From contig OZ253462.1 in the NCBI GenBank assembly GCA_965261395.1, positions 2,560,001-2,624,000 of the forward strand: a DNA stretch of 64,000 nt, in the 5' to 3' direction. Of this stretch, positions 1-64,000 are shown in pieces. A program made the position numbers and the translations under genes. The DNA is from Candidatus Latescibacterota bacterium (lineage in GTDB: Bacteria; Latescibacterota; UBA2968; UBA8231). The number at the start of each line of letters is the position of its first letter. Within the stretch, counting starts at the first letter, position 1. A model generated the notes under the pieces. It did no database searches and had not been told where the DNA came from. It saw only the letters and a list, made by a program, of their open reading frames with translations.

Positions 1-1111
1 TGACCACAACCAGCGGTTCCAATTGCTGGTCGCCGGTGCGTGTTTCCCCGCCTGAATCGGCCAATTGGAACTGACCTTGGCGCACATCCAGCACTACGGC
101 GTCGCCCCAAGCACCTACCGCCAAGGTGCCGATCTCGTCCGGCATCCCAATGACTTGGGCCGGCACGGCGGTTACTTTGGCCAAGGCCGTGTCGAGGTCC
201 ATGCCCAAGTGGAGGAATTTGGATACGACGTTGACCAAGTCATATACCGGTCCGTTGAGGTTGTACACATGCAGGTCTGAGGAAATGGTATGCGGCGCAA
301 GGCCGGCGCTCAGAGCGGTCTCGGCCACCTCCCAAGAGAAAGAGCCAGAGCCGTGCCCCACATCAAAGAGCACGCCTCGCTCCACGGCCTCGAGTACCGC
401 AGGGCGCACTTGGCCGGTCTCGTCGAGGATGCCGCACTTCATGCCGTGGAAACAATGCGTGAGGATGTCGCCCTGTTTCATCACGGCCAGCACGTCATCG
501 AGGCTGTCGCACCAGGCGTCTTGGGGGTGGACCATAATGGGCAGACCAGCGGCATCCGCAGCCTCGCGGGCCCGGTGCAAGGGCAGCATCCCCGAGCGCT
601 CACTGACTATGCTGTTGCGGGTGAGCCGCACCTTGACCCCCAAGATGAGATCGCGGTGTTGTTCGATCATGCGGCAGGCTTTGCCCACATCTGCGTACTC
701 GGGGATCTCGAACTCGCCGATTTCGTGCGTCAACATGCCCTGCGAGGAGATGTTGAGCTGGGCCAAGATGCGGGTGTCACTGACGTCGATAATGAACTTG
801 CGGAAGCCGGGAAAGGTATCAGCACCGGCCGAGCCAGCATCGACCGCGGTGGTGACGCCTCGGGCCAAGCAAGTGGGATCAGGCTCGACGCCAAAATGGC
901 TGACCCCCCAGAACACGTGGACGTGCAGGTCGATGAGGCCGGGGGTCACCACGTAGCCCGCGACATCGATCGTTTGGCGTGCTTGGGCTGTGGGCAGGTC
1001 GGCCCCGACTGCGGCTACTTTGCCGTCGGCGAAGGCCACGTCCAGCACCGCGTGCAGTTGTTGGGCTGGATCAACTAGGGTGCCGCCTTTGAGAAGCAGG
1101 TCGTAGAGCAT
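1..1111 (-). CDS. Amidohydrolase/deacetylase (dihydroorotase-like) metallohydrolase; 3' end runs off window
   Basis: Not in ORF track because no stop occurs in the window. Manual translation from ATG at 1111: MLYDLLLKGGTLVDPAQ...VTPGLIDLHVHVF...GVTTAVDAGSAG; HxH metal motif; GGAG RBS upstream. Confidence 0.85.
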   Translation of the reverse strand, partial: MLYDLLLKGGTLVDPAQQLHAVLDVAFADGKVAAVGADLPTAQARQTIDVAGYVVTPGLIDLHVHVFWGVSHFGVEPDPTCLARGVTTAVDAGSAGADTFPGFRKFIIDVSDTRILAQLNISSQGMLTHEIGEFEIPEYADVGKACRMIEQHRDLILGVKVRLTRNSIVSERSGMLPLHRAREAADAAGLPIMVHPQDAWCDSLDDVLAVMKQGDILTHCFHGMKCGILDETGQVRPAVLEAVERGVLFDVGHGSGSFSWEVAETALSAGLAPHTISSDLHVYNLNGPVYDLVNVVSKFLHLGMDLDTALAKVTAVPAQVIGMPDEIGTLAVGAWGDAVVLDVRQGQFQLADSGGETRTGDQQLEPLVVV

Positions 1112-1192
1112 GGGATTCTCCGAAAAGGAGTGAGGTTTCTTTAAGACGCTGTGAGTTGCTTCAGTGCCAGGTGGAGCCTATTGGCACTCCGG

Positions 1193-2047
1193 TTATGGAG
1201 TAGCGGTCTCGAACAAGGCCAGCCAATCGTCCACGCTTTGGGCCACCGACTCGGGGTGAGCTTGGCTGCGGGCGATAAAGCCGGGGACGCCGTCGCGGCC
1301 GCTGGGTTGAGCCGGGTCGCTGTAGCGCAGGTCGAGGCTCCAGCGGATGTGGTCGGAGTGGTTGGGGATGGAGCGGTGGATGGTCTTGTGCTGGATGAGC
1401 AGCACGCCGCCGACTTTGACCGGGCAGCTAACTTGCTCGCCGGGGGGCAAGTACTGATCGGTGATGCCTTTGAAATTGGCCCCGGGTCCCAAGCCGTGCT
1501 CGTGGCCGATGAGCGGGGCGCGGTTGCTGCCGGCAATAACTTCCATGCAGCCGTTTTTAGGGGTGGCATCGACCAAGGGAATCCAAAAATTGACCATGAA
1601 GGTCTCTTCGGCGTCGGGCTGCAAATAGCCGAGGTCTTGATGCCAGGGCACCACAGTGGCGTCTTGGTTGGGCAATTTGGCGCGCAGGTTGAATTGCGGG
1701 TGCGCCAGTATTTCGGGACCGATCACGGATTCGACCATGTCGAGCAGCGCCGGTTGGGTCAGAATGGCGAACATGCCCTCGGTTTTGAGCTTGCCGTTGA
1801 CTTGACCCAACAGCGGGGAAGGGTCGGCCCACTGGGCGTGGATGTGGACCAAGCGCTTGGCAAAGGGTAGGTCCGCGTGCAGGTCGGACAGTTCGCCGGC
1901 AGCGTGGGCCTGCTCGGCGGCGGTATCGACAATGGCGTCGATTTCGGCGATGAGGAGGTCGAAGGCAGAGGGGTCGAGGACATCCTCTACTAGGAGGTAG
2001 CCTTGGGTGCGGTAGAAGTCGAGTTGGTCGGAGGTGAGGCCGCTCAT
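1193..2047 (-). CDS. Phytanoyl-CoA dioxygenase (PhyH) family Fe/2OG oxygenase
   Basis: WHQDLGY (HxD), NFWIPLVDAT..NGCMEVIAGS, IHRS..N.S..IRWSLDLRY. Confidence 0.9.
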   Translation of the reverse strand: MSGLTSDQLDFYRTQGYLLVEDVLDPSAFDLLIAEIDAIVDTAAEQAHAAGELSDLHADLPFAKRLVHIHAQWADPSPLLGQVNGKLKTEGMFAILTQPALLDMVESVIGPEILAHPQFNLRAKLPNQDATVVPWHQDLGYLQPDAEETFMVNFWIPLVDATPKNGCMEVIAGSNRAPLIGHEHGLGPGANFKGITDQYLPPGEQVSCPVKVGGVLLIQHKTIHRSIPNHSDHIRWSLDLRYSDPAQPSGRDGVPGFIARSQAHPESVAQSVDDWLALFETATP

Positions 2048-2052
2048 GGGAA

Positions 2053-2535
2053 TTATCCTTTTGTTGAGGGGTTAGTTGGGGTTTGGCTATTGCCTTCGCT
2101 CTGGTCATCAACCGGTGCGATAAGCATTCCAAGCCGGGCGGCAGCATCGACCTGTCGGCGGTCGAAGGACCCGAAGGTTATCAGCACTCCTAACGAAGAT
2201 TGCAGATACTCAGCCCCCGCAAGGTGAACACTGTCATAGGCGCGTACGCCGAGTTGTTCGCTCAGAGCACCGGCTCGTCGCAGCAGGGTCTGGGTGACCG
2301 CGACCCGGTGATATCGCTCCCAATCCTCCTCCAGCTCCTTCTTGCATCCCACCAACTCTGCGTCGGACAGGTCACCCAAACGTCGTTTGGCAGCCAAAGC
2401 AGATCGCGCCTCCACGTATGCGAGCCACTGGCAGGCAACTTCCTCGGCCACCTCCACCCAGCCACGTACCGTCTCGGAGTCGGCCTCCTCGACGTACAGT
2501 TTGACGAGAGCCGATGTGTCGAGAAAGAGGATCAC
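2053..2535 (-). CDS. vapC: VapC-family PIN toxin
   Basis: ILFLDTSALVKLY...VRAYDSVHLA...SFDRRQ; overlaps upstream antitoxin by 4 nt. Confidence 0.88.
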   Translation of the reverse strand: MILFLDTSALVKLYVEEADSETVRGWVEVAEEVACQWLAYVEARSALAAKRRLGDLSDAELVGCKKELEEDWERYHRVAVTQTLLRRAGALSEQLGVRAYDSVHLAGAEYLQSSLGVLITFGSFDRRQVDAAARLGMLIAPVDDQSEGNSQTPTNPSTKG

Positions 2536-2798
2536 CGTCGCTCTTCCATCACGATGTCCGCAACGCTTTTCTGTCCGGGTTTGACGCGCACGGGGTGCGT
2601 CGCACCTCTCGGTTTTTCCCCCGTCCCGGCATTGATCCCCGGCAGGGTGGCCAGCCGCTCTTCCAACGGGAGAGACGGTAGCGGCACGAGGCGGGCGATG
2701 GGCTTCCCCCTCAACGTTACGACGACCGTCTCTCCCTGCTGGACTTGCCGAAGATAGCGCGATAACCTGCTCTTCAGGTCGCGTACGGATGCGTTCAT
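2532..2798 (-). CDS. Phd/YefM-family antitoxin
   Basis: ASVRDLKSRLSRYLRQVQQGETVVVTLRGKPIARLVP. Confidence 0.9.
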   Translation of the reverse strand: MNASVRDLKSRLSRYLRQVQQGETVVVTLRGKPIARLVPLPSLPLEERLATLPGINAGTGEKPRGATHPVRVKPGQKSVADIVMEERR

Positions 2799-2809
2799 TT
2801 CGATCTCCT

Positions 2810-2856
2810 TGTAACTACATTGAGATAATTGTAGTCACATTGGATTCTCAAGGCAA
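2810..2856 (-). promoter_or_regulatory. Sigma70 promoter and palindromic operator of the Phd-VapC operon
   Basis: Minus strand TTGCCT-17bp-TACAAT; inverted repeat TGTAACTACA (2810-2819) / TGTAGTCACA (2830-2839) overlaps the -10. Confidence 0.6.
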
Positions 2857-2873
2857 GCACGGCCTAGCCCGGC

Positions 2874-2901
2874 TTGACGGAATCCGGCGTTCCTCTATCT
2901 T
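2874..2901 (+). promoter_or_regulatory. Putative promoter of the aspS leader
   Basis: TTGACG-16bp-TATCTT. Confidence 0.45.
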
Positions 2902-2903
2902 GG

Positions 2904-2978
2904 ATGGCTATGATGACTCGTCAAAACGACCGCATGCAAAATAATAATAACCCGCTGGTCCCATTGCGCGTGTTCTGA
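2904..2978 (+). CDS. Asn-rich leader peptide of aspS (MAMMTRQNDRMQNNNNPLVPLRVF)
   Basis: 24-aa ORF with AAT AAT AAT AAC at 2940-2951; alternative starts at 2910/2913/2934; its 3' end can pair with the downstream terminator. Confidence 0.7.
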   Translation: MAMMTRQNDRMQNNNNPLVPLRVF

Positions 2979-3009
2979 CGACTGACTCCAACCCAATCCA
3001 AGAATTCAC

Positions 3010-3050
3010 AACCCGTCGCGAACACGCATCGCGGCGGGTTTTCTGTTTTT
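3010..3050 (+). terminator. Intrinsic (attenuator) terminator upstream of aspS
   Basis: 12-bp stem AACCCGTCGCGA / TCGCGGCGGGTT (one G-U) followed by TTCTGTTTTT, directly before the AGGAGG RBS. Confidence 0.75.
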
Positions 3051-3062
3051 AGGAGGCTAACC

Positions 3063-4823
3063 ATGCACCGCTATCGCACCCACACCTGTGGCGAACTCCG
3101 CAAGCGCCACGCCGGCCAGACCATTGGCCTGAGCGGCTGGATACACCGCAGAAGGGACCACGGGGGCGTACTGTTCCTAGATCTGCGCGACCACTACGGC
3201 ATCACCCAACTGGTGATCTCGCCGGAAAATGACGCTGCGACCACCGCGGCAAAGATCCCCCGCGAATCCGTAATTCGCGTCCTAGGCGACGTGCGCGAAC
3301 GATCGCCTGCGGCCATTAACAGCGCCATGAAAACCGGAGAGATTGAAATCGCCGTCCGCGAGATAGAAGTACTCTCGCCGGCGGAGCCGCTCCCCTTTTC
3401 CGTGGCCGAAGACCCCGAAGTGGGCGAGAGCACCCGCTTGTCCTATCGCTTCCTCGACCTGCGCCGGGCCGGGCTGCACCGCCGCATTCAGCTCCGCTCG
3501 GACGTGATCGCCAGCATCAGACGGCGCATGACGGGCATGGGTTTTGCCGAGTTCCAGACGCCCATTCTCACCAGCAGCTCGCCCGAGGGCGCACGCGATT
3601 ACCTCGTGCCGAGCCGACTCTATCCCGGCCACTTCTACGCACTGCCGCAGGCACCGCAGCAGTTCAAGCAGTTGCTGATGGTGTCCGGCTTTGATCGCTA
3701 CTTCCAGATCGCACCCTGCTTCCGCGACGAAGATGCCCGCGCCGACCGCTCCCCTGGCGAGTTCTATCAGCTCGACCTCGAGATGGCCTTTGTCGAGCAG
3801 GAGGATGTCTTTGCTGTGGTCGAGGAACTCTTTTCCGGTCTCTTTCGCGAGTTCACCGATTGGGAAGTGCCCGCGCCGCCGTTCCCGCGTCTTTCCCACG
3901 CCGACGCCATGTTGCGGTTCGGCACGGACAAACCAGACCTGCGCTTCGCACTCGAAATCCAGGACCTCTCCGAGATTTTCGCGGATTCCTCGTTCAGGCT
4001 GTTCAGGGATATCGTCGCAGCAGGAGGGGTCGTCCGCGCCCTGTGCGTTCCCGGACTGGAGGCGCAGCCGCGCTCGTTTTTCGACAGCCTCGAAACATTC
4101 GTCAAAGAAGCGGGCGGCAAGGGGCTGGCATATCTCATCAACGGAGCGCAGGCCACAGGCTCAATCGCCGCGGCCCTAGAACAGAGCGTGCGCAGTCGCA
4201 TTATCGAGGAATGCGCCGCCGCTCCGGGATCAGCCATTTTCTTTATCGCCGGACCGCCAGCCGAGGTAGCGACTCTAGCGGGACGGTTGCGCCTGCATCT
4301 GGCGGATCGGCTCGATTTGCGTAGGGAAGGTTGCTATGAATTCTGCTGGGTCGTCGATTTTCCCATGTACGAATGGGACGCGGAACACGCTTGTGTGGCC
4401 TTTTCACACAACCCGTTTTCCATGCCGCAGGGTGGCATGGCTGCGCTGGAGACGCAACCGCCGCTGGAGATCAAGGCGTATCAGTACGACATCGTCTGCA
4501 ACGGCCTCGAACTGTCGAGCGGTGCCATCCGCAATCACAGACCAGACATCATGTACAAGGCGTTCGAGATTGCCGGACATTCGCAACGGGAAGTCGATCG
4601 CAGGTTCGGGGGCATGATCCGCGCCTTGCGCTACGGCGCTCCGCCCCACGGCGGCATCGCCCCCGGCATCGACCGCATCGTCATGCTGCTGGCGGACGAA
4701 CCGAACATACGGGAGGTCATCGCCTTCCCGATGAACCAGAATGCGCAGGATCCGCTCATGGGCGCTCCGGGAGAAGTGTCGCCTGAGCAGTTGCGGGAGT
4801 TGCACATAGCGGTTCGGGAGTGA
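3063..4823 (+). CDS. aspS: Aspartate--tRNA(Asp/Asn) ligase, probably non-discriminating
   Basis: [16 protein letters not shown] (His typical of non-discriminating enzymes), [37 protein letters not shown]. Confidence 0.97.
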
Positions 4824-4871
4824 TATTATTCTTGAAATGGACCTCAGCGACCCAAGAAAGTGAGCCCTGCC

Positions 4872-5810
4872 ATGAAAACACAACGCTACCAACTCCGCAT
4901 CAGCGGTTTAAGAGAAGACAAAGGTCAAATCAAGATAGCGACTCTCCGGCGTGTTATGGACGCCCTTCTCGTGATAGCAGAGAGGACCACCCGCTTGCTC
5001 GCTACGGGCGCAGGTAGTGGGAGGGGAGCGAGGCCTCAGTGGCTGGACGCCACCATTGACTTCACGATAACTAGATTGAAATCCGGATCTACGATTTTTG
5101 ACATAGAGGCTCCCCAGCTTAGTGAGACTGCCTACGCACAATTTGTCCAAGAAGATTTATGGAGCAAGCAGCCCAGCCTAGACGAAACGGCGCTCGATCT
5201 GGTAGCTCAATCGATCAAAGAGACCCAGACCGACAATCCAATTGGAGACTATTTCGACAGTTCGGTTCTCGAAGCGATTCTCAAGTTCAGGCAAGCGGCT
5301 GGCGTTGCTGGTGTGCGCTATGAAATGATCCCTCAAGACACGGCGCATGGGCAATTCAAGCTGGACGACATTACTTGCACATACGCCAAAGAGCGATTGA
5401 ATGACATCCCGACTCCAAGGTCTTTTATCGTAAGTGGAAGGCTCGACGAGATCAAACATGGTAATGGTCGCTTTCGCCTTCTGGTGAGCGAGAAGTCAGC
5501 ACTCTTTGGACGGCTGGACGCGTCATTGGGCGTAGAGGCTTTGCGTCCTCTATGGGGTAAGCAGACCACCATTGAGGGAATGGTGCATTTCAAGGCCAAT
5601 GGGCAGCCGCGATTGATCGAGGCTCGCCGGATTAGTGCTCGACTGGAAAGTGATAGCATTTTCGAAGAAATGCCGTCAGTAGAAGTCCAAAGACCGCGTG
5701 TCCTTTTTTCGGTACAACGCAAACAAGTCAAAGGGTTCGACCCTATTGAGCTTGCGGGCGCATGGCCTGGCGATGAACCCATCGAGGATCTCCTAGCCCA
5801 ACTTGATTGA
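4872..5810 (+). CDS. Hypothetical protein preceding a PIN remnant (possible large antitoxin)
   Basis: 312-aa ORF from ATG 4872 (track start 4860); acidic tail WPGDEPIEDLLAQLD; 11 nt before a PIN-like start. Confidence 0.65.
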   Translation: MKTQRYQLRISGLREDKGQIKIATLRRVMDALLVIAERTTRLLATGAGSGRGARPQWLDATIDFTITRLKSGSTIFDIEAPQLSETAYAQFVQEDLWSKQPSLDETALDLVAQSIKETQTDNPIGDYFDSSVLEAILKFRQAAGVAGVRYEMIPQDTAHGQFKLDDITCTYAKERLNDIPTPRSFIVSGRLDEIKHGNGRFRLLVSEKSALFGRLDASLGVEALRPLWGKQTTIEGMVHFKANGQPRLIEARRISARLESDSIFEEMPSVEVQRPRVLFSVQRKQVKGFDPIELAGAWPGDEPIEDLLAQLD

Positions 5811-5821
5811 GCGATATTTTT

Positions 5822-5968
5822 ATGACGCGTTTCCTCCTAGACACGAATCTGTTGCTCGGTTTCGCCCGGAAAGCATCGTGGGCTATCCGGGCTCGCGCAG
5901 AATTCAATCTCGGAGATCCAATAAGCGACCTGACCATGCCCATTCGGGAGCCAATACAGAAAGGCTAA
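5822..5968 (+). pseudogene. Truncated PIN/VapC toxin
   Basis: MTRFLLDTNLLLGFARK...; PIN N-terminal LLDTN motif, only 48 aa. Confidence 0.65.
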
Positions 5969-5978
5969 ACGCATATGT

Positions 5979-6026
5979 ATGAAAGAGTTTACGGTGATTA
6001 TCGAGCAGGACGCGGGACGGCAATAA
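5979..6026 (+). pseudogene. HicB-like antitoxin N-terminal remnant
   Basis: MKEFTVIIEQDAGRQ*, resembling the HicB start FTVIIEQDEDG. Confidence 0.45.
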
Positions 6027-6047
6027 TCGTCTTGAACGTACATACTC

Positions 6048-8033
6048 ATGCCTGACCACAGCTACTTCGCTAACCTGATCTGGCAGATCGCCGACCTGCT
6101 GCGCGGTCCCTACCGCCCGCCGCAGTACGAGCGCGTCATGCTGCCTATGACCGTGCTGCGGAGGTTCGACTGCGTGCTTGCTCCGAGCAAGCCCGAAGTC
6201 TTGGCCGAGTACAGCCGCTGGGGCGGGAGACTCGACGGCGAAGCGCTCGACGTTAGGCTGAACAGGGCTGCCGGTCAGCGCTTTCACAACCACTCGCCGC
6301 TCGATTTCGAGAAGCTCAAGGGCGATCCAGATAACATCGCCCGGCACCTCGTCAGTTACATCCAAGGCTTTTCGGCCAACGTGCGCCGCATCTTCGAGTA
6401 CTTCGAGTTTGAGACTGAGATCGAGAAGATGCAGGAGTCGAATATCCTCTACCTCGTCGTCTCAAAGTTCTGCGATGTAGATCTACACCCCGATAGAGTT
6501 CCGAACGAGCAAATGGGTCTTCTCTTCGAGAACCTCATCCGCCGCTTCAACGAGTTGGCGAACGAGACTGCAGGCGACCACTTCACGCCGCGCGAGGTCA
6601 TCCGGCTAATGGTGAGCATCCTCTTCATTCACGACGACGAACTGCTCGCCACGCCCGGCACCGTGCGTAAGCTCCTCGACCCCGCTTGTGGCACCGGCGG
6701 CATGTTGGCCGAGGCGCAAAATTACCTGCGAGATCTCCACGCCGCTGCCCGGCTCTACGTCTATGGGCAGGACTATAACAACCGCGCCTTTGCCACCGCA
6801 GCCTCCGACATGTTGATGAAGCAGGTTGATCACAACGGCGGCGGAGACAGCATCCGCTTCGGAGACAGCCTTACAGGGGATCAATTCGAGGGTGAGACCT
6901 TCGACTACTTCCTCACCAATCCGCCCTTCGGCGTGGACTGGAAGAGGCAGAAGAATGAGATCCAGAGGGAACACGACAAGCTCGGATTCGAGGGCCGCTT
7001 CGGCGCTGGACTCCCGCGAGTGAATGACGGCTCGCTGCTTTTCTTACAGCATATGACCCACAAGTTTGAGCCAGTACGCCCAGACGAGCACAAGCACGGC
7101 TCGCGCTTGGCCATCGTATTCAGTGGCTCGCCGCTCTTTACCGGCGGTGCTGGCTCCGGCGAGAGCGACATTCGCAAGTGGATCATCGAAAACGATTGGC
7201 TTGAAGCCATCATCGCCTTGCCGGAACAGATGTTCTACAACACCGGCATCGGCACCTACGTATGGATCGTCACCAACCGCAAAGAGAAGCGGCGGCAGGG
7301 GAAAATCCAGCTTCTTGATGCCCGCGACTTGTGGACCGCGGGCGGGAGTGAAGACAACAAGCGCAGCCTTGGCGATAAGCGCCGCCACATCGCCGCAGAG
7401 CAGATTGAGGAGATCGTGCAGCTATATGGCCGCTTTGAGGACGGCGAGCGCTCCAAGCTCTTCGACAACGCTGACTTCGGCTACACACGCGTGACCGTGG
7501 AGCAACCTCTGCGCTTGCGCTACCAGATGACCATAGAAGACAAGTCCCGCTTTCTCGATGCCTGCCCGTACCTGCTCGACGACGTGCAGGCCATCGACAA
7601 GGCGTTGGGACGCGAGCCGAAGTACGACTGGAATGCGACATGGGAGAGCATTGCCGATCTCCTGCATGAGCACCAATCGCGCTGGAAGAAGGTAGAACAG
7701 AGGCTCTTCCGAGATGTCTTCACCGAGAAGGATCCGCAAGCCGAGCGGGTCAGGAAAGATGGCCGGGAGAAAGGCTACGAGCCTGACACCGCGCTGCGCG
7801 ACTTCGAGAACGTGCCGCTTAAAGACAACATTGACGCCTACTTCGAGCGCGAGGTAGCACCCCACCTTCCCGACGCTTGGATGGACCGCGACAAGGACAA
7901 GGTCGGTTACGAGATCAACTTCAACCGCCATTTCTATAAGTACACGCCGCCGCGCCCGCTGGAAGAGATTGACGCAGATCTGAAGAAGGCGGAGAAAACG
8001 ATCTTGCGGCTGTTGAAGGAGGTGACGGAGTGA
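6048..8033 (+). CDS. hsdM: Type I RM methyltransferase subunit M
   Basis: AGDHFTPREV, LDPACGTGGML, TNPPFG (amino-methyltransferase motif), MFYNTGIGTY, KVGYEINFNRHFY. Confidence 0.95.
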   Translation: MPDHSYFANLIWQIADLLRGPYRPPQYERVMLPMTVLRRFDCVLAPSKPEVLAEYSRWGGRLDGEALDVRLNRAAGQRFHNHSPLDFEKLKGDPDNIARHLVSYIQGFSANVRRIFEYFEFETEIEKMQESNILYLVVSKFCDVDLHPDRVPNEQMGLLFENLIRRFNELANETAGDHFTPREVIRLMVSILFIHDDELLATPGTVRKLLDPACGTGGMLAEAQNYLRDLHAAARLYVYGQDYNNRAFATAASDMLMKQVDHNGGGDSIRFGDSLTGDQFEGETFDYFLTNPPFGVDWKRQKNEIQREHDKLGFEGRFGAGLPRVNDGSLLFLQHMTHKFEPVRPDEHKHGSRLAIVFSGSPLFTGGAGSGESDIRKWIIENDWLEAIIALPEQMFYNTGIGTYVWIVTNRKEKRRQGKIQLLDARDLWTAGGSEDNKRSLGDKRRHIAAEQIEEIVQLYGRFEDGERSKLFDNADFGYTRVTVEQPLRLRYQMTIEDKSRFLDACPYLLDDVQAIDKALGREPKYDWNATWESIADLLHEHQSRWKKVEQRLFRDVFTEKDPQAERVRKDGREKGYEPDTALRDFENVPLKDNIDAYFEREVAPHLPDAWMDRDKDKVGYEINFNRHFYKYTPPRPLEEIDADLKKAEKTILRLLKEVTE

Positions 8034-9295
8034 CTAGACGGGTAGCATCCCTGTTCCCGGCCAAGCGTTTGAAACATGTCGTATCGCTGCGGCGGTCGCG
8101 CGTCGATGGAAATGAGGACGACAGGCCGTACGTCGGGCTAGAAAACATCGAGTCGTGGACCGGAAAACTTCTTGGTAACTCGGCGGCGACTGACGAGGCC
8201 CGTTCGGCCATTATGGTAGAAGGCACATCGCTTAGCAACACCTTTGAACCCGGTGATGTGCTCTTAGGAAAACTACGTCCGTATCTCGCAAAGGTCTGGG
8301 TCGCGGAGTTTCCGGGCCGGTCTACTACCGAACTCCTTGTCATGCATCCGGTGGAGATCGAGCCGCGCTTTCTTCGGTACGTTTGTCTTTGGCGTGACTT
8401 CGTCGATGCGGTAGACGCTTCGACGTTTGGCTCAAAGATGCCAAGGGCCGATTGGGACTTCATCGGGAACATGTCCGTTCCAATTCCAGAGTGGAGCAAG
8501 CAACGCGCCATCGCCGACTATCTCGACCGCGAGACGGCACGGCTGGATGCACTGGTAGGGGAAGAGGAACGGCTACTCGGACTGTTGGCCGAAAAGCGCA
8601 GTGCGCTCATCACCTGCGCCGTCACCCGTGGCCTCAACCCAAACGTCCCGCTCCGCGACTCCGGCATTCCTTGGCTTGGCGAAATTCCAGCGCATTGGGA
8701 AACTGAACGCGCAAGATGGTTGTTCAGGGAACGCGATGAACGTTCCGATACGGGAGAAGAAGATCTCCTCACTGTGTCGCACCTCACTGGCGTGACTCTT
8801 CGTTCAGAGAAGGAAGTCAACATGTTCGAGGCGGCGACAAAAGAGGGATACAAAATCTGCCTCTCAGGCGATCTCGTAATCAATACGATGTGGGCATGGA
8901 TGGGTGCGATGGGTGTGTCGTCCTTAGACGGTATCGTTAGTCCGGCCTATAACGTCTATGAGCCTAGAGCGCGTCTTGATCCGAGTTATGTCGATGCCTT
9001 GGTGCGTTTGCCAGCGTTCGCTCAAGAGGTAACGCGATACTCAAAGGGTGTATGGTCATCCCGGTTGCGCCTCTATCCAGAAGGCTTCTTCGCGGTCTCA
9101 CTCCCTGTACCCCCGCTCAGCGAGCAGCGCGAGATCGTTGCCCACATAGCGAATGAAACATGCAAGTTAGACGGGCTGCGCGACGCGACGAAAAGGACCA
9201 CGGTGTTGCTCAAAGAGCGTCGAGCAGCGCTCATCTCAGCGGCAGTTACAGGTCAGATCAACATGGAGCAAGTGGCATGGAAATCACCTCGCTGA
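8030..9295 (+). CDS. hsdS: Type I RM specificity subunit S
   Basis: Two TRDs with conserved spacers: QRAIADYLDRET...VTRGLNPNVPLRDSGIPWLGEIPAHW and LLKERRAALISAAVTGQI. Confidence 0.93.
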   Translation: MTRRVASLFPAKRLKHVVSLRRSRVDGNEDDRPYVGLENIESWTGKLLGNSAATDEARSAIMVEGTSLSNTFEPGDVLLGKLRPYLAKVWVAEFPGRSTTELLVMHPVEIEPRFLRYVCLWRDFVDAVDASTFGSKMPRADWDFIGNMSVPIPEWSKQRAIADYLDRETARLDALVGEEERLLGLLAEKRSALITCAVTRGLNPNVPLRDSGIPWLGEIPAHWETERARWLFRERDERSDTGEEDLLTVSHLTGVTLRSEKEVNMFEAATKEGYKICLSGDLVINTMWAWMGAMGVSSLDGIVSPAYNVYEPRARLDPSYVDALVRLPAFAQEVTRYSKGVWSSRLRLYPEGFFAVSLPVPPLSEQREIVAHIANETCKLDGLRDATKRTTVLLKERRAALISAAVTGQINMEQVAWKSPR

Positions 9296-10605
9296 AACTC
9301 GCCAACATCCGTTCAATTGAGACGGCTGAGTTTCGATTCCAGCCGGGATTCAACTTGATCGCCGGAGTGAACGGTGTCGGGAAGAGTACCGTTTTGGATG
9401 CCTTGCGCTTCTGTCTATCTCAGATTCTCACCTTGACGACCCAGTCTCGCGCCAAGGCGCTATCCTTTGACAAAAGAGACATACGTAGTGGCTTCCCTCT
9501 CCTAGATGCAGAACTATCGTTGACCATTGGTGGTGAAAATCTCCGTTTCACGCGACGCCAGTGGAGGGAGGAGTTCGCTGTGGATGACGACGAAAATCTC
9601 AAGAAGCTTCGACGGAAGATTCTGGAGTCAGAACGGCTGCGTGACCGGGCGCGCAATCTTCTTCGTGAACTTGAGGCGTCTCACGGGGTTCATGACTCTA
9701 ATTCCTTCGTGCCATCAGAGGCTCGCTTCCTGATCGCCGCCCGCATCGCTGAGGTAGCTCCCAACTGCGTCTTCTTCTCCCCCAATCGGTCCGTGATCTC
9801 TTCTGCTAGTACAGCCAAGTCGAGAGCAGCGGGAGGTAAGGCCGCGGCCTACGCTGAGGCCCTTGTTCCGCGACCGATGTACGTCGCTCAATTTGCCCAC
9901 TGGATGCGAGTGCAGGAGGCTCTTGCCAAGGAACAGAACACAGCAGAACGACACCTACAGGCGCTGCGATCGGCGGTCTACGAATTCCTGCCAACTTATG
10001 AGAACCTTCGTCCGGCTGATGAGGCTGATAAAAAATCATCGTACCTGATGATAAACCAGGGCAGGATTGAGCTTGACGTAGAACAGTTGTCGGACGGCGA
10101 GCGAGGCGTGTTAGCCTTGGTCCTCGACCTCGCTCGACGGCTATCCCAAGCAAATCCATCACTCGATAATCCACTGAGCGAAGGTCATGCGGTCGTCCTG
10201 ATCGACGAAATTGACCTGCATCTGCACCCGAAGTGGCAGCGGCAGATCGTCCACAACCTGACCACCACTTTCCCGAAATGCCAGTTCATCGCGACGACTC
10301 ACTCACCGCAGGTCGTGGCGTCCGTCGAGCCCGATCAGGTTCACCTTTTGGCTCCTGTTGGAATCATCCATCCGGACCGCAGCCTTGGGATGGATTCAAA
10401 CTGGATCCTACGCCACCTCATGGAGGCCGATGACCGACCCGAGGCTGCTATGGCAGCCATTCAATCTGTTGAAAGCTTGATTGAGGAAGGAACCTTCGAG
10501 GAAGCGCACGCCGCGATCTCAGAGGCTAGGAAGAACGGGCTTGATCTACCAGAGTGGTCCGTTCTTGAAACGCGCATAGCTCGACTGGAGATTTTGGCCG
10601 AATGA
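9277..10605 (+). CDS. ABC/AAA ATPase, PtuA (Septu/retron effector)-like
   Basis: Likely start MEITSLKLANIRS at 9277; GVNGVGKS Walker A, LSDGER signature, VLIDEIDLHLHPKWQR, TTHSPQV. Confidence 0.85.
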   Translation: MEITSLKLANIRSIETAEFRFQPGFNLIAGVNGVGKSTVLDALRFCLSQILTLTTQSRAKALSFDKRDIRSGFPLLDAELSLTIGGENLRFTRRQWREEFAVDDDENLKKLRRKILESERLRDRARNLLRELEASHGVHDSNSFVPSEARFLIAARIAEVAPNCVFFSPNRSVISSASTAKSRAAGGKAAAYAEALVPRPMYVAQFAHWMRVQEALAKEQNTAERHLQALRSAVYEFLPTYENLRPADEADKKSSYLMINQGRIELDVEQLSDGERGVLALVLDLARRLSQANPSLDNPLSEGHAVVLIDEIDLHLHPKWQRQIVHNLTTTFPKCQFIATTHSPQVVASVEPDQVHLLAPVGIIHPDRSLGMDSNWILRHLMEADDRPEAAMAAIQSVESLIEEGTFEEAHAAISEARKNGLDLPEWSVLETRIARLEILAE

Positions 10606-11312
10606 AGTACATCCAGAAGACCGGATGCCCGCACTCTTATTCCGAGTGGTGCGCTGCAGTTGCGGGAACGAATAAGTCTGATTGGCGTGAGGTGCCTTCG
10701 GCCCAGAAGGAGCTAATATTGGCGGCTATGATTGCAGATCAAGGCGGGTTGTGTGCCTATACGATGCGTCGAATCTACAATAATTCATCGCATGTGGAGC
10801 ATATCAAGCCACAGAGTCGCTGCCGGCAGGACCTGCGTGGGTCTGACTTGGACTACACCAATTTGGTCGCGTGTTTCCCACAACACGGTATGAAGGCACC
10901 GTATCGCTATGGCGCACAATTTAAGGGTAATTGGTGGGAGAACGATGGCACCGAATTCGTGTCTCCGCTTCAGCCTGCTTGCGAACAGGTCTTTCGATTC
11001 AAGCTTGATGGTGAGATTGAGGCAATCGACAATCGAACCGAAGCCAGAACCACGATTGACGTCCTCGGTCTCGATCACAGGAGTCTTACCGAGGATCGAA
11101 AGCGCGTCATTGAGGAGTTCATCTACGGGCGGACGAGGGATAACCCAATATCTTATACCGCCGCGCAGCGTGCACGAGACAAGATTTGCGATCGTAACGG
11201 GAATAGTCGCTTCCACGAGTTCTGCGTTGCAATACGAGCAGCTCTAGAAGAGCATATGGCAGCCCTCACGAAACTCCGTCAGCGCAGGAGATACGCGCGG
11301 AGGAACAGATAA
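10602..11312 (+). CDS. HNH endonuclease, PtuB/TIGR02646-like
   Basis: MKYIQK...[12 protein letters not shown]...HVEHIKPQS...LDYTNLVAC; ATGA-coupled to the ATPase. Confidence 0.8.
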
Positions 11313-11313
11313 C

Positions 11314-14300
11314 TTGCCGAGTGACGACAGGCATTCCGAAGCCGCCTTCGAGACCGTCATCGAAGCGCACCTACTCCAGAACGGGTACGTCTCTGTTGCT
11401 GGAGACGGCTTCGACCGCGACCGCGCGATCTTCCCCGATACCATCCTCGCGTTCATCCGCGAAACCCAGCCCGTAGAATGGGCCAAGCTAGAAGCGCTCC
11501 ACGGCGACCAAACCGGCGAGCAGATTCTCACGGACCTGTGCAAGTGGATGGACGCCAACGGCTCGCTCGCAACCCTGCGCCACGGTTTCAAGTGCTATGG
11601 GCGGATGCTCCACGCGGCGTTCTTCAAGGCAGCCCACGAACTGAACCCAGAGCTCGAAGCCCGCTACGCAGCTAACCGACTCGGACTCACCCGCCAGCTC
11701 CGTTTCTCCCCTCAGTCGGAGAAATCGCTCGACGTAACCCTAAGCCTGAACGGCATCCCCATCGCCACGGTGGAGCTCAAAAACCCACTCACCGGGCAAA
11801 CGGTAGAGGATGCGATCCACCAGTACCGGCACGACCGCGACGCACGCGAGCCGATCTTTGAGTTCAAACGCCGCACGCTCGTCCATTTCGCCGTCGATAC
11901 TGAATGCGTGCGTATGACCACGCGCCTAGCCGGCGACGCGACCTACTTCCTGCCCTTCGACAAGGGATGTGAAGGCGGTGCCGGGAATCCGCACGCTCCG
12001 GCAGGCCGTAGCTACCGGACGGCCTACCTTTGGGAGGAAGTACTCGCCCGGGACAGCCTGCTCGATGTGCTCGCCCGGTTCATCCACTTACAGACCGAAG
12101 AGAAGCGCGACGATCGTGGCCGCAAGGTGAAGGCCGAAACGATGATCTTCCCGCGCTACCACCAGCTCGATGCCGTCCGGCTGCTGGTGCAGAAGGCTCG
12201 CTGCGAGGGCGTCGGCAACAACTACCTCATTGAGCATTCGGCGGGCAGCGGCAAAAGCAACACGATAGGCTGGCTCGCGCACCGCATTGCTTCCTTGCAC
12301 AACGAGGCAAACGAGCGCGTCTTCGATAGCGTGATCGTGGTGACCGATCGCGTCGTGCTGGACCAGCAACTGCAAGACACGATCTACCAGTTCGAGCACA
12401 AGCTCGGCGTCGTGCAGAAGATCGACGAGCGTTCCCGACAGCTTGCCGAGGCTCTGGAGAACGCCGTCCCAATTATCATCACCACGCTACAGAAGTTCCC
12501 CTTTGTGTCGCGGCAGTTACTCAAGATGGCCGAAGAGCAAGGCGTTGAGGGGACAGGCGTACTTCCTACCCGACGCTGCGCCGTCATCATAGACGAAGCG
12601 CACAGCTCGCAGGGAGGAGAGACGGCGACGGATCTCAAGGAGGTCCTCGGAGGTAAAGAACTGCTGGAAGAGGCTCGGAAACGTGCGGAGGAGGAAGGCC
12701 GTGAGGACCAGGAGGAACTGTTTCGCAGCATGGCCAAGCGCGGCCGGCAGGCGAACCTGAGTTTCTTCGCCTTCACAGCCACGCCCAAACACAAGACGCT
12801 TGCCGTGTTCGGCCGAGACGGAGAGCCGGGCCATCGCTACACAATGCGGCAGGCAATCGAGGAAGGATTCATTCTCGACGTGCTCAAGCACTACACCACG
12901 TACTCGACCTACTTCAAACTGCTTAAGGCGTGCCAGGATGATCCAAACGTCGAGCGGAAGAAAGCAGCGCTGGCGCTGGCGCGCTTTCTGCGCCTGCACC
13001 CCCACAACATCGCGCAGAAGACCGAAGTGATGGTCGAGCACTTCCACGCCGTCACGCGCCACAAGATCGGTGGTCGCGCCAAAGCGATGGTCGTCACCAG
13101 CTCCCGGCTGGAAGCGGTGCGATACAAGCAGAGCTTTGATCGTTACATCCAAAAGAAGCAATACGCAATCAAAACACTAGTAGCCTTCTCGGGAGAAGTT
13201 CGAGACGACCAGCTTCCGAACGAGTCTTACACCGAGGAGAAGATGAACCTAGGCATCCGGGAGAAGGAGCTTCCGGAGAAGTTCGCGACCCCAGAGTATC
13301 AGGTGCTGCTCGTCGCGGAGAAATACCAGACCGGGTTCGATCAGCCGCTCCTACACACGATGTACGTGGACAAGCGGCTCGCCGGCATCCAAGCAGTCCA
13401 GACGCTCTCCCGCCTGAACCGCACCCACCGGCTCAAGGAGGACACTTTCGTTCTCGACTTTGTAAACGACCCTGAAGAAATCCGCGAGGCATTTAAGGTC
13501 TATTACGAAGGGGCAGAGATGGGAGCGGAGGTCGATCCCGCCCGAATGTACGCGGTCAAAGGGGAACTCGACGCGGCCGGGATCTATCTCGATGAAGAAG
13601 TTGAGCGGTTCTGTGAAGTTTACTTCAAGCCAAAACAGCGTCAGAGCGTCCAAGATCACCAAGCGATGCACGCCGCGCTCGGTCCTGCGGTGTCGCGCTT
13701 TAGAGCCCTGCAGAAAGATGACGAGGACGAAGCAGAACTCTGGCGCGGAAAGGTCCAAGCCTTTCGCAATCTCTACGGCTTCCTGAGCCAAGTCATCCCG
13801 TACCAGGATTCGGACCTTGAACGCCTGTACGTATTCCTGCGTCATCTGGCGGCAAAGCTACCACGGCGGCAGAGCGGTCCCGCCTATCAGTTCGATGACG
13901 AGGTGCGGCTTGAGTACTACCGCCTACAGAAGATCAGTGAAGGCTCGATCTCCCTCGCGGGGGGTGACGCACACGTCCTGGATGGGCCGACCGAAGTTGG
14001 CAGCGGCGCTGTACATGAAGAGTCGGTGCCGCTTTCGCAGCTCATTGACGTTGTCAACGAACGCTTCGGTACCGACTTCAATCAGGCCGACCAGCTCTTT
14101 TTCGATCAGATCGTCGAGGCGGCCATGAGCGACGATGGACTGCGCCAAGCAGCCGCAGTGAACCCAGAGGACAAGTTCGAGTTGGTGTTCAGGAATCTTC
14201 TGGAACGACTCTTCGTTGAGCGCATGGACCAGAACGAGGAGATTTTCGTCCGCTACATGAACGACCAGCCGTTCCAACAGTTGGTGAGCGAGTGGCTGGC

Positions 14301-14871
14301 GTCTCAGGCGTACCAGCGACTCCGAGATGGGGATGAGGTCTCAGCCACCACTCAACTTGACGCGGCCCAGTCTCCTACTTTGCGCATCGTCGCCCCCAAG
14401 CCCGACGAGCGTTACGTCACCTGCGTGCCGCTCGTGCCGCTTGCTATCGCGGCCGGCGAGTTCGGCAATCCTCAGAACGTGGCAGCCGAGGAGGACTGGG
14501 AGTGGGTCGAGGTGGATTCTGCACACCGCTTGCGACCGGGGATGTTCGTCGCACAGATCGTGGGCCGCTCAATGGAACCCGCGGTCCCCGACGGAGCACA
14601 TGGTTTATTCCGCGCCCCCGTAGAGGGCACACGCCAAGGTAAGACGGTATTGGTTCAACTTCAAGACGCTATCGACCCCGAGACCGGGGCGAGGTACACC
14701 CTCAAGCGATACGAGAGTAAGAAGATCCAAGACGGTGACTCATGGCAGCACGCCAAGATCACACTGAAGCCGACCAATCCCGAGTTCGAGCCCATCGTCC
14801 TCACGTGCGCCGACGAGGGCGAGGTGGCAGTTGTGGCGGAACTGGTGGAGGTAATCGCTGCCAATGCCTGA
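11314..14871 (+). CDS. hsdR: Type I RM restriction subunit R with C-terminal S24 (LexA-like) peptidase domain
   Basis: TVELKN nuclease motif, [37 protein letters not shown]; C-terminal AAG...GRSMEP...TLKR. Confidence 0.93.
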
Positions 14872-14962
14872 CGCGATGCTCCTTGTTGTCCTTCGTCTCA
14901 CCTTCTGCATACTTCAGTGCATCGCGCAACCCGTCTATAATCTCGCCGCCGATCTCACTCAT
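14872..14962 (-). pseudogene. N-terminal remnant of a HigA/YiaG-type HTH antitoxin
   Basis: GGAGGAG RBS then [31 protein letters not shown]; similarity ends at the hsdR stop; no HTH seen. Confidence 0.5.
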
Positions 14963-15013
14963 GCTCTCCTCCATCGAATGCTTTCAATCTGACCGCGCCA
15001 CCCGCCCAAGCAA

Positions 15014-15925
15014 TCAGCGCGCATACCCATCCGGATTGTCCCGCCGCCAATTGGGCTGATAGCCTTCCTTGGCGTCAAAGCCATACGACGGCCCGATCTG
15101 GTTTGCAGACCGCCAAGGCCAAGCCTGGCCGCCGATGATGCGGAACTGATCGCCCTTACCACAGAGCCAGTAGAACATGTGGGCGTAGTATCGCGCCGTG
15201 CCGTGCCCGCCGTAATACGCGCTCTGGAAATCAAAATCTTCCTCGACGATCCAATCGCGCTGGGGAGGTGCCGTGCGCCAGTAATTGTATTTGAGCATCC
15301 GGCGCAGACCCTTGGCAGTGGACTTGCCGCGGCGGTGCATGATGCTCTGATGGTGAATCCCAATGGTGCCGGCCGGGCCGTCGCAAAACACGCCCCCTTC
15401 TTCGTTGTCGCGGCGACCAGGTTGGATGTGCGAGCCAGGCACCAACTCGGTCGGCCCCAGCTCCACGGGCGTGTCTTGGGGAAAGTAGAAGACCTCCAAA
15501 AAGCGTAGTTCCGGGCCATAGATGTGGTCGGCGTCTTGGTGCCAGCCTTGGGGTTCCATTGGGCATTCGACCCGGTGGTGGCTGGCTACGATCGGCAGGC
15601 CGATGTTGGGACCTAAAAGCGAGCGCATGGCACCGGCGAACTGGGGATTGAGCAGGACGTGCTCGATGAACCAATCCTCCAAGAAGATGGAACTCGGCTC
15701 GTGGGTAAAGCGGATGCGGTCGAGGTCGGCCTCGGTCAGGCCGGTGGGGATGTAGCTCGGGTTGGCTGGAATATCGCCATCGAGCCAAGCACAAGTGCGT
15801 TGGTTGATCTCGTCGGACACGACGCCTTTGAGCAAGAGATGGCCCTCGCGGCAGAATTCGAGGACTTGGGAATCAGTGAGCGTCGGCTCGCAGTCAAAGG
15901 TGCGTCGGCATGGGTTGTAGTGCAT
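15014..15925 (-). CDS. PhyH-family dioxygenase
   Basis: QGWHQDAD, YFPQDTP..LGPTELVPGSH, IMHRR. Confidence 0.85.
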   Translation of the reverse strand: MHYNPCRRTFDCEPTLTDSQVLEFCREGHLLLKGVVSDEINQRTCAWLDGDIPANPSYIPTGLTEADLDRIRFTHEPSSIFLEDWFIEHVLLNPQFAGAMRSLLGPNIGLPIVASHHRVECPMEPQGWHQDADHIYGPELRFLEVFYFPQDTPVELGPTELVPGSHIQPGRRDNEEGGVFCDGPAGTIGIHHQSIMHRRGKSTAKGLRRMLKYNYWRTAPPQRDWIVEEDFDFQSAYYGGHGTARYYAHMFYWLCGKGDQFRIIGGQAWPWRSANQIGPSYGFDAKEGYQPNWRRDNPDGYAR

Positions 15926-16093
15926 GCTCTCCTCCTCGATAATGGTTGTCTTTTTTGCCGCCTGTCCCTACGGGGTCGTTGGCATATATGCGCTAGCGCC
16001 TACAAGCTATCCAAATCCCGTCCATCCTGTCCATAGGTCGCTCGCGCTATAAATAGTTATACTTTTGCTCGGCAAAATTAAACGGAGTACATC

Positions 16094-18271
16094 ATGGCGG
16101 AATCAGCAAAAAAAATATCCAACGGCGGATTGCACATCGATCAGCGGCTCTACGCCCTCGTCGCCGAGCAGATCGCGCCTGGGACAGGCGTGGATGTCGA
16201 TCACTTGTGGGCGGCGCTGGGAAAGATTGTCCAAGACTTAGGGCCAAAGAATCAACAGCTACTTCAGCGGCGCGACGCCTTGCAGGCCCAGATCGACGCC
16301 TATCACCAACAGCGGCGCGGCGAGCCGTTGGACCCCACAGGTTACCGGACCTTTCTCGAAGGGATTGGATACTTGCTGCCCACGGGCGGCGCGCATCAGA
16401 TTCGCACGGAAAACACCGACCCAGAAATCGCCTCCCTAGCCGGCCCCCAGCTCGTCGTCCCGGTTGACAATGCGCGCTACGCGCTCAACGCGGCGAATGC
16501 GCGCTGGGGCAGCTTGTACGACGCCCTGTACGGCACGGATGTGATTCCCGGCGCGGCGAGCGCAGAATACGACGCCGAACGCGGTGCCCAAGTCATCGCG
16601 CGCAGCGAGGCGTTGCTCGACGCGGCCGCGGGCCTCCAACAGGGTGCGTACCGGGAGGTAGTGGAATTTTTCCTGCGCGAGGACGCCAGTGGGCAAACCT
16701 TGCGCGCCCATCTCGCAAGCGGCGACGAAGTTGGCCTCAAAGACGCCGGACAGTTCGTCGGCTATAGATGCGAAGGCGAGCGGCTGAGTAGCATTTTGCT
16801 CCGCCACAATGGGTTGCACCTCGAAATCCAAATCGACCGCACGCATCCCATTGGGCGCACCCACCGCGCCGGCGTCAAAGACGTGCTTTTAGAAGCGGCC
16901 ATTACCACCATCGAGGATTGCGAGGATTCCGTGGCCGCGGTCGATGCCGAGGACAAGGTCCTCGTCTATGGCAACTGGAACGGCCTGATGCAGGGCACGC
17001 TGGAGGCGACCTTTGTCAAGGACGGGCAAACCCTGACGCGCCGCCTGCGGGCCGACCGCACATTTACCGCACCCAATGGCCACACCTTGACCCTGCCCGG
17101 GCGCAGCTTGTTGCTAGTGCGCCACGTCGGCATCCACATGTACACCGATGCGGTGACCACAGCCGACGGCGCGGAAATCCCCGAGGGCTTTCTCGACGCC
17201 ATGGTCATCAGCTTAGCGGCGATCCACGACCTCAAGGGCCGCGGCCGCTACCGCAACAGCAAGACCGGCAGTGTCTATGTGGTGAAGCCCAAACAGCACG
17301 GGCCGGACGAGGTAGCAGCGACCGTCGAGCTATTTGCACGGGTGGAGGAGGCGCTGGGGCTGAGTAAAAACACCCTGAAAATCGGCATCATGGACGAAGA
17401 GCGCCGCACCACAATCAATCTCAGCGAGTGCATCCGCTGCGCCGCCGAGCGCGTCGTCTTCATCAACACCGGCTTTCTCGACCGGACTGGCGACGAGATC
17501 CACACCAGCATGGAGCTGGGTCCCATGTTGCCCAAGATGGAAATCAAAAACCAACCCTGGCTCAGTGCTTATGAGGACTGGAATGTGGATGTTGGGATCG
17601 CCACCGGTTTGGTGGGACGAGCGCAGATTGGCAAGGGGATGTGGACCATGCCCGAGCGGATGCGTGAGATGGTAGAGACCAAGATAGGCCACCCCCAAGC
17701 TGGGGCGACGACCGCTTGGGTGCCATCGCCGACAGCAGCCACCCTGCACGCGCTGCACTACCACCAAGTTGATGTCTTCGAGCGCCTCGCCCAGCTAGCC
17801 GGACGGGAGCGGGCCTCGCTCGGCGCGATTCTCAGCCCTCCGGTGCTCAATCGCCAGCTCAGCCCCGAGGAAATTCAGCAGGAGTTGGACAATAACGCCC
17901 AAGGCATCCTCGGCTACGTGGTGCGCTGGGTCGGCCAAGGCATTGGCTGCTCCAAGGTGCCGGACATCAACCACATCGGCCTGATGGAAGACCGCGCGAC
18001 TTTGCGGATTTCCAGCCAGCACATAGCCAACTGGCTGCACCACGGGATTGTCAGCGAGGAGCAGATGCGGGCGACGTTTGCGCGCATGGCAGCCGTAGTC
18101 GATGCACAAAACAGCGGCGATCCAGCGTACTACCCCATGGCACCCGACCTCGACGCCAGCGTCGAATTCCAGGCGGCGCTGGAGCTAGTATTCAACGGCC
18201 GCATCGAACCGAACGGATATACGGAAAACGTGTTGCACAGGCGGCGTCGAGAGGTGAAGGCCGCCCGCTGA
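16094..18271 (+). CDS. glcB: Malate synthase G
   Basis: [71 protein letters not shown]. Confidence 0.97.
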
Positions 18272-18310
18272 ATCGCCTAGCACCACCATTCAAATTCAAG
18301 GAGACGATAG

Positions 18311-19065
18311 ATGGAATCACGTACAAAAGTCGCCCTCGTCACGGGCGCTGGCAGCGGCATTGGCCGCCACAGTGCCTTGGCGTTGGCCGAGGCCGGCTAT
18401 GGGGTTGCCCTAGCCGGACGGCGTCAAGAGGCCCTAGAGGAAACGGCGGCGCTGGCGGGAACGGATGCCCGCATGTTGCCAGTACCTACCGACGTAGGCG
18501 ATCCCCAAGCTGTTGCCGCGCTGTTCGCCCAGACAGAAGAGCACTTTGGCCGGCTCGACGTGCTGTTCAACAACGCTGGAGCCGGAGCGCCGGCCGTGCT
18601 GTTGGAAGACCTCGAATACGAGCAGTGGCAGAAGGTCGTCGCCGTCAACCTGACGGGCACCTTCCTCTGCACCCAAGCGGCCTTCCGAATTATGAAGAAC
18701 CAAGACCCACGCGGGGGCCGGATCATCAACAACGGCTCGGTTTCAGCGGCGGCCCCCCGACCCAATTCCGCCCCTTATACCTCCACCAAACACGCCATTA
18801 CCGGACTCACCAAATCGACCTCGCTCGACGGGCGCAAATACGACATCGCCTGCGGCCAGATCGACATTGGCAACACGGCCACCGATATGACGCAGCGGAT
18901 GAACGACGGCGTGCCGCAGGCCGATGGCTCAAGCTCGTCGAGCCGCGCTTTGACGTCGAACACGTGGCCCGCGCCGTAGTGCAAATGGCCGAGCTGCCGC
19001 TGGACACCAACGTGCTGTTTATGACCATCATGGCGACGAAAATGCCGTTTGTCGGGCGGGGATAA
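18311..19065 (+). pseudogene. SDR oxidoreductase, frameshifted near 18930
   Basis: [17 protein letters not shown]; C-terminus [28 protein letters not shown]...FVGRG lies in another frame (real lesion or sequencing error). Confidence 0.8.
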
Positions 19066-19079
19066 GAGGAGGATCGCAG

Positions 19080-19814
19080 ATGACCAAAGAGGATGCCGTC
19101 GCCCATATCGACGAATACGGGTACGCCGTACTCAAAGGGGCGTTGACTGCGGATCAGGCCAACGCCCTGCGCGACCGCTCGGCTGAGCTAGTTGCCGCAG
19201 AAAGGGCGGCCAGCGGGGAGCACGTCTACCTCGACGGCCGCGCGCAGCGAGTGTGGAACCTAGTCAACAAGGGTCGCATTTACGAGGAGATGATCCAGCT
19301 CCCACAGGTACTCGCGCTCCAGGAGTACCTGCTGGGCGACAACTGCATCTTGAGCAGTTTCACCGTCAATCTCATCGGCCCGGGTGCGCCAGCCGGCCGC
19401 CTGCACATCGACTTTCCACTCGGCAGCTTTCCCCAGCCGCCGCCACCGATCCCCCTCTGCGCCAATACCATCTACGTGCTCGACGACTTCGCGCCTGAAA
19501 ACGGGGCCACGCAGATTGTGCCGGGCAGCTACAAGCGCGGGTACGCCCCCGACCCGGAAAAAGAGTACGACGACGTCATCCAGCTAGACGTCCACAAAGG
19601 CGATATCGTCGTCTTCCACGGTGCGACGTGGCACGGTAGCGGGGCCAATGGCACCCAGCAGGAGCGGATGATCCTGTTGGGGTTTTTCTGTCGCTCGTTT
19701 ATGAAGCCGCAACAGGACCAGTTCAAGCTAGCGCGCCCCGAGGTCGTCGCGCGGGCGACGCCGAGCCTAAAGCGATTGATGGGCTTCGAATCGCAGTCGG
19801 GGATGCGGACCTAG
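19080..19814 (+). CDS. PhyH-family dioxygenase
   Basis: LHIDF, LDDFAPENGATQIVPGS, WHGSGAN. Confidence 0.88.
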   Translation: MTKEDAVAHIDEYGYAVLKGALTADQANALRDRSAELVAAERAASGEHVYLDGRAQRVWNLVNKGRIYEEMIQLPQVLALQEYLLGDNCILSSFTVNLIGPGAPAGRLHIDFPLGSFPQPPPPIPLCANTIYVLDDFAPENGATQIVPGSYKRGYAPDPEKEYDDVIQLDVHKGDIVVFHGATWHGSGANGTQQERMILLGFFCRSFMKPQQDQFKLARPEVVARATPSLKRLMGFESQSGMRT

Positions 19815-19819
19815 GGTCA

Positions 19820-21211
19820 ATGAACTGCCCGGCACTCGACCACCGCAAACGCCTCTTCGTCGATATGGACGACGTCGAGCGCCAAGAAAACGTGGCGCGG
19901 GTCTTCCACCAAGCGGAGAAGTACGGCACGCATCCCGTGCTCAAACAGGAAGCGCCGTGGGAACGACACGGCGGCATGACCGCAGCGGTGATTTTCGACG
20001 CCGAGGAACAAATCTTCAAGGCGTGGTACATGGCCGGCCACTATGCGCCGGGGTGCGAGCACGTGCAATGCCTCGCGCTGTCGCCGGACGGGATTCACTG
20101 GGAGCGCCCCTGCCTCGGAATCCACGAAGCCCTTGGCTCCAAGGACAACAACATCGTCATCCCCGCTACCCACCACGAAGGGCAGGATCATTGGGAAACC
20201 ATGCTCAAGGACCTCCTCGACCCGGATCCCACTCGCCGCTACAAGGCCATCGGCTGGTCGAGTTACGACTGGGACGGGCCGCGCTCGGGCATTTACAGCG
20301 CCACTTCGCCGGACGGGATCCACTGGTCGCATTCGCCGGACCCGATTTTTCGCTACCATCCACGGCCCGGTACCCGCGACTTGGGGCCGGTCGGGGATGC
20401 GCAGTCGATGATGGTGGATATTGAGCGCCGGCGCTACGTGGCTTTTTTGCGCGGCGTGCCCGAGCGGCTGATGAGCACGAGCGAGGACTTCGTCCACTGG
20501 TCGCCGCCGCGGCCCTTCTTAGCACCGCTCAACGAAGAAGAGGCCCTGTACAACAACACCGGCTTCAACTACGGCGCTCACTACTTAGGCATCCTGACCC
20601 ACTTCGACAAACGCCCGCGACAACAGACCCAAGTCCTGCGGCTTTTGTGCAGCCGCGACGGGGAGCGCTGGCAGCGGGTGCCGGGCGAGCCACTGGTGGG
20701 TTTGGGCGCGGTGGGCGAGTGGGATCGGTTCCAGCTAATGCTCAGTGGTGCGCCGCCGATTGCCGTGGACGACAAGCTCTATATCTACTACCGAGGTACA
20801 GCCCGGCGGCACGCCAAGATCCCGCGCGAATTCGATCCGCCGATTGCGGCCGATCAGGATGCGGGGACGATGGGCATTGGCTTGGCCATGCTGCGCCTCG
20901 ACGGCTTTGCGTCGCTCAACGCCAGTTTTGACGGGGGGCAGATAACGACCCGGCCCTTCGCGCTGGGTGGGGATGAATTGCAGGTCAACGCCAAGGCGGA
21001 TTACGGGCAGCTAACCGTCGAAATGCTCGACGAGGAAGGGAACCCCATTCCCGGTCATACCGCCCAAGACTGCGTCGCCATCGCCGAGGACGGAGTCGCC
21101 GTGCCCGTGCGCTGGCGCGACGGCCGAGATTTGAGCGCGTTGCGAGGTCAGCCGGTGCGCCTGCGTTTCGCGCTGCACAACGCCCGGCTGTACGCCTACT
21201 GGTGTTCGTAG
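19820..21211 (+). CDS. Beta-propeller glycoside-hydrolase-like (GH32/43-like) protein
   Basis: Repeated Asp-box-like motifs (SPDGIHW, SEDFVHW, SRDGERW); LRLDGFASL; C-terminal beta-sandwich. Confidence 0.65.
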   Translation: MNCPALDHRKRLFVDMDDVERQENVARVFHQAEKYGTHPVLKQEAPWERHGGMTAAVIFDAEEQIFKAWYMAGHYAPGCEHVQCLALSPDGIHWERPCLGIHEALGSKDNNIVIPATHHEGQDHWETMLKDLLDPDPTRRYKAIGWSSYDWDGPRSGIYSATSPDGIHWSHSPDPIFRYHPRPGTRDLGPVGDAQSMMVDIERRRYVAFLRGVPERLMSTSEDFVHWSPPRPFLAPLNEEEALYNNTGFNYGAHYLGILTHFDKRPRQQTQVLRLLCSRDGERWQRVPGEPLVGLGAVGEWDRFQLMLSGAPPIAVDDKLYIYYRGTARRHAKIPREFDPPIAADQDAGTMGIGLAMLRLDGFASLNASFDGGQITTRPFALGGDELQVNAKADYGQLTVEMLDEEGNPIPGHTAQDCVAIAEDGVAVPVRWRDGRDLSALRGQPVRLRFALHNARLYAYWCS

Positions 21212-21254
21212 CTTTTGGATCCAAAACGCTGACATTTCAACAGTAGGAAAAACT

Positions 21255-21650
21255 ATGTCCACTGACCAGCTAAACCACTACCAGCGCAAGCTCGCGTATG
21301 AAATGGATTCGTGGGATCTCTACGCAGCATTGGGCGAGAACGAATCCATCACCGTCGTCGATGGCCGTTCTGCGGAGGCTTATGCCCAAGAGCACATTCC
21401 GGGCGCACTCAATCTGCCCCACCGGGAAATCTGCTTCAATTCGACTGAGTCGCTCGACAAAACGAAGCTCTATGTCTGCTACTGCGACGGCATCGGCTGC
21501 AACGCCTCAACCAAGACGGCGCTGAAACTGTTGACGCTGGGCTTTCAGGTGCGCGAACTGATCGGCGGGCTCGACTGGTGGAAGCACGACGGCTACGCCA
21601 CCGCCGGCGACGGGGCACAGCCTGGGACCGAGATCCAATGCGGGTGCTGA
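21255..21650 (+). CDS. Rhodanese-like domain protein
   Basis: VVDGRS...HIPGALNLP, YCDGIGCNAS, LIGGLDWW. Confidence 0.88.
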   Translation: MSTDQLNHYQRKLAYEMDSWDLYAALGENESITVVDGRSAEAYAQEHIPGALNLPHREICFNSTESLDKTKLYVCYCDGIGCNASTKTALKLLTLGFQVRELIGGLDWWKHDGYATAGDGAQPGTEIQCGC

Positions 21651-21692
21651 GCCAGAATAGAATCAGACAAACGCAAGGCTTGACAGCAGGCA

Positions 21693-22095
21693 CTAGCCAC
21701 AAAACGCTTCCATAGAAATCGCTGTCGCGGGGAACGCTTTAAGTATGCGCTTATCTTCGGTGACGCAGTGTGTGTTCAAGCTGTGCGCCAGTGCAATGTA
21801 TTGGGCGTCGTACCGCCGAAACCCCGCCTTCAATAGCTAAATTTAGCGACATGGCTCCATCTACATCCCTTTCAGCCCGAAGCAATAAACCCAATCCCGT
21901 GTGCCACAGCCTTTCGGCCTGCCGCGCATCGATGATCTCGGCCCGTGCGGCAGTGACCAGCACATTGAGGAATTCATATCGCCAGAGAGGGGGGACTCTC
22001 CAGTCTGAATCCTTCTGGGCGACTTGTTGCGCCAGAGCTGTCTTGTCGCCTTCTATGAGCGCATAGGCGATGATGTTCGTATCGACGACGATCGA
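21693..22095 (-). pseudogene. PIN/VapC (FitB-like) toxin; start codon lost and one-base insertion
   Basis: (TCG)IVVDTNIIAYALIEG...WRYEFLNVL...GVSA[+G]YDAQYIALA...VTEDKRILKAFP. Confidence 0.8.
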
Positions 22096-22310
22096 GGACG
22101 GCCTTCCCTAATACCTTTAGAAAGAATCGTTTGTGTAAGAGGTTTGGCTGTCTTAATCGGGGCGGGCAGGTCGAGCTTCGCGGACTCTCCGAGGCTGTTT
22201 TCAATAAGCGCCAACGCATGGCGTGCCATAGATCGGTGGTGCTTGGCGGCGTCCTCTTTGAGGCGGCGATGCAGGTCGGCGGGGACTTTTTTGATAAGTA
22301 TATCGGGCAT
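22053..22310 (-). CDS. FitA/Arc-like ribbon-helix-helix antitoxin, probably extended by stop loss
   Basis: MPDILIKKVPADLHRRLKEDAAKHHRSM. Confidence 0.8.
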   Translation of the reverse strand: MPDILIKKVPADLHRRLKEDAAKHHRSMARHALALIENSLGESAKLDLPAPIKTAKPLTQTILSKGIREGRPRSSSIRTSSPMRS

Positions 22311-22330
22311 TTGTGAAACTCCGCTTTTGG

Positions 22331-22343
22331 TAGCATTTTGCTA
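22331..22343. promoter_or_regulatory. Palindromic operator candidate for the RHH antitoxin
   Basis: TAGCA-TTT-TGCTA, 20 nt upstream of the antitoxin start. Confidence 0.5.
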
Positions 22344-22403
22344 TAAAAATACTATCTTGTCAGAACGGATCAAGCGCAAGACTTGACGGCCTAGCGGATC
22401 GGC

Positions 22404-22442
22404 AAAAGAAAACCCCAAGTCGTTATAGCCGACTTGGGGTTT
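22404..22442 (-). terminator. Intrinsic terminator downstream of tRNA-Glu
   Basis: 13-bp stem AAACCCCAAGTCG / CGACTTGGGGTTT; U-rich tail on the minus strand. Confidence 0.8.
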
Positions 22443-22448
22443 AATGAT

Positions 22449-22524
22449 TGGTAGCCCGTACGGGATTCGAACCCGTGCTACCGGCGTGAGAGGCCGGCGT
22501 CCTAGGCCTCTAGACGAACGGGCC
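22449..22524 (-). tRNA. tRNA-Glu (anticodon CTC)
   Basis: GGCCCGTTCGTCTAGAGGCCTAGGACGCCGGCCTCTCACGCCGGTAGCACGGGTTCGAATCCCGTACGGGCTACCA; cloverleaf, GTTCGAA T-loop, encoded CCA. Confidence 0.97.
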
Positions 22525-22553
22525 AAAGTTCGTTTCTAGCCTGACAGCTTCAA

Positions 22554-22582
22554 AAAATAGAATTCTAAAATTGTATTGTCAA
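22554..22582 (-). promoter_or_regulatory. Sigma70 promoter of tRNA-Glu
   Basis: TTGACA-17bp-TATTTT on the minus strand. Confidence 0.65.
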
Positions 22583-22599
22583 GGTTGCGGCAGGGCCGT

Positions 22600-22628
22600 T
22601 TGACAGCCGGGGACGGGCGTGGTACTGT
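22600..22628 (+). promoter_or_regulatory. Sigma70 promoter of the amidohydrolase-PhyH operon
   Basis: TTGACA-17bp-TACTGT with extended -10 TG. Confidence 0.6.
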
Positions 22629-22652
22629 TGCCTTGCAAGAGGAGACGGCCCG

Positions 22653-23453
22653 ATGATCGTCGAATGGAACACCCATATTTTCAGCCCCGATACCCAGCGC
22701 TATCCCTTGCATCACAGGGCGGCCTACCGACCGGATGTTTCCGTGCATCCCCCAGATCCATTGGGAGCCTATTTGCAGCGCATGGCGGATGCAGAAATCG
22801 ACCGGGCCGTCGTCGTCCATCCCGAGCCGTATGGCGACGATCACCGGCTGATACTCGAATGTCTGGAGCGCGAGCCAGAGCGGCTGCGGGGCACGTCGCT
22901 ATTTTATCCCAAAGATCCAGACGCGCCCCAAAAGTTGGCCGAGCTAGTCGCTCGCGAGCCCAAGATCATCGCCACGCGCTTTCACGCCCACCGCGGCAAG
23001 GAGCTGTATCTCGACAGCTTCAACGACAAAGGGGTGCGAACCTTGTGGGAAAAGGCGGTGGAGCTAGGCTTGATCGTCGAATTGCACATCGGGCCTAACT
23101 ACGGTGCCCAAGTCGCCCAAGTTCTGCGCGACATTCCCCAGACAGTGGCACTGATTGACCACTTGGCCGAGCCGCATCTGGGCAGCGCGGTCGAATATGC
23201 CGATATACTGGAACTGGGCTGTGCTGACGCCGAGGTCTATATGAAGCTCTCCGGCCTCGGCCACTTCGCCCAAGACGCGCCGCTATACGAAAGTGCCAAG
23301 CCCTTTACTCGGCGCGTGATCGAAGCCTTTGGGCCGGAGCGCATGGTCTGGGGCAGCGGTGCGCCGGCAATTGTCGATGCGCATTTAGCGAGCTACTCAG
23401 CAGCCGAGCGCGCGCTGGTAAAGGGGGGCAACTTGGCCGGGTGGTTCAAATAA
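22653..23453 (+). CDS. Amidohydrolase_2 family protein
   Basis: EWNTHIF, AVVVHPEPYGDD, LIDHLAEP, YMKLSG, FGPERMVWGS. Confidence 0.85.
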   Translation: MIVEWNTHIFSPDTQRYPLHHRAAYRPDVSVHPPDPLGAYLQRMADAEIDRAVVVHPEPYGDDHRLILECLEREPERLRGTSLFYPKDPDAPQKLAELVAREPKIIATRFHAHRGKELYLDSFNDKGVRTLWEKAVELGLIVELHIGPNYGAQVAQVLRDIPQTVALIDHLAEPHLGSAVEYADILELGCADAEVYMKLSGLGHFAQDAPLYESAKPFTRRVIEAFGPERMVWGSGAPAIVDAHLASYSAAERALVKGGNLAGWFK

Positions 23454-23468
23454 CAAAAGGAGCAACAC

Positions 23469-24290
23469 GTGAACGAAATCGAAACCTTTGAATTCGATCG
23501 CCAGGGCTACATCGTCATTGAGAAGCTGCTGAACGAGACCCAAGTGGCCGCGCTGGCCGAGGCCGTGGATGAGCTAGAAGAACACTCGCTCGCGCATGTC
23601 ACCCAACCACCGCGCAAGCAAAGCGGCTGGGGAGCCAACTACCACGCCAATCCCGAGCGCGGCTATCACGCCAACGGCGAGCGGGCCGAGGGCAAGACCC
23701 TGATGGTCGAAGACTTCTGGAACGCCAACCCGGCCTTTGACGTTCTGCTCGACCACCCGCCGACGATGGACTATATCCACGGCATCGTCAAACAGCGGCC
23801 GACGATCAACAACTCCGAGATCCGCATCCGCTATCAAGGCAACTCCACCGGCTGCCACGGCGGCACCGTCTCGGCCAATCAGAAGTACCGCTACAGCTAC
23901 ACCGAGCACGGCATCGACTGCATGATGGTGCGGATGGTCTATTTCATCCACGATTGCACCAACGAACAGGGGGCCTTTTGCGTGGTGCCGGGGACGCACA
24001 AGACCAACCTGCCCTCGCCCCACAGCAACGACCCGGACGAAGACCCCGACATGATCGGCCTAGAGGTCAAGGCCGGAGACGCGATCCTCTTCACCGAAAA
24101 CTTGCGCCACGGCGGCCTCACCAACCGCTCTGAGCAGACGCGCAAGACTCTACACGTGGGCTACGGGCCGCATTGGATGATGTCGCAAAACATCGCCACC
24201 ATGGACGAAAAGCAGCACATCACCCCGGAGACCCTCAGTCGCTTGACCAAGGCGCAACGGGATTTATTCCGGGCCTATCCACCCGCCTAA
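23469..24290 (+). CDS. PhyH-family protein, HGG variant
   Basis: FEFDRQGY, CHGGT, GAFCVVPGTHKTN, VKAGDAILFTENLRHG. Confidence 0.85.
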   Translation: MNEIETFEFDRQGYIVIEKLLNETQVAALAEAVDELEEHSLAHVTQPPRKQSGWGANYHANPERGYHANGERAEGKTLMVEDFWNANPAFDVLLDHPPTMDYIHGIVKQRPTINNSEIRIRYQGNSTGCHGGTVSANQKYRYSYTEHGIDCMMVRMVYFIHDCTNEQGAFCVVPGTHKTNLPSPHSNDPDEDPDMIGLEVKAGDAILFTENLRHGGLTNRSEQTRKTLHVGYGPHWMMSQNIATMDEKQHITPETLSRLTKAQRDLFRAYPPA

Positions 24291-26842
24291 GTCGGAAATT
24301 CCTCGTAGTAGCGGTCAAAGGCCGCGGGCGTGCCGCAGATATAGAGCGCGTCCTGGGGTTCAAGCACCAACGAGGACGGGATCTCCATGATCACGTCGCC
24401 GGCCCGCTCGACTGCCACCACCGAGCAGCCCGTGCGCTCGCGGATGCGCGCTGCGAGCGGATGGCGTCCGGCGAGGGGGCCAGGATTGAGCTTGACCATC
24501 TTGATCCGAGGCTTGTGCGAAACCGTTTCCCCGAGGACGTGGTGGACTAGCAACTGGCCGGCGACTTGGCTGACCGAGAGCGCGAAATCAGCGCCAGCGC
24601 GCTGCACCCGGTCTGCGTTTTCAACGTGGGACACGCAGGCCAACAGAGGGATCTCCGGGACGTGATCGCGGACCACCGCCGCGGCAAACAGGGCGGCCCC
24701 GTCGCTGTCGAGGGCGAGGATGACGACCCGTGCCTCCGCAATGGCGGCGCGGTCGAGGACGCGCACATCGAGCACGTCGCCTACTACATCGACTCCGACA
24801 CTCTCAGCCTCATCGACGACCCGCACGTCCTCGCCCGCAGCGTGGAGGATCTCGACCAGCTTCTGCCCTACATCGGCAAAGCCAACCACCAGAATCGGCC
24901 CCTGCTGGGTAATCGGCCGGGACATCTCGTTTAACCGGTGAATGCTCTCGGGCGTGCCGACCGCCACTAGAATGGCTCCGGGCTGTAGCTTTTCTGAGGC
25001 CGGCGGCGGTGAGCCGAGCACATCGTCGGCCCACTGCCCGACGATGTGGGCACCGGTCCGGGTGTAGAGTTCGGTCTCGGCCAAGGTGCTGTTGGCGAGC
25101 GGGCTTTGGTTGTGAACGCGCAGCTCGGCCACCTCGAGGAACGAGTCGAGCGGCTCTACGCCCGCCACCCGCGGCCCGATCTTCGCACTGGCGCGGACGG
25201 CAATCGTCGCGGCGAGGACGTGATTGGGGGTAAAAGCTGCGGTCGCGCCCGCCAGCAACATGGGGCCGCGGCGCTGAGGGTGCTCGATCATCGCCACGAT
25301 TGGACCGGCAAAACCGGCCTCGCGGGCACTGAGCGCGAACAGGGCGTTGTCGTCGTCTGAGCCGTTGGCTACCAGTGCCTTCGCCTTGGTCAACGGCCGC
25401 AGGTCCAGAGTCTCCGCCGCTAAGTGCGCATGTACGACCTGCACATCAGCCCTTGTCTGGAGTTGCCGCGCCGTCGCCTCGTCCTCCTCGATCACCACCA
25501 GCGGCAGGTGCCGGCTGGAAAGCTCGTCTATTAGGGTCTCGACCTCTGGCCCGTACCCATAGATGACCACCGCGCCCTCCACTGCGGGCAAGGCGCGGCC
25601 GTCTGGGTACTCGGGGACGAGTGGGGTACTGAACTTATCGATCTGAAATACCCCAATATGGGTGTCCCCTCCATGAGCCACTCGGCCTTCTAGGAGGATT
25701 GAGCAGCCCTTGAGCGCCAGTGGCGTGAAAAGATTCAGCAGGAATGCGGTGAAGATCAAAATGCTAAAGGTCGCCTGATCGATCGCCCCTTGAGCCAGAG
25801 CCAGCGCGGCCAAGATAAACGCCACCTCGGCGCGGCCACACATGCCCACGCCCACCGTCAGCGCTTCTCGCCAAGACATGCCAATGCGCCGCGCCATACC
25901 ACCGGCACTAAGCACCTGCCCGGAGATGACCGTCACAGCTAGGAGCGCGATAAACGCCACGCCCGACGCGCTAATGTCAAACGAAATGGAAAAGCCCAGC
26001 GAGATGAAGAAGATCGGCCCGAGGAACGAATAGGCAATGCCGTACGCGCGGTCGTTTACCACCTTTACCAAGTTGGGATGGGCGACGCGCTCCTCAAAGA
26101 ACAGACCCACCAAGTAGGCACCCAAGATCATGTGCAGCCCAATGGCCTCGGCAAAAAGGCCGGCGGCAATGGCGGTCAGCAGCACGAAGGTGAAGCCCTT
26201 GCCGCCTTCGGCGCGGAAGGGCAGGGTGAGTCGGGGATAGACAAAGGTGCCCAAAAGCAGCGCAACCGCGAAAAAGCCCACCACCTTGCCCAAGTTGACT
26301 ACTAGGTCCAAGGGGGCAAAGGTGCCGCTGGAGAGTACGCCGGTCACTAGGCTAAAAAAGATCAAGGTCAAAAGGTCGTTGATGACGCAGCTAGCGACGA
26401 TGATCCGCGCAACGCGGGTATCGGTCAACCCCAAGTCTTTGAGGCTTTTGAGGGTGATTACGACTGCGGTAGCGGTTCCGATGATAAGCCCCACGAAGAT
26501 GGAGGCGGCCAGGTCCAGCCCGAAGAATTGGGCAACAGCAAAGCTGACGGCAAAGGGCACGGCGGCCCCTGCAATCGCCACCCCCAGCGAGCGCTTGAGC
26601 GCGTCGAAAAACTCGTTGGGCTGGGTCTCCACCCCGGCGTGGAACATCAGAAAGAAGATGCCGATCTCGGCCAACAACTGGATGGCCTCGTTCGGCTCGA
26701 TCCAGCCGAAGACCGCCGGCCCCACCAAGACCCCGACGATCAGTTCGCCCATCACCGTCGGCAGGCCCAGCGGCCGCAAGGTCACGGCCACTAGCCAAAT
26801 CCCGGCGAGTAAGATGAGTAAGTCGAGTGCTATATCGTGCAT
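24287..26842 (-). CDS. Cation:proton antiporter (CPA2-like) with two TrkA-N/TrkA-C pairs
   Basis: About 380-aa membrane domain (VMGELIVGVLVGP, GVGMCGRAEV), then IYGYGP and VVGFADVG RCK-N motifs and two RCK-C segments. Confidence 0.85.
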   Translation of the reverse strand: MHDIALDLLILLAGIWLVAVTLRPLGLPTVMGELIVGVLVGPAVFGWIEPNEAIQLLAEIGIFFLMFHAGVETQPNEFFDALKRSLGVAIAGAAVPFAVSFAVAQFFGLDLAASIFVGLIIGTATAVVITLKSLKDLGLTDTRVARIIVASCVINDLLTLIFFSLVTGVLSSGTFAPLDLVVNLGKVVGFFAVALLLGTFVYPRLTLPFRAEGGKGFTFVLLTAIAAGLFAEAIGLHMILGAYLVGLFFEERVAHPNLVKVVNDRAYGIAYSFLGPIFFISLGFSISFDISASGVAFIALLAVTVISGQVLSAGGMARRIGMSWREALTVGVGMCGRAEVAFILAALALAQGAIDQATFSILIFTAFLLNLFTPLALKGCSILLEGRVAHGGDTHIGVFQIDKFSTPLVPEYPDGRALPAVEGAVVIYGYGPEVETLIDELSSRHLPLVVIEEDEATARQLQTRADVQVVHAHLAAETLDLRPLTKAKALVANGSDDDNALFALSAREAGFAGPIVAMIEHPQRRGPMLLAGATAAFTPNHVLAATIAVRASAKIGPRVAGVEPLDSFLEVAELRVHNQSPLANSTLAETELYTRTGAHIVGQWADDVLGSPPPASEKLQPGAILVAVGTPESIHRLNEMSRPITQQGPILVVGFADVGQKLVEILHAAGEDVRVVDEAESVGVDVVGDVLDVRVLDRAAIAEARVVILALDSDGAALFAAAVVRDHVPEIPLLACVSHVENADRVQRAGADFALSVSQVAGQLLVHHVLGETVSHKPRIKMVKLNPGPLAGRHPLAARIRERTGCSVVAVERAGDVIMEIPSSLVLEPQDALYICGTPAAFDRYYEEFPT

Positions 26843-26869
26843 GGGCAAAGCCTAGCGTTGTTTGCTTTA

Positions 26870-26975
26870 GTAGGGGCAACCCTTAGGGTTGCCCTTTTCG
26901 GATAGGGTTGCCCTTTTCGGATCCCACCGGCTGAATGCGCCAGATAGCTTGGGCGCCCCCAAGGGACGCCCCTAC
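26870..26975. repeat. GTAG-family REP doublet with internal 19-bp tandem duplication
   Basis: GTAGGGGCAACCCTTAGGGTTGCCC ... GGGCGCCCCCAAGGGACGCCCCTAC in inverted orientation; TAGGGTTGCCCTTTTCGGA x2 at 26884-26921. Confidence 0.7.
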
Positions 26976-27111
26976 GCCTACCCGTTCGGTGTCGATGATA
27001 ATACAAAAAGATAAAAAGGGATTCTGCGTGCAGTGGCAAAATTGCACTTAGGAACCTCGGGGTGGTGATTGTACATGTTCGTGCGTTAATTGAAGTGGCG
27101 GTGACTTAAAC

Positions 27112-28723
27112 GTGAATCAAAACGCTCCCAACATCCATCCCCGCGAAGTGCGCCAGGCCCTTATGTGGTTTGCCGGCGTCCTGTGGCGCGGCGCGCCTTG
27201 GGCCATGGCCGTTGGCGTCTGCGGCCAATTTCTGCCGGCCTTATTGCCAGCGGCGAGAATCCTAGTCATCAAGGAACTCGTCGATGGCGTCCACGCAGTG
27301 TACGGCCAAGGGGAGGCGGGCGACAGTAGTGCCGCTGCTGGCTTGGTTGGCCGGGCTGCGGTTGTTGGAGGCGATGCTCTCGGCGGTGCGGGGCCACGCG
27401 GCGGCCGTGGTGCGGGAAAAGACGAGCTGGAAGTTGCAGGAGCGGGTACTCGAGCAGGCAGCGCAGGTGGGGCTGGACAAGTTCGAGTACCCAGAATTCT
27501 TCGATCGCATGCAGCGGGCGCTGCGGGCGGCGTACTTCCGGGCTTATGGCATCTTCCGGGATGCAATGTCCACGCTCGAAAGTGCTATTGTGATCTGCAC
27601 CTTGATCGCGCTCTTTGCGACCGGGCACTGGTCAATCCCGGTGGTGCTGTTTTTGGGCACAGCCCCGATTTTCTATACCCAAATGCGGCGCGGGCGCGAA
27701 ATCTACGCGCTCTTCTACGAGCAGACGCCCGAGCAGCGACGCGCCGAGTACTTGGTGGGTTTGATGACCGACCGCGACGCCGCCAAGGAGATCCGGCTCT
27801 ACGGGTTAGGAGACTTCCTCTGCTGCACTTGGGAATCCTTGGCGCAGACGCTCAGGCAGCAGCGCTTCCGGCTGACGCTGCAACAGCAGCGCTATCTGTT
27901 CGGCGGGCGGCTAAGCGGGATTGGTTCGGCGCTGTTGGCGCTGGTCATTCTACTCTATCAGGCTGCTTATGGTGCCCTGACCTTGGGTGGATTTTTCGCC
28001 TTAGCCGAGGCCATCGTGCGCTTCCAAGGGACCCTCTTCCAGATGCTCCGCTAGATGGGCGATGTCTTTGAGCAGGCGCTCTATATCCGCGACTTGCGCT
28101 CGTTTGTGGAGTCGCCGACCGAGCAGGGAGCGGGATGGGAAGAGTTATCCGAGCAGCCGTTGGACATCGCCGTCGAGGGGTTGGGGTTTGCCTACGGCGA
28201 CGGGCCGCCGGTACTCAACGGGGTCGAGCTGCGGCTCAGGCCCGGGGAGAAGCTGGCGCTGGTAGGTGCCAACGGAGCTGGCAAGACGACCTTGGTCAAG
28301 CTGCTGCTAGGGCTGTATCCGCCGGGCGAGGGGCGGGTGCTCTACAATGGAGTGGACGGACGCCGGATTGACCCGGAGGTATTGCGGCGGCGCTGTGCGG
28401 CCGTCTTCCAAGACTTTGTGCAGTATCAGCGCACAGCGCGGGAGAATATTGGCTATGGGCAGACCGAGGAACTAGGCGACCAAACCCGGGTGGAGCGAGC
28501 GGCGCAGGAGGGCGGAAGTGCGCCGCTAGTAGAGGCGCTGGCCGCGCGCTACGACGCGACCTTGGGGCGTTACTTCGAGGGGGGACAAGACCTATCGCGC
28601 GGACAGTGGCAGAAGCTGGCGCTGTCTCGTGCCTATTTCCGCGACGCACAGCTTCTGGTCTTCGACGAGCCGACCGCGGCGCTGGATCCGCGGGCCGAGT
28701 TAGCTCCCTGCTGCCAGCGGTAG
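27112..28723 (+). pseudogene. ABC exporter (TMD-NBD), disrupted
   Basis: Frameshift near 27325; in-frame TAG at 28052-28054; NBD (GANGAGKT, LSRGQWQK, DEPTAALD) truncated after the D-loop. Confidence 0.85.
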
Positions 28724-30381
28724 ACCTGTGGCTGACCGGGCGGATCGTCGATGAGCTGGCCGCGGTGTTGGGCGAGGGGCGGGCGGCTTTTTTGCAGGTC
28801 CTGCCCTGGGTCGGCGGATTTTTCGGCACGCTCTTTGCCTACATGCTGCTCGATATGGCGCGGGCGATCTTGCAGGTCGATGTGCAGGAAAAAATCGGTG
28901 TGCGGATACAGCGCCGAGTCATCGACAAGGTGCAAAAAGTCGAGCTGGCTAGCTTTGAGCATCCCGCGTTCTACGATGCGCTCAAGCGGGCCAACGAGGA
29001 CCTGAGCGGCCGACTTTTGAGTCTGCTCAATGTGGTGCTGGACGTCATCGGCTCACTCGGGGGATTGGCCGCGATTGTGGGGGTGATGCTAACTGGGCAC
29101 TGGGCGCTGGGACCGCTGGTGGTGATCGGTTCGGTGCCGGGGGTGTGGGTGATGATGTGGATGAACAAGAAGACGCACTACGTCTATCGCGAGCGCACGC
29201 CGCAGTACCGCGAAACAACCTATTTCCGCGAACTGATGACCAAGCGCGAGGAGGCGATGGAGGTGCGGCTGTTCACCCTGCGCGACCATCTGCTCGACAC
29301 GTGGCGCGAGAAAGTGGTCGCACTGGCAAAAGAGCGGCGCGGGCTAGAGACCAAACAAGCATGGCTCGGCGGGCTGACCTCCAGCATTGACGGCTGGGCC
29401 TACGTGGGCTGTCTGACGATCCTCGCCTGGATGGTGGCCGGGGCGCAATTGACGATTGGCCAGTACGGAATGCTGACGCGGGCGGTGCAGCAGTTTACTT
29501 GGCGGCTCGAAGGGATCATGCGCTCGCTGGGCACCCTGCACGAGGAGTCCCTTTACTTGGGAGACCTCTACGAGTTTTTCAGCCTAGTGGCCCCGGAGGA
29601 ATCCGCAGGGCCAGCAGACTCAAGCGGGACGCTGGCAAGGGAAAATTTGCCGCTGCGCTTCGAGCAGGTGTCCTTCCGCTATCCTGGAGGTGAAGAGGTG
29701 CTCGAGGAGATCAATTTGGAAATTCGTCCAGGCGAGCGGATCGCGCTGGTGGGTGAAAACGGGGCCGGCAAGACGACCTTGGTCAAGCTGATGATGGGGC
29801 TGTACCAGCCGACGAGCGGACAAATTCTACTCGGCGACAAGCCGCTACAGGATTGGCCGCGGGAGCGGGTCCGGCGGCTTTTTGCGGCCGTCTTCCAAGA
29901 CTTCGTGCGCTTCCAGTTTTCGGTGCGCGACAATATCGCCTTTGGTTCGTTGGGCGAGCAGGCAGCCGTCGAGCAGGCGGCCGAGTGGGCGGGGGCGGCC
30001 GAGTTTATAGCCGAGCTACCCGGCCAGTACGGGGCCCTGCTGGGCAAGGAGCTGGGGGGCGCGGATCTATCGACCGGACAGTGGCAAAAGCTAGCGACAG
30101 CCAGAGCACTGGTGCGGGCGGCCGAGTTCGTGGTGCTGGACGAGCCGACGGCGGCGCTGGACCCCAAAGCCGAAGCCGAAGTCTATCGACACTTTGGGGA
30201 GATGACCAGAGGCAAAGCCTCGGTGTTGATTTCTCACCGGCTGGGTGCAGCGAGGATCGCCGGCCGGATTTTAGTGCTCAAGGGGGGGCGACTCATCGAG
30301 CAAGGGACGCACGAGGCATTGATGCAGAAAGGCGGAGAGTACAGCCGTTTGTTCAGCCTACAAGCTCGGTGGTACGAGTAA
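28700..30381 (+). pseudogene. Second ABC exporter subunit lacking its N-terminus
   Basis: Begins mid-TM1 (SSLLPAVDLWLTG) inside the first copy; intact NBD GENGAGKT, LSTGQWQK, DEPT, ISHRL. Confidence 0.75.
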
Positions 30382-30384
30382 GGG

Positions 30385-30654
30385 CTAGCGCCGTCGGCCC
30401 CTGCGGGGCTTACCGCGCGGACGCGCGGAGGGGCGGTCGGCCATTTCCTGGACGACCAGGTCAAGGCCCTTGAGATTTTGCCCGTTGAGCATGTCGATGG
30501 CCTCGCGGGCCGCGGCCTTGCTGGGCATGTCGATTTGGCCCCAGCGGCGGCGTGGATCAATGGTAACGGCGGCGACGGCCCCGAACAACTCGAACAGCAT
30601 GCGGAGGTCCTCTTCGGTGGCACCAGTCGCTATATTATCGATGCGAATCTTCAT
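30385..30654 (-). CDS. RRM RNA-binding protein
   Basis: KIRIDNI...TEEDLRMLFELFGAV...AIDMLNGQNLKG; Arg-rich tail. Confidence 0.85.
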   Translation of the reverse strand: MKIRIDNIATGATEEDLRMLFELFGAVAAVTIDPRRRWGQIDMPSKAAAREAIDMLNGQNLKGLDLVVQEMADRPSARPRGKPRRGRRR

Positions 30655-30671
30655 CTAATTTCCTAAAAATA

Positions 30672-30706
30672 AAAAGGGGGTGATGCAGTGTACATCACCC
30701 CCTTTT
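30672..30706. terminator. Intrinsic terminator downstream of the csp gene
   Basis: AAAAGGGGGTGATG-loop-CATCACCCCCTTTT. Confidence 0.8.
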
Positions 30707-30726
30707 GCACTATCTAAGGGCCAGAC

Positions 30727-30936
30727 CTAAACTGGTCTGACGCCCTCAGCCGCCGGGCCTTTCTTGCCCTGAACGACTTCAAACTCCACTTGCTGCCCGT
30801 CGGACAAGGTGCGGAACCCCTCGGCCTGGATCGCGCTGTGGTGGACGAAAACATCTTCGCCGTTCTCGCGCTCGATAAATCCGAAGCCCTTCGCGTCGTT
30901 GAACCATTTTACGGTTCCCTTCTCGCGATCTGCCAT
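30727..30936 (-). CDS. csp: Cold-shock protein
   Basis: [24 protein letters not shown]; start MADREKG at 30936. Confidence 0.95.
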
Positions 30937-31326
30937 GGGTAAAATCCTTTGCATTGTGCGGTTAGAGCAGAACGTGCGAATAACTTTGAGTAGGAATCTA
31001 CTGCTTCAGGCTTTTCGGTAGGAAAACTACATCAGGCCTAGGGTAGGGTCTACGCGGATCCGAACGACTGCCAACGTGGTTCAAAATGCCCCTACAACTA
31101 TTGCAGAGACAAGCGATTGGGGTAAATATAGTCAATCTCAGCCGCAGCACAAGTAACTAATTTGCCTGCCGCCGGGCCGTCCAACCTGCTCAAACCCATC
31201 CCTGCCCCTCCACTCCTTGGTTTGGAATTGGCACTGCGGCCTCTATATTAAAGGAATTCACAACCGGATAGACGGCCCAATCCGTTTGTCCGTCCATCCA
31301 CTCGCACAAATGGAAACAGACGACTA

Positions 31327-32064
31327 ATGAGCGCAACCGGACCGGGGTTTGCCGCCGAAGACCTGAGCCTCTTCGCGCGGATACAGCGCGTGTTTTACGC
31401 GCCGCGCACGGCTTTTGCCGCGGTGCGAGGCCAAGAGACCGCGCACGACTGGTTGCTACCGGCCCTCCTCGTCTGCGCCGTGGGCCTCGGGGCATACCAC
31501 CTGACCTTAGACGCAGTAACCGATCTAGAGGGCCCAGCCGTACAGCAGCATCTAGAGAACATGGACGAAGCGGAGCAACAGCGCTACAAAGAGAGTGCGG
31601 CCATGATGCGGGCGCACGGCTGGATGATGATCCCGGTTGGGCTTTTTGCCTCCTTAGTCGTAGTCGGGGGCGTGCTTTTGGGGCTGGCGCGCTCCGTTTT
31701 CCAAGCCGAGGTCAGCTACCGGCAAATGCTGATCGTCAAAGCGTATGCGGCATTGGTGGTGGCTATCGAGTGGGCGGTGCGGGCGGTGCTGGTGCTGGCA
31801 ACCGGCGATATCGGGGCGCATCTGGGGCTGGGCCTCTTTCTATCCGAGGAGGCCGCAGCCACGTTTGGCGGCCGGGTGCTCACGGCCCTCAACCCCTTTG
31901 ACCTGTGGCAGGTTGGGATCATGGGCATCGGGTTGAGCGTTTTGGCCGACGCGCCCATGCGGAAGGCGACCCTCGCGCTTGGGCTGCTGTGGCTGTTCTG
32001 GCTAGTCGGCGGAGTCGCCATCGAGACCATCGGCCAAAACGCGCCCCTGCCTCCCCCCCAATAA
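31327..32064 (+). CDS. YIP1-family membrane protein
   Basis: RVFYAPRTAFAAV, five hydrophobic segments, LNPFDLW. Confidence 0.7.
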   Translation: MSATGPGFAAEDLSLFARIQRVFYAPRTAFAAVRGQETAHDWLLPALLVCAVGLGAYHLTLDAVTDLEGPAVQQHLENMDEAEQQRYKESAAMMRAHGWMMIPVGLFASLVVVGGVLLGLARSVFQAEVSYRQMLIVKAYAALVVAIEWAVRAVLVLATGDIGAHLGLGLFLSEEAAATFGGRVLTALNPFDLWQVGIMGIGLSVLADAPMRKATLALGLLWLFWLVGGVAIETIGQNAPLPPPQ

Positions 32065-32106
32065 ACGACCTGCCTTTGGGCGCGAATGCGCCGATCCTAA
32101 GCGTTT

Positions 32107-32432
32107 TTACACGGGAAAGTTCTTCCTATTCGGCGACAACAAGGCACCCATGCCCGACTCAGTGCGGATATTCAACAAGGTGGGGTTTGGCCTATGGGTA
32201 TGCGCCGGACAACGCCTATATCGTCGATTTCGAGCGCGGGGTCGAATTTTTGCTAACGGCCGCGGTGCTGGTAAACGAGAACGGCATTTTTAACGACGGG
32301 ACCTACGAATACGACGAGGTGGGGCTGCCGTTTTTGGCCGAACTAGGCCGGGTCATCTATGGATACGAGTTGGGGCGGAAACGAGTGCACCGGCCGGATT
32401 TGAGCAAGTGGCGGGTCAACTACGGGCCATGA
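32107..32432 (+). pseudogene. C-terminal remnant of a serine hydrolase (beta-lactamase fold)
   Basis: KFFLFGDNKAPMPDSVRIFNKVG[frameshift]LAYGY..DNAYIVDFERGVEFLL...NDGTYEYDEVGLPFLAELG; no start or N-terminus. Confidence 0.6.
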
Positions 32433-32455
32433 ACGAGGGAGTTTTAAAACAGTCT

Positions 32456-33655
32456 CTAAGGCTCAAGGCCGACGCCGCACCAGTAGGCCGGGCCTCTCAT
32501 CCAGTCCGTTGTCGCATTAGCTTTGCCGGCCGATTGAAAAAAATGATCTTCATGGTTGGTAGGCACTCTAACGGCTTGACTGAAATCTATTTCGTGCCCC
32601 ATATCAGCTAAGGCCGCCGCAGACACGGTCGAAATTACTTCCTTACTATGGATTTCTTCATCCAGACCCGCCGCACTCATCGTATCTCTGGATAACCCTC
32701 GCCAATGGATAGGTATAAGTTGCCATACAGGAACTTTTTTTCCTTGATAATCATCACCGCCCAAATCGTCATAGGCTGCAATTGCCTGTGGGCCTACCCA
32801 ATGAGTGTCATTGGGCAAAACTTTATTGTTTAGTATGTCTTCGTACAAATTTGAATTTGTGATCTGTCTGAGTAGCTCGTCCCAACGTATTCCGGCACCA
32901 ATCCCCAAAAGATGCCCGATTTCATGTAGTGCTATATTATAGATCTCTACATTGGGCCTAGCGAGATTCCCGCTGTGTTCTATAACATATGTACGAATTT
33001 CCGATGAGAATTGTATTTCACCTACTGCACAAAGATTGACATCATCTCCTTGTGTACGATTCCATCTCTGACTTGCAAAAGCCCACCTGTATGGCAGGTC
33101 TTTTTCATAAACGACGAAAACCAAAAGATCATCTACAACCGGATTTTCTTTTATTACCTGATCCATCCACTCCGAACCAACAGAATCCGTTATTTCCTCA
33201 TCCGACAAATCGCCTATAATCACTTCTTCCCAACGCCGTGCTGCGTCTTGAAAAACTTGCCGGTCTTCTTCTATAATATCTGGAGCAAAAACCAGTTGGA
33301 TATTGAAGCGTTGAGTGTCGTCGAGTACCTCTACGCTAGTAGAATCTACCACGCTAGTAGAATCTACCTGAACCGGCTCTTCTGGTCCCTCTATATCATC
33401 GGTCTGAGTAGTTGCCGTTGAATCAGCAGGAAGCGGATCGGTTTCGGTTTCGGTTTCGGTTTCGGTGCTATCTTGAGGTGCCGTATGCCCGCCCGAGCCT
33501 TCAGGGGCTTGATGATTCCCATCGCCGAGGAAGCCGCACAGGGCACAGTTGGCCTTACCCGCTGGCGCGACAGGTGGCGGTTGATGTTTCGAGCAGGAAA
33601 GGGCTAGAAATGATAGGGTGAGCAAGACAATGCGTAACATGGGTATCTTTCTCAT
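32456..33655 (-). CDS. Lipoprotein with leishmanolysin (M8)-like zinc metalloprotease domain
   Basis: Lipobox LALSC; FNIQLVF...FQDAARRWEEVI.GD; ALHEIGHLLGIG; HW...TMS; AALADMGH. Confidence 0.8.
   Translation of the reverse strand: MRKIPMLRIVLLTLSFLALSCSKHQPPPVAPAGKANCALCGFLGDGNHQAPEGSGGHTAPQDSTETETETETDPLPADSTATTQTDDIEGPEEPVQVDSTSVVDSTSVEVLDDTQRFNIQLVFAPDIIEEDRQVFQDAARRWEEVIIGDLSDEEITDSVGSEWMDQVIKENPVVDDLLVFVVYEKDLPYRWAFASQRWNRTQGDDVNLCAVGEIQFSSEIRTYVIEHSGNLARPNVEIYNIALHEIGHLLGIGAGIRWDELLRQITNSNLYEDILNNKVLPNDTHWVGPQAIAAYDDLGGDDYQGKKVPVWQLIPIHWRGLSRDTMSAAGLDEEIHSKEVISTVSAAALADMGHEIDFSQAVRVPTNHEDHFFQSAGKANATTDWMRGPAYWCGVGLEP
33333..33466. repeat. In-frame tandem repeats in the protease linker
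   Basis: ACGCTAGTAGAATCTACC x2 (33333-33368; VDSTSV) and nearly five TCGGTT units (33438-33466; TETE). Confidence 0.85.
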
Positions 33656-33780
33656 TCGACTAAACGAGGAGTAGCGTAAGCAACTCTTTTGGTTTGATCA
33701 TCTGCGTGAACACGTTTTCAATATTAATGAATAGATTTTCCATATACAAGATGACAAAAAACAGGAAGAATCCCACAATT

Positions 33781-33894
33781 TCTAATTCCCCACTTCCACC
33801 CCCTGCACCCCAAACACTTCTTCGAGAAAATTCTCGCCCATCAGCACGTAGCAGGTGGCGTCTGGGTGGAGGTTGTCCGGCAGGTATTCAGCGA
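33781..33894 (-). repeat. Diverged 114-bp copy of the SGNH hydrolase 3' end (39591-39704)
   Basis: Encodes AEYLPDNLHPDATCYVLMGENFLEEVFGVQGVEVGN* versus AEYLPDNLHPDATGYELMGQNFLKEVFGVQGVQVGN*. Confidence 0.9.
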
Positions 33895-33896
33895 AG

Positions 33897-34301
33897 TTAG
33901 CCCCTGTCTCCCGGCGGCACCTCATGGCCGAGCATCGCGCTGATAAAGAGAAACTTCAGCGGCTTGTCGCCAACATTGCGGTGCTTGTGAAAGACATTGC
34001 GCGGCAGGAGCACGCAGTCGCCCGGCCCCAGTTGATAGGTTTCGTCCCCCACCTCAACTTCGATATCGCCTTCTAAGATGTAAAAGGCCTGCTCCTGATC
34101 GGCGTGAGCATGGCCGTCACCTGAGACTCCGCCAGGCTCGTATTCGTTGGTGTGGATTACTAGCCGCTCGGTATTTATGGCGGCCGGTCGCTCCTTCCGA
34201 CGCGCTCCGGGGCCAAGTATAACCCGCGAGATACTGCCGGGATGGCCGTGATTTTCAGCCGGTTGGCCGAAGCAATCCTGCACTCGATAGATATCGCCCA
34301 T
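33897..34301 (-). CDS. Cupin domain protein
   Basis: HAHADQEQAFYILEG...PRNVFHKHRN. Confidence 0.88.
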   Translation of the reverse strand: MGDIYRVQDCFGQPAENHGHPGSISRVILGPGARRKERPAAINTERLVIHTNEYEPGGVSGDGHAHADQEQAFYILEGDIEVEVGDETYQLGPGDCVLLPRNVFHKHRNVGDKPLKFLFISAMLGHEVPPGDRG

Positions 34302-34322
34302 GGTCTGTCCTCCATTTGATCG

Positions 34323-35042
34323 TTAGGAAAGTCCCGCTGGCAATAGCACCAACTCTGGCACATAGGCCCGCGCCGGCAGCGCCGCGACAAAGAGGCAGGC
34401 ATCGGCCACATCCTGCGGCATCAACGCCTGGGCCATCACCTCCGGTGGGGTGGGCACCGGCCGCTTGAGCACCAGCGGCGTGTCTGTCAGTCCCGGAAAG
34501 ATCACGCAGGTGCGGACGCCGTTCTCCTTCTCTTCCTGGAAAGTACCGTGGGCCAATCCGACCATCCCGTGCTTGCTCGCCTGATAAGAGACCCCAGAGG
34601 CATCCGGCTTCTGCACACAACCGCTCGACACGTAAATGATCAATCCGGTGCCCTGCTCGCGCATCACCGGCAATGCGGCCTTGGTGCAGTGGAATGCCCC
34701 CGTCAGATTGGTGCCGAGCATCATTTCCCAAGTCTCCTCAGTGAGCACCTTCAACGCGCGATCCGGGATATTGGTCCCCGTCACATAGGCCAGGATATCT
34801 ACCCGGCCATACGCTGCTACCGCCCGCTGGACCAATGCCGCCGCGGCCGCCTTGTCCCGCGCGTCGGTGGCGCACGCCAAGGCGTTTTCACCTAACTCCT
34901 CAGCCAGCGCCTCCAGTTTGTCGCCGCTGCGGGCGGCCAGCACCACTTTTGCTCCGGCTTCGACATAGGTTTTCGCCGTCGCCTCACCCATCCCGCTGCT
35001 GGCACCGACGACAATCGCCACTTTGCCTGTTAGATCTGCCAT
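34323..35042 (-). CDS. SDR oxidoreductase
   Basis: GASSGMG, YQASK; start MADLTGK at 35042. Confidence 0.9.
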   Translation of the reverse strand: MADLTGKVAIVVGASSGMGEATAKTYVEAGAKVVLAARSGDKLEALAEELGENALACATDARDKAAAAALVQRAVAAYGRVDILAYVTGTNIPDRALKVLTEETWEMMLGTNLTGAFHCTKAALPVMREQGTGLIIYVSSGCVQKPDASGVSYQASKHGMVGLAHGTFQEEKENGVRTCVIFPGLTDTPLVLKRPVPTPPEVMAQALMPQDVADACLFVAALPARAYVPELVLLPAGLS

Positions 35043-35096
35043 AGTTTTCAGTCGATCCTGCCCTTGAGTTTGACCGGCCACACTGCCGGCGAATCG

Positions 35097-36515
35097 CTAA
35101 CGAGTCGTCTGCGCCGCGCGAGTCCGCCGCCCAAACAGGCGTTGCCGGCTTACCCTCTCGCCTTGCATTCCCGTGCGCTTTTGCGAATTCGCATTGGCAT
35201 CGCGCCGTGCATTCGCGGCTGGACCGAGCATCGATGTACCATGAGGCCCGTCGCGGCGATTTCCATTGCTACTGCCATTGCTATTGCCACTGCGCCGCCG
35301 TTTCGCCGTATTCGAGGGTTTTCCCTCGCCCCCTCGCTGCCTCTTCGCCGCACCCTGCCCATTATCCCCATTACTATCTTGGTATTCCGCCCTTGCGCCG
35401 CGCGAGACGATGGTCAAGGGCACGCCCGTCAGCCGCTCAATGCTCCGCAAGATCGCCACTTCCTCCGTCGCGCAAAACGACAGGGCGATGCCTTCCGCCC
35501 CGGCCCGGGCCGTGCGGCCGATCCGGTGCACATAGCTCTCCTTGTCGTTGGGCAGGTCGTAGTTGATAACGTGGGAAATTCCCTCCACGTCGATACCTCG
35601 GGCGACGATATCGGTGGCGACCAGGACCTTGATCCGCCCGCGATCAAACGCCGCCAACGCTCGCTGGCGGGCACCCTGGTTTTTGTCGGCATGGATCGCG
35701 GCGGCGGCGATACCCTGATTGGACAATTGCTTCATCACCCTGTCGGCTCGACGCTTGGTCCGCGTAAAGACCAGAGCGCGGAGCACGTCTTCGCCCTTGA
35801 GCACCTGCTTCAGCAGATCGCGTTTGCCATCTTGTTCGACAAAGAGCACTTGTTGGTCGATTCGTTCCGACACCGACGCCGCCGGCGTCACCTCGGCGTT
35901 GACCGGCTTGTCGAGCATATCACCGGCTAGTGCGGTGATATCCTTGGACAAGGTCGCCGAAAAGAGCATCGTCTGCCGCTTTTTGGGCAAGGTCCCGACA
36001 ATCCGGCGCACGTCGTGGATAAAACCCATGTCCAACATCCGGTCGGCCTCGTCGAGGACCAGCATCTCGATCTGGTCCAGCTTTATATAGCCCTGGTTCA
36101 TCAGGTCGAGCAAGCGGCCCGGCGTCGCCACCACGATATCGGGGTTTTTGCGCAGCGCGCTCACTTGTGGGCCCAGCGGCACTCCACCGAGAATCACCAT
36201 GCTGGTGAGCTTTAGATAGCGGCCATAGTTGCGGAAACTCTCGTCGATCTGCAACGCCAGCTCCCGCGTCGGCGTCAATATCAGCGCACGGATTTGTCCA
36301 CGGCCCTTGCGCTCGTCGAGCACTTGCAGCATCGGCAGTGCAAAGGCCGCCGTCTTGCCGGTACCCGTCTGTGCGGTGGCCAACAGATCTTGGCCCGCCA
36401 GCACCTTGGGAATAGCCTGTTCCTGGATTGGCGTCGGCTGTTGGTACCCTTCTTTAGCCAACGCGCGCAGCAATGGCTCGTTTAGCTTGAGGGCTTCAAA
36501 TTGAATAGAAGACAT
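35097..36515 (-). CDS. rhlE: DEAD-box RNA helicase (RhlE-like)
   Basis: PTPIQ, AQTGTGKT, PTRELA, DEADRMLDMGF, SAT, ARGID, HRIGRTAR. Confidence 0.9.
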   Translation of the reverse strand: MSSIQFEALKLNEPLLRALAKEGYQQPTPIQEQAIPKVLAGQDLLATAQTGTGKTAAFALPMLQVLDERKGRGQIRALILTPTRELALQIDESFRNYGRYLKLTSMVILGGVPLGPQVSALRKNPDIVVATPGRLLDLMNQGYIKLDQIEMLVLDEADRMLDMGFIHDVRRIVGTLPKKRQTMLFSATLSKDITALAGDMLDKPVNAEVTPAASVSERIDQQVLFVEQDGKRDLLKQVLKGEDVLRALVFTRTKRRADRVMKQLSNQGIAAAAIHADKNQGARQRALAAFDRGRIKVLVATDIVARGIDVEGISHVINYDLPNDKESYVHRIGRTARAGAEGIALSFCATEEVAILRSIERLTGVPLTIVSRGARAEYQDSNGDNGQGAAKRQRGGEGKPSNTAKRRRSGNSNGSSNGNRRDGPHGTSMLGPAANARRDANANSQKRTGMQGERVSRQRLFGRRTRAAQTTR

Positions 36516-36771
36516 AAACTCCTGTCTTGATAGTCCGAGATATAAAGCGACATGCCTCGGGGATACACTCAAAACAGGATTGGATTGGGGGTGCCGAGAA
36601 AAGCGCAGAAACCGTCGGTAGGTTTAAAAAACTTCGCGTAGCCTGAAAACTCAGAGGAACTACACTATTGAGCAAGATACCTAATTACAGCTATTTACGC
36701 AACAGACAGGTAGTGGGTCACTTTGAAATTGGCAAAGAACAAACAGGATTCCTGTTATCCCACCTGCAGGC

Positions 36772-37356
36772 CTAGTGCATAAATTCCTCTGGTGCCAATA
36801 CTCCGGCCGTAAACCGGATCCGACCAATCGCTCCCTTAAACCAACACACGCGATTCAACCGCACCCCAATCGACGTCTGGCCCGCTGTTAACGGGGCAAA
36901 ATCAATCGGCCCGCTCGCCTCCTCAACGCCATTGACAAAGTTGGTTTCATCGCGCCCGTCGCAGGTCAGTGCTAAATGGTACCACTCCCCCACGGGATGG
37001 AGCTGGCCTTCGTTTAACAAGGCCCGGTTCGAGTCTCCCGAGCTGATAAAGGTGTCGAGATACCAGTGCCCAGTCCCGGTCAGACGCGTCTCGAAAAGCA
37101 CGCGGTCCCCGCTGGCTTCCCCCAAATGCAAGAAGCGCTGCTCGGCCAACCCACCCTCATCGGGCCGGAAATCAAGTTCAATGGTAAAAACCTCCAGCCC
37201 AGCGAGGGGATTGGTCCCGATAAACAACGCATCCCGCACCCCGTCGAACTCGATAGCCGGTCCATAGGGGCCCGCAATTACGGCGGGTCGGCCACTCACG
37301 TCGAGTTTGTTGTCGCCCAACTGCTCTAAATTATCCAACTCCCATACAACCTGCAT
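36772..37356 (-). CDS. LamG-like (concanavalin fold) protein
   Basis: AIEFDG...FTIE...WYHLALTCDG...FKGAIGRIRF. Confidence 0.75.
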   Translation of the reverse strand: MQVVWELDNLEQLGDNKLDVSGRPAVIAGPYGPAIEFDGVRDALFIGTNPLAGLEVFTIELDFRPDEGGLAEQRFLHLGEASGDRVLFETRLTGTGHWYLDTFISSGDSNRALLNEGQLHPVGEWYHLALTCDGRDETNFVNGVEEASGPIDFAPLTAGQTSIGVRLNRVCWFKGAIGRIRFTAGVLAPEEFMH

Positions 37357-37412
37357 AATGCCTCCTAATTCAATAGTGCCTAGAAAAAGCGGTAGACCTA
37401 ACGGACCGAATG

Positions 37413-38645
37413 CTATTCGGGGTATATTTGAATCAGCCGCGCACTCTCCCCTTCATCATATGTGTGATATCCGAAGTACAACCTCCCTCGGTCGTCTATC
37501 GCGTTGGTGCCGGTCACCGTGCCGCCTGTCAGGGAGGGGAAACGGGCGAGCTGTGTCTTATCCCCGGTCTCTATATCATATTCGTACAGTGTGGGGACAT
37601 TACCCTCTGCGAATCGGCAAGGAAGGGTATACAGCTTTTTCTCGTCCTGCGACAGAATCAGGCCGAAGACGAATTGGATCGACTGTCCCTGTGCCATCTC
37701 CTCGGGCGGGAGTAGGGAACCCAGATCTTTCAGGCGCTCTGCTTCGACGTCGAAGGAGTAGAGGTTGCCGCCTCTGTTAGTAAGAAGATACACGGTATTC
37801 CCATCCCGGGTCGCCACCATGCCGTGGAGGTAGCCGTTGCTCAGTATATTGCGCTGTTGGGTCCGCTGCATCACGCCCGATTTAACATCCAATTCCCATA
37901 GCCAGAAGTCCGGCGCATGGTAGGAGAAATACACCTTGCCCTTCTTCGTAGCCCAGATTTCGCGCGACACGTTCTTCCGGCGATATTCCGGGACGCCTGG
38001 GTAGAAGGTCGTGCGGCGTTTTTTTAGATCATAGATCAGGACATCCCCAAAGGGAAAAGTAAAACCGGCCAGTTTGTCGTGTTGCCGCAGAATGTCCATG
38101 GCGATGATTCCTTGATAGGGCACCGAGACCCCGTGATTGTCCGTTACGCTCAGGTCCTCAAAGGCCTCCGTCTTCAGGTCGAAGGCGTAGAAGTGGCCCC
38201 CGCGACGTTGGTAGATGTCGCTGTAGTCGGCTTTGATGTCGTGGTAGTCGTGGGAGGAGAAGTACATTTTGCCCTTGTACTCCACGATCGCGACGTGCAC
38301 TTTGCCGATGCTCTCTTCCGGCCCCAGATTTCCCGCCGCTGCGCTGATGCCCCGCAGAGTGCCCAGCAGTTGACGATCTTCGGTCTTCGTGTTGTACCTG
38401 AAGATGACCGTATCGTCGGGATTAACGTCGTTTTGATCGCTGGCGGCGAAGTAGACGCGCTGCTGCTGGTCGATCCCTAGCCCACCCCAACAGACCGTCA
38501 GATTAGATCCGCTGGGTTTTATGTCCGCGAAAGAAATGAAACGGACTTTGTACTCGGTCGCAGCAGCTTCTTGGGCAAGTGGGAGAATTAAAAGCAACAA
38601 GAAGTTGGTTATTACCAATATCCTGGCGTTTTTGCTGTTTTCCAT
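37413..38645 (-). CDS. Secreted beta-propeller hypothetical protein
   Basis: Signal peptide; GKVH..IVEYKGKMYFSSH; repeated YD-type blades. Confidence 0.65.
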   Translation of the reverse strand: MENSKNARILVITNFLLLLILPLAQEAAATEYKVRFISFADIKPSGSNLTVCWGGLGIDQQQRVYFAASDQNDVNPDDTVIFRYNTKTEDRQLLGTLRGISAAAGNLGPEESIGKVHVAIVEYKGKMYFSSHDYHDIKADYSDIYQRRGGHFYAFDLKTEAFEDLSVTDNHGVSVPYQGIIAMDILRQHDKLAGFTFPFGDVLIYDLKKRRTTFYPGVPEYRRKNVSREIWATKKGKVYFSYHAPDFWLWELDVKSGVMQRTQQRNILSNGYLHGMVATRDGNTVYLLTNRGGNLYSFDVEAERLKDLGSLLPPEEMAQGQSIQFVFGLILSQDEKKLYTLPCRFAEGNVPTLYEYDIETGDKTQLARFPSLTGGTVTGTNAIDDRGRLYFGYHTYDEGESARLIQIYPE

Positions 38646-38773
38646 AAAAATCTCTCTTGGGGACTGTTTGCTTTAGCTGACAGGGGAAAAGGGAGCGGGC
38701 TTGGCGATGGGCGCTTGCGTCCCTGAGACAAGGCCGATATATCCAAGCTCTTCACCTTCCCCTGTATTATTTC

Positions 38774-39396
38774 TTTGACAGGGTTCTACTGTTGTGCCTG
38801 TATCACAGGCATGGCCGACAACAGATATAAAAGGAACGCTGGCAGCGTCTTCTCTCTCAAGTACCACATCGTTTTTTGCCCCAAATTCAGGCGCAAGGTT
38901 TTGTCTGAATCTGTTGCTAAGACACTGCGGGGGCTGCTCCAAAAGGGCGTCTGAATGCAACGTACCTATCATCAATACCGTCCTTGTCGGATGGGACGCT
39001 GGTAGACGCCTCGCGCAAGCTCAAGGCGTCGCTGGCCAAGCTACGACGCGCCAACCGCGCCCTCGCGCGCAAGCAGCGATTTTCTGGCAGGTGGCACAAG
39101 CAGCACCAACAACTGGCGCGGCGGCATGAGAGGATCGCCAACCAGCGCAAAGACTTCTGGCATAAAACCACCGACTCACTGACCAAGCACTACGCCTTGA
39201 TCGCCGTCGGATAGAGGGCAAGAAGTTGTCGCAACGGTGGCACTCCTGTTCCTGTGGCGTCGAACTAGATCGAGATGTCAACGCCGCCGTCAATATACTC
39301 GATAAGGCCCGAAGCGGGCCTACGGAGCCGAACGTAGAGGCGGTTAGCTCAGGCGTGCTCCGTGAAAGCCGTCTCCTTTAGGGGACGGTAGCTTAC
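38774..39396 (+). mobile_element. Internally deleted IS200/IS605 element (tnpA and tnpB fragments)
   Basis: TnpA start 38811-38954 (VFSLKYHIVFCPKFRRKVL); TnpB pieces MQRTY, LSDGT..RIANQRKDFWHK..IAV and LSQRWHSCSCG.ELDRDVNAAVNIL; right-end hairpin GCCGTCTCCTTTAGGGGACGGT then AGCTTAC; left boundary uncertain by several nt. Confidence 0.85.
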
Positions 39397-39495
39397 ATTG
39401 GTATAGGGAACTACACCGCCGATTATCAGCGATCCCAGCGTTCCCACCACCAATGCACTTAGCCGCGGCTTGAATCCTGTATCTGCGTTGTTCAT
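39397..39495 (-). pseudogene. N-terminal fragment of a membrane protein interrupted by the IS
   Basis: MNNADTGFKPRLSALVVGTLGSLIIGGVVPYTN abuts the IS right end. Confidence 0.45.
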
Positions 39496-39591
39496 CCCTT
39501 GCTCTCGAACAAGAGGCGTGGTGGGGATCCAAACCGGATGACCCCTTGACGTCGGTGGAGTTTTCCGTCTCGCCGAGGAAATCCCGTTTCT

Positions 39592-40605
39592 CTAGTTTCC
39601 CACCTGCACCCCCTGCACCCCAAACACTTCTTTGAGAAAATTCTGCCCCATAAGCTCGTAGCCGGTGGCGTCCGGGTGGAGATTGTCCGGCAGGTATTCA
39701 GCGAGGCTTTCGTCAAAGAGCTTGAGACCGTCTATATAATAGATGGGGTCGTCACCGCGCCTTTTGAACGCTTCCACGGCTTCCGCAACCTCGACGCGCA
39801 TCTGCTCCAAGGTTAGGCCGACCGCGTTGGGCGTGGTCTCGCGGTCGTGCCCCCAAATCGGCGAGCAAACCGCAAACGGAGTGTGGGGATGGCCGTCGCG
39901 GATGGTGGCAATGGTGCCGAGGACGGCCGGGCGGAAGGCGCGCGGGCCGAGGCTGGCGGCACCGTGGATGTTGATGCCGATCTTGACCGAGATAAAGTCT
40001 GCGGGCAGGTCGCGGATCAGCCGGGCGATGAACGGGTCGGCGTGGCACTGGCCGCCGTAGCCCAACGACGTGAGATTGAAGTCCCGGGCGCGAGCTACCA
40101 CTCCGGGCCAAGTGGTGGCGGGCGATCCGGCGGTGCGGCAATGGGTGATAGAGCTGCCATACGTAATCCACTTCAGCCGAGTGTCTTCGCTTTTTTCGCA
40201 ATGTGCCCCCTCGGGCAATGCAATGTGGCGCAGGGCAACGGGCATGGCCGGCGACAGCCAGATCTCCAAGGATTTCTCGCCCGTCGGCAAGCCCTCAAAG
40301 CGAACTTCGGTCGCGCCAGCCGCATACGAAGCCGTAGCCGCTATCTGCCCGCCAATGCACAGGTCAAAGCGGCCGTCGTCGGCCAGCGGCTCGCAGCCGA
40401 CGACTAGTTCCTCGGCGTCCGTGGCCAAGCGCACGCGCACGCCCGAAGGCATCTCGGCCCGCTCGGCAAGGCCGCTCTCTCCGGGCGAGTACAGGTCCGC
40501 ATCCCCGTGGGGAATGCGCCAAGGCTTGACCCAGCCCGGTCTCTCTTCGAGTGAGATCGCACCGCTCCAAGTTAGGCGGGGATCGTTGGCAGCAATGGTT
40601 GGCAT
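39592..40605 (-). CDS. SGNH/GDSL hydrolase
   Basis: TYGSSITH, GYGG, GIN, DNLHP; start MPTIAAND at 40605 with AGGA RBS. Confidence 0.88.
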   Translation of the reverse strand: MPTIAANDPRLTWSGAISLEERPGWVKPWRIPHGDADLYSPGESGLAERAEMPSGVRVRLATDAEELVVGCEPLADDGRFDLCIGGQIAATASYAAGATEVRFEGLPTGEKSLEIWLSPAMPVALRHIALPEGAHCEKSEDTRLKWITYGSSITHCRTAGSPATTWPGVVARARDFNLTSLGYGGQCHADPFIARLIRDLPADFISVKIGINIHGAASLGPRAFRPAVLGTIATIRDGHPHTPFAVCSPIWGHDRETTPNAVGLTLEQMRVEVAEAVEAFKRRGDDPIYYIDGLKLFDESLAEYLPDNLHPDATGYELMGQNFLKEVFGVQGVQVGN

Positions 40606-40771
40606 AGGCGTCCTTTCTGGGTTGGGGGCACTGGTATAGGCGCGGTGGCTGGAGCAATATAGCGGCATGGGCAAGGGGGGAGCAACCGGCGAGCCGATGA
40701 TCTGCTCGACTATAAATCGCACTTGGTGCGCTGTGCCGCGTTCGTCTAACACAATCTATCCGGGAGTATCC

Positions 40772-42257
40772 ATGCTTAAATTCATCGCTTTTGCCGTCCT
40801 GCTAGCCGTCCACGTCGCCCAAGCACAGATCCCCGCTGGCGGCATCCCTTTGACCCAAGGCGACTTTCTCCACTCGGCCCGCGTACCCAACGCCGCCAAC
40901 CATGCCCGCAGTCAGGTCGTAGAGGTCGAGCACGCATCATTTACCCAAGCCCTGCGCATCGAAGTTCTGCACGAGGCGGGCGATCCTTGGAGCGTCGAAA
41001 TTGGCAACCCCACGGCCCTTGCAGTACAAAAGGGCGATGTCGCCCTGATCCACTTTTGGGCGCGGGGAATCGAGTCGAGCGACGAGACCGGCGAAGTCTA
41101 TGCCACCGTCTATGCCCAGAAAGCCGCGCCCGATTGGGACAAATCGCTCTACAAGGGGTTCAGTGTAGGGCTTGCTTGGCGCGAGTTCTTTTATTCGTTT
41201 GAATTTATCGACCAGTACGACGCCGGCGCGGCCGCGATCAACTTCGGCGTTGGCAGTCGTCGCCAGACCATTGAAATCGCCGGCTTTGAAGTCCTGCACT
41301 ACGGCAGCAGCTTATCCGTGAGCGACCTGCCCCAGACCCGCTTGACCTACGTCGGCCGCGCCCCGGACGCCGCTTGGCGACAGAGTGCTGAGGAGCGCAT
41401 CAGGCAGCACCGCCAAGGCGATTTCACGCTGCAAATCATCGACTCGGCTGGCCAGCCAGTGGCCGATGCCCCAGTCGAAGTCACTATGCAGCGCCACGCC
41501 TTCCTCTTTGGCTCGGCCCTGCAGATGTGGCGGCTGACCAGCGAGACGGACGAAAATCAGACCTATCGCGCTAAGGTCAAAGAACTCTTCAACGCCGCCG
41601 CCAACGAGAACGCCCTCAAATGGCCGCCTTGGGATGGCGACTGGGGCCAGACCAATTTCAGTCGCGCAAAGACGCTGGCCGGATTTGCTTGGCTCAAGGA
41701 CCATGGTTTTCACCGCCGTGGCCACGTCTTGGTCTGGCCTGGCTGGCGCAATCTGCCCCAAAGCATCAACGATATGGCCGACCAAGCAGACGCGGCCACG
41801 GCTATTCCCCCGCGCATCATTGACCATCACCGAATTCGATATCAACACAACCGACCAAGCGCTGCTCAATGATTATACCCGCGACTTTATGACCGTCGTC
41901 TTCAGCCACCCGGCAGTCGTCGGTTTGCAGTGGTGGGGTTTTTGGGAAAAGGCCCACTGGCGGCCCAACGCCGCCCTGTACAACGCCGACTGGAGTCCTA
42001 GACCCCACGCACAGATCTACAAGGATTTGGTTTTTGATCAGTGGTGGACCCGCCAGCAGGGTAAAACCAGCGCCGACGGGCAATTCAGCGGCCGAGGTTT
42101 TTACGGCTCTTACCAAGTAGAAGTTCGCCTCGGCGACGAAGTATTCACCGCGCCCTTTGCCCTCGAAGCCGATATGGAAACCGTCACCATCCGCCTAGAG
42201 GTCGCGACCACTATCCGCGATACGGAGGCACAACCCGCTCGGTTCAATCTCGAATAG
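40772..42257 (+). pseudogene. GH10 xylanase-like protein with internal deletion
   Basis: Signal peptide, CBM-like region, NENALKW, RGHVLVW, then jumps out of frame near 41825 to ITEFD...WGFW; the WDVxNE segment is absent. Confidence 0.8.
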
Positions 42258-42305
42258 AGAGCACCGATTTCCACCTTGAGATGGGCTTTCCCGCGAGTAT
42301 GGAGA

Positions 42306-43142
42306 TCAGCCCACCCGCGGCCGGACCACAGTTTCGCCGTCGGCTTCCACCAGCGGCCGGTTGTAGATATAGGGGGGTTCGAGCACGGCCTGTTGCGCCT
42401 CGGTCAGCTCGCCGACCCATTCCGGCTGGCTGGTTTGGTAGGTGCCGCCGGCAAAGTGCAAATACTTGGGCGAGTAGCGGTAGAGCAGGGACCGCCGCTC
42501 GTGCTCGGCCGTCCACGGGAGCGTGCCGTGCAGGGTCGCCTCATTGAAGATGACCATGTCGCCGGTTTTGCAGGGGACGTTGTACACGACTTCGCGGTGC
42601 TCCTGCCAGTGGCAAATTTTTTGCGGCAGCGGGAAGTTGGCCTTGTGGCTGCCTGGGATCACGCACAGCCCGCCGTCGCCCTCGTTGACGTCGGCAAGCT
42701 GGAACTGGCAGACGATCATGCCGCAGCGCATCTGGTCGTTGGCATAAGCGTAGTACTGCGAGCCATTGAAGTGGCGGCTGGTCGAGCCGTGGAGGATCAG
42801 GCCCTCGGCTCCCTTGCCGCCGCAGAGCATGAAGGGCGAGTGGTCCATCTTCCAGCCGCGGCCAAAGAGCGCGTCGAGATAGGGGATGAGCTTTTTGTGC
42901 GCCAAGAGAGCGCGGAAGGGCAGGCAGTGGGGTTTTTCCCATTCGAGCATCCCCGCGAACATGCCGCGCCGCCGGCCATTGAGCGCGTCGCTGCCGCCGG
43001 TATTGTGATTGCCGTCTTCGCCGCGCTTGTCCTCATTGGCGTCAAAGGCCGCGTTGAGTGCATCGACTTCGGCAGGGGTGAGGAAGTCGGGGACCTTCAG
43101 GAAACCCTGGAGGTCGAAGAGGAATTTCTCCGTGTCATTCAT
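42306..43142 (-). CDS. PhyH-family protein, HGS variant
   Basis: FLFDLQGF, LHGST, GGLCVIPGSHKAN, FNEATLHGTLPW. Confidence 0.87.
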   Translation of the reverse strand: MNDTEKFLFDLQGFLKVPDFLTPAEVDALNAAFDANEDKRGEDGNHNTGGSDALNGRRRGMFAGMLEWEKPHCLPFRALLAHKKLIPYLDALFGRGWKMDHSPFMLCGGKGAEGLILHGSTSRHFNGSQYYAYANDQMRCGMIVCQFQLADVNEGDGGLCVIPGSHKANFPLPQKICHWQEHREVVYNVPCKTGDMVIFNEATLHGTLPWTAEHERRSLLYRYSPKYLHFAGGTYQTSQPEWVGELTEAQQAVLEPPYIYNRPLVEADGETVVRPRVG

Positions 43143-43940
43143 CTAATAATACGTCTCCGCGTTGTGCACCGGGTCGTAGCCGACTTCGCGCCGGGGCGTT
43201 TCAATGTCAAAGATGTTATAGGTGTTGTCCGAGATCGCAAAGTAATGCGCGCCACTGGGCAGGTCGCCGGCGCAATGCCGCTGGAAGCAGGCGTGGACCA
43301 GGCGGGCGGCGTCCTCTTGGTGGCACCAGACGGCAAAGTAGCCCCGCTCCGCTACGTGGACCTCGTTTTGCGCATTGACGCCGCCCCAGCGCATGGCAAC
43401 CGCGCTGTGTCCCTGGTCGGCGACCTTTTGCGCCCACTCTTCCACGTGGGCTTTTTCGCGTCCGTAGTCGTTGATTGGATGCGCGGGCACGGCCGCGGAA
43501 ATCCGCTCGGGCCAATCGGTTATCTGGTCAAACTGCCGCTCGGCTAGGGTCCAATAGAAACCCGGCTGGTGAAAGTTGTACAGACCATCGACCGCGTGAA
43601 CCGAGCTGGAGCCGACAATCATCGGCGGCTCGTCTTGAGCCAACACCGCTGCAAAAACCAAATCGGTCATCCGGTTCATGGCCGCCAAGCCACCGCCTCG
43701 GGCCAGATAGACGACCAAGTCGCACCCGGGGATCAGGGCGCGAAATTCATCCGGCGACTCCGTAATATCGAGCTCGATAAAATCCCCGCCGGCATCCGGC
43801 TCGGTCGCCTTGTCCGGCGCGCCGGGCAAATCCACGGAAACCATGCGGTAGCGCGGGTCGAGTCGCGGCATATAGGTCCGCAGGCCCGAGCCAATCGTGC
43901 CGCGCCCACCGATGAGCAAAACCTTGTATTCTGACGCCAT
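43143..43940 (-). CDS. NAD-dependent epimerase/dehydratase
   Basis: GGRGTIG, GSSSVHAV, YGREK. Confidence 0.8.
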   Translation of the reverse strand: MASEYKVLLIGGRGTIGSGLRTYMPRLDPRYRMVSVDLPGAPDKATEPDAGGDFIELDITESPDEFRALIPGCDLVVYLARGGGLAAMNRMTDLVFAAVLAQDEPPMIVGSSSVHAVDGLYNFHQPGFYWTLAERQFDQITDWPERISAAVPAHPINDYGREKAHVEEWAQKVADQGHSAVAMRWGGVNAQNEVHVAERGYFAVWCHQEDAARLVHACFQRHCAGDLPSGAHYFAISDNTYNIFDIETPRREVGYDPVHNAETYY

Positions 43941-44012
43941 GCAATTCCTCCTTTTGCGGGGGCAAACCTAAGCGACGGCCCGCCGATAGACCAGCTTTTC
44001 TCGCGAGACGCT

Positions 44013-44747
44013 TCAGTACGCCCAATCCTCGTGTGCGAGCGGCTGCTGGTTCAGTTCATCCCGATGAACGCGCCACTGAGGCATGAACTTGTCCATCAGC
44101 TTGCGAAAACGCTCGTTGTGCTGGCGCTCGATCAGGTGGACCATTTCGTGGACGAGGACGAACTCCAAGCACGAAGTCGGCTTCTTGGCCAGTTCGAGGT
44201 TTAACCAGATGCGCTTGGCTTCGATATTACAGGAGCCCCAGAGGGTCTTCATTTTTTTGATCCGCACCTCATCAACCGCCACCCCAACCTTCTGCTCCCA
44301 TTTGACGCACAACTCCGGCAATTGGTCGCGGAGTTGACGGCGATACCACTGCTCCAGTACCGCCTCCTTTGCGTCCCGGTCGGTGCCCGGACGGACGCGC
44401 AACGCCATCTTTGCGTTGTTGAGCAGACGAACCGCCGGGGGACCGTCGTGCTCGACCACGTCGAGCCGATAGCGCCGACCCCGGAAGTAATGGCTCTCGC
44501 CGGCCACGAACTCGCGCTGGGACTGGCGATCTTGTTGGGCAAATTCGGCCTGCTTCCGGCGAATCCATCCCAAGCGCGAAATGACGGCCAGCCGCACGGC
44601 GTCATCGTCGAGCCACAGCGGTGCGGCCACCCGCACCCGACCGCCCGGCGGATAGACGCCTATGTGGAGGTTCTTGATGCTCTTGCGGACGACCTCTACC
44701 GGGATTCCTCGGATGTCGATGCGGCGGCCTCTGACCTTAGTAGTCAC
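44013..44747 (-). CDS. YgjP/DUF45 (M48/SprT-like) metalloprotein linked to type I RM
   Basis: MKTLWGSC, VLVHEMVHLIERQHNERF; overlaps hsdR end. Confidence 0.88.
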   Translation of the reverse strand: MTTKVRGRRIDIRGIPVEVVRKSIKNLHIGVYPPGGRVRVAAPLWLDDDAVRLAVISRLGWIRRKQAEFAQQDRQSQREFVAGESHYFRGRRYRLDVVEHDGPPAVRLLNNAKMALRVRPGTDRDAKEAVLEQWYRRQLRDQLPELCVKWEQKVGVAVDEVRIKKMKTLWGSCNIEAKRIWLNLELAKKPTSCLEFVLVHEMVHLIERQHNERFRKLMDKFMPQWRVHRDELNQQPLAHEDWAY

Positions 44748-47700
44748 GCTGTGCCTTCACGATCTCGAATATCGCGTTCACGAGGCTCTCGTTGCCGCCG
44801 AGTTCTGCGTGGATAGCGTTGAGGACCTCGCGTTCCTTGACTTTGTGTCCCCGCCAGTCCGCCTTCTTCACTCGACGGATGGCGCGATCTAGAGCGAGCG
44901 CTTTCGCCTCCCTGACATCGACGTCCAGCTCAGTGCCAAGTGGCTCTCTGGCTGCCGGAACCAGCACTACCAAGTTGTCGAACAGCGCTCTCAATGCCGC
45001 GTTGTTGATGCTAACAGGATAGGATGCTTGGGTTTCTGGCCGGTTGATCTTTCTGGTCAGATCAACGATCTGCGCCAGGTACTCCTTGTAGTCGATCGCC
45101 TCTTGCTTGCGTTGGCGGACCAGGGCTTCCAGCAGCTCCGACATGTTCTCGTAGTACTTGGGATTGACTTCCGTCTCGTCGATGATGAGTCGCCGGACAT
45201 TGTTTTCAATCGTCTCGGCCACCGCCGCACGGCTCTTGCGGATACCTGCGGGCAGCGCTTCGACCGCCTCTTCCCCGCGCTCAACAATCAGTTGCACGAG
45301 CGTCAAATCGTCGAATCCCGATAGCTGCTCACTCTCTTCGGCGCGGATGTACGTATCGAGCAGGTGCCGCATGGCTGGCTCGTACACCTTCAGGTCAATG
45401 TAGTCCCCGCTGGCCAGCTTGATCTCCTGGCGCACCTTCTCGTAGTGATCCACTTCGGCTTTGATCTCCTGCGCTTCGGCGTCGGAATAGCCAGCTTCGC
45501 GCATCTCGTTGGCCAAGTTGGCGTAAGCTCGCAGGAATGCTGCGACTTGCTTGTAGAACGCCACGCGCTTTGGCTCATTGTTTTTGAGTTGGCGAGCGTT
45601 ACTGGCAGTGCAGAAGTAGTGCAAATAGGCCGCAGTATCGTGCGGCGGTTCGACCGGCTCGCACAGCGCCTTGGTCGCCTCGCGTCTTTCCTCTAGCCGC
45701 TTCCGCCCCTGTTGGAGCCGGTCCTTCAGCAGGCCCTCCACATCGGCCTTGTCGTACCCGTCGAATGCCTCGCCCGTGTAGTCCTTAATGGACTGCTCCA
45801 GCGACCGGAACAGGTCTTTGTAGTCGATGACGTAGCCGTATTCCTTGTCGTCGCCGTCGAGGCGGTTGACCCGGCAGATGGCCTGGAATAGGCCGTGGTC
45901 CTGCATCTGCTTGTCGATGTAGAGATAGGTCGCCGATGGGGCGTCAAAGCCGGTCAGCAGCTTATCTACCACGATTAAGAGCTTCATCTGTCCCGGCTCG
46001 TCGATGAAGCGCTTTTTTACTTCCTGCTCAAAGCGCTCGACTTTGTGCATGGCCGTTTCTTCCGGCTCGTTGAAGTACGTCGCCAGCATCTTTCGGTAGG
46101 CGTCGTACTGGCGCAGCTTCTCCGTTAGCCCCTCGCCGGTCTCCTCCCCTTTAATGTCCGCCGAGGTTGGCCTGTACGAGGTGACAATGGCGCATTTGCC
46201 CGTCAGCTCGGTCTGCTGAAACATGTCGAAGAAGCGGCAAGCTGAGTAGATGCTGCCGGAGACGAGCATGGCGTTGCCGCGGCCGCTCTTGAGGCGGTCG
46301 TACCTCTCCATGTCGAGTAGGATGTCGGCGACGATTTTATCCAGCCGATCCTGCGCGCTCAGGACTCTTTGCATCGTGCCCCAGCGCTGCTTGAGCTGAG
46401 CCTTGGCCACATCCGTCAGCCCACGGGTCTTGATGTCGAACCACTGATCGATCTTGGCCTGCGAGGTAATGTTCTGGTCGATGTCGCGCGCCTCGTAGCG
46501 CAAGTCCAGCACCACGCCGTCGCCCACGGCCTCGTCGTACTTGTAGGCGTGGATGTACGGCCCGAAGGTTTCGATACTCCGTTGCTTGTCGCTTTTGAGT
46601 AGCGGCGTCCCGGTGAAGCCGATTAGCATGGCTCCCGGCAGCAGCGCCTTCATCGCGTCGTGGAGCTTGCCGGACTGGGTGCGGTGGCACTCATCTACGA
46701 AGACGAATATATCGCCCTTGGCGTGGAAGTTGGTTGGCAGGTGACTGCGGATGTCCTCGACGAACTGATCGACGTCGCCTTCTTCGGACGCGCCGAATTT
46801 GTGGATTAGCGAAGCGATCAGCCATTCGTCGCTAGTGTTGAGCACGCGCACCAAGTCGGCACCGCTTTTCGTGCGATGGAGGTCCTCGCTGACGCCCTTG
46901 AAGACCTTCTCGATCTGCTCGTCCAGTTCGGTGCGGTCGGTGATGAGTAATACCCGAGGGTCTGTGACGTGCTCGCGGATCCACTTGGCCAGCCAGACCA
47001 TAGTCAGGCTTTTGCCGCTGCCTTGGGTATGCCAGACGATGCCGCCCTCGCGGCGCTGCACGCGAGCCTGCGCCGCCTTCACGCCGAAGTACTGGTTGTG
47101 GCGGCAGATCTTTTTGACGCCCGCATCGAAGACGACGAAATCGTGGATGATTTCCAGCAGCCGCTCCTTGCCGCAGAGTTGGCTCAACTCCCGGAGCAGC
47201 GGATTGTCGTCAGCACTCGGATGGGCCTCGGCTTCCTTCCAGTGCAGCCAGTACTTCTCCGACGTCTCGATCACGCCGTAGCGCAGCCCTTCGGTGTCGT
47301 TGCCCGCCATCACGAGTTGCACGGTGGCGAAGAACGGCTGGATGAATTCCTTCTTTTGGCTGTCGAGGTTTTGGCGAATGCCCTCGGTCACTGACACTGT
47401 CGAGCGCTTCAGTTCCAGCACTCCCAAGGCGATGCCGTTGACGTAGAGCACAAGGTCGGGCCGCTTGGTATTCTCGCCGGAGACCGTCACCTCCTCGGCG
47501 ATGGCGAAGTCGTTGTTGCTGGGATTCTCCCAGTCGATCAGCCAGATGGTGACGGTCTGCTCACCCACGCCCGGCTGGGCCTTCACGCCGTAGCGGAGCA
47601 GTCCATAGACCTCGCGGTTGGCGTCGTAGAGCGTCTTGCTGCCGCCGAGCGCCGCTGCCTTATTCAGCTCGAACAGCGCCTTATCGATGATCTTATCGCT

Positions 47701-47862
47701 GTGCCCCTGGCGTTTGAGCCAGTCGGTGATATGCTCTCTCTCGACGTTGCGGTTGCCGGATCGGTCCTGCCAGGGACCGAGGTACCTGTATCCGAGCGCG
47801 TCCTGAAAGAACGCCACCACCCGCCGCTGGGTTTGGATTTCCCGTTGGCCGACGGCGCTCAT
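44737..47862 (-). CDS. hsdR: Type I RM restriction subunit R
   Basis: RPDLVLYVNG..LELK, WHTQGSGKS, DECHR, FTGTP, LTGFD, QAICRVNR. Confidence 0.95.
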   Translation of the reverse strand: MSAVGQREIQTQRRVVAFFQDALGYRYLGPWQDRSGNRNVEREHITDWLKRQGHSDKIIDKALFELNKAAALGGSKTLYDANREVYGLLRYGVKAQPGVGEQTVTIWLIDWENPSNNDFAIAEEVTVSGENTKRPDLVLYVNGIALGVLELKRSTVSVTEGIRQNLDSQKKEFIQPFFATVQLVMAGNDTEGLRYGVIETSEKYWLHWKEAEAHPSADDNPLLRELSQLCGKERLLEIIHDFVVFDAGVKKICRHNQYFGVKAAQARVQRREGGIVWHTQGSGKSLTMVWLAKWIREHVTDPRVLLITDRTELDEQIEKVFKGVSEDLHRTKSGADLVRVLNTSDEWLIASLIHKFGASEEGDVDQFVEDIRSHLPTNFHAKGDIFVFVDECHRTQSGKLHDAMKALLPGAMLIGFTGTPLLKSDKQRSIETFGPYIHAYKYDEAVGDGVVLDLRYEARDIDQNITSQAKIDQWFDIKTRGLTDVAKAQLKQRWGTMQRVLSAQDRLDKIVADILLDMERYDRLKSGRGNAMLVSGSIYSACRFFDMFQQTELTGKCAIVTSYRPTSADIKGEETGEGLTEKLRQYDAYRKMLATYFNEPEETAMHKVERFEQEVKKRFIDEPGQMKLLIVVDKLLTGFDAPSATYLYIDKQMQDHGLFQAICRVNRLDGDDKEYGYVIDYKDLFRSLEQSIKDYTGEAFDGYDKADVEGLLKDRLQQGRKRLEERREATKALCEPVEPPHDTAAYLHYFCTASNARQLKNNEPKRVAFYKQVAAFLRAYANLANEMREAGYSDAEAQEIKAEVDHYEKVRQEIKLASGDYIDLKVYEPAMRHLLDTYIRAEESEQLSGFDDLTLVQLIVERGEEAVEALPAGIRKSRAAVAETIENNVRRLIIDETEVNPKYYENMSELLEALVRQRKQEAIDYKEYLAQIVDLTRKINRPETQASYPVSINNAALRALFDNLVVLVPAAREPLGTELDVDVREAKALALDRAIRRVKKADWRGHKVKEREVLNAIHAELGGNESLVNAIFEIVKAQRDY

Positions 47863-49343
47863 GTCTGTGTACTCCCTGATTTTAGGCTCGCGAGCGCGAC
47901 ACTCCCCTTGTCCGTCAGCCGGTACCTCTGCAATGGACTCCTCGGTTTATCAGGGACAGTCATTTCTAGCAGTTCTTCTTGCAGGAGTCGCTCTAGCCAC
48001 ATCCTGAAATTTCTCGTTCGACCCGAATAGCTTGCAGCCGCTCGCAACTCTTTACTTGTAGCTGGTTGCTGAACACAGGCTTGCAACATGGCAACATCCC
48101 TGGCTGACAATGTAGCTTGGACCCCAGCTTGGACCCCAGCTTGGACCCCAGCTTGGACCCCAGCTTGATCCTGATCTAGCCGCGGCTCTACCAGCGATTC
48201 TGGCTCCCCTATGTGCTCTCGCGCCTTGTCCAAGTACGCGGCAGAGAACGGGAACCTCAACCACAAACCGTCGCCGCTAGATTGTAGCTTCCATTCTGGT
48301 GCGGGGTTGCCAACCTCTTTGCACATTTCCGCAATTCGCCGGATGCCTCGTCCCCAAGCTTCGATCATTCCGGCTCGGAAGAATGCGTAGGCGATTCGCG
48401 GGTTATACGGCTTTGACGAAAGTTCCCCAGCAAGTTGATCGGCGACCCATTCAGACGGCAACTGCACCGCATTCCAGATCGCGATACGGTCGTCGTACAC
48501 GCGAATCTGAATTGTGGTAGGACTAGCGTAATCCCGGTGAATGATGGCGTTGATCACCGCTTCGCGCATGGCTTCGCGCGGCACGGGAAAGGTCTCCACG
48601 CGATAGACGCCGTCATAGGAAATCAATGCCTTCGTGTACTTCGTGTACAGCAAGTCCATCGTCCGATCGACCTGAGTAAACAAGTCGCCTTCGATTACAT
48701 CCTGATACAGTAGCTCCGAACCTCGGAAATAGCCGATTTTCACATAGGCTTCCATCACGAATCGGTCCGGCGCTGGATGAAAGAGCAGTACCGCGGCGCG
48801 CTTCAGATAACCCGCCTCTCGCAACTGAAGCCTTTCGATCACTCCCTCATCAGATTCGTCCAAGATGTCCTGCGGCAACCGTTCGCTGTCGGCACCCCGT
48901 TGGCGAAACCCATCAAAGACGCGACCGTCCAAGTCCTTGAGGCCGACGCCCGGCAGGGGCACGTCGTCCCACGTTCGGCCGTATTTCTGCAACAGGAAGC
49001 GGCTAAGTGCCGCGCCTCTGAGAACCTGCTTGGTGCTGCCGCTTCGATAGTGGAATTCGCCTTTGTAGCTGATTGGATTCGGGTAGGGATCAACCGCGAT
49101 TTCCAGATATTCCCCGCCGTCTTCCGACTTCAGGTTCACGTCCACCACGACGCCGAGCAATGCCTGCGCCTTGTTGGGGATCTCTTCGAGCAGTCGGAGA
49201 ATATTCTTCACTCCGACCACCTCACCCCGGTCATTCTTGCCGATTTCCAGTACGCCGCCCTGAGCGTTGGCGAAGCCGCAGACCCATTTTAGATGCTCGT
49301 CCCGCCATGTCTCTTTCCATTCGATGTTCTGGTTCTCGCTCAT
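47859..49343 (-). CDS. AlbA_2 (Schlafen-like) + HATPase_c_4 + HTH protein
   Basis: ENQNIEWKE...GFANAQGG, REAVINAIIHRDY, IEAWGRG, C-terminal PDKPRSPLQRYRLT. Confidence 0.82.
   Translation of the reverse strand: MSENQNIEWKETWRDEHLKWVCGFANAQGGVLEIGKNDRGEVVGVKNILRLLEEIPNKAQALLGVVVDVNLKSEDGGEYLEIAVDPYPNPISYKGEFHYRSGSTKQVLRGAALSRFLLQKYGRTWDDVPLPGVGLKDLDGRVFDGFRQRGADSERLPQDILDESDEGVIERLQLREAGYLKRAAVLLFHPAPDRFVMEAYVKIGYFRGSELLYQDVIEGDLFTQVDRTMDLLYTKYTKALISYDGVYRVETFPVPREAMREAVINAIIHRDYASPTTIQIRVYDDRIAIWNAVQLPSEWVADQLAGELSSKPYNPRIAYAFFRAGMIEAWGRGIRRIAEMCKEVGNPAPEWKLQSSGDGLWLRFPFSAAYLDKAREHIGEPESLVEPRLDQDQAGVQAGVQAGVQAGVQATLSARDVAMLQACVQQPATSKELRAAASYSGRTRNFRMWLERLLQEELLEMTVPDKPRSPLQRYRLTDKGSVALASLKSGSTQT
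48114..48167. repeat. 12-bp tandem repeat (4.5 copies; QAGV)
   Basis: AGCTTGGACCCC x4 plus AGCTTG. Confidence 0.95.
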
Positions 49344-49399
49344 GTCGTCGTCTGGTGTTGGTCTCTAATGCGTAAGAATTTTCCGTTGGCAGCCCATGC

Positions 49400-51283
49400 T
49401 CACTGCTTCTCACCCTCTTTGCTTTCGGCATCATTGGACAAAGCATTCCAAAAGGGGATGAATACGAGCTTCAGTCCAAGCCACCAAGCATAGATCGCGT
49501 TGGCGGAGTAGAAGGCCCTGTCATCAAGCAGACCGTGTGCGAGTTCATTTCGGAGATTCGGTCCAAATGAATCACAGAAGAGTGCTCTGATCTCAAAACT
49601 CAGATCCTCGCCAAATATCTTTTCCGTCTGTGGAAGGTCCATAAGCGAGCTTAGACCGTTTTCATTCTCTATGCCATTGCTATCTATATTTGTGGTTTGC
49701 ACTCCTGCTTGTTTCAAGTGGCAGCGTACCATGTGCTCGATCTGGGGCACTAGGATATGGAGAGCCGTGACAAAATCTCGATCATAACCTGAGAACAATG
49801 CCTTGCCGAAGAGTAATTCACGCCCTATAGGCACGATGGGAGATTGCCTAGCAAGATTGACAAAATCGGCTTCTCGCAAGCGGTGTTCTAAGAGCAGAAT
49901 CTCTTGGGCGGGCCAGATGCAACCTTGAACGGCAAGATCGACATGAATACGGTAATTTTCGATCATCTTGGAATAGATAATCTCCCCGTCGCCATCAGCC
50001 TCAGCGTCATCAGAGAGTGTGGTGCTGGGACTCATTCCAGGCCGTTTTGCAATGACGCGACCATCACGGCTCATAACCGTTTCAGAAACTAATGCCTGCA
50101 ACGGGGAGTTGTGAAGTAATTCGGTCGCGTTTTCGCGCAATTCCTTGACGTTCGTGCGACTCAAGTTGACAAATGCCTTCAGCGCCTCATCCAAGGTTTC
50201 TCCCTTCACTGCATCACGCGCATTTTCGACGATTTGACTGATGTCCTGCCCAGGAATGCTGATGACACCCATCTCATCCAGCGATTTCTCCCCGGATTCG
50301 TTGAGACTCCTCTTTAGCTCAGCAATCCGCTCATCTACTCTATGAGTTGCGCGCTCTGACCGGGGAATGGTGCGGTAAGTCTGGATGGCGCTCTCGTAAA
50401 AACTTGCGGCGACCATGTGACTCGGTTGATCCGACGATAATCTGGCAACAGCCTCTTTGACCCAGCCCTCCGCCACCTCGACCGTCATTTCAGTTGACTT
50501 TTCATCGTCCCCAGATTCCTTAAACCAGTGGGCCGATGCTTGGAAGTATTCGAGCGCTTTGCGGAACTCACCTTCGTCCTCAAACTCGCGAGCCAGAGAT
50601 TCAAGTTTCGTCGCAATTGTCGTCGAGTGATCCCTTCCGAGGGCGTTAGACTTAAGTAAGTCAGCTAACCAATACCCGAGAAAGCCATCCTCTCTCGTCA
50701 CCGACGTGAATGCTTTGATGATCGAGGCTTCCATTTCTGCAAGACGCTCGCCAGCTCCTGCTCCGAGCATGCGAGCCAGATTGATTGCCCTCTGCCAGCA
50801 CCTATCTCCGCCATGCAACCATGTCTCGGTATCTAATGGGATTGTCCGATAGCTATCAATAGCCGCCAAGGCGAACTTGACTTTACGGGGACTTTGTAAG
50901 AGCCAGACCAGATCGGCCAGACGTGATTTCAGCCACGGATCGTCAATTATCTCGACAATCTCCGCGAAGAAGGCGACATCGGTTTCCGATAAGTCGTCTG
51001 GAATGATTGAGCGACGACCATCCGACGACTCCATGAAGGGCTTGAAAGGCTCGTTAAAACTGTCGGACGAGAGCATCATCGAACAGGCATCAGCTAGCAG
51101 CCATAGTGCCTTGCCATGAGATTGCCGGTCTTCTTTCATGGCCTGCTTCGCAGCATCGGAGAACACATAGTGCATCGAGGGATAATCTTTACGGTCTGCA
51201 CTAGCCAAGACCTCCTTCCAGCCACAACCGGCAAAGTCCTCAAGAGTTAGAATTAAGTCTTTTGGATAACGATCGTGGGACAT
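49400..51283 (-). CDS. DUF4209-like protein with RxxxxH motif
   Basis: HILVPQIE...GPNLRNELAHGLL; lower GC than flanking genes. Confidence 0.75.
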   Translation of the reverse strand: MSHDRYPKDLILTLEDFAGCGWKEVLASADRKDYPSMHYVFSDAAKQAMKEDRQSHGKALWLLADACSMMLSSDSFNEPFKPFMESSDGRRSIIPDDLSETDVAFFAEIVEIIDDPWLKSRLADLVWLLQSPRKVKFALAAIDSYRTIPLDTETWLHGGDRCWQRAINLARMLGAGAGERLAEMEASIIKAFTSVTREDGFLGYWLADLLKSNALGRDHSTTIATKLESLAREFEDEGEFRKALEYFQASAHWFKESGDDEKSTEMTVEVAEGWVKEAVARLSSDQPSHMVAASFYESAIQTYRTIPRSERATHRVDERIAELKRSLNESGEKSLDEMGVISIPGQDISQIVENARDAVKGETLDEALKAFVNLSRTNVKELRENATELLHNSPLQALVSETVMSRDGRVIAKRPGMSPSTTLSDDAEADGDGEIIYSKMIENYRIHVDLAVQGCIWPAQEILLLEHRLREADFVNLARQSPIVPIGRELLFGKALFSGYDRDFVTALHILVPQIEHMVRCHLKQAGVQTTNIDSNGIENENGLSSLMDLPQTEKIFGEDLSFEIRALFCDSFGPNLRNELAHGLLDDRAFYSANAIYAWWLGLKLVFIPFWNALSNDAESKEGEKQ

Positions 51284-51285
51284 GA

Positions 51286-52620
51286 TTACTCGTTTCTTAA
51301 TTCGCTTATTAGTCGCACCCTGCCGGTGAGAAGCTGCTGCATCATACCCTGCTTGACGGCACGGGTCTTGTCCCGGCGTCGTTCCAGCGCGGCGATCTCG
51401 GTGTCCATGTCGGAGAGGACGGAGACGATAGCGGTCTGTTCGTCCACGCTTGGCACGGCGAAGCTGAAATTGGCCATATCGCGGCCGTACAGATGAAAGA
51501 CCGTCGTGCCGGATACAAGCTGCATCACCTGATCTCGGTGTATCTTGATTGCATAAGCGAGAAATTCTCCGTTGAGAACGCTCTCCGAGATACGAATGAC
51601 AAGGACGTCACCACCGAGGATGATATCGGAAGCCAAAATACAACTTGCCGTTGCTAGACCATTGGGAGTTACATCCGAGGTCGGCATTAGCACATCGTTG
51701 CGAATAGAGTGGAAGAATATGCCTTCCCGGTCAGTTCCATGTAGAACTTCAGTGATGCGTTCGCCATAGACTGTAAAAAGCTCGCCGTAGTGGACGCATC
51801 GTCGTCTTCCATCAAGTGACAGGTCGGCTTTGGACAGACCTGATCCTTTGAAGAATGACGCGATATCCCCCAGCCGCTTCGTCTCCCACACCCCGCTGAA
51901 CCCCGGCAGGCGGCTCTTGCCGGTGAGGAGTTGCTGCATGGCGGCTTGCTTGACGGCCCGCTTCTTGGCGATCAGCGCCTCCAACGCCGCGAGCAACCCA
52001 TCCACATCCGACAACGCCTCGGCGATGGCGCGTTGTTCGGGAAATGGAGGTAATACAAATCGAATTTTCCGAACCGTCAGTAGGCTCATCCCGGCCTTGG
52101 CACCAATGTCCATTGATGCCACGAAAAGCTGCCGTGACCTTTCAGACGCGAGCGAATAGGCAACGAAACGAGCGCACACGAGAGTCTTGTCAAATCGAAT
52201 TAGTGCAATGTGCTGATTCATGTATGCCGGCTTGGATACGCGCGAGTCGACAATGCCAATGATCCCGATGTCAGCAGTTATCGAGATCAGTATATCCTCG
52301 TCTTGCAATTGTGTTCGCGATGCTTCTGCGTTTCCCTGTGACGGTAGCAAGACCGTCTTTAGATCTGACAGTTCTAGATCGATTGACTGCCGAGTAAGAT
52401 TACTTATCCGAATAAATGGGGCACCTCTCTCGGCGTAGAAATGCGCCCATCCCCGGGAGCCGCTTGTCACGAAAGGACTCAGACTACCGATATCAACGAC
52501 CTGCCACTCCTCCGGAATCACCCCCACCTCAGTTCGCTTGTAACCCACTGGCACTTCTTCCGCTAGCGCACGGCGTCCATTTCCAAGGACGCTGCCCATT
52601 GTCCCTCGCCCGCTATTCAC
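51286..52620 (-). CDS. hsdS: Type I RM specificity subunit S
   Basis: VPVGYKRTEVGVIPEEW; EQRAIAEALSDVD...MQQLLTGKSRL; EQTAIVSVLSDMD...MQQLLTGRVRL. Confidence 0.93.
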   Translation of the reverse strand: MNSGRGTMGSVLGNGRRALAEEVPVGYKRTEVGVIPEEWQVVDIGSLSPFVTSGSRGWAHFYAERGAPFIRISNLTRQSIDLELSDLKTVLLPSQGNAEASRTQLQDEDILISITADIGIIGIVDSRVSKPAYMNQHIALIRFDKTLVCARFVAYSLASERSRQLFVASMDIGAKAGMSLLTVRKIRFVLPPFPEQRAIAEALSDVDGLLAALEALIAKKRAVKQAAMQQLLTGKSRLPGFSGVWETKRLGDIASFFKGSGLSKADLSLDGRRRCVHYGELFTVYGERITEVLHGTDREGIFFHSIRNDVLMPTSDVTPNGLATASCILASDIILGGDVLVIRISESVLNGEFLAYAIKIHRDQVMQLVSGTTVFHLYGRDMANFSFAVPSVDEQTAIVSVLSDMDTEIAALERRRDKTRAVKQGMMQQLLTGRVRLISELRNE

Positions 52621-53779
52621 CGTCTTCGCCTTCCCGATAGTTTAATTCTCTCTGGATGCTCTCCAGTTGGGCTACAAGTTCCTGTTTCGATGGCAGATAG
52701 AGCTGGTATTTCGACGCGTAGATATTGGCTTCTTCCGGTAGCGTCAGCTCAACCACGGCATCGTTCTTGCGGCCACAGAGCACAATACCAATGGTCGGAA
52801 GTTCGTCGTCAATCTTCACATAGCGGTCAAAGTAGTTGACGTACATCTGCATCTGACCCAAGTCCTGATGGGTCAATTCACCGCGTTTGAGGTCAATCAG
52901 CACATAGCAGCGCAGTAGCCGATTGTAGAAAACGAGATCTACGCGGAAATGACTGTTGTCGAAAGTAAACCGCTTCTGCCGCGCCTCGAACAGAAATCCC
53001 TTGCCCAACTCCAGCAAGAAGTGCTGAAGCCGGTCGATGATCGCCGTTTCCAGTTCGCTCTCGGAATAGACGGGCTTTTCCTCCAGCCCGAGAAACTCCA
53101 GCACCAGTGGGTTCTTAATCAGATCCGATGCTTTTTCGACCACCTGTCCCTCGCTGGCAAGCCGACGAACTTCCTCCTTGTCGCGGCTGAGTGCGAGCCG
53201 CTCGTACAGGGAGCTAGCGATCTGTCGTTCCAATTCGCGTACACTCCAGCCGTTGCCCGCAGCCTCAAGCTCGTAGAAGCGGCGCTCTTCGGAATTGTCG
53301 ATAGTCAGAAGGGTGACGTAGTGGGACCAAGCAAGGGAAAATCGCTTCTCCAATTCCGCAGACAGTGTCTGCACAATTCCCGGCAGTCCCATCACTGGGA
53401 CGGGGAATTTCCGAGACGCTGTCTCGGAAATCTCAGGGCTGCCCGAAATCTGAGAAGATGTCTTGGGTTTTGCTGTCTCCGAGGGCTCGGAACCTAGGTG
53501 CCTGTAGAGCAAATAGAACCGACGCATCTGTTCTAGGGAATCCATGGAAAAGCCGCGACCAATCCTAGCTTTTAGGGCTGCTGAAAGCCTTTTCATGGTC
53601 TGTGCTCCGTATTCCGCTCTATCCGCCCCATGCTGTTCATACTCGACGATATACCAACCGAACAGCCAGTTCCGTGCTACGAGTGAGCGATCAACGGCTC
53701 GCGCCGCTGAGTGTCGTGTTTCCTCGTGGGTTCGCCGACACAACTCGACGAGATTATCGAAATCGAATTTTTGACTCAT
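52613..53779 (-). CDS. YhcG/DUF1016 PD-(D/E)XK nuclease-family protein
   Basis: WSHY..LL, LLELGKGFLFEARQKR, DLVFYNRLLRCYVLIDLK, GQMQMY. Confidence 0.9.
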   Translation of the reverse strand: MSQKFDFDNLVELCRRTHEETRHSAARAVDRSLVARNWLFGWYIVEYEQHGADRAEYGAQTMKRLSAALKARIGRGFSMDSLEQMRRFYLLYRHLGSEPSETAKPKTSSQISGSPEISETASRKFPVPVMGLPGIVQTLSAELEKRFSLAWSHYVTLLTIDNSEERRFYELEAAGNGWSVRELERQIASSLYERLALSRDKEEVRRLASEGQVVEKASDLIKNPLVLEFLGLEEKPVYSESELETAIIDRLQHFLLELGKGFLFEARQKRFTFDNSHFRVDLVFYNRLLRCYVLIDLKRGELTHQDLGQMQMYVNYFDRYVKIDDELPTIGIVLCGRKNDAVVELTLPEEANIYASKYQLYLPSKQELVAQLESIQRELNYREGEDGE

Positions 53780-53782
53780 AGC

Positions 53783-53823
53783 GAAATCCCCATCCGCTTC
53801 AATCGCCCCTCGGCCTTCGCCCC
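53783..53823 (-). repeat. Diverged duplicate of the hsdM 3' end (55060-55100)
   Basis: GAAATCCCCATCCGCTTCAA identical for 20 bp, then similar; encodes GAKAEGRLKRMGISL* versus GEKVEGHLKRMGISS*. Confidence 0.85.
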
Positions 53824-54728
53824 GAGCCTCGGCGCAGCGTCAACCGCAAGTAGTCCTCCGTCGCCTCAAACTCCGGATCAACCCCGTTATGCGCCCGCAT
53901 CAACGGAATAATCTTGTTCCGCACTCCCATGCCGCGTGCATCAGAATAGCTGTAGTCCCGCAACGTCTCGGAGATGAGCAAATTGCGGGGAACCCGTTGA
54001 CCAGCAATCATTTTTTCGACCGTCATGCCGTTTTGCAGCGCACCGGGGCTGAGTATCTCTATCCGGTCCGCATAACGGACCACCTCAATTTCCTCGTACC
54101 GCGTCCAATCTCGATGCGTCAGCGCATTGACAACGCCTTCGCGCAGCGCTTCCAGCGGATAGTGCCAGCGTCGTTCCCGGCGCATGGACTCTTCTACTTG
54201 GCCCGCCTCCTCGGATACAAACGGCCGCATCGCATCGGCAAGGCGTTCAATCAGCCCCTTTTCCACCAGTTCACGACCCCCCGACAGCACCTGCCAAAGA
54301 TCGACAAGCGGCCCCTCAATCACTTGATCGTCAAGGGCATTGTAGGTTTTCTCCTCTCCCTCAAAGCACATCCAGCGGATACCGGCATGACGCAACAGGC
54401 GGCGCGGCCGATAGCCGAACAGGATCAATCCGGCGATCGTACAGGCTGGCTGGTCGTCTTTGGGATCACGGCATACTTGGACCGCCTCGATGATTTCGAT
54501 CAGGTTCGATTCCCGTATCAGGGATCCAAGAAACTCGTCGCGCTCTTCACGGGTGACATACCGGTCGAACCTGTCCCGGCCGAGTACACGGCTCAACTCT
54601 CCCACCAATGCCCCAGAAACCAGAATCATTCCATGATTCAAAGCCCGGATGAACGCCTGCCCTGGTACGGAATCGTTGAAGAGTAAAGCACTGATAATGA
54701 CGTTTGTATCGAAGACGAAGCGGGTCAT
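53799..54728 (-). CDS. Chimeric ORF: PIN toxin N-terminus fused to an HATPase_c_4 fragment
   Basis: RFVFDTNVIISALL...CRDPKDD | PACTIAGLILFG...REGVVNALTHRDW...ARGMGV; junction near 54450. Confidence 0.7.
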   Translation of the reverse strand: MTRFVFDTNVIISALLFNDSVPGQAFIRALNHGMILVSGALVGELSRVLGRDRFDRYVTREERDEFLGSLIRESNLIEIIEAVQVCRDPKDDQPACTIAGLILFGYRPRRLLRHAGIRWMCFEGEEKTYNALDDQVIEGPLVDLWQVLSGGRELVEKGLIERLADAMRPFVSEEAGQVEESMRRERRWHYPLEALREGVVNALTHRDWTRYEEIEVVRYADRIEILSPGALQNGMTVEKMIAGQRVPRNLLISETLRDYSYSDARGMGVRNKIIPLMRAHNGVDPEFEATEDYLRLTLRRGSGRRPRGD

Positions 54729-54949
54729 TCGTCGGCCAGAATGGACTGCAAAATTTCCGGAGTCAGACCACGCCGTTGCGCGTTGCGGCTGATTTCCAGC
54801 ATCGTGTCCCTAAGTGATTTCCCGGATTCTGTCGCATCACGCAAACGCAAATTGACAAGCAAATCCAGCTTGCGACGCTCATTATCAGAAGCCGAACGGT
54901 AGAGTTTGGCTACATCGGAATCAACTGACACGGTTATTTGCTCTGCCAT
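54725..54949 (-). CDS. Putative antitoxin partner of the PIN toxin
   Basis: EISRNAQRRGLTPEILQSIL tail; ATGA-coupled to the PIN ORF. Confidence 0.75.
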   Translation of the reverse strand: MAEQITVSVDSDVAKLYRSASDNERRKLDLLVNLRLRDATESGKSLRDTMLEISRNAQRRGLTPEILQSILADE

Positions 54950-55052
54950 TACTGTTCCTCCAAAGTGAACGACTTCAGGTTGCCAGCCAACGACCGGTTA
55001 TCATACCACACTTCTTCTAAAGATACGGAACTCAACGGTACGAATGCCTCCC

Positions 55053-57494
55053 TCACGATGAAATCCCCATCCGCTTCAAGTGCCCCTCGACCTTCTCACC
55101 AAACTCCTCCACCTCCCGCTCCAACTCCGGCAACGGACGGGCGTAGCGCTCCTCCAGTTCTTTCACGCGCCCGGCGAGCTGCTGAGTCAGCCGCTGCACC
55201 TCACCCTCGACAGCACCCCGGATGCTCGCAAACCACTTGTCCTCGACCGCCAGCGTCTTGATCTCGGCTTCGGTGAGCGCGCCGTAGCGGGCCAGCACCT
55301 GCTCATCCAAACGGGCTTGGGCCTCCTTGACAGCCTTGCCCACCTCGGCGTCAGCCTCAATCAACGTCCGACATCGCTTGAGGGCATCGCGTTCCTCATC
55401 GCTCTCCGGCTCGTATCGGATGGCCTTGAGCCGTTCCGTCACACCGGCCTTGGTGACCTTGCCCTTGTCGTTGGCCGCCTCCTCCAGCAAACCCTCCTCG
55501 CCAGTGTGCTCTTCAACGAACTCCTCCAACTCGCGCGCGGCGGCCTCCTGCTTGGCCTGTAGCGCCTCGACCGCGGCCTGTTCATCGGCAAAGTAGCGCG
55601 CGACGATCAGCTCTGGGGGGATCAAGTCCATCTTGTACTTCTTGCGCTTGATAGTGAGATCCGGCGTCTCCTTGATCTTCTTGTCTCTATCTTCGACGAT
55701 TCCGCGCGGCTTGGCAGCCTCGCTCCAACCATCCGCAGCGATGAGATACACGTCGTCCTGCATCACCTCGTCCCAATAGTCCATCAGCCGCTGATATGCA
55801 TCGTACGCGGCAAGTAGCGGCAAGCCGGCAAATCTCGCCAGCAGATCCTCCGCCAGAGTGCGGATGATGTCCTTGGGATAGGCGTCTATCTCCAGTCCCT
55901 TGAGAACCGGCTCGTGCGTCTCACGCCAAGCGTCGAATATACCGGCGACCCGCGCCTCGTACGACCCGAACTCCCCATGTTCGAGGATGGCGCCCTTCAC
56001 CTGCGGCGTCTCAACGCGAGCCTCGCTGTAGCCCGCCCGCCCGTTGCCAACAAACAACGCCTGACGCAACGAGGGGAAGACGTCCCAGTAGGTGCCGAGC
56101 GCGCCGAGGTCGCGGTCGGGAATACCGCCGTGCAGATGCGCGTCGAGATCGTGCAGGTCTTCCGGTTCGCTGGAATCAATGTAGCGCGGGATGTTCAGGT
56201 TGTAGTCGTTGGCCGGACTAGCGATCTCAGCCACCGGCACCATGCGAGAATAGCGCGGCACCTCGGTCTGCCGGTTGAACACATCGACGATCCGGTGGAT
56301 GTCTTGGGCGCGTAGGCGATTCTTGTTGCCGTCCTTGAGGAAGCCCTTGCTCGCGTCGATCATGAAGATGCCGCTGCGGGCCTGGGCATTTTCCTTGTCG
56401 AGAACCAAAATGCAGGCGGGAATGCCAGTGCCGTAGAACAGGTTGGCCGGCAGGCCGATGATGCCCTTGATGAAGCCACGCCGGATGAGATTTCTGCGAA
56501 TGTCCGCCTCCTTGTTACCGCGAAACAGCACGCCGTGTGGCAAAATAATCGCGCCCTTGCCCTTGCTATTGAGCGACGCAATCAGGTGCAAGAGGAAGGC
56601 GTAGTCGCCGTTTTTCGTCGGAGGAATGCCGTACTCGAAGCGCCGGTACTCGTCGTGGTCTGGATTGAGACCGCTGGACCAAGCCTTGGCGGAAAAGGGC
56701 GGATTGGCGACGGCAAAGTCAAAGGTCTTGAGGCGGTCATCCAGGTTCTTGAAATACGGAGTGGCCAAGGTGTTGCCGCGCCACAGCTCGGCGGTCTCGT
56801 GGCCATGGAGGATCATGTTCATCCGCGCCAGCGCATAGGTGGCGTTGTCCATCTCCTGGCCGTACACGGTAATGCCGTGCGGCGCTTCGTCCGCGGCCTT
56901 CAGCAAGAGCGAACCGGAACCACAAGTCGGGTCGTAGATCGTCCGGTCCTGTTGGGTATCCGAGCCAATGCCGACCACTTGCGCCATGATGCGTGAGACC
57001 TCGGCCGGCGTGTAGAACTGCCCCTTGCTCTTGCCCGACTCCGTGGCAAAGTGCCGCATCAGGTATTCGTAAGCATCGCCGAGCAGGTCGTCGCCCTCGG
57101 CCCGATTGGCGCGGAAGTCGAGCCCCTCGAATATGGCGACTAGCTTCGAGAGCCGATCCTGCATCTCCTTGCCTGTGCCGAGCTTGCTCTCGTCGTTGAA
57201 ATCGGCTTGGTCAATGACACCCTTGAGGTCGTTAGCCTCGGCAAGCTGGCCGATGATCTTGTTGATCTTATCGCCGATCTCCTTGTCGCCCTTGAGCGTT
57301 ACCATATCGGCGAAACTGCCGCCGGGTGGAACTTCAATGAGCGGGTACGGATCGTCAGCGTACTTGTCCGAGACGTACTTCATAAACAGCAGCGTCAGGA
57401 CGTAGTCCTTGTACTGCGAGGCGTCCATGCCGCCGCGCAACTCGTCGCAGCTTTGCCACAACGACGAGTAGAGTTGTGACTTCTTCAGAGCCAT
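55053..57494 (-). CDS. hsdM: Type I RM methyltransferase subunit M (long form)
   Basis: LWQSCDELRGGMD, GQFYTPAEVS, YDPTCGSGSLL, ANPPFS, LPHGVLFRG. Confidence 0.96.
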   Translation of the reverse strand: MALKKSQLYSSLWQSCDELRGGMDASQYKDYVLTLLFMKYVSDKYADDPYPLIEVPPGGSFADMVTLKGDKEIGDKINKIIGQLAEANDLKGVIDQADFNDESKLGTGKEMQDRLSKLVAIFEGLDFRANRAEGDDLLGDAYEYLMRHFATESGKSKGQFYTPAEVSRIMAQVVGIGSDTQQDRTIYDPTCGSGSLLLKAADEAPHGITVYGQEMDNATYALARMNMILHGHETAELWRGNTLATPYFKNLDDRLKTFDFAVANPPFSAKAWSSGLNPDHDEYRRFEYGIPPTKNGDYAFLLHLIASLNSKGKGAIILPHGVLFRGNKEADIRRNLIRRGFIKGIIGLPANLFYGTGIPACILVLDKENAQARSGIFMIDASKGFLKDGNKNRLRAQDIHRIVDVFNRQTEVPRYSRMVPVAEIASPANDYNLNIPRYIDSSEPEDLHDLDAHLHGGIPDRDLGALGTYWDVFPSLRQALFVGNGRAGYSEARVETPQVKGAILEHGEFGSYEARVAGIFDAWRETHEPVLKGLEIDAYPKDIIRTLAEDLLARFAGLPLLAAYDAYQRLMDYWDEVMQDDVYLIAADGWSEAAKPRGIVEDRDKKIKETPDLTIKRKKYKMDLIPPELIVARYFADEQAAVEALQAKQEAAARELEEFVEEHTGEEGLLEEAANDKGKVTKAGVTERLKAIRYEPESDEERDALKRCRTLIEADAEVGKAVKEAQARLDEQVLARYGALTEAEIKTLAVEDKWFASIRGAVEGEVQRLTQQLAGRVKELEERYARPLPELEREVEEFGEKVEGHLKRMGISS

Positions 57495-57497
57495 GGC

Positions 57498-58376
57498 CTA
57501 GCGCCCCTTAAACCACAGCTTCAACGCCGTCCCGCCCATAATCATCTCTTTTTCCGCTGCGGAGATATTCGGCAGATGGTAGTCGAGCAAATCCACCAGT
57601 TTTTGGTACCCCGGCTCCACCACAATCCACGGCGAATCCGTACACCACATCATGCGATCCGCGCCGTAGGCCCGATACACATCCTCGACCATGGACTGCA
57701 TATCCCCGTAAGGCCAAGGCACCTTAGAAAACGCGTACTCCCCCGAAATCTTGACATAGACGTTGGGAAAGCGAGACAGCGCCATCACTTGCGGATAGTT
57801 GGCCGGCGACAGCGGCTCGGCGTCAAAGCGGGGGCGACCCCATCGGTCCGGCCCGCCGGGCGTGGTTGGCATCACGCCGAGATGGTCGAGGGAAATGTTC
57901 ACGCCGGGGAAGGCTGCGGCCAGCAGTTCGATGCAGGGGAACTGGGCCCCGCCGGTGTAGATGTTGATGTTGATCCCCAGCTCGTCCGCACACTCGAAAA
58001 TCGCGTAGGTTGACAGATCCTCGGCCCGCTGGGCGGCCGGGTCGCCCAACGCCCCCAGCCGAATCCCCTCAATGCCGGTGGCAGCGACGAGCTCGCGCAG
58101 TCGAGCGGGCGGGTCTGGGTCGTCTAGGTCGATCAAACCCGTAGCCGTAAAGCGGTCGGGCCACGTCCGCACGCAATGCGTGACATAGGCGTGCTGCTCG
58201 ATCTGGGTGCCGTTCATTTCGATCAGCACGGTGCGGTCAATGCCCGAAGCATCCATGTCCGCTATGAGCGCCTCGATCGGGCAGGCGCGGTCGGCCGGTG
58301 CGAGGCCGCTCAGCTCGCGGGGGAACCGCTCGCTCGGCAGGTCGAAGACGTGAACGTGAACATCTACTTTATCCAT
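57498..58376 (-). CDS. Amidohydrolase_2 family protein
   Basis: DVHVHVF, LDHLG, NVYVKISG, GADRMMWCTDSP. Confidence 0.87.
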   Translation of the reverse strand: MDKVDVHVHVFDLPSERFPRELSGLAPADRACPIEALIADMDASGIDRTVLIEMNGTQIEQHAYVTHCVRTWPDRFTATGLIDLDDPDPPARLRELVAATGIEGIRLGALGDPAAQRAEDLSTYAIFECADELGININIYTGGAQFPCIELLAAAFPGVNISLDHLGVMPTTPGGPDRWGRPRFDAEPLSPANYPQVMALSRFPNVYVKISGEYAFSKVPWPYGDMQSMVEDVYRAYGADRMMWCTDSPWIVVEPGYQKLVDLLDYHLPNISAAEKEMIMGGTALKLWFKGR

Positions 58377-58398
58377 CTGAGGAATCCTTTCTCTAAAG

Positions 58399-59355
58399 TT
58401 AGGGATCGACGTTTAAGTGCCAGCGCAACTCGCCGGGCGAGGCCGCGTGCTGGTAAATCGGGTGCATCAATTCGCTGCGGTAGCGCGCAAAGAGCACGGG
58501 ATCAACAAAGCGCTGCGCCTGCGACCAGTCCCAATCTATATAAGTAAATGCCTTGATGTTGGGGTGGTGGCGCAAGAAGCGGAGGAAGGGGACAAACCAA
58601 TGGGGCCACGCTTGCTCGGCCCGGCCTAGGTCGGTGGTAACGGGCGTGACCACGCCGACGAGCACGGGGTAGCCACGCTCCTGCGCCGCCTCGACAAAGG
58701 CACGGCTGCGGCGCAGATATTGCGGCGCGGCCACGTCAATCGACCACCAATCGACGTACTCATCCCCTGGATAGTAGGCCAAGTAATCAGAGCCGCCGTC
58801 GTCCTTCTGCGTCCATACCAGCGCAACATGCTCCAAGCCCCAACGACCCCGCAGTGTTTGCGCTATCCGCCGCCAAGCCTCGATGTAATCGGTCGCCTCA
58901 TAGGCTCGCCAAGAGCTGTTGAACGCATAGCCCAATCTCAGCAGGACCGGGCGGTCTAGCTCCTGCAACCCCCAGCAGAGCCGCTCAATCGCCTCGTCGA
59001 GTTGGCCCTCGGCAATGGCCGCCTCATAGGGCTGGCCGACAGCGCTGAAACCGAGGTCAATTTGCGGCAGACCGTAGCCTGCATACTGGTCCAGATGCGT
59101 GCGCAACGTCAGATGCCAGTCGTAGGGCAGGTCGTGGAGTTCGTAGTACACGGCATAGACGAGCGGGCGCGTGCGTTCTTCGGGGTCGAGCGGCTCGAAG
59201 CTCAGCGCGGCCCCGTGCAAGATGCGCTCGCCGAGCGGCTCTAGGCGCTGGAAGTGGTCGGTGCGCGCGGCAAAGTGGCCTACGGGATCGGGCGCGAGCG
59301 AAGCCCCGTAACAGCCCGCAAGGGCGAGGGCGAGGAACAACAGCAAAGAGCGCAT
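58399..59355 (-). CDS. GH26-like lipoprotein, probably catalytically inactive
   Basis: Lipobox LAGC; LLRLGYAFN, YYPGDEYVDWW, YPVLVGVVTP, IKAFTYIDW. Confidence 0.7.
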   Translation of the reverse strand: MRSLLLFLALALAGCYGASLAPDPVGHFAARTDHFQRLEPLGERILHGAALSFEPLDPEERTRPLVYAVYYELHDLPYDWHLTLRTHLDQYAGYGLPQIDLGFSAVGQPYEAAIAEGQLDEAIERLCWGLQELDRPVLLRLGYAFNSSWRAYEATDYIEAWRRIAQTLRGRWGLEHVALVWTQKDDGGSDYLAYYPGDEYVDWWSIDVAAPQYLRRSRAFVEAAQERGYPVLVGVVTPVTTDLGRAEQAWPHWFVPFLRFLRHHPNIKAFTYIDWDWSQAQRFVDPVLFARYRSELMHPIYQHAASPGELRWHLNVDP

Positions 59356-59431
59356 AGTAGCAAACCTGTGAAGCGGCGGATGTTACAATATAGCGATTCT
59401 GAATGACTTGAACGATTCGAGATACGAATCG

Positions 59432-59487
59432 TCTTGTGCATCCTATTCTGCGTCTATCTGCGTCCATCTGCGGATCATCTTGTGCAT
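59432..59487. repeat. 10-nt-period repeat flanked by 10-bp direct repeats
   Basis: TCTTGTGCAT ... TCTGCGTCTA TCTGCGTCCA TCTGCGG ... TCTTGTGCAT. Confidence 0.7.
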
Positions 59488-59524
59488 GATTGAGGATTGC
59501 TATATCAGCATTTTGCGGCGGCAC

Positions 59525-60457
59525 TCAAAACCGCTCGCCAGCAGCGTGGAGCACGCCGAGCGCGTCGCAGGTGACGTGGAGATTGGGCCGGCTGCGGTTG
59601 GGCCGACCCCAATCGACCAGCGAGTCGTCGCCCTTGCCCATGCGCCCGACTCGGTAGTGTTTGCGCTCGGCTGGGAACGTGCCGTCGGCGAGTTGCTTCG
59701 ACTTGAGCAGGTCGAGCGCAGCGCGGCAACGCGCGTCGGCGAGTAGGGGCGACCGGCCGGTCGCCCCTACCTCGGCCATGACCTTGAGGCCAAAGAGGAA
59801 ATCGCAGTGCTCGTAGCAGGGATAGTGCAACGAGGCGCAGTCGGCACTCAGGGGGCTGCCATCGGGCTTTTGGTAGAGGTGGTGGGCGAGCAAGTGCTCG
59901 GCGAGGCGAGCGGCGGCATCGGCAGAGACGCAGTCAGCGCGGAGGCGGGCGTGCAGGGCGAGGCCGCGCAGGGCGGTGAGCGCTTGGCCGAAGGCAGCGG
60001 GACTGCGGCCCAATGCCTTGGGCAAGCTGCCCGCGAGGCGCTGAGCCAAGGCGTCGGCGCGGCCATCGTCGATCTCGAGGAAGAGCAAGTAGTACAGCGC
60101 ATTGCCCTCGATCGCACCGCAAATAGGCTCGGGGCGATTGGGATCCAAAAGCCATTCGCAAACTTGGTCGCGCAAGGCCCAGAGGCTTTTGTCTCCGGAC
60201 GCGGAGCCTAGATCGGCCAGCATGTAGAGCACCCAATGGGCACCGCGCCAGCGGTGACTCGGCGGCAGGGGGATGCGGCCCGCAGCATCCAACTCGGCCA
60301 ACAGGGTGCGGACCAAGACCGACTCGCGGATCTCGTCGCGGAGAATGCGAATCTCGCGCTCGCTGGGCGGGCGAGCCGAGACATTGAGGCGGATCTTGTA
60401 GCGCACGAAAGGCTCGTCCATTGCGGAGAGCGCGCGGGCGATGTGGGCAGTGGACAT
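59525..60457 (-). CDS. Hypothetical alpha-helical protein (prenyltransferase/terpene-cyclase-repeat-like)
   Basis: WRGAHWVL..LADLG, EGNALY, LHYPCY..CDFLFGLKVM, SKQLADGTFP. Confidence 0.6.
   Translation of the reverse strand: MSTAHIARALSAMDEPFVRYKIRLNVSARPPSEREIRILRDEIRESVLVRTLLAELDAAGRIPLPPSHRWRGAHWVLYMLADLGSASGDKSLWALRDQVCEWLLDPNRPEPICGAIEGNALYYLLFLEIDDGRADALAQRLAGSLPKALGRSPAAFGQALTALRGLALHARLRADCVSADAAARLAEHLLAHHLYQKPDGSPLSADCASLHYPCYEHCDFLFGLKVMAEVGATGRSPLLADARCRAALDLLKSKQLADGTFPAERKHYRVGRMGKGDDSLVDWGRPNRSRPNLHVTCDALGVLHAAGERF
59743..59770. repeat. Perfect 28-bp REP-like palindrome inside a CDS
   Basis: GTAGGGGCGACCGG|CCGGTCGCCCCTAC; same GTAGGGGC/GCCCCTAC ends as the intergenic REPs at 26870-26975. 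Confidence 0.85.
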
Positions 60458-60583
60458 AGGCTTTTGGACTCAGGAAGATGCGTTGGCGGCGAAAAAGGGC
60501 TTGTATATTGTTGTGCAATAGCAATCACAGAAGCAATAGTTTGCTTTGCCTAAGAGCTAATCCCCGAAAGCGACGGAGGACAA

Positions 60584-61639
60584 ATGCCCAAAACAAATAG
60601 AGGCTGGTCCATGGGCCGCCAGTGCAAACCGGCTGCTGAATACGACATGCGCGTCGCCCGCGGCTTGTTGCAACGAGAAAGCGCCGGCTGGCCAGCGTAT
60701 GCGATTGTGACCACGCCCAGCGCGTACGCAGCCGCCAAGGCCCACCTCGTACGCGAGCCAGAGGGCGTAGTCTTTGCCGAGTGGCTGGACTCGGCGCATC
60801 AGCAGGACCTCAGCGACCGGCTGCCAGCCGGGATCGAGTTGGTCATCGGCTTGGGCGGCGGCAAGGCCCTCGACGCTTCCAAGTTCGTGGCCCTCGACAA
60901 GGACGCCGAGCTGATCTTGGTGCCGACGATTCTCTCTTCCGGGGCGATCATCCACAGCCACGTAGCGCGGTGGGACGGCTATCAGACCGTGGGCGGTTTG
61001 GACGACTGGCCGTGGGTGGATTGCCAATACGTGCTCGTGGACGTCGATGTGGTCCTCGAGGCACCAGATTACCTGCACACCGCCGGGCTAGGCGACATCC
61101 TTTGCAGCCATGCGGGGCTGGAGGAGTGGCGGCAGCGGGCTGAGTTGGGGCAAGGGGCGGCGTTCGACCCGGCGCTGGCGGCACAGCAGGTGGCCCAGCA
61201 CGAATCAATCGCCAGTTCTTTTGCCGCAACGCTGGATCCCAACGGGCGGATGACGGAAGCGAGTGTGGCCAACATCGCGCAGCGGATTAAGGAGCGCGAT
61301 AGTCAGCATTTGAAGGCCCCCACAGCAAGCGGCGATCATCCGTTCTGGATCGCGTTGGAGACGGCCAACCAACAAACTTGGATCCACGGCGAGCTAGTGG
61401 CCCTGGGGGCGATGATCATCGCGTGGTGCTGCGCGGGGGATACCGCGGGGTTGGCGCAGCGGCTGGATTGTTGTCGGGTGCGCTGGCGGCCTAGGCAAAT
61501 GGGTCTGGAGCGCGTGGCACTACAAAAGGGGCTGGCGTTTGCGCCGCGCTACATGGCGGAGAAGGGCGTCAACTCGGTGCTGCGAGAGCCGATTGAAGGG
61601 GCGCGGTTCGACGCGTTGTGGAGCTTTCTAGAAGCATAG
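60584..61639 (+). CDS. Fe-ADH / glycerol-1-phosphate dehydrogenase-like oxidoreductase
   Basis: GLGGGKALDASK, VPTILSS, AGLGD, HGELVALG; start may be at 60611. Confidence 0.78.
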   Translation: MPKTNRGWSMGRQCKPAAEYDMRVARGLLQRESAGWPAYAIVTTPSAYAAAKAHLVREPEGVVFAEWLDSAHQQDLSDRLPAGIELVIGLGGGKALDASKFVALDKDAELILVPTILSSGAIIHSHVARWDGYQTVGGLDDWPWVDCQYVLVDVDVVLEAPDYLHTAGLGDILCSHAGLEEWRQRAELGQGAAFDPALAAQQVAQHESIASSFAATLDPNGRMTEASVANIAQRIKERDSQHLKAPTASGDHPFWIALETANQQTWIHGELVALGAMIIAWCCAGDTAGLAQRLDCCRVRWRPRQMGLERVALQKGLAFAPRYMAEKGVNSVLREPIEGARFDALWSFLEA

Positions 61640-61665
61640 GGCCAGCTCTTCGGCGATAAAAAATA

Positions 61666-61694
61666 GCCCCTACCGCAGCCTTCGCGGCAAGGGC
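61666..61694. terminator. Hairpin between convergent genes
   Basis: GCCCCTACCGC...GCGGCAAGGGC imperfect stem with an A-run on its left. Confidence 0.4.
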
Positions 61695-61720
61695 CAAATG
61701 CAGCGCGCAATCCCTGCGTC

Positions 61721-64000
61721 CTAGATGTGCAGCCAATAGTTGAACTTCACCAAGAAAATATTGGTCCCCTCGTCCACCAAGCTGCGCCGCAGGTTGTACC
61801 CGGGGCGAAACGCGCCCAAGTCGGAGTCGTCGTGGCGGAACTGCGACCAGACGATGAACAGGGTACTACCCGGCTTGTACTCCCAACGCAGCACGGCGTT
61901 GCTGTGCAGCGAGCGGTTGCGGAAATCAGGGTTTTCCTCTGGGCCGGGATGTGCGACAAACGAGTAGGAGAGCGGTCGATCCAGCTCCTTGAAGTTGGCG
62001 TACTGGCCCGCACTAATAAAAGGCTGGACATAAAACTCCAAGCTCAAGTCGCGGCTGAAGAGGATGTTGGCCCGCGTCGTCAGATCGAGGGTTTGGTTGT
62101 CTAGCTCCCCGTACACGAATTGATCGTCTTCGCCGTCGGCGTTCGCATCGAAGTTTTCGACCCATTGGGCATCGCTGAAACCCCAGCTATAGCGCGGCCG
62201 CAGGCTGATCTCAAACCGCGAAGTAGGCCGGATGCGGATGCTGCCGGAGACCTCGCGGTGGGTGCTGCCGGCCGAGTTGCCCTCCCACTCGTACTCGACC
62301 CAGCCGCTGACCATGAAGCGGTCGTCGCTTTCCAACTCAATCTCAAAGCCGTCGCTTGCCGGCCTCGCGATTAGGGGGCCGCCGCGGGTGTCGAGGTCGT
62401 CAAAGGACCGCCACATGTGGGAGTAGTCGATGTGGACCCACCAGTAGTTTTTGAGCTGATGGTGGGTGTTGAAGTCAAAGCCGTTTTGCAGGCTGGTGCG
62501 GTCGAAGTTCCACGTGCCCCAGCGATTGAAGTTGTAGAAATTGCGGCGGAAGATGGCCCAGTCTTCTTCCTTGCGCAGTTGGATCCAGAGCCAGGGGTTG
62601 TAGAAGTCGCTGCGCCATTGGAAGCCAAGGTCGTCGATCTCGAAATGCCGCGAATAGGCCTCCCACCAAAGCTCGCCGCGCAACCAGCCGCTGTCCTTGC
62701 TCAAAACCGCCATATTGCCCAAACCGCCGCGGCGCTGGTCATCTACCGTGGCGCGGCTGCCGGCGAGCTGGCCCCAAAAGGTGTAGCCGTTGTCGCGCCA
62801 CTTGAGGGTCCAATCCACGCCGCCAGTATAGGCGCCTCGCGCGCGGTCGCGCTGCACGGCCGTGCCCAAGAGGCCGATGTGCGAGTTGCCGGTAAAGAGA
62901 TCCTGCTTGACGCGACCGACGAGGAAGTGGGTGCGCGGCTCAACGAGAAAGTCGCTGCGCTCTTGGAATTCCTCGCCGGACACCTCGCGCACCATGGTCG
63001 TCCCAATGCGCGCGTACTCCTTGGCGGTAAGCGCCGTCAGCAGGCCAAAGGTGGTCTTAGACGCGGTCTTGCCCGTCAGCTTAGCCGCGCCCAGAATGGT
63101 AGTGGACTCGCTCTCGTTGAGGGCATCGTGGCCGTCGGGCAGCGAGTGATAGCCGGGCTGGCGGCCGATGCGCCGCGAGTAGAACAGGTCAATTGGAGTG
63201 TCGAAGGTCTCGCCATCCTCCACGAAGAAGGGACGACGCTCTTCCTGGAACGTCTCAAAGACCGAGAGGTTGAGTTCGGCCGGGTCGGCTTCCACTTGGC
63301 CGAAATCCGGGTTGAGCGTGGCGTTGAGCGAGGTGCTCGACGACAGCCCGTAGCGCAAGTCCGCGCCGGCATTGCCGAATAATTCACGCGCATCCGCATA
63401 GGTAGAACGTCCTACCGAGTAGGGCAACAGCTCCAGCGCGCGCGTAGATTCGATGTCCGCTAAGCCCTCTAAATGGGCAAAGCGCGAGACCGAGCCGCTT
63501 TCCTTGCGCGGAACCATGACCCAGAAATCCTGTTCCTTCTTGCGGCTGATGTAGCGGGCGACATTGATGCCCCAGTCCCCGCCGCTGCTAAAGCGGAGGT
63601 TGTGGAACGGGATCGCAAACTCCACGCTCCATCCCTTGTCGCCGATGATATGCGCGGATTCCCACACGCCGTTCCAAGTGTCGTTGTCCCAACCATAATC
63701 CTTGATTACAGCGTCGTAGATCGACCCGCCGGCATACACCGCAAAGTCGTAGCCCGTCTGGTGGTCGTGATGCGTGTCTAAGCTGACTCGAATCCAATCG
63801 GCTTCGGTCCACTGGTCGCGGCGCACCAAGCGCGAGACGATCTTTTCGGGTGCCGAATCGTAGGCCATGATCCCCACGTAGAGCGCCTCGTCGTCGTACG
63901 CCAACTGTACGGTGGTCTTTTCACTCGCTGGCTGCCCCTCCACAGGCTCGCGCTGGACGAAGCCCGTAAAGGTCGGGGCCTGCTGCCACACTAGGTCGTC
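61721..64000 (-). CDS. CBM9-like + DUF5916 outer-membrane-type protein; 5' end outside window
   Basis: AYDDEALY, GWSVEFAIPF, LNPDFGQVEAD, ERRPFFVE, FYSRRIG, VLRWEYKPGSTLFIVW, C-terminal KFNYW. Confidence 0.82.
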   Translation of the reverse strand, partial: DDLVWQQAPTFTGFVQREPVEGQPASEKTTVQLAYDDEALYVGIMAYDSAPEKIVSRLVRRDQWTEADWIRVSLDTHHDHQTGYDFAVYAGGSIYDAVIKDYGWDNDTWNGVWESAHIIGDKGWSVEFAIPFHNLRFSSGGDWGINVARYISRKKEQDFWVMVPRKESGSVSRFAHLEGLADIESTRALELLPYSVGRSTYADARELFGNAGADLRYGLSSSTSLNATLNPDFGQVEADPAELNLSVFETFQEERRPFFVEDGETFDTPIDLFYSRRIGRQPGYHSLPDGHDALNESESTTILGAAKLTGKTASKTTFGLLTALTAKEYARIGTTMVREVSGEEFQERSDFLVEPRTHFLVGRVKQDLFTGNSHIGLLGTAVQRDRARGAYTGGVDWTLKWRDNGYTFWGQLAGSRATVDDQRRGGLGNMAVLSKDSGWLRGELWWEAYSRHFEIDDLGFQWRSDFYNPWLWIQLRKEEDWAIFRRNFYNFNRWGTWNFDRTSLQNGFDFNTHHQLKNYWWVHIDYSHMWRSFDDLDTRGGPLIARPASDGFEIELESDDRFMVSGWVEYEWEGNSAGSTHREVSGSIRIRPTSRFEISLRPRYSWGFSDAQWVENFDANADGEDDQFVYGELDNQTLDLTTRANILFSRDLSLEFYVQPFISAGQYANFKELDRPLSYSFVAHPGPEENPDFRNRSLHSNAVLRWEYKPGSTLFIVWSQFRHDDSDLGAFRPGYNLRRSLVDEGTNIFLVKFNYWLHI

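Follow-up and report, generated by a model that had tools for sequence, protein, structure and literature searches.

A candidate asparagine-codon leader-peptide attenuator upstream of an accessory aspartyl-tRNA synthetase gene in Candidatus Latescibacterota

The aspS2 locus and its leader

The gene denoted here aspS2, from a Candidatus Latescibacterota bacterium (assembly GCA_965261395.1, contig OZ253462.1), encodes an accessory aspartyl-tRNA synthetase and is preceded by a short, asparagine-rich open reading frame (ORF), an intrinsic terminator and a sequence complementary to part of that terminator. All coordinates below refer to the window, i.e., the entire stretch of 64,000 nucleotides that was analyzed (contig positions 2,560,001 to 2,624,000, forward strand). 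The features of the locus are as follows.

2874..2901, + strand: sigma-70-like promoter identified by a consensus scan, -35 TTGACG (2874-2879), 16-nt spacer, -10 TATCTT (2896-2901)
2910..2978, + strand: leader ORF, MMTRQNDRMQNNNNPLVPLRVF, 22 codons followed by UGA, intact in 20/21 relatives
2918..2934, + strand: region 1, predicted to pair with region 2 (15 pairs, -14.4 kcal/mol)
2925..2930, + strand: first putative regulatory codons, AAC GAC (Asn-Asp), inside region 1
2940..2951, + strand: run of four Asn codons, AAT AAT AAT AAC
2965..2983, + strand: region 2, containing the antiterminator 5' strand (2968-2980) and the leader stop codon UGA (2976-2978)
2984..3009, + strand: variable spacer with indels, the loop of the antiterminator
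3010..3050, + strand: intrinsic terminator, stem 3010-3021 with 3029-3040, loop ACACGCA, then TTCTGTTTTT
3014..3027, + strand: region 3, the antiterminator 3' strand (part of the terminator 5' arm and loop)
3051..3056, + strand: Shine-Dalgarno sequence AGGAGG of aspS2, 6 nt before the ATG
3063..4823, + strand: aspS2, accessory bacterial-type aspartyl-tRNA synthetase, 586 aa (NF001750, 804 bits, cut-off 443)

The initial annotation described the leader as a 24-codon ORF at 2904-2978. This frame is indeed open in the window, but the conserved start codon is the ATG at 2910, so that the leader peptide consists of 22 residues; the ATG at 2904 is located between the -10 hexamer and the expected transcript start and is not conserved. 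Both the four tandem Asn codons and the preceding Asn-Asp pair are present where they had been annotated. Altogether, the ORF contains 5 Asn and 1 Asp codons among 22, and Asn accounts for 2.95% of the codons genome-wide (1376 long ORFs; the genome has 59.3% G+C). Such runs are rare in this genome, with 13 (AAY)4 sites on both strands and just 10 short ATG-initiated ORFs (up to 50 aa) that contain a run of at least three Asn codons in 6.5 Mb, among which the leader ORF is the only one with a run of four.

The promoter hexamers (TTGACG or TTGACA and TATCTT-like) are retained in most of the 21 relatives that possess this leader (leader 1 hereafter), including those from two other genera (L026 and L037), and are absent in L009, L019 and L021. 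No Shine-Dalgarno sequence was found upstream of the leader 1 ORF. Given that the ATG at 2910 lies 8 nt past the -10 hexamer, as it does in most of the 21 relatives, translation of leader 1 is probably leaderless or nearly so, and with no Shine-Dalgarno sequence, expression of the peptide would depend on such a start.

Alternative RNA structures

A scan for intrinsic terminators recovers the 12-bp hairpin with a U-tract that had been annotated immediately before the ribosome-binding site of aspS. The stem (3010-3040) consists of 12 pairs, 8 of them G-C, with a predicted energy of -21.1 kcal/mol, and 99.2% of its cells are paired in the alignment of 21 sequences. The Shine-Dalgarno sequence of aspS2 begins one base past the T-run, and no promoter was found between the terminator and aspS2. 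The complementarity of 2968-2980 to 3014-3027, across the leader stop codon, holds as well: the predicted antiterminator helix comprises 13 pairs and a single bulged C (-17.5 kcal/mol), and 98.5% of its cells are paired, with one column that reads UA in 18 sequences, UG in one and CG in one, along with a single mismatch. For the helix between regions 1 and 2, the paired fraction in the 21 sequences is 90.9%.

Folding of positions 2900-3062 yields z = -2.27 compared to shuffled sequences, and in the full-length fold the terminator state (-37.2 kcal/mol) is predicted to be more stable than the antiterminator state (-33.4 kcal/mol). When the nascent RNA (2910-3030) is folded with the ribosome footprint masked, all 13 antiterminator pairs are predicted to form whichever of the five Asn codons occupies the A site, and none of the 13 forms when the stop codon is in the A site. 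These alternative folds agree with the proposal, made from the sequence of the window, that a stalled ribosome frees the antiterminator and one that reaches the stop codon covers it. The ribosome-free nascent RNA is likewise predicted to favor the antiterminator (13/13 pairs); therefore, the classical state in which pairing of regions 1 and 2 causes termination when the leader is not translated is not predicted thermodynamically. The Asn run itself falls in a segment predicted to be unpaired.

Conservation, distribution and tandem leaders

The aspS2 gene is present in 22 of the 61 related genomes searched. Of the 61 genomes, 21 contain a single copy of the leader DNA, in each case directly upstream of the orthologous aspS2, and all 21 are among the 22 aspS2 holders; in the remaining one (G024), the contig ends inside aspS2. 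The leader was detected in none of the 39 relatives that lack aspS2. In the source genome, nhmmer searches with both leader alignments identify only the known site, and no other match has an E-value under 1.

The ATG, the frame and the same UGA are preserved in 20 of the 21 readable leaders, with 3-6 Asn and 0-1 Asp codons. The frame, the position of the stop codon within the antiterminator strand and the Asn run thus recur in the relatives, as expected from the geometry of an attenuator and the function of the Asn codons, both of which had been proposed for this locus, and the conservation of poly-Asn ORFs in orthologous leaders, which had been suggested as a check, is apparent. The codon pair at 2925-2930 encodes ND in 17 leaders, NN in two, KD in one and NA in one (21 leaders, with L019 unread). 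The run at 2940-2951 contains 2-4 Asn codons in the relatives, or 6 in the longer forms of L026 and L037, with exchanges between AAT and AAC; the codon changes among the relatives include AAT/AAC, GAC/GAT and other synonymous substitutions. All indels in the leader ORF (+18, +6, -3 and -6 nt) are multiples of three, but the AAT repeat could slip in length, so that 3-nt indels are weak evidence of coding.

Conservation is unevenly distributed along the leader. The mean identity to the window in 20 relatives is 97.9% in region 2 and 98.2% in the terminator, compared to 82.5% in the spacer and 77-83% in the other leader segments; the third codon positions of aspS2 are 68-70% identical in the two most distant relatives. 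The suggested covariation of the stems was not borne out: none of the five helices shows significant covariation, the sequences being too alike, and between 27 and 500 of the 500 control shuffles score as high as the real alignments. Apart from the UA/UG/CG pair, the changes in the helices are one-sided wobble changes. The support for the predicted helices is conservation together with wobble-compatible changes, without compensatory pairs.

In 14 of the 21 loci, leader 1 is followed by a second, diverged leader in tandem, which reads MTFRHKHTARAFSHNNDDNNPAIRARWRWP up to its stop codon and contains an NNDDNN-type run. Leader 2 has 4-6 Asn and 1-2 Asp codons, and within the run N and D interchange, with hardly any other residue entering it. 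This leader comes with its own predicted terminator (-24.8 kcal/mol) and a 17-pair antiterminator, as well as a Shine-Dalgarno sequence, AGGAG, 8 nt upstream of its ORF; this is the same AGGAG that in the window belongs to aspS2. The alignment of leaders 1 and 2 scores 68, compared to 45.2 +/- 5.9 for shuffled sequences, and beats all 500 shuffles. The two leaders look like diverged duplicates that would sense the same pair of tRNAs.

All the leaders belong to a single clade, with aspS2 at least 84% identical, and no such leader was detected in 156 loci with more distant homologs (55-69% identical). The first of the two sets scanned consists of 80 loci on genome contigs, three of which come from the same genomes as L006, L011 and L026; L037 carries the leader (read by eye) and the 76 others lack it. 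The second set consists of 80 loci on metagenome contigs, none of which has a comparable leader. A single scan match in the metagenome loci, L169, reads MSQGVNDNRLVRSPYLN and is located 403 nt upstream.

Five RNA-library runs matched, sharing 0.04-0.10 of the sampled words, and four of these were compared; all consist of contigs, which do not reveal RNA ends, strands or levels. Positions 2905-2986 are covered by no contig in these runs, an absence that carries no weight. Contig X17 record 10 (1080 nt) matches positions 3020-3055, continues with 178 other letters and then matches 3060-3900 with 68 differences. This layout indicates a tandem-type relative as the source of the contig, which extends without a break from terminator 1 into aspS2; given that the library may hold DNA, the contig is not evidence of read-through.

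AspRS2, its neighbors and the asparagine pathway

The initial annotation called for a search of the genome for any second aspS. A second, housekeeping aspS is present, encoding a bacterial-type protein of 594 aa (AspRS1) that is 44% identical to the aspS2 product, and the regulated gene is the accessory copy. The motif RRDHGG, which had been taken as the mark of a non-discriminating enzyme, does not single out AspRS2 because AspRS1 contains the same RRRDHGGV. At the respective motif position, H is found in the structures named Asp/Asn ligase (4wj3, 4rmf) and L in the Asp-only enzyme of Thermus thermophilus (6hhv). The histidine of RRRDHGG is in the position that we take to be that of H31 in the Pseudomonas aeruginosa AspRS, the role of which was reportedly addressed by Bernard et al. 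in 2006; it is present in both AspRS2 and AspRS1, so the motif separates neither copy. Another position, G82 of P. aeruginosa, is presumably expected to be Gly in non-discriminating bacterial-type AspRS; here AspRS2 has Ala (SPAAI aligned to PEGAR of P. aeruginosa) and AspRS1 has PEG. The best structure matches of AspRS2 are T. thermophilus AspRS1 and the P. aeruginosa enzyme, with similar scores. Assignment of AspRS2 as discriminating or non-discriminating from the sequence was attempted and abandoned, the motif being identical in both copies and the ranking of structures indecisive.

In a FastTree phylogeny of 102 of 188 rows thinned by hand (7 aspS2, 9 aspS1, 76 named loci and 10 metagenome loci), aspS2, together with L039, L126 and L127, is the sister group of a large assemblage of alphaproteobacterial and FCB/PVC AspRS, far from AspRS1; the tree of these 102 rows points to no donor of aspS2. 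The neighbors of aspS2 are of the mobile type and vary among the relatives (e.g., a PIN/Phd toxin-antitoxin pair and a type I restriction-modification system), and the genes upstream of the leader in the window are divergently oriented.

The genome checks that had been proposed for the asparagine pathway give a mixed outcome. The genes gatA (625 bits), gatB (567 bits), gatC (95 bits) and glnS (698 bits) all exceed the respective cut-offs, so that GatCAB is present as anticipated; asnS, expected to be absent, is present too (554 bits, cut-off 414). In the source genome, asnA was not found and no asnB exceeds the cut-off, with PF00733 matched only by PP-loop fragments. The single tRNA-Asn(GUU) has a U1-A72 pair, and tRNA-Asp has G1-C72; in the part of the source drawn on here, U1-A72 is the base pair screened for as a mark of the transamidation route (PMC4206432). 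Given the presence of GatCAB, without AsnA or an AsnB above the cut-off, Asn would have to be made on tRNA(Asn), and asparagine synthesis looks tRNA-dependent in this genome. Thus, the regulatory logic of the original proposal, under which an Asp enzyme is governed by Asn-tRNA, holds with this gene content.

Both GatCAB and the U1-A72 pair are genome-wide features and hence apply equally to AspRS1, which, with the same RRRDHGGV, may already be able to supply Asp-tRNA(Asn). Moreover, gatB is retained without aspS2 in nine genomes of the genus and in most of the class. Among the 31 genomes of the genus, including the source, 20 have aspS2 and no asnB, one has both genes, three have asnB only and seven have neither; in these counts, which come from related and not independent genomes, aspS2 and asnB appear partly complementary.

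Proposed mechanism and alternative explanations

Taken together, these observations are best compatible with a ribosome-mediated leader-peptide transcription attenuator of the trp/his/pheST kind, in which Asn codons and one Asp codon control the accessory aspS2; we assign this interpretation a probability of about 0.78. Under this model, transcription would begin at the AUG at 2910 or no more than a few bases away, and the 22-codon leader would be translated as the RNA emerges. With plentiful Asn-tRNA(Asn) and Asp-tRNA(Asp), the ribosome would reach the UGA at 2976-2978 and cover region 2 (2965-2983), so that regions 3 and 4 would form the terminator (3010-3040 and the U-run) and the transcript would stop before aspS2. 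Under a shortage of charged tRNA(Asn), the ribosome would stall at 2925-2927 or at 2940-2951, leaving region 2 free to form the 13 pairs with region 3; the terminator would not form and aspS2 would be transcribed. The additional AspRS activity would then provide Asp-tRNA(Asn), to be turned into Asn-tRNA(Asn), and relieve the very shortage that the leader senses. In relatives with tandem leaders, read-through of both terminators would be needed for expression of aspS2.

A more specific version of this scenario, which we consider speculative and rather improbable as a whole, holds that AspRS2 is a dedicated enzyme of asparagine biosynthesis that serves mainly or only tRNA(Asn) and is regulated by the end product, Asn-tRNA(Asn), through leaderless, often tandem leaders. 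If so, classical attenuation would here, for the first time, respond to an aminoacyl-tRNA separated by two enzymatic steps from the regulated synthetase, and the leader-peptide attenuators would gain their first Asn member, in an uncultured phylum.

It is unlikely that the same attenuator serves a different purpose, with aspS2 being an inhibitor-resistant auxiliary AspRS that is induced when the housekeeping enzyme is poisoned, e.g., by aspartyl-adenylate mimics. Inhibition of a non-discriminating housekeeping AspRS would drain the pools of Asp-tRNA(Asp) and Asn-tRNA(Asn) alike, which would explain the mixture of Asn and Asp codons in the leaders. The accessory character of aspS2 (22/61 genomes), its membership in a different AspRS lineage, with only 44% identity to AspRS1, and its mobile-type, varying neighbors also fit a resistance copy. 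There is a precedent in the auxiliary, antibiotic-resistant trpRS1 of Streptomyces, induced via a Trp-codon leader; the regulation of this gene in Streptomyces coelicolor by ribosome-mediated attenuation was reportedly described by Vecchione and Sello in 2010. As in that case, an accessory synthetase, and not the housekeeping one, is under the leader-peptide attenuator; however, trpRS1 is an antibiotic-resistance copy that senses the tRNA of its own amino acid, whereas a resistance role of aspS2 would be hypothetical. Against a resistance function, the surroundings of aspS2 in the window showed neither an inhibitor nor a biosynthetic cluster or resistance determinant, and the ratio of Asn to Asp codons in leader 1 (3-6 to 0-1) is better explained by asparagine supply than by a general failure of AspRS.

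A far less probable explanation is that the conserved RNA is not read by ribosomes and acts as a switch or small RNA that binds, e.g., a protein, a tRNA or a metabolite, the frame and the Asn codons having arisen incidentally from an A-rich loop. Such an element would accommodate the nucleotide-level conservation of regions 2-4, which exceeds the needs of the peptide, as well as the simple sequence of the AAT repeat and the lack of a Shine-Dalgarno sequence in leader 1. However, an Rfam scan of positions 2700-3200 (E up to 10) detects no leader, T-box or riboswitch family, the best match being a terminator-like piece of CrfA (E = 0.4, 18.8 bits, gathering score 38), and the frame, the start and the stop survive indels in 20 of the 21 leaders. 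Furthermore, the different second leader retains an Asn/Asp run in which N and D interchange; in an RNA-only element, a run predicted to be unpaired would be free of constraint at the codon level.

Finally, a chance ORF beside a constitutive terminator or insulator, with aspS2 expressed by read-through or from another promoter, is barely credible: an insulator at a cassette border is conceivable given that the neighbors differ between relatives, and a consensus scan of 1 kb finds only three promoter-like sites, all of them consensus matches alone, but the promoter is conserved right before the ORF with none between the terminator and aspS2, the divergent orientation of the upstream genes leaves nothing for an insulating terminator to terminate, and neither the conservation of the antiterminator nor the Asn runs nor the repetition of the whole design in tandem can be put down to chance.

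Relation to known systems

Textbook examples of regulation by leader-peptide attenuators concern Trp, His, Leu, Thr, Ile/Val and Phe, as well as a small number of synthetase genes. In Clostridium acetobutylicum, an Asn-specific T-box was reportedly described by Saad et al. in 2012 as controlling the genes for tRNA-dependent amidation; there, as proposed here, the indirect pathway to Asn-tRNA(Asn) is coupled to tRNA(Asn) charging via transcription attenuation. The T-box RNA, however, binds uncharged tRNA directly, whereas the sensor of aspS2 is predicted to be a translated leader and has no T-box match. Two attenuators in series, each dependent on a short ORF, are said to precede the mgtCBR operon of Salmonella; these sense different signals, whereas the aspS2 pair looks like duplicates that would respond to the same pair of tRNAs.

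The classical attenuators of aminoacyl-tRNA synthetase genes, as listed in the part of PMC1262725 used here, are those of pheST in gamma-proteobacteria and of trpS and leuS in Streptomyces. The aspS2 leader shares with them a short ORF rich in regulatory codons, alternative antiterminator and terminator structures and a synthetase target, except that in those systems the codons are cognate to the enzyme and here the dominant codons (Asn) differ from the amino acid of the enzyme itself (Asp). The product that would be sensed is two steps downstream of aspS2 (AspRS to GatCAB to Asn-tRNA(Asn)), and the phylum (Candidatus Latescibacterota), the tandem form and the probable leaderless start set this leader apart as well. 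Leaderless leader peptides are known from Deinococcus deserti, with 14 cases (de Groot et al. 2014, PMC4007540); the main text of that paper mentions neither aspS, asnS nor Asn, and an Asn case is possible among the 14, which are listed in its supplement.

The combination of AsnRS, GlnRS and GatCAB without asparagine synthetase is documented, in the portions of PMC4206432, PMC6523644 and PMC2330236 relevant here, for Thermus, Deinococcus, Bdellovibrio and Staphylococcus aureus. The gene content of the source genome is the same and similarly implies tRNA-dependent synthesis of Asn. Thermus and Deinococcus also possess two AspRS; their second, non-discriminating enzyme is of the short archaeal type, whereas both copies here are of the bacterial type (586 and 594 aa). 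For this group, the same portions of these three sources describe no Asn-codon leader.

The literature searched contains no Asn-codon leader-peptide attenuator and none upstream of aspS; surveys of attenuation in synthetase operons may bear on the novelty of this case. If the attenuator interpretation is correct, tRNA-dependent asparagine synthesis would be regulated in the manner of a biosynthetic pathway, with an "Asp" enzyme under the control of tRNA(Asn) charging, and the leader would be a simple, testable candidate sensor of Asn-tRNA(Asn). Given that the promoter is sigma-70-like and the terminator intrinsic, this leader should be portable to Escherichia coli. The locus would also offer a first look at gene regulation in uncultured bacteria of the Latescibacterota type, including possible leaderless translation of leaders and tandem duplication of an attenuator, and it raises the question why a second AspRS is retained in most of the genus even though the housekeeping copy has the motif of the non-discriminating enzymes compared. 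A "tRNA synthetase leader" motif has been reported before aspS of Shewanella, where the portion of PMC2659441 drawn on here presents it without any leader peptide.

Leader anatomy and alternative RNA structures

The region between a sigma-70-like promoter and aspS2, the window copy of the aspartyl-tRNA ligase gene, appears, judging from its sequence, to be a classical ribosome-mediated attenuator (probability about 0.78). This leader (leader 1) comprises four RNA strands, regions 1 to 4, with the potential to form a 1:2 helix, a 2:3 antiterminator and a 3:4 terminator.

Features of leader 1 and aspS2 in the window (all + strand; energies from ViennaRNA)
2874 (TTGACG), 16-nt spacer, 2896-2901 (TATCTT): sigma-70-like promoter, matches to consensus
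2910 (ATG) to 2976-2978 (UGA): leader ORF, conserved form, peptide MMTRQNDRMQNNNNPLVPLRVF
2918-2934 with 2965-2981: 1:2 helix, -14.4 kcal/mol
2925-2927 and 2940-2951: Asn codons of the leader ORF
2928-2930: Asp codon of the leader ORF
2968-2980 with 3014-3027: antiterminator 2:3, 13 pairs and one bulge, -17.5 kcal/mol
between leader ORF and terminator hairpin: spacer, 26 nt
3010-3040: terminator hairpin, 12 pairs, G+C-rich, then TTCTGTTTTT
3010-3021 with 3029-3040: terminator 3:4, -21.1 kcal/mol
3051-3056: AGGAGG, Shine-Dalgarno sequence of aspS2
3063-4823: aspS2, 586-aa aspartyl-tRNA ligase (NF001750, 804 bits against a cut-off of 443)

The initial annotation placed the leader ORF at 2904-2978; the frame is indeed open, but relatives conserve the ATG at 2910 instead of the one at 2904. 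Since the conserved ATG lies only 8 nt past the -10 hexamer, the 2904 ATG is probably located 5' of the transcript start, and the start of leader 1 is probably leaderless. PMC4007540 reports leaderless leader peptides that precede synthetase genes in D. deserti. The upstream genes, a Phd/PIN toxin-antitoxin pair, are on the opposite strand, so that the hairpin ends no transcription arriving from upstream.

In the long ORFs of this genome, Asn accounts for 2.95% of the codons, with AAT the less frequent of the two Asn codons (35%). Runs of the form (AAY)4 occur at 13 sites in 13 Mb (both strands), and among the 10 short ATG ORFs with at least three consecutive Asn codons found genome-wide, the leader ORF alone has four.

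The leader stop UGA falls within region 2. When the nascent RNA (2910-3030) is folded with 30 nt around the ribosomal A site masked, the antiterminator forms all 13 of its pairs whichever of the five Asn codons the ribosome occupies and none when it occupies the stop codon, in line with the position-dependent switch originally proposed. The full-length energies of the terminator and antiterminator states are near each other (-37.2 against -33.4). Departing from the textbook model, the computed fold favors the antiterminator without a ribosome too, so that a state in which lack of translation gives termination is not predicted; the part played by the 1:2 helix is uncertain. In the proposed mechanism, a ribosome stalled at Asn (or Asp) codons would leave region 2 available for the antiterminator, and a ribosome at the UGA would cover region 2 and permit the terminator to form. 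The Asp codons would provide a second input, sensing the direct product of AspRS.

Conservation of aspS2 and leader 1

The genome under study (one contig, 6.55 Mb, estimated to be 95% complete) encodes two bacterial-type aspS genes where only one had been expected, namely aspS2 and the housekeeping copy aspS1 (C1:4086419-4088164), 44% identical. In a survey of 61 genomes (this one and 60 relatives), the query has a match at E 1e-100 or better in 58; aspS2 copies (84-96% identical) are present in only 22, 21 of the 31 genomes of the genus and one of another genus in the same family, and thus aspS2 is an accessory paralogue. Searched at the DNA level, the leader (query 2904-3050) matches exactly once in each of 21 genomes, all of which hold aspS2, and has no match in the 39 genomes without aspS2; in the one aspS2 holder that lacks a match, the contig is cut inside aspS2. 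A predicted pseudogene remnant of aspS2 (G021:C1:4024582-4025211; 88% identical, residues 384-586, two in-frame TGA codons) is found in a genome without the leader.

The poly-Asn leader described in the initial annotation recurs among relatives: the reading frame from the ATG to the same UGA, with 3-6 Asn codons, is kept in 20 of the 21 readable upstream regions (20 from leader-bearing loci and one from a further MAG, L037; two more loci are cut by contig ends). Synonymous changes (AAT/AAC, GAC/GAT, ACT/ACC, CAA/CAG) are observed, along with length differences of +18 nt (two distant relatives), +6, -3 and -6 nt; the 3-nt changes within the AAT repeat could result from slippage. In locus L019 (G004, 1161-1306), leader 1 looks like a decaying copy, with the 5' half replaced, an in-frame TAG before region 2 and the terminator weakened by a C-A mismatch; leader 2, a second module described below, is intact there. 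The leader is absent in 76 other genome-contig and 80 metagenome-contig loci (aspS 55-69% identical); it is confined to one closely related clade.

Mean identity to the window is 97.9% for region 2 and 98.2% for the terminator, against 82.7% for the start plus region 1, 76.9% for the Asn-run segment and 82.5% for the spacer; for third codon positions of aspS2 in the two most distant relatives, it is 68% and 70%. Pairing within the helices is 91-99% across all sequences. Stem covariation is not significant, compensatory changes being nearly absent and no helix exceeding its control; one antiterminator pair reads U-A (18), U-G (1), C-G (1) and one mismatch. The sole compensatory change in the antiterminator, U-A to C-G, comes from locus L021 (G006, 1334-1479), together with a new C-A mismatch; this locus has lost the promoter hexamers and retains an Asn run of just two codons.

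A tandem second leader

Leader 2 lies between terminator 1 and aspS2; 14 of the 21 loci carry it, as does one truncated locus in the part that can be seen. The module has an AGGAG Shine-Dalgarno sequence, a 28-30-codon ORF (MTFRHKHTARAFSHNNDDNNPAIRARWRWP*), a 17-pair antiterminator and a terminator of its own (-24.8 kcal/mol). The Asn/Asp run of this ORF takes the forms NNDDNN, NNNDNN, NDNDNN or SDSNNN, such that Asn and Asp codons swap and few other residues enter. The variable bases in region 3 of leader 2 can still pair with either partner, as in a column that reads UG/UA/CG when placed in the terminator and GU/GC when placed in the antiterminator. The alignment of the two leaders scores 68, compared to 45.2 +/- 5.9 in shuffles and above all 500 of these, so the tandem form is probably a duplication. 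The window genome has the first module only, and AGGAG(G) there serves aspS2 itself. In L007-L018 and other loci, AGGAG is the Shine-Dalgarno sequence of aspS2 in the single form and of leader 2 in the tandem form; this shared motif pinpoints the joint at which gain or loss of the 160-180-nt module took place. The tandem form should give a steeper response because two terminators must be passed.

Asparagine supply and the proposed role of aspS2

The initial annotation expected asnS to be absent and GatCAB present. The genome encodes asnS (554 bits against a cut-off of 414) and glnS (698 against 426), as well as gatA (C1 3603598-3604998, 625 bits), gatB (C1 1606320-1607738, 567 bits) and gatC (C1 5080779-5081057, 95 bits), all three over cut-off. 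The gat genes are dispersed on the chromosome and form no operon; neither they nor asnS have a neighbor among the ten short Asn-run ORFs. In this genome, asnA was not found, no asnB is over cut-off, and the PF00733 matches are PP-loop fragments only. This gene content is the one described for Thermus, Deinococcus, Bdellovibrio and S. aureus, where, according to PMC4206432, PMC6523644 and PMC2330236, asnS, glnS and GatCAB coexist and GatCAB is kept because transamidation of Asp-tRNA(Asn) is the sole asparagine route. The single tRNA-Asn has U1-A72, a base pair screened for in PMC4206432, and tRNA-Asp has G1-C72. Among the 61 genomes, gatB (57), asnS (57) and glnS (56) are near universal; asnB is over cut-off in 4 of the 31 genomes of the genus, 3 of them without aspS2, and 7 have neither gene.

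The RRDHGG motif had been taken as a sign of a non-discriminating window enzyme, but RRRDHGGV is present in both copies, and the sequence does not tell the specificity of AspRS2. In PDB alignments, the His of this motif is shared by ligases named Asp/Asn, and Leu takes its place in the Asp-only T. thermophilus enzyme, suggesting that AspRS1 is likely non-discriminating already. In a FastTree tree (102 rows), aspS2 falls in a lineage whose sister group is made up of alphaproteobacterial and FCB/PVC-type AspRS; AspRS1 lies far away in this tree, and no donor can be named from it.

It appears reasonably likely from these sequence comparisons that aspS2 serves Asn supply. The target of the attenuator would be an extra AspRS whose putative product, Asp-tRNA(Asn), is the GatCAB substrate, so that a shortage of Asn-tRNA(Asn) would increase the capacity to make it. 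In C. acetobutylicum, a T-box reportedly provides Asn-tRNA-dependent control of the amidation pathway. An inducible, inhibitor-resistant auxiliary AspRS2, modelled on the auxiliary synthetase that Streptomyces trpRS1 is said to be, seems improbable as an explanation, albeit compatible with a role in Asn supply. The mechanism itself is familiar: according to PMC1262725, attenuation through a leader peptide is known upstream of pheST and predicted upstream of trpS and leuS, all of them synthetase genes. No Asn-codon leader or aspS leader peptide turned up in the literature searched, which did not extend to Lopatovskaya et al. 2010 or to table S9 of de Groot et al. 2014, either of which could list one. 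Novelty lies in the amino acid and the phylum, in the cross-pathway logic, and in the tandem duplication and probable leaderless start.

Genomic context

The toxin-antitoxin pair (2053-2798, - strand), divergent from the leader promoter, consists of a PIN-domain toxin (PF01850) and a Phd/YefM antitoxin (PF02604, TIGR01552); a near-palindrome, TTGTAACTACA...TTGTAGTCACA, lies at ~2810-2838 in the control region common to this pair and the leader. Downstream of aspS2 (4860-8033, + strand) are a 316-aa ORF that matches no family and an HsdM methylase of type I restriction-modification (PF02384, PF12161); a scan detected no terminator-like site between aspS2 and these genes. The neighborhood looks like an island; the Phd/PIN pair is also found beside aspS2 in some relatives (L010, L022, L024) and not in others.

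Follow-up and report, generated by a model that had tools for sequence, protein, structure and literature searches.

The window analysed here, a stretch of 64,000 nucleotides from a Candidatus Latescibacterota genome, contains a type I restriction-modification (RM) operon with two additional genes between hsdS and hsdR, all on the (+) strand. The methyltransferase gene hsdM (6048..8033; 661 aa; PADLOC MTase_I PDLC03029, 7.2e-258) is followed by hsdS, encoding the specificity subunit (8030..9295; 421 aa; PADLOC Specificity_I, 1.1e-81), by ptuA, encoding a Septu ABC-type ATPase (9277..10605; 442 aa; PADLOC PtuA PDLC00271, 1.9e-116), by ptuB, encoding its HNH nuclease partner (10602..11312; 236 aa; PADLOC PtuB PDLC00346, 3.6e-55), and by the restriction subunit gene hsdR (11314..14871; 1185 aa; PADLOC REase_I, 3e-37). 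The GTG start of hsdS overlaps the TGA of hsdM (GTGA), the ATG of ptuA lies 19 nt inside hsdS with GGAG upstream, ptuA and ptuB share an ATGA overlap, and the TTG start of hsdR, preceded by GGAGG, is one base past the TAA of ptuB. The hsdM-hsdS-ATPase-HNH-hsdR order and its four overlapping or abutting junctions were therefore located exactly where the first-pass annotation had placed them. The initiating M1 of PtuA was invariant among 28 homologues, and the same gene order with an overlapping hsdS/ptuA junction recurred in 30 of 32 related loci, so the layout is not a product of chance. The five overlapping genes form one translationally coupled operon, and this hsdM–hsdS–ptuA–ptuB–hsdR layout is real but common.

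Upstream of hsdM in the window lies orf316 (4860..5810, + strand), a cassette-associated gene of unknown family with no Pfam, NCBIfam or PADLOC match; it is contained in the 5001-6000 bin, which shows the lowest G + C content of the region (0.516). In Atlas, orf316 falls in a cluster of 869 members, which are hypothetical proteins. Its homologues adjoin the cassette in several related loci (L010, L011, L040, L013, L044, L087, L094, L096, L097 and L099), either after hsdR or within the hsdS–hsdR slot.

Pfam, PADLOC and NCBIfam profiles show a complete set of full-length RM subunits (HsdM, HsdS and HsdR). HsdM matched N6_Mtase (5.7e-52) and HsdM_N (4.8e-24), and HsdR matched HSDR_N, SWI2_SNF2, ResIII and a T1R_D3-like domain, together with NCBIfam TIGR00348 at a level (8.9e-59) that falls under that model's cutoff. 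Of the 37 related loci in which HsdM found a match, 35 were 73-95% identical to the window protein; lower values came from L019 (69%, a 161-aa fragment at a contig end) and L065 (54%). The corresponding range for HsdR was 74-96% (38 of 41 loci with a match), with lower values for the fragmented genes of L046 and L064 and for L069, which has a different RM family.

The C-terminal part of HsdR (residues 1001-1185; 14314..14868, + strand) is a putative LexA-like self-cleaving tail. All 24 aligned HsdR tails matched Pfam Peptidase_S24, the window tail with 26.7 bits against a cutoff of 23.3, and the tails share an invariant Ala-Ala and, after it, an almost invariant Gly, as well as the serine of a GxSMxP motif and the lysine of TxKRY. 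The modelled tail (pLDDT 80.5) had as its top Foldseek PDB matches exclusively C-terminal domains of LexA, lambda repressor or UmuD. If this tail is active, restriction would be tied to a DNA-damage signal.

Concentrating on the two genes in the hsdS–hsdR slot, PtuA covered positions 1-418 of the 421 in PDLC00271 and PtuB positions 1-212 of the 214 in PDLC00346. PtuA also matched Pfam AAA_21, SMC_N and AAA_15, and carries a Walker A motif (G30-K36), a signature motif (S272-E275), a Walker B motif with the catalytic Glu (D310-E311) and an H-loop (H342); G30, N32, G35, K36, S272, G274, E275, D310, E311 and H342 were invariant in an alignment of 28 sequences. Its structural model (pLDDT 84.4) ends in three helices, and all the Foldseek PDB matches listed for it were PtuA chains (E 1.8e-24 to 1.1e-19, including 8eea, 8ee4 and 8sux), originating from the Ec83, Ec78/Eco7 and IA retrons and from E. 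coli Septu (8EEA). PtuB exceeded the cutoff of NCBIfam TIGR02646 (78.7 bits against 52.15), with no Pfam match and no PDB sequence match. Its HNH core (E66-H67 and N87) and C51 and C91 were invariant among 59 sequences, and Y53 was 94% conserved. Thus, the PtuA/PtuB-like identity originally proposed for the pair is borne out by both PADLOC profiles and by the fold match to solved PtuA structures, and, as its PtuA has no retron-type N-terminal domain (see below), the pair is a stand-alone-type (type I) Septu module. Work by Doron in 2018 is said to have established Septu experimentally as a defence family.

The C-terminal domain of PtuA (aa ~361-442) was 78-95% identical where PtuB was 73-84% identical, and 20-30% identical where PtuB was about 25% identical. 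This three-helix domain therefore appears to co-vary with PtuB, as would be expected if it held PtuB in the manner of the solved Septu and retron complexes. In retron PtuA, the C-terminal domain likewise consists of three helices and pairs with PtuB (PMC12673091).

PtuAB is also a retron effector. None of the flanking ORFs matched a reverse transcriptase (RT) family in Pfam or PADLOC, and the sole RVT_1 match in the 6.55-Mb genome (G000:C1:2314719-2315159) is about 254 kb from ptuA, in agreement with the earlier claim that no retron is present. Similarly, no RT was detected among 53 neighbouring ORFs scanned in related loci, and no Rfam family matched positions 4500-16200 at E<=1, although Rfam need not cover every retron RNA. 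The alignment of the window PtuA with E. coli Septu PtuA (8ee4) begins at residue 1 of both proteins, whereas in retron PtuAs its start corresponds to residues 64-69; in the four retron chains displayed, residues 63-69 are paired with window residues 4-11. The window protein is thus devoid of the N-terminal domain of ~60 aa which, according to PMC12673091, contacts RT-msDNA. Lacking both an adjacent RT gene and this domain, the pair was rejected as a type I-A retron.

The pair shows a marked association with RM genes. Hsd genes flank all 44 evaluable genome loci whose PtuA is at least 37% identical to that of the window, and 63 of 67 evaluable metagenome loci, so close homologues do not reside mostly outside RM operons. 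In the related loci compared, hsdS was in every case followed directly by ptuA. Carriers of the cassette belong to many bacterial phyla and include one archaeon. On the PtuA tree, however, the embedded state has essentially one origin, and the many RM-embedded loci are therefore not independent events. More distant PtuAB pairs were located within BREX or type III CRISPR systems, next to Hma, or on their own, and the genome that holds the window contains another Septu pair, adjoining HmaC and NsnAB.

The hsdS–hsdR position of the pair, noted at the outset as the slot of prrC, was confirmed. PrrC is an anticodon nuclease acting as a second layer of defence, encoded by a gene co-transcribed with the hsd genes, and combines an ATPase head and its own nuclease domain in one polypeptide. 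By analogy, the type I RM complex might keep PtuAB latent until a phage anti-restriction protein disables the complex and releases the pair, providing an abortive-infection back-up. The shared slot, the fidelity of the PtuA clade to RM operons throughout and the overlap of the ptuA start with the hsdS stop in those 30 of 32 loci are all consistent with such guarding, and PrrC itself is found almost only within type I RM systems (Payne, bioRxiv 10.1101/2024.01.29.577857). Restraint by a partner also has a precedent within the PtuAB family, as retron PtuAB is toxic alone and partner-restrained (PMC12673091). Nevertheless, the window PtuA is without the domain by which retron PtuA binds its restrainer, the single origin of embedding deprives the numerous loci of independent weight, and the distant pairs are associated with other systems or with none. 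Thus, guarding by the RM complex is conceivable but rather unlikely.

The contents of the slot in other loci also argue against this explanation. With HsdM as query, 16 loci of this RM family could be evaluated: ptuAB occupies the slot in 11, other genes (type II MTase plus REase, AbiJ and orf316) do so in five, and in none is the slot empty. In a sister RM family, the slot carries AbiP/AbiC, CapP, PDC-S02, Olokun, HEC-01 or SoFic. Additional cargo was also found between ptuB and hsdR (DarT plus Macro, RhuM, AAA plus S8, and M78 plus DUF4411), and duplicated hsdR 5' fragments lie beside extra cargo in L013, L094, L095 and L097. These observations identify the hsdS–hsdR slot of this RM family as a general cargo site, for type II RM, AbiJ, DarTG and RhuM among others, and such a variety of unrelated genes at one site of a single RM family speaks against a guard role. 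Consistent with this, DarTG2 has been located between hsdS and hsdR (PMC12255303), and defence systems embedded in type I RM, as well as Septu embedded in Hma, have been described (bioRxiv 10.1101/2024.01.29.577857). Accordingly, the type I Septu module is probably carried as cargo between hsdS and hsdR in a type I RM operon that is horizontally mobile.

Several observations do not follow readily from cargo status. The PtuA clade is almost never found outside a type I RM operon, ptuA invariably comes first after hsdS with the start/stop overlap described above, and hsdM and hsdS persist in four loci (L034, L041, L042 and L047) in which hsdR is missing. These features would also fit a functional dependence on the methylase core. 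The four hsdR-less loci, each with the genes hsdM-hsdS-ptuA-ptuB and at least 8 kb of downstream sequence, bear on two of the alternatives. For the guard explanation they cut both ways, as hsdM and hsdS are retained but ptuAB is kept without hsdR. They could also suggest that the methylase core uses PtuAB as an alternative effector: HsdM2S1 would mark self DNA or read unmodified sites, and the damage would come from PtuAB and not from HsdR alone; Septu PtuAB does degrade DNA (PMC12673091). However, hsdR is full length in 50 of 52 metagenome loci evaluable downstream, L072 and L073 have lost most of PtuA while keeping PtuB and an intact hsdR, and the ptuB ORF of the hsdR-less L042 (103 aa) may be broken. 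In addition, no domain connecting PtuA to HsdS or HsdM was seen in Pfam matches or in the 28-sequence alignment, and we regard it as improbable that PtuAB serves the methylase core as an effector.

Comparison of the cassettes at the DNA level revealed a striking contrast between their ends and their centre. Identity in hsdM and hsdR is 86-99%, even across phyla, but falls sharply to 33-54% in blocks of hsdS and in ptuA (9400-10200 or 9400-11300). The target-recognition blocks of hsdS (about 8000-8400 and 8600-9200) are swapped among otherwise near-identical cassettes. In PtuA the middle (aa ~41-300) is variable, and its types occur with the PtuB types in each of the four possible pairings, in 17, 9, 5 and 2 loci. 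Three blocks are swapped separately: the target domains of hsdS, the middle of PtuA, and PtuB together with the C-terminus of PtuA. Recombination between the conserved hsdM and hsdR arms reshuffles this variable centre of the cassette. The swapped blocks may point to the parts of Septu that carry specificity. For a guard, these patterns are unfavourable: outside its ATPase core PtuA is hypervariable and assorts independently of RM variants, whereas identity in HsdM and HsdR stays at 73-96%, which is not what a conserved interface predicts. A broader form of dependence, in which the PtuAB clade relies on the type I complex or on its HsdM2S1 core to keep the nuclease latent until anti-restriction proteins release it, would make the pair a two-gene, modular analogue of PrrC whose swappable PtuA middle sets the phage factor sensed; we consider this possible but doubtful.

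The cassette is highly mobile, with DNA identity of about 90% between phyla, and the same five genes are borne by a plasmid annotated as a conjugative IncP plasmid, where a gene for a Phd/YefM antitoxin lies just upstream. These features could indicate a selfish stabiliser, that is, an addiction module penalising loss of the cassette or aiding its persistence, with no real anti-phage role. Such a role is very improbable, as Septu is an experimentally supported defence family (PMC12673091), the block-wise diversification resembles arms-race variation, and no antitoxin-like partner was found in the window operon with Pfam or PADLOC. Returning to the cargo reading, PtuA oligomers would restrain PtuB in a nucleotide-dependent manner, and infection would free the nuclease to attack DNA or tRNA. 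The Septu pair would then act as a second layer against phages that escape restriction, linked to the RM genes by co-expression and co-transfer rather than by control through Hsd proteins. A search of the literature found no experiment on RM-embedded Septu.

Among known systems, type I Septu (8EEA/8EE4) resembles the window pair in having two overlapping genes, for an ABC-type ATPase and then an HNH nuclease, in a PtuA that, like 8ee4, has its N-terminus right at the Walker A strand, and in the lack of an RT. The window pair differs in that sequence similarity to solved PtuA is limited to the ATPase core, the Walker B Glu is retained, the middle of the PtuA variant contains about 40 additional residues in helical form, window-type PtuB has lost one Cys of a CxxC pair, and the pair lies inside a type I RM operon instead of alone. 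Retron type I-A, or Septu type II (Ec78/Eco7 and Ec83/Eco4), has a homologous effector pair (NCBIfam PtuA 7.7e-70 and PtuB 1.8e-19, with equivalog cutoffs not reached), provides the best PDB sequence and fold matches of the window PtuA, and probably shares the pairing of the PtuA C-terminal helices with PtuB; unlike these retrons, the window has no RT gene within 254 kb and no Rfam ncRNA match in 4500-16200. PrrC (EcoprrI) shares the slot and the ABC-type ATPase head, whereas the window has two genes with a separate HNH partner, and PrrC was not among the best 25 of the 145 PADLOC families matched.

The locus conforms to the 'guilt by embedding' class of Payne et al., for which type I RM, BREX, DISARM and Hma serve as host systems: a complete known system is nested between genes of its host, here hsdS and hsdR, in a slot common to other cargo. 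Septu is the textbook embedded system for Hma in that work, and the source genome has such a case too. However, the main text of that report does not name Septu among type I RM cargoes, and does not describe block recombination within ptuA or the near-exclusive RM residence of a PtuA clade; block-wise swapping inside ptuA between constant hsdM and hsdR is a new detail. Taken together, the finding adds one more known defence system to those nested in type I RM operons, with a PtuA clade nearly confined to the hsdS–hsdR slot across many phyla. This near-exclusive residence makes it a clean system for distinguishing functional coupling from shared transport and expression, and cultured carriers exist, for example with the cassette on a Ketogulonicigenium vulgare plasmid.

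On the plus strand of the window, five co-oriented genes follow one another in the order hsdM-hsdS-ATPase-HNH-hsdR, as the first-pass annotation had stated. The type I RM genes hsdM (6048-8033), hsdS (8030-9295) and hsdR (11314-14871) were unambiguous by Pfam and PADLOC, and the slot between hsdS and hsdR holds ptuA (9277-10605; 442 aa) and ptuB (10602-11312; 236 aa). The junctions also proved to be as annotated: hsdM and hsdS overlap by GTGA, hsdS and ptuA by 19 nt and ptuA and ptuB by ATGA, and ptuB and hsdR are 1 nt apart, with Shine-Dalgarno-like GGAG and GGAGG motifs preceding ptuA and hsdR, respectively. Scans of 4700-16200 were uninformative on transcription units, as the numbers of promoter sites (3 found, 3.8 expected by chance) and terminator sites (11 found, 10.4 expected) were at chance level. 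The operon is flanked by aspS (3063-4823) upstream and by a PhyH gene (15014-15925, minus strand) downstream. A further gene, orf316 (4860-5810, plus strand), lies upstream of hsdM in the window, after hsdR in six related loci (L013, L044, L094, L096, L097 and L099) and within the slot in L087, and so accompanies this RM cassette. No family for it was found in NCBIfam or PADLOC, and Pfam at E<=1 gave a single weak match at chance level; in the Atlas it falls into a large unnamed cluster, and the named family closest to it is DUF6575, with a weak score (0.79).

The identification of the ATPase and HNH proteins as PtuA/PtuB-like was borne out by the PADLOC profiles, which matched PtuA over its full length (1.9e-116) and PtuB (3.6e-55). 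PtuB scored above the cutoff of NCBIfam TIGR02646, and both proteins were under the cutoffs of the NCBIfam retron-Ec78 equivalogs. In a 28-sequence alignment of PtuA, the Walker A residues G30, N32, G35 and K36, the ABC signature residues S272, G274 and E275, the Walker B residue and glutamate D310 and E311, and the H-loop histidine H342 are invariant. Among 59 PtuB sequences, Y53 is 94% conserved, and C51, E66, H67, N87 and C91 do not vary; where the other PtuB type has CCYC, that of the window has CAYT and has thus lost one zinc ligand. In the AlphaFold model of PtuA (pLDDT 84.4), three helices form the C-terminal end, and the PDB neighbours listed for this model are all PtuA chains, from retrons Ec83, Ec78/Eco7 and IA and from the E. 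coli Septu system (E 1.8e-24 to 1.1e-19). Sequence alignment pairs residue 1 of the window PtuA with residue 1 of the Septu PtuA 8ee4, and residues 4-11 of the window protein with chain residues 63-69 in the four retron PtuA chains shown. These offsets indicate that the window protein lacks the retron-specific N-terminal domain, which contacts the RT-msDNA in retron PtuA (PMC12673091). The absence of a nearby retron, also claimed initially, is supported by neighbours without a reverse transcriptase and by a sole RVT_1 match in the 6.55-Mb genome, approximately 254 kb away; an Rfam search over 4500-16200 gave no match. Taken together, the pair is a Septu module of type I that lacks a retron: it fits Septu type I in every feature examined, its function being predicted from sequence. 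This stand-alone type of PtuA architecture argues against the mechanism proposed in the first-pass annotation, in which the RM complex restrains PtuAB and phage anti-restriction proteins release it.

How widespread the arrangement is was examined in a forward survey, in which the PtuA query was searched against one genome per GTDB species and the resulting 79 loci were annotated with local profiles made from the window's own proteins, and in an independent replicate on JGI metagenome contigs, which gave 80 loci (PtuA 39-72% identity), 67 of them with enough flank on at least one side. At PtuA identities of at least 37%, the forward survey comprised 45 loci (L004-L048), one of which, L032, is a 1.7-kb contig that could not be judged. 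Close homologues mostly outside RM operons, a pattern named beforehand as speaking against restraint by the RM complex, were not what was found: hsd genes stood beside ptuAB in 44/44 evaluable genome loci and in 63/67 metagenome loci. The four metagenome exceptions comprise L146, L195 with two tandem PtuAB pairs, and L185 and L186, in which a lone PtuA-like gene has an ArsR/DUF2087 gene on one side and an MscS gene on the other. Below 37% identity, only 6 of 34 forward loci were RM-flanked (L059, L064, L065, L069, L072 and L073), and 28 were not. The carriers belong to Latescibacterota, Acidobacteriota, Nitrospinota, Pseudomonadota, Spirochaetota, Deinococcota, Planctomycetota, Gemmatimonadota, Myxococcota and Armatimonadota, and include a Methanothrix archaeon. 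The same five genes are also present on the conjugative IncP plasmid pKvSKV1 of Ketogulonicigenium vulgare, where RefSeq labels them methyltransferase, subunit S, AAA family ATPase, retron system putative HNH endonuclease and type I restriction endonuclease.

The junctions are conserved as well. In 30 of 32 loci, ptuA begins before hsdS has ended, the overlap measuring 4 nt in 22 of them, 19 nt in 6 and 14 nt in 2, and ptuB directly follows ptuA with a 4-nt overlap in all 14 RM-embedded loci where it was located by tblastn. This fused hsdS/ptuA junction favours restraint by the RM complex, as does the fidelity of the PtuA clade to RM operons. A complex prediction for HsdS and PtuA scored 0.00 with both alignments (A3 and A2), giving no answer in either case, and counts neither way. 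Four of the 44 loci (L034, L041, L042 and L047) consist of hsdM-hsdS-ptuA-ptuB with no hsdR in at least 8 kb downstream, and their retention of hsdM and hsdS is a further point for restraint by the RM complex. That PtuAB serves as an effector of the methylase core is a reading to which we attach little probability. Several loci are altered within the cassette. L072 and L073 (Bryobacterales) retain approximately the first 64 residues of PtuA along with an intact PtuB and an intact, entire RM operon, and in L073 this remnant seems to run on into the reading frame of PtuB. In L064 (7980-10328), one 782-aa frame spans hsdS and the PtuA match, which may reflect either a fusion of hsdS to ptuA or an artefact of the assembly.

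To trace the origin of the association, a quick maximum-likelihood tree was built from 79 PtuA rows, leaving out L083-L099 (probable duplicates of named loci), L102-L122 and rows shorter than 330 aa. A clade of 42 rows (SH-aLRT 97) contained 41 RM-embedded rows and the unjudgeable L032, and the RM label changed only 5 times on the tree, compared with a mean of 24.4 after shuffling (0/500 shuffles as low). These results indicate that the embedded state has essentially one origin, and therefore the many RM-embedded loci are kin and lend no independent support to a functional coupling; a single origin of embedding weighs against restraint by the RM complex.

More distant PtuAB pairs are found in other settings. 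The window genome holds two more, L123 (G000:C1:3077000-3095000) and L124 (G000:C1:1503000-1521000). Downstream of one of them lie HmaC (2e-99) and NsnA/NsnB, which places this Septu pair in an Hma-type island; the other has neighbours of no clear identity. In nine cyanobacterial loci (L049-L057), PtuAB at 32-36% identity is always preceded by a gene of approximately 303-318 aa; a retron reverse transcriptase was ruled out for this reading frame, as Pfam identified it as a calcineurin-like phosphoesterase (Metallophos), and the three genes may form a Septu variant. Of two further distant pairs, that of L060 is nested in a BREX locus, flanked by a PglX-like methylase and BrxL, and that of L071 in a type III CRISPR-Cas locus, flanked by a RAMP gene and Cas10.

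The slot was also approached from the RM side, in a reverse survey with HsdM against 168 genomes of the window's phylum. Besides the window's own, 17 genomes had HsdM of at least 83% identity, giving 16 evaluable loci (L098 was cut off). The ptuAB pair stood right after hsdS in 11/16, other cargo was present in 5/16 and the slot was empty in 0/16, counts that are descriptive only, since the genomes are mutual relatives. The other cargo was a type II m5C methyltransferase with its REase (L085, L094 and L095), AbiJ with orf316, accompanied by PDC-M32 between hsdM and hsdS (L087), and a complex insertion (L088). A sister RM family (HsdM ~52% identical) carries AbiP/AbiC, CapP, PDC-S02, Olokun, HEC-01, SoFic and PDC-M54 in the same slot. 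The slot thus accommodates cargo in general, and such a number of unrelated cargoes also argues against restraint of PtuAB by the RM complex.

Extra genes in the forward loci were always positioned between ptuB and hsdR: DarT and Macro (L020), RhuM (L022 and L018), AAA and S8 (L025), M78 and DUF4411 (L026), DUF6575 (L012, and L044, which stands for the related L013 cluster), a DDE transposase (L012) and, at 11136-17414 of L024, three more ABC-ATPase-like genes, one of them followed by a DUF4276 gene. In L024, several ATPase-based systems are thus stacked in one slot. Short duplicated fragments of the hsdR 5' end lie beside the extra genes in L013 (11008-11427), L094 (9994-10443), L095 (6238-6606) and L097 (10415-10834), which points to the 5' end of hsdR as the place where cargo is inserted, apparently by recombination, and explains why ptuA stays adjacent to hsdS.

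The arms of the cassette are highly conserved. HsdM is 73-95% identical to that of the window in 35 of the 37 related loci with a match, the outliers being L019 (69%, a 161-aa fragment at a contig end) and L065 (54%); HsdR is 74-96% identical in 38/41 loci, with lower values in L046 and L064 (fragmented genes) and L069 (a different RM family). The corresponding ranges for PtuA and PtuB are 37-88% and 23-84% (45 loci at PtuA >=37%). Compared as DNA in 200-nt bins, hsdM and hsdR show 86-99% identity, and this holds even for the Nitrospinota contig L004. This contig is also approximately 86-95% identical to window 6000-11400 over hsdM, part of hsdS, ptuA and ptuB. The high identity indicates a very recent transfer of the cassette between phyla. 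That PtuAB is a selfish stabiliser of the cassette seems to us the most improbable of the readings.

Elsewhere, DNA identity falls sharply to 33-54% in defined blocks, including hsdS at ~8000-8400 or 8600-9200, ptuA at 9400-10200 (L010, L011 and L009) and all of 9400-11300 (L040, L031 and L027), resuming just inside hsdR. Within PtuA, residues 1-40 and 281-360 are conserved, and residues 41-280 occur in at least two forms, type a (that of the window), with ~40 aa of additional helical sequence, and type b, without this addition. Residues 361-442 vary along with the PtuB type, consistent with the solved complexes, in which the C-terminal helices of PtuA hold PtuB (PMC12673091). Each of the four possible pairings of middle type with PtuB type was observed among 33 loci (b2 in 17, a2 in 9, b1 in 5 and a1 in 2), and the pairings also mix with the presence or absence of an HsdR tail. 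Shuffling of hsdS domains is well known, and the blocks and free combinations indicate that the variable centre behaves like an extension of it. As the non-catalytic parts of PtuA are hypervariable while the Hsd proteins are nearly invariant, these data again speak against restraint by the RM complex, which we consider unlikely overall. Our analyses rather favour, as the probable explanation, a Septu layer that works autonomously and has its promoter, translation coupling and vehicle in common with the RM system. In such a layer, PtuA oligomers would hold PtuB via their C-terminal helices, PtuB would be gated by the nucleotide state of PtuA, and infection would release the nuclease, whose substrates in relatives are DNA in Septu and tRNA in Retron-Eco7 (PMC12673091).

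The HsdR tail comprises 185 aa (residues 1001-1185; window 14314-14868). Pfam Peptidase_S24 matches all 24 aligned tails, in which the GxSMxP serine, the TxKRY lysine and an upstream Ala-Ala are invariant and the Gly following the latter is nearly so, and the modelled fold resembles the C-terminal domains of LexA, lambda repressor (CI) and UmuD, a resemblance that extends to the region of the cleavage site. Among related HsdR proteins, 26 have the complete tail, and in one more it is cut by a contig end; forms of ~1010-1040 aa lack it. The tail could tie restriction to RecA-stimulated self-cleavage, and our literature search found no paper on an HsdR-LexA/S24-like fusion.

The slot picture matches the 'guilt by embedding' described for defence systems within type I RM operons (Payne et al., bioRxiv 10.1101/2024.01.29.577857), and DarTG2 has likewise been placed between hsdS and hsdR (PMC12255303). 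Payne et al. name Septu as a cargo of Hma; the text consulted does not name it as type I RM cargo, although figures or supplements may list such cases (bioRxiv 10.1101/2024.01.29.577857). Neither PMC12813430 nor PMC12082036 treats Septu inside type I RM, and our literature search found no experimental study of a Septu pair embedded in such an operon. The window pair is neither a retron I-A system nor a homologue of PrrC; the locus belongs to the already described class of systems embedded in type I RM operons.
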